Source: a virus (lineage: Duplodnaviria > Heunggongvirae > Uroviricota > Caudoviricetes). Taken from it: a stretch of 4,977 bases of DNA. Position 1 is the stretch's first letter. Each line of letters opens with the position of its first letter. The stretch is taken from IMG/VR virus record IMGVR_UViG_2698536372_000026; one strand, given 5' to 3'. Shown here piece after piece: positions 1-4,977 of the stretch. Under the pieces are notes generated by a model that made no database searches, had not been told where the DNA came from, and was given only the letters and a program-made list of their open reading frames with translations. The translations under genes were made by a program, and so were the position numbers.

Positions 1-1647
1 AGCACGGCCTGCCCGGACTGGGCAGAGCGCCTGAAAAAGGGGCTGTCGATTATTCCGGCTCCGATTTATCCGGAGCAGGCCGCACATGCCCTGGCGATTT
101 TTAAACAACTGCGGATTGTGGATGCACCGGGCAGCCCGACGTTCGGGGAGTCCTGCGCACAGTGGGTGTTTGACCTGGTGGCGGCCCTGTTTGGCTCCTA
201 CGATGCGCAGACCGGTGTACGCCATATCAAGGAAGTTTTTATCCTTATCCCCAAGAAAAACAGCAAGTCCACGCTGGCTGCCGGGATCATGATGACGGCG
301 CTGTTACTGAACTGGCGGCAGGCGGCGGGCTACACCATTCTGGCCCCGACCGTGGAGGTGGCGGCTAACGCCTTCAACCCTGCCAGGGATATGGTACGAC
401 GGGACGATGATCTGGATGACCTCTGTCAGGTGCAGACACATATCCGGACCATCACCCACAGGGTGACGGACACCACCCTTAAGGTGGTGGCTGCCGATCC
501 GAATACGGTATCCGGTATCAAGTCCGTGGGGACGCTGATTGATGAACTGTGGTTATTTGGCAAGCAGTACAAAGCGGAGGACATGCTACGTGAAGCCATA
601 GGCGGCCTTGCCTCCCGCCCGGAAGGGTTTGTGGTGTATACGACCACCCAGTCGAATGAGCCGCCAGCCGGGGTGTTCAGACAGAAACTGCAGTACGCCC
701 GGGATGTCCGTGACGGCAAAATTCATGATCCGCATTTTCTGCCGGTGATATTTGAACACCCTCCTGAAATGGTGGAAAGCGGGGCTAACCTGCTGATGGA
801 AAACCTCGCCATGGTCAATCCGAATCTCGGCTATTCAGTGGATGAGGCCTTTCTGTACCGGGAGTACCGTAAAGCCCGGGAAGCCGGTGAAGAGACATTC
901 CGGGGGTTCATGTCAAAACACGCCAATGTGGAAATTGGTCTTGCCCTGCGCTCTGACCGCTGGGCGGGGGCTGATTTCTGGGAAGAGCAGGGCCGTTGTA
1001 TCAGCCTGGACGATATCCTGCGTCGTGCTGATGTGGTGACGGTGGGGATTGACGGCGGAGGGCTGGATGATCTGCTGGGGATGTATGTGACTGGGCGTGA
1101 CCGGGAGACCCGCGAATGGCTGGGCTGGGGCCATGCCTGGGCGCATGAAACCGCGGTGGTCCGACGGAAGAGCGAGGCGTCCCGGTTTCAGGATCTTGTT
1201 GCCTGTGGAGATATGACCATTGTCCGGCGTGTCGGGGATGACACGGCGGAAGTGGCGGAATATGTGCGTCGCATTCATGAGGCTGAGTTACTGGACCATA
1301 TCGGTATTGACCCGTCAGGGGTGGGGCAGATTCTGGATTCACTGGCGGAAGCCGGGATCCCCGACGGAATTGTGGTGGGGATAAGCCAGGGCTGGAAACT
1401 GGGCGGGGCCATTAAAACCACCGAGCGCAAACTGGCTGAAGGGGTGCTGGTGCATGGTGACCAGCCCCTGATGGCCTGGTGTGTCGGCAATGCCCGGGTG
1501 GAGCCTAAAGGTAACGCCATTCTTATCACCAAACAGGCCAGTGGACGGGGAAAAATTGACCCGCTGATGGCGCTGTTCAATGCGGTCTCCCTGATGTCCC
1601 TTAACCCGGAACCGAAAAAGAAAGAATATGCGGTTTTTTTCATATAA
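1..1647 (+). CDS. Phage terminase large subunit (TerL), 5'-partial; ATPase plus nuclease domains
   Basis: Frame 1 is open from base 1 with no stop, so the gene starts upstream; the GTG at 118 in the ORF track is not the true start. Deviant Walker A 'PKKNSKST' at about 250-273. Walker B-like 'GTLIDE' at about 535-546. C-terminal RNase-H-like nuclease motifs 'VVTVGIDGGG' (about 1033-1062) and 'HIGIDPSG'. Stop TAA at 1645-1647. Family assignment is by motif recognition only. Confidence 0.85.
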   Translation, partial: STACPDWAERLKKGLSIIPAPIYPEQAAHALAIFKQLRIVDAPGSPTFGESCAQWVFDLVAALFGSYDAQTGVRHIKEVFILIPKKNSKSTLAAGIMMTALLLNWRQAAGYTILAPTVEVAANAFNPARDMVRRDDDLDDLCQVQTHIRTITHRVTDTTLKVVAADPNTVSGIKSVGTLIDELWLFGKQYKAEDMLREAIGGLASRPEGFVVYTTTQSNEPPAGVFRQKLQYARDVRDGKIHDPHFLPVIFEHPPEMVESGANLLMENLAMVNPNLGYSVDEAFLYREYRKAREAGEETFRGFMSKHANVEIGLALRSDRWAGADFWEEQGRCISLDDILRRADVVTVGIDGGGLDDLLGMYVTGRDRETREWLGWGHAWAHETAVVRRKSEASRFQDLVACGDMTIVRRVGDDTAEVAEYVRRIHEAELLDHIGIDPSGVGQILDSLAEAGIPDGIVVGISQGWKLGGAIKTTERKLAEGVLVHGDQPLMAWCVGNARVEPKGNAILITKQASGRGKIDPLMALFNAVSLMSLNPEPKKKEYAVFFI

Positions 1648-1672
1648 CCCTGTTCACACTGTAACCATCACG

Positions 1673-1697
1673 AACCGCTCCGGCGGTTTTTTTATTT
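1673..1697 (+). terminator. Candidate intrinsic terminator or attenuator between terL and the protease-capsid gene
   Basis: 6-bp stem aaccgc (1673-1678) / gcggtt (1683-1688) with loop tccg, followed by a T-run (ttttt a tttt, 1689-1698). The stem is short, so this would be weak or leaky at best. Confidence 0.3.
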
Positions 1698-1699
1698 TC

Positions 1700-1705
1700 A
1701 GGAGG
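1700..1705 (+). promoter_or_regulatory. Shine-Dalgarno AGGAGG for the GTG start at 1711
   Basis: AGGAGG lies 5 nt upstream of GTG 1711, which is the first start codon of the long frame-1 ORF. Confidence 0.6.
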
Positions 1706-1710
1706 CTGAT

Positions 1711-3462
1711 GTGACTCTTAAACGGGCCTGTTCCCTGCTGACGGTGAAATCCTTCAGTGAGGATGAACGGGTGATCACCGGGATTGCGTCAACGCCTTCT
1801 CCGGATCGGGATGGTGACATCCTGGAGCCGGAGGGCGCGGAGTTTGGCAGTGCGATCCCGTTTCTCTGGCAGCATGACCATTCCCGCCCGGTGGGGCAGT
1901 GTACGGTACGCCGGGTCAGCGAAGGGCTGGAAATCACGGCAACACTGGTGAAGCCCGTACCGGATATGCCGTCGCAACTGGCTGCCCGGCTGGATGAGGT
2001 CTGGGCGGCCATTAAGACCGGGCTGGTCAGGGGGCTGTCCGTGGGCTTCCGTCCCCATGAATACACCTTTCTGGACGGAGGCGGACTGCATTTTCTGCGC
2101 TGGGAACTGATGGAGGTGTCTGCCGTCACCGTGCCCGCGAATGCGGAATGCACCATCCGGACCATTAAATCTTACGACCGCCCGTTTTCTGCCGCGTCCG
2201 GCAACCGGAAACCGGTGGTGAAAATCGCATCTTCTGCCGGCGCTGCGGCACAGTCAACAACCGTTTTTCATAAGGAAAAGACCATAATGAATATTGGCGA
2301 ACAGATTAAAAGTTTTGAAAACAAGCGTGCAGCGCTGGCAGCCTCCCTTGAGGAGGTCATGACCAAAGCCGCAGAGGAAGGGCGCACGCTGGATGTGGAG
2401 GAGGAAGAGCATTACGACAACACCGCAGCGGAAATCCGTCAGGTGGATGCGCACCTGAAGCGCCTGCGTGAACTGGAAGCCGGTAAGGCCGCCACGGCGC
2501 AGCCGGTGAAACAGGCCGGTAACGGGAATGTGGCCGCGGTGGCTTCTGCGCCGGTGATCCGTGTGGAGCAGAAACTGGATAAGGGGATTGGCTTCGCCCG
2601 CTTTGCCAAATCGCTGGCTGCGGCTAAAGGCGTCCGATCTGAAGCCCTGGAAGTGGCCCGTCGTCAGTATCCGGATGACAGTCGTCTGCACCATGTTCTG
2701 AAATCGGCGGTGGGGGCAGGAACCACCACGGACCCGCAGTGGGCAGGCAGCCTGTCTGAATACCAGGAATATGCGCAGGACTTTATTGATTACCTGCGTC
2801 CGCAGACCATTATCGGGCGATTTGGTCAGGGCGGGATCCCTGCACTTCGTCAGGTGCCGTTCAATATCCGTGTGCACGCCCAGGTGTCCGGCGGTGCTGC
2901 CGGCTGGGTGGGTGAGGGTAAGGCAAAACCCCTGACGAAGTTTGATTTTGAATCCATCACCTTCAGTCATGCGAAAGTGTCGGCCATTGCGGTACTGACG
3001 GAAGAATTGATCCGTTTTTCCAGTCCGGCTGCTGATGCACTGGTCCGTAATGCGCTGGCGGAAGCGGTGGTGGCGCGTCTGGACACAGACTTTGTGGACC
3101 CGAAAAAAGCGGCGGTGGCGGATGTCTCCCCGGCGTCCATCACCCATGATGTGAAGGGCACGGCATCAACCGGTAACCCGGATGCGGATGCCGAGGCCGC
3201 GTTTGGCCAGTTTGTGACGGCAAATCTGCAGCCCACCGGTGCGGTCTGGCTGATGTCCAGCACCAATGCCCTGGCGCTGTCCATGCGTAAAAATGCGCTG
3301 GGGCAGAAGGAATATCCGGACATGACCCTGCTGGGCGGGACCTTCCAGGGGCTGCCGGTGATTGTCTCCCAGTATGTATGCCGCGTCCGGCAACCGGAAA
3401 CCGGTGGTGAAAATCGCATCTTCTGCCGGCGCTTCGGCACAGTCAATAACCTCTTTTCATAA
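1711..3462 (+). CDS. Fusion ORF: HK97-family prohead protease domain, coiled-coil scaffold (delta-like) segment and HK97-fold major capsid protein; C-terminus replaced by out-of-frame read-through at the duplication junction
   Basis: 583-aa ORF. The N-terminal ~155 aa carry prohead-protease motifs: 'WQHDHS' (His55/His57, nt 1873-1881), 'GLSVGF' (Ser110, nt 2038-2040) and 'ELMEVSAVTVPANAE'. Residues ~193-260 are charged and helical (EQIKSFENKRAALAASLEE...EEEEHYD...LKRLRELEAGKA), typical of a scaffold or delta domain. The remainder is a capsid body that is nearly identical to the downstream capsid gene. The last 28 aa (CRVRQPETGGENRIFCRRFGTVNNLFS) come from reading copy 2 of the repeat in the wrong frame. 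Stop TAA at 3460-3462. Confidence 0.85.
   Translation: MTLKRACSLLTVKSFSEDERVITGIASTPSPDRDGDILEPEGAEFGSAIPFLWQHDHSRPVGQCTVRRVSEGLEITATLVKPVPDMPSQLAARLDEVWAAIKTGLVRGLSVGFRPHEYTFLDGGGLHFLRWELMEVSAVTVPANAECTIRTIKSYDRPFSAASGNRKPVVKIASSAGAAAQSTTVFHKEKTIMNIGEQIKSFENKRAALAASLEEVMTKAAEEGRTLDVEEEEHYDNTAAEIRQVDAHLKRLRELEAGKAATAQPVKQAGNGNVAAVASAPVIRVEQKLDKGIGFARFAKSLAAAKGVRSEALEVARRQYPDDSRLHHVLKSAVGAGTTTDPQWAGSLSEYQEYAQDFIDYLRPQTIIGRFGQGGIPALRQVPFNIRVHAQVSGGAAGWVGEGKAKPLTKFDFESITFSHAKVSAIAVLTEELIRFSSPAADALVRNALAEAVVARLDTDFVDPKKAAVADVSPASITHDVKGTASTGNPDADAEAAFGQFVTANLQPTGAVWLMSSTNALALSMRKNALGQKEYPDMTLLGGTFQGLPVIVSQYVCRVRQPETGGENRIFCRRFGTVNNLFS
2190..3378 (+). repeat. Tandem direct repeat, copy 1 (1189 bp): linker, scaffold and capsid coding segment
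   Basis: Aligns base for base with 3379..4567 at a constant offset of 1189, with no indels seen. Hand count gives about 57 mismatches, i.e. about 95% identity. Confidence 0.9.
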
Positions 3463-4567
3463 GGAAAAGTCAGCAATGAATACTGGTGAACAGATTAAAA
3501 GTTTTGAAAACAAGCGTGCGGCGCTGGCAGCCTCCCTTGAGGAGATCATGAACAAAGCCGCAGAGGAAGGCCGCACACTGGATGTGGAAGAGGAAGAGCA
3601 CTACGACAACACCGCAGCGGAAATCCGTCAGGTGGATGCGCACCTGAAGCGTCTGCGTGAACTGGAAACCAGTAAGGCCGCCACGGCACAGCCGGTGAAA
3701 CAGGCCGGTAACGGGAATGTGGCCACGGTGGCTTCAGCGCCGGTGATCCGTGTTGAGCAGAAACTGGATAAGGGGATTGGCTTCGCCCGCTTTGCCAAAT
3801 CGCTGGCTGCGGCTAAAGGCGTCCGATCTGAAGCCCTGGAAGTGGCCCGTCGTCAGTATCCGGATGACAGTCGTCTGCATCATGTCCTGAAATCGGCAGT
3901 GGGCGCGGGGACCACCACGGATCCGCAGTGGGCAGGCAGCCTGTCTGAATATCAGGAATACGCACAGGACTTTATTGATTACCTGCGTCCGCAGACCATT
4001 ATCGGGCGATTTGGTCAGGGCGGGATCCCTGCACTTCGTCAGGTGCCGTTCAATATCCGCGTGCATGCCCAGGTGTCCGGTGGTGCTGCCGGCTGGGTGG
4101 GGGAGGGTAAGGCCAGACCCCTGACGAAGTTTGATTTTGAATCCATCACCTTCAGTCATGCGAAAGTGTCGGCCATTGCGGTACTGACGGAAGAATTGAT
4201 CCGTTTTTCCAGTCCGGCTGCTGATGCACTGGTCCGTAATGCGCTGGCGGAAGCGGTGGTGGCGCGTCTGGATACAGACTTTGTGGACCCGAAAAAAGCC
4301 GCAGTGGCAGATGTCTCCCCGGCGTCCATCACCCATGATGTGAAGGGCACGGCATCAACCGGTAACCCGGATGCGGATGCAGAGGCGGCGTTTGGACAGT
4401 TTGTGGCAGCAAACCTGCAGCCCACCGGTGCGGTCTGGCTGATGTCCAGCACCAATGCCCTGGCACTGTCCATGCGTAAAAATGCGCTGGGTCAGAAGGA
4501 ATACCCGGACATGACCCTGCTGGGTGGCTCCTTCCAGGGGCTGCCGGTGATTGTCTCCCAGTACGTG
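3379..4567 (+). repeat. Tandem direct repeat, copy 2 (1189 bp)
   Basis: Starts immediately after copy 1 with no spacer. Junction sequence is cagtatgta|tgccgcgtcc. The flanks diverge from the copies at 2189 vs 3378 and at 3378 vs 4567. Confidence 0.9.
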
Positions 4568-4678
4568 GGTGACCAGCTGGTGCTGGTGAATGCCCCGGAT
4601 ATTTATCTGGCTGATGACGGCGGTGTGGCGGTGGCGGTGATCACCGGAGTGAACTACGGCAGTGCGTCCGGCGGCTGA
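3476..4678 (+). CDS. Major capsid protein, HK97 fold, with N-terminal coiled-coil scaffold or delta-like segment (complete copy with native C-terminus)
   Basis: ATG at 3476 is preceded by AAGGA (3461-3465) at 10-nt spacing and sits just after the upstream stop at 3462. The frame is open further upstream, so TTG 3362 or ATG 3374 are alternative starts (the ORF track shows 3362..4678). About 97% aa identity to residues 193-555 of the upstream fusion ORF. Native C-terminus ...SQYVGDQLVLVNAPDIYLADDGGVAVAVITGVNYGSASGG. Stop TGA at 4676-4678. Confidence 0.8.
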   Translation: MNTGEQIKSFENKRAALAASLEEIMNKAAEEGRTLDVEEEEHYDNTAAEIRQVDAHLKRLRELETSKAATAQPVKQAGNGNVATVASAPVIRVEQKLDKGIGFARFAKSLAAAKGVRSEALEVARRQYPDDSRLHHVLKSAVGAGTTTDPQWAGSLSEYQEYAQDFIDYLRPQTIIGRFGQGGIPALRQVPFNIRVHAQVSGGAAGWVGEGKARPLTKFDFESITFSHAKVSAIAVLTEELIRFSSPAADALVRNALAEAVVARLDTDFVDPKKAAVADVSPASITHDVKGTASTGNPDADAEAAFGQFVAANLQPTGAVWLMSSTNALALSMRKNALGQKEYPDMTLLGGSFQGLPVIVSQYVGDQLVLVNAPDIYLADDGGVAVAVITGVNYGSASGG

Positions 4679-4684
4679 GTCTGA

Positions 4685-4692
4685 TAAGGAGG
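4685..4692 (+). promoter_or_regulatory. Strong Shine-Dalgarno (TAAGGAGG) downstream of the capsid stop
   Basis: taaggagg at 4685-4692. It is about 30 nt from the ATG at 4723, too far for a direct RBS unless the intervening hairpin folds. Confidence 0.45.
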
Positions 4693-4693
4693 A

Positions 4694-4713
4694 CGGGAGG
4701 CGTGCGCCTCCCG
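4694..4713 (+). promoter_or_regulatory. Perfect 9-bp GC-rich hairpin between the capsid gene and the next ORF
   Basis: cgggaggcg (4694-4702) / cgcctcccg (4705-4713) are exact reverse complements around the loop 'tg'. No U-tract follows (taacaggtt), so this is not a classical intrinsic terminator. Confidence 0.5.
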
Positions 4714-4722
4714 TAACAGGTT

Positions 4723-4944
4723 ATGGCAAAGATCCGATATCTGCAGGGCACGCATGATGCCCGGGCCGGGGATATCCGTGATGTGGCACAGCCGTGTGCG
4801 GAGGTGCTGGTTCGCCTGGGAAAGGCGGAGTACATCACGGTGCGACGTCCGGCAGGTCAGAAAAAGAAACGTGATGCGGAGCATGGCGAATGTGGAACCT
4901 TTTACGGCGAACCCGAAAAAACCAGAAATCAGGACGTGACGTAA
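4723..4944 (+). CDS. Hypothetical small protein (73 aa) downstream of the capsid gene; possibly head-associated
   Basis: ATG 4723 to TAA 4942-4944. Third codon positions are G/C-rich like the neighbouring genes. Position directly after the capsid gene fits a small head-completion or connector-type protein, but I recognise no motif. The overlapping frame-2 ORF 4754..4939 is Arg-rich and less plausible. Confidence 0.45.
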   Translation: MAKIRYLQGTHDARAGDIRDVAQPCAEVLVRLGKAEYITVRRPAGQKKKRDAEHGECGTFYGEPEKTRNQDVT

Positions 4945-4977
4945 GAGAGGCGGGCTGGACCAGCCTGTTTCAGGCGG

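Follow-up and report, generated by a model that had tools for sequence, protein, structure and literature searches.

A head-to-tail capsid gene duplication in a draft Escherichia coli prophage sequence is almost certainly artefactual

Whether a phage head module can carry its capsid gene twice in tandem, or whether such an arrangement exists only in an assembly, is the question raised by a sequence of 4977 nt (the window, i.e. the whole stretch of DNA that was analyzed), in which most of a capsid coding region appears in two consecutive copies. The window corresponds to the entire record CYEF01000106.1 (4977 bp) of the draft E. coli assembly GCA_001283205.2; a literature search for CYEF01 and GCA_001283205 retrieved neither a paper nor a description of the pipeline. 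On the evidence presented here, we are almost certain that the duplication is an artefact and that there is no second capsid gene in the DNA.

The window covers part of the head module of a lambdoid prophage, of the Stx-converting type, and is 98.9% identical to prophages of the closed E. coli genomes EH2252, 97-3250, 06_3235, and others. Two prophages, each a single-copy locus in the closed genome 06_3235 (NZ_CP074939.1, positions 1257583-1261370 and about 3589220-3592882), are referred to as P1 and Z, respectively, in the following; P1 is identical in the closed genome EH2252. The genes of the window are:

1..1647, + strand: gene for the large terminase subunit (TerL), P1 allele, 5' end cut by the contig end; Pfam TerL_ATPase and TerL_nuclease
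1711..3462, + strand: ORF of 583 aa (CTY34906.1), regarded as artefactual; protease, scaffold-like linker, capsid domain cut at the gap, and 28 out-of-frame residues
3476..4678, + strand: ORF of 400 aa (CTY34935.1), regarded as artefactual; capsid part only, with its start at an ATG inside the real fused gene
4723..4944, + strand: small hypothetical gene of 73 aa between capsid and portal genes (WP_001063099.1 in the prophage loci L001 and L008)
4890..4977, + strand: first part of the portal gene, truncated where the contig stops; the portal CDS of the EH2252 locus L001 (9701-12280) maps to the window from 4890 onward

The TerL gene is 100% identical to P1 of EH2252 and 06_3235 and has the annotation 'terminase large subunit' in L001; the 73-aa ORF had no Pfam match. 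Peptidase_S78 and Phage_capsid domains were found above the gathering thresholds within one ORF both for the 645-aa Z protein and for the ORF at 1711-3462, where they comprise residues 48-152 and residues 386-556 (profile positions 38-213 of 280), respectively. This is an HK97-type head module with a fused prohead protease and major capsid protein, and the real genes encode fused protease-capsid proteins of 592 aa in P1 and 645 aa in Z, each present once. The gene order along L001 (5426-12280) and the window is TerS, TerL, protease/capsid, small ORF, portal, with the portal gene following the capsid gene; the usual order in HK97-like modules is TerL, portal, protease, capsid.

The tandem repeat at 2190-4567 is present as it had been described from the sequence alone: positions 2190-3378 and 3379-4567 align head-to-tail at an offset of 1189 without any gap, with 1131 matches and 58 mismatches (95.1% identity), and agreement at 1131 of 1189 positions rules out chance similarity. 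The ungapped diagonal at this offset extends from 2190/3379 to 3377/4566, and beyond both ends identity is at chance level. The homologous unit proper is therefore 1188 nt long (2190-3377 and 3379-4566), and base 3378 belongs to neither copy. With 58 mismatches over 1189 nt, 57 of them real, the earlier hand count of about 57 substitutions was accurate, yet the differences are not randomly scattered: of the 57, 41 affect third codon positions and 39 represent transitions, and the 57 together cause 14 amino acid changes. The designation of the repeated segment as scaffold-capsid region was roughly right, in that the unit extends from the linker behind Peptidase_S78 through most of Phage_capsid, all within one fused ORF.

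All 57 differences between the copies are natural allelic states of P1 and Z. Moreover, the complete window can be assembled from these two prophages with no mismatch over 4977 nt, as P1 1-2800, Z 2801-3377, one additional base, Z 2190-2800, and P1 2801-3788. The resulting segments are:

1..3377, + strand: contig A, P1 up to the shared stretch and Z thereafter, exactly P1 1-2800 plus Z 2801-3377; ends at the N of the record
2190..3377, + strand: copy 1, P1 at 34/34 variant sites (2245-2775) and Z at 23/23 variant sites (2871-3375)
2776..2870, + strand: stretch of 95 nt shared by P1 and Z (unit positions 587-681), containing the P1 to Z switch of contig A
3378..3378, no strand: scaffold gap, N in CYEF01000106.1, A in the window, G in all alleles examined
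3379..4977, + strand: contig B, Z from the start of the unit to the shared stretch and P1 thereafter, exactly Z 2190-2800 plus P1 2801-3788
3379..4566, + strand: copy 2, Z at variant sites 3434-3964 and P1 at variant sites 4060-4564
3965..4059, + strand: the same 95-nt shared stretch as 2776-2870, containing the Z to P1 switch of contig B

Neither copy equals the unit of P1. At unit positions 56-586 P1 agrees with copy 1 (34/34 variant sites), and at unit positions 682-1189 it agrees with copy 2 (24/24 variant sites); removal of one unit from the window yields exactly the P1 sequence of the closed genome. The two remaining halves, window positions 2776-3377 and 3379-4059, when searched separately both matched one and the same locus of 06_3235, namely Z at 3.59 Mb, with 100% identity (matches H134 and H175). 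Each copy is thus a reciprocal chimera of P1 and Z, with both switches within the same 95-nt stretch common to the two prophages, and the sequences that make up the copies belong to distinct paralogues which are single-copy in finished assemblies (P1 and Z in 06_3235, P1 also in EH2252).

This composition bears directly on the idea that illegitimate recombination joined two prophages such that the left flank and copy 1 derive from one of them and copy 2 and the right flank from the other, a model of one phage per copy that was implicit in the preliminary description. Taken as wholes, the copies do resemble different alleles, copy 1 being 99.1% identical to the allele at L003 and copy 2 99.5% identical to that at L005. 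However, the flanks 1-2189 and 4568-4977 are both 100% identical to the EH2252 prophage P1, while prophage alleles other than P1 show only 91-98% identity there; in addition, the allele switches are found inside the copies, each of which is half P1 and half Z, and not at the junction between them, whose only base is an N in the public record. The P1 flanks and the internal switches refute this model, and we consider its probability almost negligible.

The nature of the junction base became apparent from the comparison of the window with CYEF01000106.1. A single position, 3378, distinguishes the two, with N in the record and A in the window; this is the sole N in CYEF01000106.1, and it is located exactly between the two copies. 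Position 3378 is also the one base that is explained by neither P1 nor Z, and every natural allele examined has G at this site and none has A. The A arises from how the window was prepared, and the "junction" is a one-base scaffold gap that joins two contigs, 1-3377 and 3379-4977. As the record has N at 3378, the two copies lie on two different contigs, and the DNA across the junction was never sequenced. The string 'cagtatgta|tgccgcgtcc', which had been proposed as a PCR target, includes the N and does not represent sequenced DNA. Among the hallmarks listed for false duplications is an assembly gap that separates the two members of the pair on one scaffold (PMC9516828), and the N at 3378 is such a gap. 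A real tandem, on the other hand, should show a sequenced novel junction from the end of one unit to the start of the next, and at this very point the record contains N.

The junction and the tandem arrangement were also absent elsewhere. The junction was not found in 5426 closed E. coli genomes, and searches for its exact sequence gave no match among genomes at one representative per species, in IMG/VR viral contigs, or in JGI metagenome contigs. The only full-coverage match to the junction query among the 5426 closed genomes, H51 in strain NCCP 13918, was rejected as a carrier of the junction because the gene there lacks about 890 bp of its interior and is not duplicated. At this locus (L002 5531-6567, NZ_CM167686.1) the deletion removes approximately unit positions 145-1032, and the fused gene is annotated as a frameshifted pseudogene; as a deletion, this rearrangement is of the opposite kind to a duplication. 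The proteins whose sequences depend on the junction, CTY34906.1 and CTY34935.1, each occur on one contig only among about 15 billion proteins. The tandem was therefore not seen in any independent assembly or relative (0/5426 closed genomes; junction proteins on one contig). The preliminary description had suggested a search for single-copy versions in related genomes, and these were readily found: the fused gene is present once in about 1250 closed E. coli genomes, and in all closed E. coli genomes listed the match measures 3788 or 3947 bp, or more where an IS element is present, which corresponds to one copy.

A real tandem could nevertheless have been formed if a circularized 1188-bp fragment of Z, or a Z-Z tandem intermediate, had recombined into P1 within the shared stretch. 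This would give the order P1 first half, Z second half, junction, Z first half, P1 second half, and the assembler would merely have missed one base at the junction. In fact, Campbell-type insertion of a circular Z unit predicts exactly the observed layout of reciprocal chimeras. However, the junction, being N, is without sequence support, although a true junction would be unique sequence and easily assembled. It was found in none of the 5426 closed genomes and in none of the three contig collections, its proteins do not occur elsewhere among the roughly 15 billion searched, and where P1 and Z occur in closed genomes with 100% identity, there is one copy of each. At least two rare events would be required, compared to one routine artefact. 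We also considered whether the single copy in a closed genome (L001) could represent the collapse of a tandem by one crossover, and rejected this because the single-copy Z locus supplies both foreign halves and the junction is N. Overall, a real tandem duplication of the capsid gene is highly improbable, and even less probable than an origin of the two contigs as genuine recombinants (see below).

Of the origins suggested previously, chimeric assembly of two co-resident related prophages thus proved essentially correct, given the reconstruction from P1 and Z without mismatch and the N at 3378. Unequal or illegitimate recombination between prophages found no support, as the junction is N and the switches are internal to the copies; the same applies to a real two-capsid-gene arrangement, since P1 and Z are single-copy in closed genomes and the junction is unsequenced.

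As to the specific mechanism, it is very likely that P1 and Z were mis-phased during assembly and that the resulting contigs were then falsely joined during scaffolding. According to this scenario, the source strain would have contained two or more related lambdoid prophages, among them P1 and Z, with about 95% identity between the fused prohead-protease/major-capsid genes of these two. From short reads, the assembler would have produced two contigs, each crossing from one prophage to the other inside the identical 95-nt stretch; contig A comprises the left flank and first half of P1 followed by the second half of Z, and contig B the first half of Z followed by the second half and right flank of P1. 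Both contigs cover the same 1188 nt of the gene. Read pairs connecting the two halves of P1, and likewise those of Z, would link A to B at a negative distance, and the scaffolder, which could not merge an overlap that is only 95% identical, would have set the contigs end to end with a single N. Two broken capsid ORFs would subsequently have been called during annotation. We infer that the P1/Z switches reflect mis-phasing by the assembler and that the single N marks an overlap which was predicted but remained unmerged. In the output of scaffolders such as SSPACE and ABySS, a single n stands for an overlap that is expected but not found. The ends of the pieces were also examined with respect to de Bruijn graph geometry, computed from P1 and Z alone. 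The piece that starts at 3379 begins exactly 55 nt ahead of the first variant specific to Z, in agreement with k=55, but the piece ends at 1, 3377, and 4977 fit no single k, and this was dropped as evidence. Greedy scaffolding and gap-filling are acknowledged causes of false joins (PMC5320598).

Alternatively, only the join across the N might be false while the contigs are genuine, each of them being a true recombinant prophage sequence that originated from a real reciprocal exchange between P1 and Z in the 95-nt stretch, for example through a chromosomal inversion. In 06_3235, P1 maps to 1.26 Mb (+ strand) and Z to 3.59 Mb (- strand), and because of this inverse orientation an inversion by recombination is geometrically possible. 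The capsid alleles of this family are visibly mosaic, and the location of both switches in the same identical stretch is what a single reciprocal crossover predicts. However, longer identical stretches of 156 and 125 nt could also have served for a real crossover. Furthermore, genuine recombinants should not give rise to read pairs between the end of A and the start of B, so that the scaffolder would have had no reason to join them, whereas mis-phased contigs should yield A-B pairs at negative distance, which fits a join with one N. We therefore regard genuine recombinant contigs as very unlikely and mis-phasing followed by a false join as the preferred explanation. Should the contigs be genuine after all, the record would document a real exchange between the capsid genes of P1 and Z, and the tandem arrangement would still be a scaffolding artefact.

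Several further observations concern the head module itself. Compared to the 645-aa form (L007 3936-5873), the capsid gene of P1 (L008 4711-6489) shows an in-frame deletion of 159 bp, corresponding to the window region 4568-4678 and flanked by the 9-bp direct repeat GTGGCGGTG. The deletion removes 53 residues (DMSREASLEMQ...RRRRTAAV), which correspond to roughly the final 50 positions of the Phage_capsid profile in Pfam, and the ORF at 3476-4678 (CTY34935.1) has this C-terminal deletion of P1. At least two closed genomes share this allele in identical form. Judged from its sequence, P1 is probably unable to build a capsid.

Protease and capsid are encoded in one ORF with no intervening stop codon, and a ribosome-binding motif of the AAGGA type is located about 8 nt upstream of an internal ATG at the start of the N-terminal coiled region of the capsid part (ATGs at 2287 and 3476; regions 2270-2290 and 3459-3479). 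This suggests a putative nested translation of the capsid protein alone beside the protease-capsid fusion, comparable to C/Nu3 of phage lambda. Between TerL and the protease/capsid ORF, a terminator-like hairpin followed by a T run is found at window positions 1672-1699 (GAACCGCTCCGGCGGTTT then TTTTATTTTC), just upstream of the Shine-Dalgarno sequence AGGAGG of the protease/capsid ORF at 1701; a scan of the window for promoters and terminators revealed nothing relevant to the repeat. The portal CDS is intact (2580 nt) in P1 of EH2252 (L001 9701-12280). In most of the closed genomes examined it is annotated as a pseudogene with a frameshift (L003, L004, L005, L007, L008, L009); these frameshifts could represent a recurrent sequencing error, decay, or programmed frameshifting.

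The significance of these findings is restricted to quality control and has no bearing on the biology of phage capsids. The deposited proteins CTY34906.1 and CTY34935.1 are to be regarded as artefacts, and the example illustrates that an N rendered as A can make a scaffold gap look like a novel junction. When a strain of Shiga-toxin-producing E. coli (STEC) is multi-lysogenic, a short prophage contig in its draft assembly may be a chimera that combines different co-resident prophages, and draft STEC prophage contigs are unfit for inferring duplication or recombination unless reads or closed genomes are consulted. The 90% cluster of the capsid protein has 9916 members, many of which are marked 'partial', on contigs of 1-10 kb. 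Contigs of draft E. coli assemblies frequently break in the capsid gene, and other chimeric or falsely duplicated contigs of this kind may therefore exist elsewhere.

Among known systems, the closest parallel to the arrangement in the window are the false ('heterotype') duplications at scaffold gaps described by Ko et al. (2022, Genome Biol 23:205, PMC9516828), in which diverged versions of a sequence likewise adjoin each other with a gap between them, two genes are annotated, and finished genomes hold one copy. The case described here differs in that the versions are not the two haplotypes of a diploid but paralogues from two prophages of a haploid bacterium, and in that each false copy also combines both paralogues as a reciprocal chimera. 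With a genuine tandem duplication by unequal or illegitimate recombination the window shares the head-to-tail orientation and the fixed offset; such a duplication, however, has a sequenced novel junction and each of its copies represents one haplotype, whereas here the junction is N and the copies are half-and-half chimeras. After removal of one unit, the window shows 97-98% identity to the lambdoid Stx-converting phages 2851, YYZ-2008, and Stx2a_WGPS6, and this similarity spans TerL, the fused protease-capsid gene, the small ORF, and the start of the portal gene. The head modules of these phages show the same domains, Peptidase_S78 and Phage_capsid, in a fused major head protein/prohead protease; the gene is present once in each of them, and the P1 allele in the window differs by the lack of 159 bp at its 3' end.

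Follow-up and report, generated by a model that had tools for sequence, protein, structure and literature searches.

Gene content of the locus

The window analysed here is the entire 4977-bp contig CYEF01000106.1 of the draft assembly GCA_001283205.2, and it contains the start of the head module of a lambdoid, Stx-phage-like prophage of Escherichia coli. Its central gene starts at position 1711 and fuses a Peptidase_S78 prohead protease to an HK97-type Phage_capsid domain. Two natural alleles of this gene are referred to throughout: allele E, found as a single-copy gene in one prophage of the genomes EH2252 and 06_3235, and allele X, found in a second prophage of 06_3235. Both have the architecture of HK97-type protease-capsid fusions, with an N-terminal Peptidase_S78 and a C-terminal Phage_capsid in one ORF, and both exceed the Pfam gathering scores for the two domains (E, 34.9 bits for PF04586 with a cut-off of 21 and 43.4 bits for PF05065 with a cut-off of 24.2; X, 32.7 and 54.7 bits, respectively). 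The features of the window are the following.

1–1647, plus strand: terminase large subunit, first few codons missing at the contig edge; left flank, allele E; Pfam TerL_ATPase and TerL_nuclease; 100% identical to EH2252 and the 06_3235 E prophage
1711–2189, plus strand: prohead protease domain (Peptidase_S78) of the protease-scaffold-capsid fusion, 5′ of the repeat, allele E; PF04586 at residues 48–152; 100% identical to EH2252 and the 06_3235 E prophage
2190–2870, plus strand: left part of copy 1, allele E, with the linker, an internal ATG at 2287, the scaffold-like segment and the start of the shell; 0 mismatches to E, 34 to X (2245–2775)
2871–3377, plus strand: right part of copy 1, allele X (second prophage); 0 mismatches to the 06_3235 X prophage, 23 to E
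3378, no strand: junction, a scaffold gap placeholder and not sequenced DNA; N in CYEF01000106.1, A in the window
3379–4059, plus strand: left part of copy 2, allele X, with the linker, an internal ATG at 3476 and the scaffold-like segment; 0 mismatches to X, 34 to E (3434–3964)
4060–4678, plus strand: right part of copy 2 and 3′ end of the gene, allele E, with the site of an E-specific 159-nt in-frame deletion near 4633; 0 mismatches to E
4723–4944, plus strand: 73-aa hypothetical protein before and overlapping the start of the portal gene; right flank, allele E; WP_001063099.1 in EH2252 and the 06_3235 E prophage, 100% identical

The module is widespread. It is present in over 1,250 of the 5,426 complete E. 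coli genomes searched, at up to seven paralogous places per genome, as well as in 93 phage records, which include phage 2851, YYZ-2008 and many Stx1a/Stx2 phages. In six compared loci, among them those of EH2252 and of the E and X prophages of 06_3235, the annotated order is TerS, TerL, capsid, small ORF, portal, connector and head closure. The long-tailed, Stx-converting lambdoid phages 2851, YYZ-2008 and Stx2a_WGPS6, whose gene is annotated as 'major head protein/prohead protease', resemble the gene underlying the window in having Peptidase_S78 followed by Phage_capsid, and they share the gene order of the window locus (TerS, TerL, protease-capsid, small ORF, portal). The whole window is 96–98% identical in nucleotide sequence to these Stx-converting phage records. 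Allele E of the window encodes 592 aa, compared with a 645-aa phage form that has 53 more residues near the C-terminus; unlike the gene of the Stx-converting phages, the gene of the window is artificially split into ORFs of 583 and 400 aa. The draft, probably a fragmented short-read assembly, comes from an E. coli strain that is probably related to O26-type STEC or EPEC strains.

A 1189-nt repeat and its substitutions

The capsid part of the gene appears twice, as a gap-free direct repeat with a period of 1189 nt (2190–3378 and 3379–4567). A period of 3n+1 places the copies in different reading frames: the first ORF enters copy 2 out of frame and stops at 3462 after a 27-residue out-of-frame tail past the junction, and the internal ATG at 3476 opens a second ORF of 400 aa. 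Between the copies there are 58 nucleotide differences and 0 indels. One of these differences, A versus G at 3378, is not a base call, the position being N in the public record, which leaves 57 real differences; the excess at codon position 3 among these 57 has a binomial p = 3e-9.

The preliminary description had counted by hand about 14 amino-acid against about 43 silent differences and had noted that the amino-acid changes crowd towards the N-terminus, with only three in the shell. These counts are reproduced almost exactly. The copies differ at 14 amino acids (repeat codons 18, 22, 24, 30, 31, 34, 55, 57, 96, 97, 115, 245, 342 and 383), and the Nei-Gojobori method gives 42 synonymous and 16 non-synonymous differences, one of the formerly 'silent' sites (3378) being the N. 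The synonymous excess is highly significant (p = 2e-13), dN/dS is 0.118 overall in the codon-aware comparison, which is not near 1, and the 58 differences are unevenly spread over codon positions 3, 1 and 2 (42, 10 and 6). The amino-acid sites recovered are those of the preliminary description: 11 of the 14 fall within the first 116 codons and three in the shell (K/R, T/A and T/S), a significant concentration of non-synonymous changes towards the N-terminus (Fisher p = 1.6e-4). When the segments are taken separately, dN/dS comes to 0.03 in the shell and 0.17 in the scaffold-like segment and reaches about 2.7 in the linker, the stretch of 32 codons that connects the protease domain to the internal ATG and in which seven non-synonymous changes stand against one synonymous change. 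Between alleles E and X, dS is about 0.15.

Allelic make-up of the copies and the junction

On both sides of the repeat, the window is 100% identical to the single-copy E prophage of EH2252 and 06_3235 (flanks 1–2189 and 4568–4977), in which the true form of the locus is a single-copy gene of 1779 nt. The best whole-window matches in complete genomes span 3788 nt, which is 4977 minus 1189, i.e., one copy. The preliminary description had proposed that each copy be traced to its closest relatives in prophages, and such relatives exist at 99% identity or more, in different prophages of the same genomes (2013C-4538, for example); neither copy has an exact match in the 5,426 complete E. coli genomes, where the best identities are 99.1% and 99.5%. 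Copy 2 is mismatched to its best relative exactly at the six sites within 2871–2927 where it carries the other allele, and the converse holds for copy 1. Parental status was thus rejected for both copies, which lack exact matches and whose leftover mismatches form a reciprocal patch, and this patch led to a decomposition of the copies into E and X being tried.

The decomposition is exact. Compared with the single-copy segment of EH2252 and 06_3235, copy 1 has 24 differing sites and copy 2 has 34, the sum being 58; along the variable sites, allele E agrees with copy 1 at the first 34 (2245–2775) and with copy 2 at the remaining 24 (2871–3378), with 0 private differences. Taken together, the left part of copy 1 and the right part of copy 2 (E) are 100% identical to the single-copy gene in 06_3235, EH2252 and other genomes. 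The opposite combination, the left part of copy 2 and the right part of copy 1 (X), is identical at 1188 of 1188 positions to the second 06_3235 prophage, at 3.59 Mb, and shows 99.7–99.9% identity to prophages of ten other genomes. Because the single-copy E splits 34/24 between the copies and the X combination matches over its full length, the copies are reciprocal chimeras: copy 1 combines E-left with X-right, and copy 2 combines X-left with E-right. In each, the allele changes within the same 95-nt stretch, which is identical in E and X (2776–2870 in copy 1 and 3965–4059 in copy 2), the last E-specific site in the left part of copy 1 being 2775 and the last X-specific site in the left part of copy 2 being 3964. 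Two longer E/X-identical stretches, of 156 and 125 nt, are crossed without an allele switch.

These results bear on how the preliminary description had understood the origin of the copies, namely as alleles of two related phage lineages that had been under purifying selection before they were joined and that were not a decaying duplicate. The age of the selection is borne out, since all 57 real differences pre-exist between the natural alleles E and X, and decay is contradicted by the finding of 0 substitutions private to either copy. Two prophage lineages are indeed involved; what does not hold is the equation of each copy with one of them, since each is an E/X chimera and neither is a natural allele. 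It was also considered whether E and X themselves arose by one reciprocal crossover between prophages, which would imply a chromosomal inversion, and this was set aside for insufficient support: a 9-kb comparison shows a two-haplotype mosaic with several switches.

The remaining claim, that the copies are joined in DNA, finds no support at the junction. In the public record, position 3378 is N ('agtatgtntgccgcg'), which is both the sole difference between the window and the record and the sole N in 4977 bases; the natural alleles all carry G at the equivalent site. Because of this N at a site where natural alleles have G, the blocks are two scaffold pieces parted by a one-base gap placeholder and are not joined by sequenced DNA. 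Scaffolders such as SSPACE put one 'n' where a predicted overlap stays unmerged. In principle, a single N could also be an ambiguous base call instead of a gap. Its position exactly between the duplicated blocks of one scaffold is that of an assembly gap in a false duplication, and a genuine tandem would be expected to show a contiguously sequenced junction where the record has this N. Allele-specific k-mers and a gap of this kind separating the two duplicates are among the published hallmarks of false duplications (Ko et al. 2022, Genome Biol 23:205, PMC9516828).

Nor is the junction reproduced elsewhere. A contiguous copy 1/copy 2 junction is absent from the 5,426 complete E. coli genomes, and the degenerate junction pattern has 0 matches in IMG/VR and JGI metagenome contigs. 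The lone two-piece match to the junction query, NCCP 13918, was rejected as a carrier: an unrelated deletion has removed about 890 nt from within its gene, which is annotated as a pseudogene. The matching phage records have one copy each, and the best matches in complete genomes and phage records, likewise single-copy, span 3788 or 3947 nt. The duplication is thus missing from finished relatives, whose single-copy loci are 100% identical to the flanks. Among about 15 billion proteins, the products of the two ORFs, CTY34906.1 and CTY34935.1, are found on no contig but this one. Many members of their 90% cluster are 'partial' capsid proteins from contigs of 1–10 kb, which indicates that this capsid gene habitually breaks short-read assemblies.

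Origin of the apparent duplication

The junction is an N and is absent elsewhere, each piece has an exact E/X make-up, and a single complete genome contains both parents at 100% identity. What looks like a tandem duplication of the capsid gene is very probably an assembly or scaffolding artefact made from two mis-phased prophage alleles. The 'duplication' is almost certainly not a real feature and the copies are chimeras, which were probably never joined in DNA.

A plausible course of events can be proposed. The isolate would carry at least two paralogous lambdoid, Stx-phage-like prophages, whose fused protease-scaffold-capsid alleles, E and X, are about 5% apart. In a short-read graph in which the alleles are not phased, the 95-nt stretch in which both alleles agree would form a repeat node with two ways in and two ways out, and a wrong resolution of this node, at a presumed software step, would yield two reciprocal chimeras. 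Piece 1 (1–3377) would then consist of the E flank, E-left and X-right, and piece 2 (3379–4977) of X-left, E-right and the E flank. Read pairs would order the two pieces, both of which bear E flanks. Since they span the same 1188 nt and differ there at 57 sites, the pieces could not be merged and would be abutted with a single N. The outcome would mimic a 1189-nt tandem duplication at 5% divergence, although the locus in fact has one copy of a 1779-nt gene. Alternatively, E contigs may have been broken at the shared node, and a gap filler may have extended both edges with reads of the X paralogue. GapFiller extends both edges of a gap by k-mers and closes it only if the extensions merge, and the gaps that stay open lie mainly in repeats (PMC3446322). 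By either route, no read would be expected to contain the junction k-mer CAGTATGT[ACGT]TGCCGCG. A comparison of the piece ends (3377, and 3379, which corresponds to gene position 2190) with an E/X boundary in a de Bruijn graph of odd k gave no clean fit: piece 2 opens with 55 nt that precede any X-specific base, implying an even k of 56, and piece 1 runs 2 nt past its last X-specific base. The contig start, for its part, falls in an E/X-identical stretch of at least 180 nt.

A real heteroallelic duplication is very unlikely. It would require that a 1189-nt X fragment, running from the end of X to its start, recombined into the E gene, either from a circularised fragment by one crossover (Campbell-type) or by gene conversion from an X-X tandem, and that the N is an ambiguous call. 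The succession of E-left, X-right, junction, X-left and E-right, in which the two switches share one interval, does fit the integration of a circle by a single crossover; E and X co-reside in related genomes, and NCCP 13918 attests to another internal rearrangement of the same gene. However, the sole N of the contig would have to hit the junction by chance, the junction is without microhomology, and there is no known mechanism or source for such a circle. The searches also speak against this insertion, the junction being absent from complete genomes, IMG/VR and metagenome contigs, the phage records being single-copy and the ORF products being confined to this contig. Furthermore, the contig is short, bounded by repeats and taken from a draft assembly, and reciprocal mis-phasing at a shared repeat node gives the same pattern more simply. 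Were such an insertion true, it would leave, in place of the protease-capsid fusion, a truncated fusion protein and a separate capsid protein, and it would provide a snapshot of the exchange of gene fragments between resident prophages. It might also be imagined that the single-copy E gene derived from a real tandem by deletion; this was rejected, since X stands as an independent prophage allele matched at 100% and the junction is an N.

That two intact alleles, one from each of two phage lineages as in the preliminary description, were linked end to start in a single illegitimate recombination event is extremely unlikely. The mostly synonymous divergence (dN/dS 0.12) and the fact that each copy is at least 99% identical to a different prophage of the same genomes, such as 2013C-4538, are in line with such a join. 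Yet neither copy is found exactly in the genomes searched, whereas the reciprocal combinations E and X are both found at 100%, and the mismatches of each copy to its best relative fall where it carries the other allele. Flanks of different lineages would be expected, yet both are E, and the junction is an N. As for an in-situ tandem duplication whose copies diverged later, whether decaying or both kept under selection, it has only the tandem layout in its favour and is vanishingly unlikely, given that 57 of 57 differences pre-exist between E and X with no mutation private to either copy, that the flanks match a single-copy relative at 100% despite 5% divergence between the copies, and that the 3n+1 period truncates copy 1 by a frameshift while no relaxed constraint is seen.

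The artefact reading has a published counterpart in the false 'heterotype' duplications (PMC9516828). As in the window, diverged versions of one locus lie side by side, separated by a gap and with allele-specific variants; they are absent from better assemblies and give rise to false extra or truncated gene models. False duplications were also the subject of Kelley & Salzberg 2010, as cited in PMC9516828. Unlike in the heterotype case, the alleles of the window belong to paralogous prophages in a haploid bacterium and not to the haplotypes of a diploid, and each block is a reciprocal chimera of both alleles. One should therefore be cautious with multi-copy prophage genes, for which the joining of mis-phased reconstructions can mimic a 'duplicated gene under purifying selection'. 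The sole visible clue, one N, vanishes once it is recoded as a base. Through the artefact, two non-existent proteins would have entered public databases: CTY34906.1 (583 aa, including the 27-residue out-of-frame tail) and CTY34935.1 (400 aa).

The substitution pattern itself survives as a valid comparison of E and X, long-separated natural alleles of co-resident prophages under purifying selection. Judged from these substitutions, the HK97-fold shell appears strongly constrained (dN/dS 0.03) and the protease and scaffold-like parts moderately so (dN/dS 0.17), and the linker that leads up to the internal start seems essentially unconstrained and spacer-like. Such a pattern of constraint is ordinary for lambdoid head genes. 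The linker is followed by the internal start itself, a conserved AAGGA...ATG.

The linker upstream of the internal start

In the fused protease-scaffold-capsid gene, a linker of 32 codons separates the protease domain from the internal ATG; it is present in each apparent repeat copy:

2191-2286, linker of copy 1, immediately 5′ of the internal ATG at 2287
3380-3475, linker of copy 2, immediately 5′ of the internal ATG at 3476

This linker carries seven non-synonymous changes against a single synonymous one (dN/dS of about 2.7), a proportion that differs from that in the rest of the repeat (Fisher p = 3e-4). AAGGA and the ATG are both kept in this region, and four of the six bases immediately 5′ of the ATG differ. 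Judged from the sequence, the linker resembles an intergenic spacer in its behaviour; this suggests that the internal start may also serve to translate the capsid part separately.

Deletions within the protease-capsid gene

Two different deletions are found in this gene:

Window ~4616-4645, deletion point of allele E (after ~4633), the corresponding extra segment being 5255-5413 of L006, the allele X locus of strain 06_3235
L002 4531-5567, internally deleted form of the gene in E. coli NCCP 13918 (NZ_CM167686.1), with repeat position ~144 joined to ~1033

Sequence comparison shows that allele E (592 aa) lacks 159 nt (53 aa) relative to the 645-aa form, and short GTGGCGGTG-like direct repeats flank the deletion point. 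The 592-aa form is found in the window, in EH2252, in 06_3235 and in the other top matches with a record span of 3788 nt, while the 645-aa form is that of X, of three other prophage loci (L003-L005) and of phage 2851. Because the match to Pfam Phage_capsid ends at profile position 228 of 280 in E, against 279 of 280 in X, the capsid protein of the E prophage may be defective. The internal deletion of NCCP 13918 is a different one, of about 890 nt, and the gene is annotated there as a frameshifted pseudogene.

Mosaicism of the head module

The comparison of L003, L005, L006 and L007 (the E locus of 06_3235) covered some 9 kb of the head module. At the sites that distinguish L003-like from L005-like alleles, E and X complement each other and make several joint switches of allele type, at about L006 positions 1000, 2500, 4750 and 6500. 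As read from these sites, the pattern is that of a two-haplotype mosaic. In 06_3235, E is located at 1.26 Mb (+ strand) and X at 3.59 Mb (- strand). The pattern hints at a possible exchange between resident prophages.

Of seven related loci compared, six (L002-L007) have the portal CDS, which lies downstream of the 3′ end of the window, annotated as a 'frameshifted' pseudogene, and it is intact only in EH2252 (L001 9701-12280); real decay, a programmed frameshift and sequencing error are candidate readings of this annotation.

Assembly breakage and apparent masking of gaps

Protein clustering at 90% identity places the products of window ORFs 1711-3462 and 3476-4678 in a cluster of 9,916 members, which includes many 'partial' capsid proteins from contigs 1-10 kb long. 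In short-read assemblies of STEC, contigs habitually break at the protease-capsid gene, so comparable scaffold artefacts may be present in other draft genomes. At the boundary between the copies, base 3378 is 'N' in the public record versus 'A' in the window as scanned; ambiguous bases seem to have been recoded as A before the first-stage reading, which conceals scaffold gaps.

Follow-up and report, generated by a model that had tools for sequence, protein, structure and literature searches.

A fused S78 protease, scaffold and capsid gene of Stx-type lambdoid prophages with a conserved, putative internal start for its scaffold-capsid part

The window (the whole stretch of 4,977 nucleotides analysed here), from an E. 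coli prophage of the Shiga-toxin type, carries a gene in which an S78 prohead protease, a helical scaffold and an HK97-type major capsid protein are encoded in one open reading frame (ORF 1; 1711-3462, plus strand, 583 aa, GTG start) with no stop between them. Comparison with its relatives indicates that the natural form of this gene most likely gives two nested products from one mRNA, i.e., a full-length protease-scaffold-capsid protein and a scaffold-capsid protein initiated internally at Met193. In the window, the gene is interrupted by a tandem duplication. The explanation as a whole, a fused gene with nested products of which the window holds a damaged copy, appears clearly probable to us. 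The genes and sites of the window are as follows (all on the plus strand).

1-1647, plus strand: terL, terminase large subunit (Pfam TerL_ATPase and TerL_nuclease; annotated as terL in the reference loci L001, the EH2252 prophage, and L002)
1672-1699, plus strand: terminator-like hairpin with a T-run between terL and the head gene (consensus scan)
1700-1713, plus strand: upstream ribosome-binding site (RBS) AGGAGG (1700-1705) and GTG start (1711) of the full-length product (sequence; GGAGG and ATG at the matching place in relatives)
1711-2175, plus strand: S78 (HK97-type) prohead serine protease domain, aa 1-155 (Pfam PF04586, TIGR01543, invariant H55 and S110)
2176-2286, plus strand: linker, aa 156-192, with the conserved motifs DRxxxAASG and AGA and, after them, a hypervariable part rich in indels (alignment A1)
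2271-2289, plus strand: putative internal RBS UAAGGA (2271-2276; AAGGA 2272-2276), 10-nt spacer and in-frame ATG (2287-2289, codon 193, Met193) (sequence, conservation, AT-rich open context, split relatives)
2287-2580, plus strand: scaffold (delta-like) domain, about aa 193-290, end approximate (AF2 secondary structure; conserved MNIAEQIKSFE...)
2581-3377, plus strand: HK97-type major capsid domain, copy 1, cut after residue 555 (..SQYV) (Pfam model covered to 213 of 280)
3378-3462, plus strand: out-of-frame tail of ORF 1, 28 codons, through the duplicated linker (sequence)
3460-3478, plus strand: putative second internal RBS UAAGGA (3460-3465; AAGGA 3461-3465) and ATG (3476-3478) (sequence; allele B)
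3476-4678, plus strand: scaffold-capsid ORF, copy 2, 400 aa (Pfam Phage_capsid covered to 228 of 280, compared with 279 in intact proteins)
4723-4944, plus strand: conserved hypothetical gene of 73 aa (phrog_829, E 4e-39; annotated in L001)
4890-4977, plus strand: start of the portal gene, which continues beyond the window (annotation of L001 and L002 mapped on; phrog_2271)

The neighbouring ORFs are those common to Stx phages of the 2851 type (TerS, TerL, a small ORF and a long portal gene). The first ~15 nt of terL lie outside the window, and the portal protein has 859 aa in relatives.

The initial annotation, made from the letters of the sequence, had described a protease, a scaffold and a capsid fused in one frame, and its coordinates (ORF 1711-3462, AAGGA 2272-2276, ATG 2287, and 3461-3465 and 3476 for the second site) all match the sequence. 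The fusion itself is borne out, as the frame contains no stop and is annotated as a single CDS in relatives. Furthermore, profile searches recovered the S78 and HK97-type capsid families that had been named (PF04586, Phage_capsid and TIGR01554, all above their cut-offs). Pfam Peptidase_S78 (PF04586) matches aa 48-152 (E 2e-8; 35 bits, gathering score 21), and the narrower equivalog TIGR01543 matches aa 48-154 below its threshold (46.7 vs a cut-off of 59). His55 (WQHD) and Ser110 (GLSxGF), proposed earlier as catalytic residues, are invariant in both the close (A1) and the distant (A2) alignment and remain candidates for this role. Pfam Phage_capsid matches aa 386-556 (E 1.8e-10) and TIGR01554 aa 204-555; the two window copies score 41-45 bits with Pfam (cut-off 24.2) and 75-79 with TIGR01554 (cut-off 27.5). 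Phage_capsid is covered from 38 to 213 and from 38 to 228 of 280 positions in the window copies, and intact relatives reach 279. The capsid gene belongs to the Phage_capsid/TIGR01554 family, but neither window copy encodes the whole domain. In PHROGs, aa 1-556 match phrog_617, named 'major head protein' (E 3e-232). A sequence search of the PDB gave a single weak match, the phage major capsid protein 9d9w (E 0.002), and matched no protease structure. An AF2 model of the intact protein, which has 645 aa in its natural form, was built from an 18-sequence alignment; its mean pLDDT is 40, and below 35 in the capsid part. As the model is poor, it gives no structural basis for the domain borders in the capsid part, and its use was restricted to disorder of the linker (aa 138-193, pLDDT 23-29 in this low-quality model) and to the scaffold, where two long helices are predicted (aa 195-222 and 229-261; pLDDT 72-79 in that stretch only).

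This fusion has been recognised before, with annotations for phage 2851 and phrog_617. E. coli EH2252, E. coli strain 06_3235 and phage 2851 each have it annotated as one CDS, with 592 or 645 aa; the region is contained in more than 1,250 E. coli records, and the fusion is unbroken in more than 1,200 E. coli genomes. Proteins of ~645 aa combining S78 and capsid domains are found across Enterobacterales (71-76% identity), and the uninterrupted frame is conserved among the relatives. Approximately 16 related loci have one ORF for the protease and another for the capsid, the latter beginning at the homologous Met with the same kind of Shine-Dalgarno (SD) sequence upstream. Five of these split loci are divided solely by an in-frame stop, and split and fused forms are interspersed among the relatives.

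The 3' end of ORF 1 is not natural. It is produced by a tandem duplication into which a second allele of the same gene segment has been inserted; below, A designates the allele of the EH2252 prophage and B that of the strain 06_3235 prophage (L037).

2190-3378, plus strand: tandem duplication, unit 1 (period 1189 nt)
3379-4567, plus strand: tandem duplication, unit 2 (period 1189 nt)
2871-3964, plus strand: allele-B insert, circularly permuted (0 mismatches to L037 inside, 0 to L001 outside)

The two units differ by 58 mismatches without indels (95.1% identity). The insert consists of B[2871-3377], one untemplated A (3378) and then B[2190-2775]; the crossovers between the alleles lie somewhere in 2776-2870 on the left and in 3965-4059 on the right. 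Capsid copy 1 has ~90 C-terminal residues fewer than the intact protein, and the stop of ORF 1 (TAA, 3460-3462) overlaps the SD of copy 2. In copy 2, a 159-nt in-frame deletion of allele A, near 4626/4627 and common to the EH2252 allele, removes 53 nearly invariant residues of the capsid core (Pfam capsid positions ~229-279). The initial annotation missed the duplication truncating copy 1, the unnatural end of the ORF and the 53-aa deletion in copy 2. It had proposed two products from copy 1; the internal start is supported by comparison, but the two predicted products of copy 1 cannot give a working capsid here, because the duplication junction cuts the protein at residue 555 and 28 out-of-frame residues follow. 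It had also regarded the internal site as preserved in copy 2. The motif is indeed there (3461-3465 and 3476), but copy 2 is merely allele B of the same gene, lying on the 1189-nt duplication. With copy 1 truncated and copy 2 lacking 53 aa, the locus is probably capsid-defective and unable to build heads, or the sequence is misassembled.

It is quite possible, if a little short of probable, that the two-copy arrangement is an assembly or chimeric-read artefact mixing the prophage alleles A and B of one genome, the true locus being a single 592-aa allele-A gene. No match to the duplication junction was found in 5,426 complete E. coli genomes, IMG/VR viral contigs, GTDB species genomes or JGI metagenomes, and the flanks are 100% allele A around a 1189-nt insert that is 100% allele B. 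Alleles A and B co-occur in strains 06_3235 and EH2252, and a single untemplated base at the junction points in the same direction. However, the junction links non-homologous sequence, for which a graph assembler needs spanning reads. The sequence changes between A and B just twice, each time within one and the same 95-nt interval of identity, even though the alleles share several longer ones; one homologous crossover with a circular piece of B would leave this pattern, and random bubble traversal would not. Other rearranged versions of the gene, including the in-frame duplication P0004, are also present in public E. coli data. The duplication is known from one sequence only. H61 is the sole E. 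coli record with both halves of the junction; they are 296 nt apart there, in a different arrangement.

The proposed internal start can be assessed independently of the duplication in fused relatives, of which we compared 90 full-length ORFs (identity down to 33%) from alpha-, beta- and gammaproteobacterial genomes and viral contigs. In all 90, a start codon encodes the first residue of the scaffold (85 ATG, 4 GTG, 1 TTG); ATG is replaced by GTG or TTG only, never by an Ile codon or by CTG for Leu. An anti-SD duplex of -4.3 kcal/mol or stronger at positions -18 to -4 is present in 84 of the 90 loci (93%), compared with 17.7% over all codons, and 38% of the loci reach -10 or stronger (background 0.6%). 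After clustering at 60% identity, the SD is retained in 24 of 26 clusters (binomial p = 2e-16 against the background of 17.7%). The peak is local, with 93% at the start and 4-14% elsewhere in the linker. In fact, the residues that the SD encodes vary widely (KE, KG, QG, TG, QEGA, PEEGD, LGGIK, RRNN; 74 distinct hexapeptides): in a third E. coli allele, HKEK is changed to HEGK, yet GAGGGA is kept, and wherever the resampled loci have Gly in the SD-encoding dipeptide, its codon is always GGA, compared with a gene-wide use of 2-32%. Furthermore, no other 60-nt stretch of the ORF is as AT-rich or as weakly structured as the internal site (GC 0.28-0.33 vs 0.59; folding energy -2 to -6 vs -17 kcal/mol), and the same tendency is found across the 90 loci. 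An RBS with an in-frame start inside a longer gene, the arrangement of lambda C/Nu3, is present here as well. The start codon, the local SD, the AT-rich unfolded site and the starts of the split relatives make internal initiation at Met193, a candidate scaffold-capsid start already in the initial annotation, well supported by sequence comparison. The literature searched contained no expression or protein evidence for either product of any family member, and nothing relevant on internal initiation in protease-capsid fusions or on virion proteomics of Stx phages of the 2851 type.

It is unlikely that only one product exists, with all subunits made from the upstream start and processing themselves after assembly, and with the SD-like motif and the Met as relics or protein-level needs. 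The relic would be that of an ancestral separate capsid gene, and the needs those of a K/E/G-rich linker end and of a hydrophobic first residue of the scaffold helix. Indeed, synonymous resampling of the five SD-carrying codons gave p values of 0.03-0.76 per sequence (median 0.14), so that the motif is only mildly improbable and not significant in single sequences by this measure, and part of the signal could be due to protein-level conservation of the K/Q-E/G dipeptide. The case for an internal start is therefore not built on codon choice by itself; it rests on the invariance of the start codon, on positional specificity and on the different residues through which the motif is encoded. The SD of the upstream start is also the stronger one (about -9 vs about -6 kcal/mol), and an excess of the short product is thus not predicted from SD strength alone. 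Fusions have repeatedly arisen from split genes or reverted to them, so some SDs could be young relics, and six of the 90 fused loci have no clear SD. However, a single product hardly accounts for a start codon kept over 26 deep clusters with GTG and TTG as its sole replacements, for an SD that persists despite changing coding residues and a hypervariable, indel-rich linker around it, for the restriction of the SD peak to the start, or for the position of the site in an AT-rich unfolded stretch.

That the SD-like motif is a translational pause at the domain boundary, letting the protease fold before the scaffold emerges, and not a start is highly improbable: it does lie exactly between the two domains, in a linker that is unstructured in the low-quality AF2 model, but the invariant start codon 5-10 nt downstream and the use of the same site as a real gene start in split relatives are left unexplained, and pausing induced by SD motifs within ORFs has for the most part been explained as an artefact of profiling.

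Two further candidates were rejected. One was a -1 frameshift site (A AAA AAG), which some relatives of the Enterobacter type have in their linker; it leads into the wrong frame, and most loci lack it. As for a separate internal promoter of the UL26.5 kind, a consensus scan found no sigma-70-like promoter in the window, which makes a separate internal transcript unlikely.

We thus return to nested products. In its natural form, the gene is one late gene of lambdoid prophages of the long-tailed Stx type (phage 2851/Pankowvirus type), and a single frame encodes the S78 prohead protease, a linker that is disordered, a helical, delta-like scaffold and a major capsid protein of the HK97 fold. Initiation at AGGAGG-N5-GTG (1711) would give the full protease-scaffold-capsid protein, which may co-assemble as a capsid subunit and in this way carry the protease into the prohead; initiation at UAAGGA-N10-ATG (2287) would give the scaffold-capsid protein, of which most of the shell would be built. 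Once assembly is complete, the protease would cut away its own domain together with the linker and the scaffold. The fusion, the domains and the conserved start codon, SD and open mRNA context are observed; use of the site, the ratio of the products and the cleavages are inferred, as is the earlier suggestion that the two starts set the protease-to-capsid ratio. In the window, a duplication whose source is a piece of a second prophage allele of a co-resident type, in circular permutation, would have truncated capsid copy 1; copy 2 would start at the second internal site, with the stop of ORF 1 over its SD, and would so mimic the natural split relatives.

Taken further, it is somewhat probable that the large and widespread family of S78/HK97-capsid fusions, including those of long-tailed Stx phages, consists of nested gene pairs, in which the capsid protein is made mainly from the conserved internal start and the full-length protein is a minor 'delivery' form that doses the protease to the shell. 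Lineages would then switch between fused and split genes by losing or gaining one stop in the linker, with the products little changed, and these would be the first nested genes whose short product is a capsid protein and not scaffold alone. If the internal start is used, it would explain how ~400 proteases per head are avoided despite the protease being welded to the capsid protein, and the dose would follow from the ratio between the two initiation sites, as with lambda C/Nu3 and UL26/UL26.5. In that case, two products would be encoded by each of thousands of prophage genes that now bear just the name 'major capsid protein' or 'prohead protease', and a simple evolutionary path would connect HK97-like split genes with fused ones.

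The kind of gene is known, and its nested variant is plausibly new. HK97 has one gene for its protease and another for its capsid protein, and recruitment of the protease is non-covalent. HK97 gp4 (protease) belongs to the same Pfam S78 family, and gp5 (delta domain and capsid) to the same TIGR01554 capsid family with a fused N-terminal scaffold; the stop between them is missing in the window gene, whereas the layout of the split relatives is exactly that of HK97. Mu I/Z and herpesvirus UL26/UL26.5 are nested in-frame head-assembly genes. In these, as in lambda C/Nu3, a long protease product and a commoner short C-terminal product set the dose of protease in the procapsid, but the shared part is scaffold alone, whereas here it would be scaffold plus major capsid protein. 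UL26.5 has its own promoter, in contrast to the window, where nothing promoter-like was found by the consensus scan. The protease of the Gifsy-2 fused gene is reportedly ClpP-like, as is that of lambda C, whereas the protease of the window is S78. [quoted passage not shown] 2010) is cited in PMC12315714 and PMC8538268, and the nested in-frame genes C/Nu3 of lambda are cited in PMC8508860. Gp5 of Pseudomonas phage MD8 is a further fused capsid gene with a ClpP-like protease (PMC8508860). Gifsy-2 and MD8 gp5 combine, as here, protease, scaffold and HK97-fold capsid in one gene of a lambdoid temperate phage; they have no detectable sequence relation to the window gene, and the window protease has no ClpP-family match in Pfam, NCBIfam or PHROGs. 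The NCBIfam family NF045541 ('prohead protease/major capsid protein fusion protein') has the same kind of architecture and is locally similar (aa 48-287, E 9e-15), but with 54 bits against a cut-off of 525 the window protein falls outside this family. The 'prohead protease fusion protein' of a CBASS paper was rejected as a precedent, being a protease-scaffold protein of different architecture.

The closest counterparts are Stx phages of the 2851 type (Pankowvirus; Stx2c, Stx1a, YYZ-2008, JLK-2012) and phrog_617, which possess the same gene with 97-99% nucleotide identity, annotated as one fused CDS with no internal start marked. Compared with them, the 1189-nt chimeric duplication is private to the window, and the 159-nt deletion is shared with the EH2252 allele; capsid-gene damage of this sort (the duplication and the 53-aa deletion) helps to judge particle formation by toxin-associated prophages.

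The window comes from a lambdoid E. coli prophage, one of the long-tailed Stx-phage type, and covers its head-morphogenesis block. At 95-99% identity it has matches in over 1,250 complete E. coli records; 93 phage records match it as well, including phage 2851 (Pankowvirus), Stx2c, Stx1a and Stx2a converting phages, YYZ-2008 and JLK-2012. The gene order in these relatives is TerS, TerL, a long head gene (annotated as 'phage major capsid protein' or 'major head protein/prohead protease'), a 73-aa ORF and an 859-aa portal. Note that this order is unusual, as the portal lies 3' of the capsid gene and not 5' of the protease (window 4723-4977; 6534-9280 in L001, the E. coli EH2252 prophage locus). 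The portal gene is also unusually long (859 aa) and overlaps by 55 nt the 3' end of the conserved 73-aa ORF (phrog_829). The head gene (ORF 1) is preceded by the following features:

End of TerL: 1647
Terminator-like hairpin GAACCGC-TCCG-GCGGTTT: 1672-1689, with a T-run to 1699, separating the terL stop from the ribosome-binding site of the head gene; it may act in attenuation, mRNA processing or stability
Upstream start of ORF 1: AGGAGG at 1700-1705, then GTG at 1711

The initial annotation described ORF 1 as a fused protease, scaffold and capsid with a Shine-Dalgarno (SD) motif and an in-frame ATG inside it. All its coordinates proved correct when checked against the sequence (ORF 1711-3462, 583 aa; AAGGA 2272-2276; ATG 2287, codon 193), as did the second SD and ATG pair (3461-3465 and 3476). 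The domain assignment held too: Pfam Peptidase_S78 matched aa 48-152, above the gathering score, and Phage_capsid matched aa 386-556. Furthermore, TIGR01554 matched aa 204-555, and the 626-position profile phrog_617 ('major head protein') matched aa 1-556 with an E value of 3e-232; TIGR01543 scored below its cut-off and NF045541 far below. His55 and Ser110, the putative catalytic pair, show no variation in either the near or the distant alignments.

The annotated coding sequences of E. coli EH2252 (592 aa), strain 06_3235 (645 aa) and phage 2851 (645 aa) each consist of one uninterrupted frame. Fused proteins of ~645 aa with 71-76% identity are present in Salmonella, Enterobacter, Klebsiella, Serratia, Pantoea, Hafnia, Kosakonia and others, and species-representative genomes and IMG/VR contigs yielded 90 fused full-length ORFs with identity down to 33%, including those of alpha- and betaproteobacteria. 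Judged from these comparisons, the fusion of an S78 (HK97-type prohead serine) protease to a capsid protein is real, old and already annotated, and the fused gene is of a known kind; since the single frame is kept and annotated across relatives, the fusion as such is not new. The protease of this family is of the S78 type, whereas that of the fused Gifsy-2 gene is reportedly ClpP-like, as is that of Pseudomonas phage MD8 gp5. The protease and coat genes of Gifsy-2 are described as fused in PMC12315714, and MD8 gp5 with its ClpP-like protease is a published fusion analogue (PMC8508860).

The internal start is strongly conserved. Met193 is invariant in the alignment of close relatives, and the protein is at its most variable and indel-rich in the 12-15 residues leading up to it. 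The first scaffold residue (consensus M-N/K-I/T-A-E-Q-I) is encoded by a start codon in 90 of 90 fused ORFs (85 ATG, 4 GTG, 1 TTG); that is, ATG is replaced only by alternative bacterial start codons. An SD (duplex with the 16S 3' tail of <= -4.3 kcal/mol within -18..-4) precedes it in 84 of the 90 loci, compared to 17.7% taken over every codon of these genes, and a strong SD (<= -10 kcal/mol, GGAGG) in 38% compared to 0.6%. With 60%-identity clusters as units, 24 of 26 possess the SD (p = 2e-16). The signal peaks sharply at the start itself (93%, vs 4-14% both at the remaining linker positions and downstream) and is not explained by the K/E/G-rich composition of the linker. The residues that spell the SD are diverse (KE, KG, QG, TG, QEGA, PEEGD, LGGIK, RRNN, ERKSK), with 74 distinct hexapeptides among the 90 loci. 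Where the window has HKEKTI (AAGGAAAAG), a third E. coli allele reads HEGKTV (GAGGGAAAG), keeping the motif while altering the coding. In each codon-resampled locus with a Gly within the motif this residue is always encoded by GGA, a codon used gene-wide at 2-32%; for fixed amino acids, the motif is only mildly improbable in any single sequence (p 0.03-0.76). The linker of some Enterobacter/Kluyvera relatives (L004, L005; accAAAAAAGgaaac) contains an A6G run resembling a dnaX-type slippery heptamer just 5' of the internal SD. For -1 slippage, however, the run lies in the wrong frame, and it is not conserved.

No other stretch of the ORF is as AT-rich or as little structured as this site (GC 0.28-0.33 vs 0.59; 60-nt folding energy -2 to -6 vs a mean of -17 kcal/mol). 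Among the 90 loci, its GC content falls in the lowest tenth of windows of the same gene in 61%, and its predicted structure in the weakest tenth in 42%. A promoter scan revealed no promoter-like site within the window, and a second product would therefore arise by internal initiation of translation, not from a transcript of its own. Besides the fused form, a split form exists, in which the protease ORF ends after ~200 aa (17 of 97 usable viral loci and two Snodgrassella genomes); the two forms are interspersed. In ~16 split loci, the downstream capsid gene starts at the homologous Met behind a similar SD. In five of them (L046, L048, L049, L052, L053) both genes share one frame, and all that separates them is a TGA or TAA stop in that frame, located 18-39 nt 5' of the capsid ATG. 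Read-through of this stop would restore low-level fusion, a possible alternative way of protease dosing.

Internal initiation at the Met193 codon is well supported by these comparisons. We grade it below proof, because the resampling p values are mild, the SD of the upstream start (1711) is stronger than the internal one, six of the 90 fused loci possess no clear SD, and the literature searched contained no protein-level evidence for it. The initial observation is confirmed and its interpretation supported in part; in favour of a separately initiated scaffold-capsid product are the start codon, SD, open mRNA context and split relatives. The two starts may set the protease-to-capsid ratio, after the example of lambda C/Nu3 and herpesvirus UL26/UL26.5. 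In the literature searched, a nested start of this kind, conserved across S78-type fusions, appears to be undescribed; it is a new variation on the nested head-gene theme. It has strong comparative support, is widespread and is relevant to annotation; its mechanism will not surprise phage-assembly specialists.

The 3' end of ORF 1 and its second copy are both products of a tandem duplication that is private to this locus and possibly artefactual (units 2190-3378 and 3379-4567, period 1189 nt, 58 mismatches, no indels). A period of 1189 nt is not divisible by three, and ORF 1 therefore drops out of the capsid frame beyond residue 555 (..SQYV) and continues through the duplicated linker for 28 junk codons to a TAA (3460-3462) inside the copy-2 SD. 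Allele A (EH2252 prophage) matches window positions 1-2870 and 3965-4977 with 0 mismatches, and allele B (a different prophage of strain 06_3235) matches 2871-3377 and 3379-3964 with 0 mismatches; base 3378 at the junction matches neither and is untemplated. The extra 1189 nt therefore are a circularly permuted allele B inserted in allele A. Both switches lie inside one 95-nt identical interval, and formally such an insert would be expected if a circularised fragment of B recombined with A through one homologous crossover. Alleles A and B co-occur in the same genomes. The junction was present in 0 of 5,426 complete E. coli genomes and was not found in the viral, species-genome or metagenome collections searched. 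The duplication is possibly a real, private rearrangement in a decaying prophage, and possibly an assembly or chimeric-read artefact.

Allele A has furthermore lost 159 nt in frame between GTGGCGGTGG repeats near 4626/4627 (~4612-4645); this deletion, shared with EH2252-type strains, removes 53 nearly invariant residues (AVDMSREASLEM...RRRTA; Pfam capsid positions ~229-279). Copy 2 carries it as well, because its 3' part is allele A, and the capsid domain is incomplete in both copies. The layout after rearrangement mimics the split form (protease-scaffold-truncated capsid, a stop overlapping an SD, then scaffold-capsid), and from its sequence the locus is probably not assembly-competent. Many STEC genomes seem to carry the deleted allele (record span 3788 vs 3947 nt). 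Public E. coli data indicate that prophage decay or misassembly frequently affects the head gene. Many other damaged versions are found among E. coli variant proteins (P0002, P0003, P0004, P0007, P0009): P0004 has an in-frame 52-aa duplication that includes the internal SD and ATG, P0002 and P0003 are fusions to the portal C-terminus or a tail-like protein, and frameshifts and deletions occur among the variants as well.
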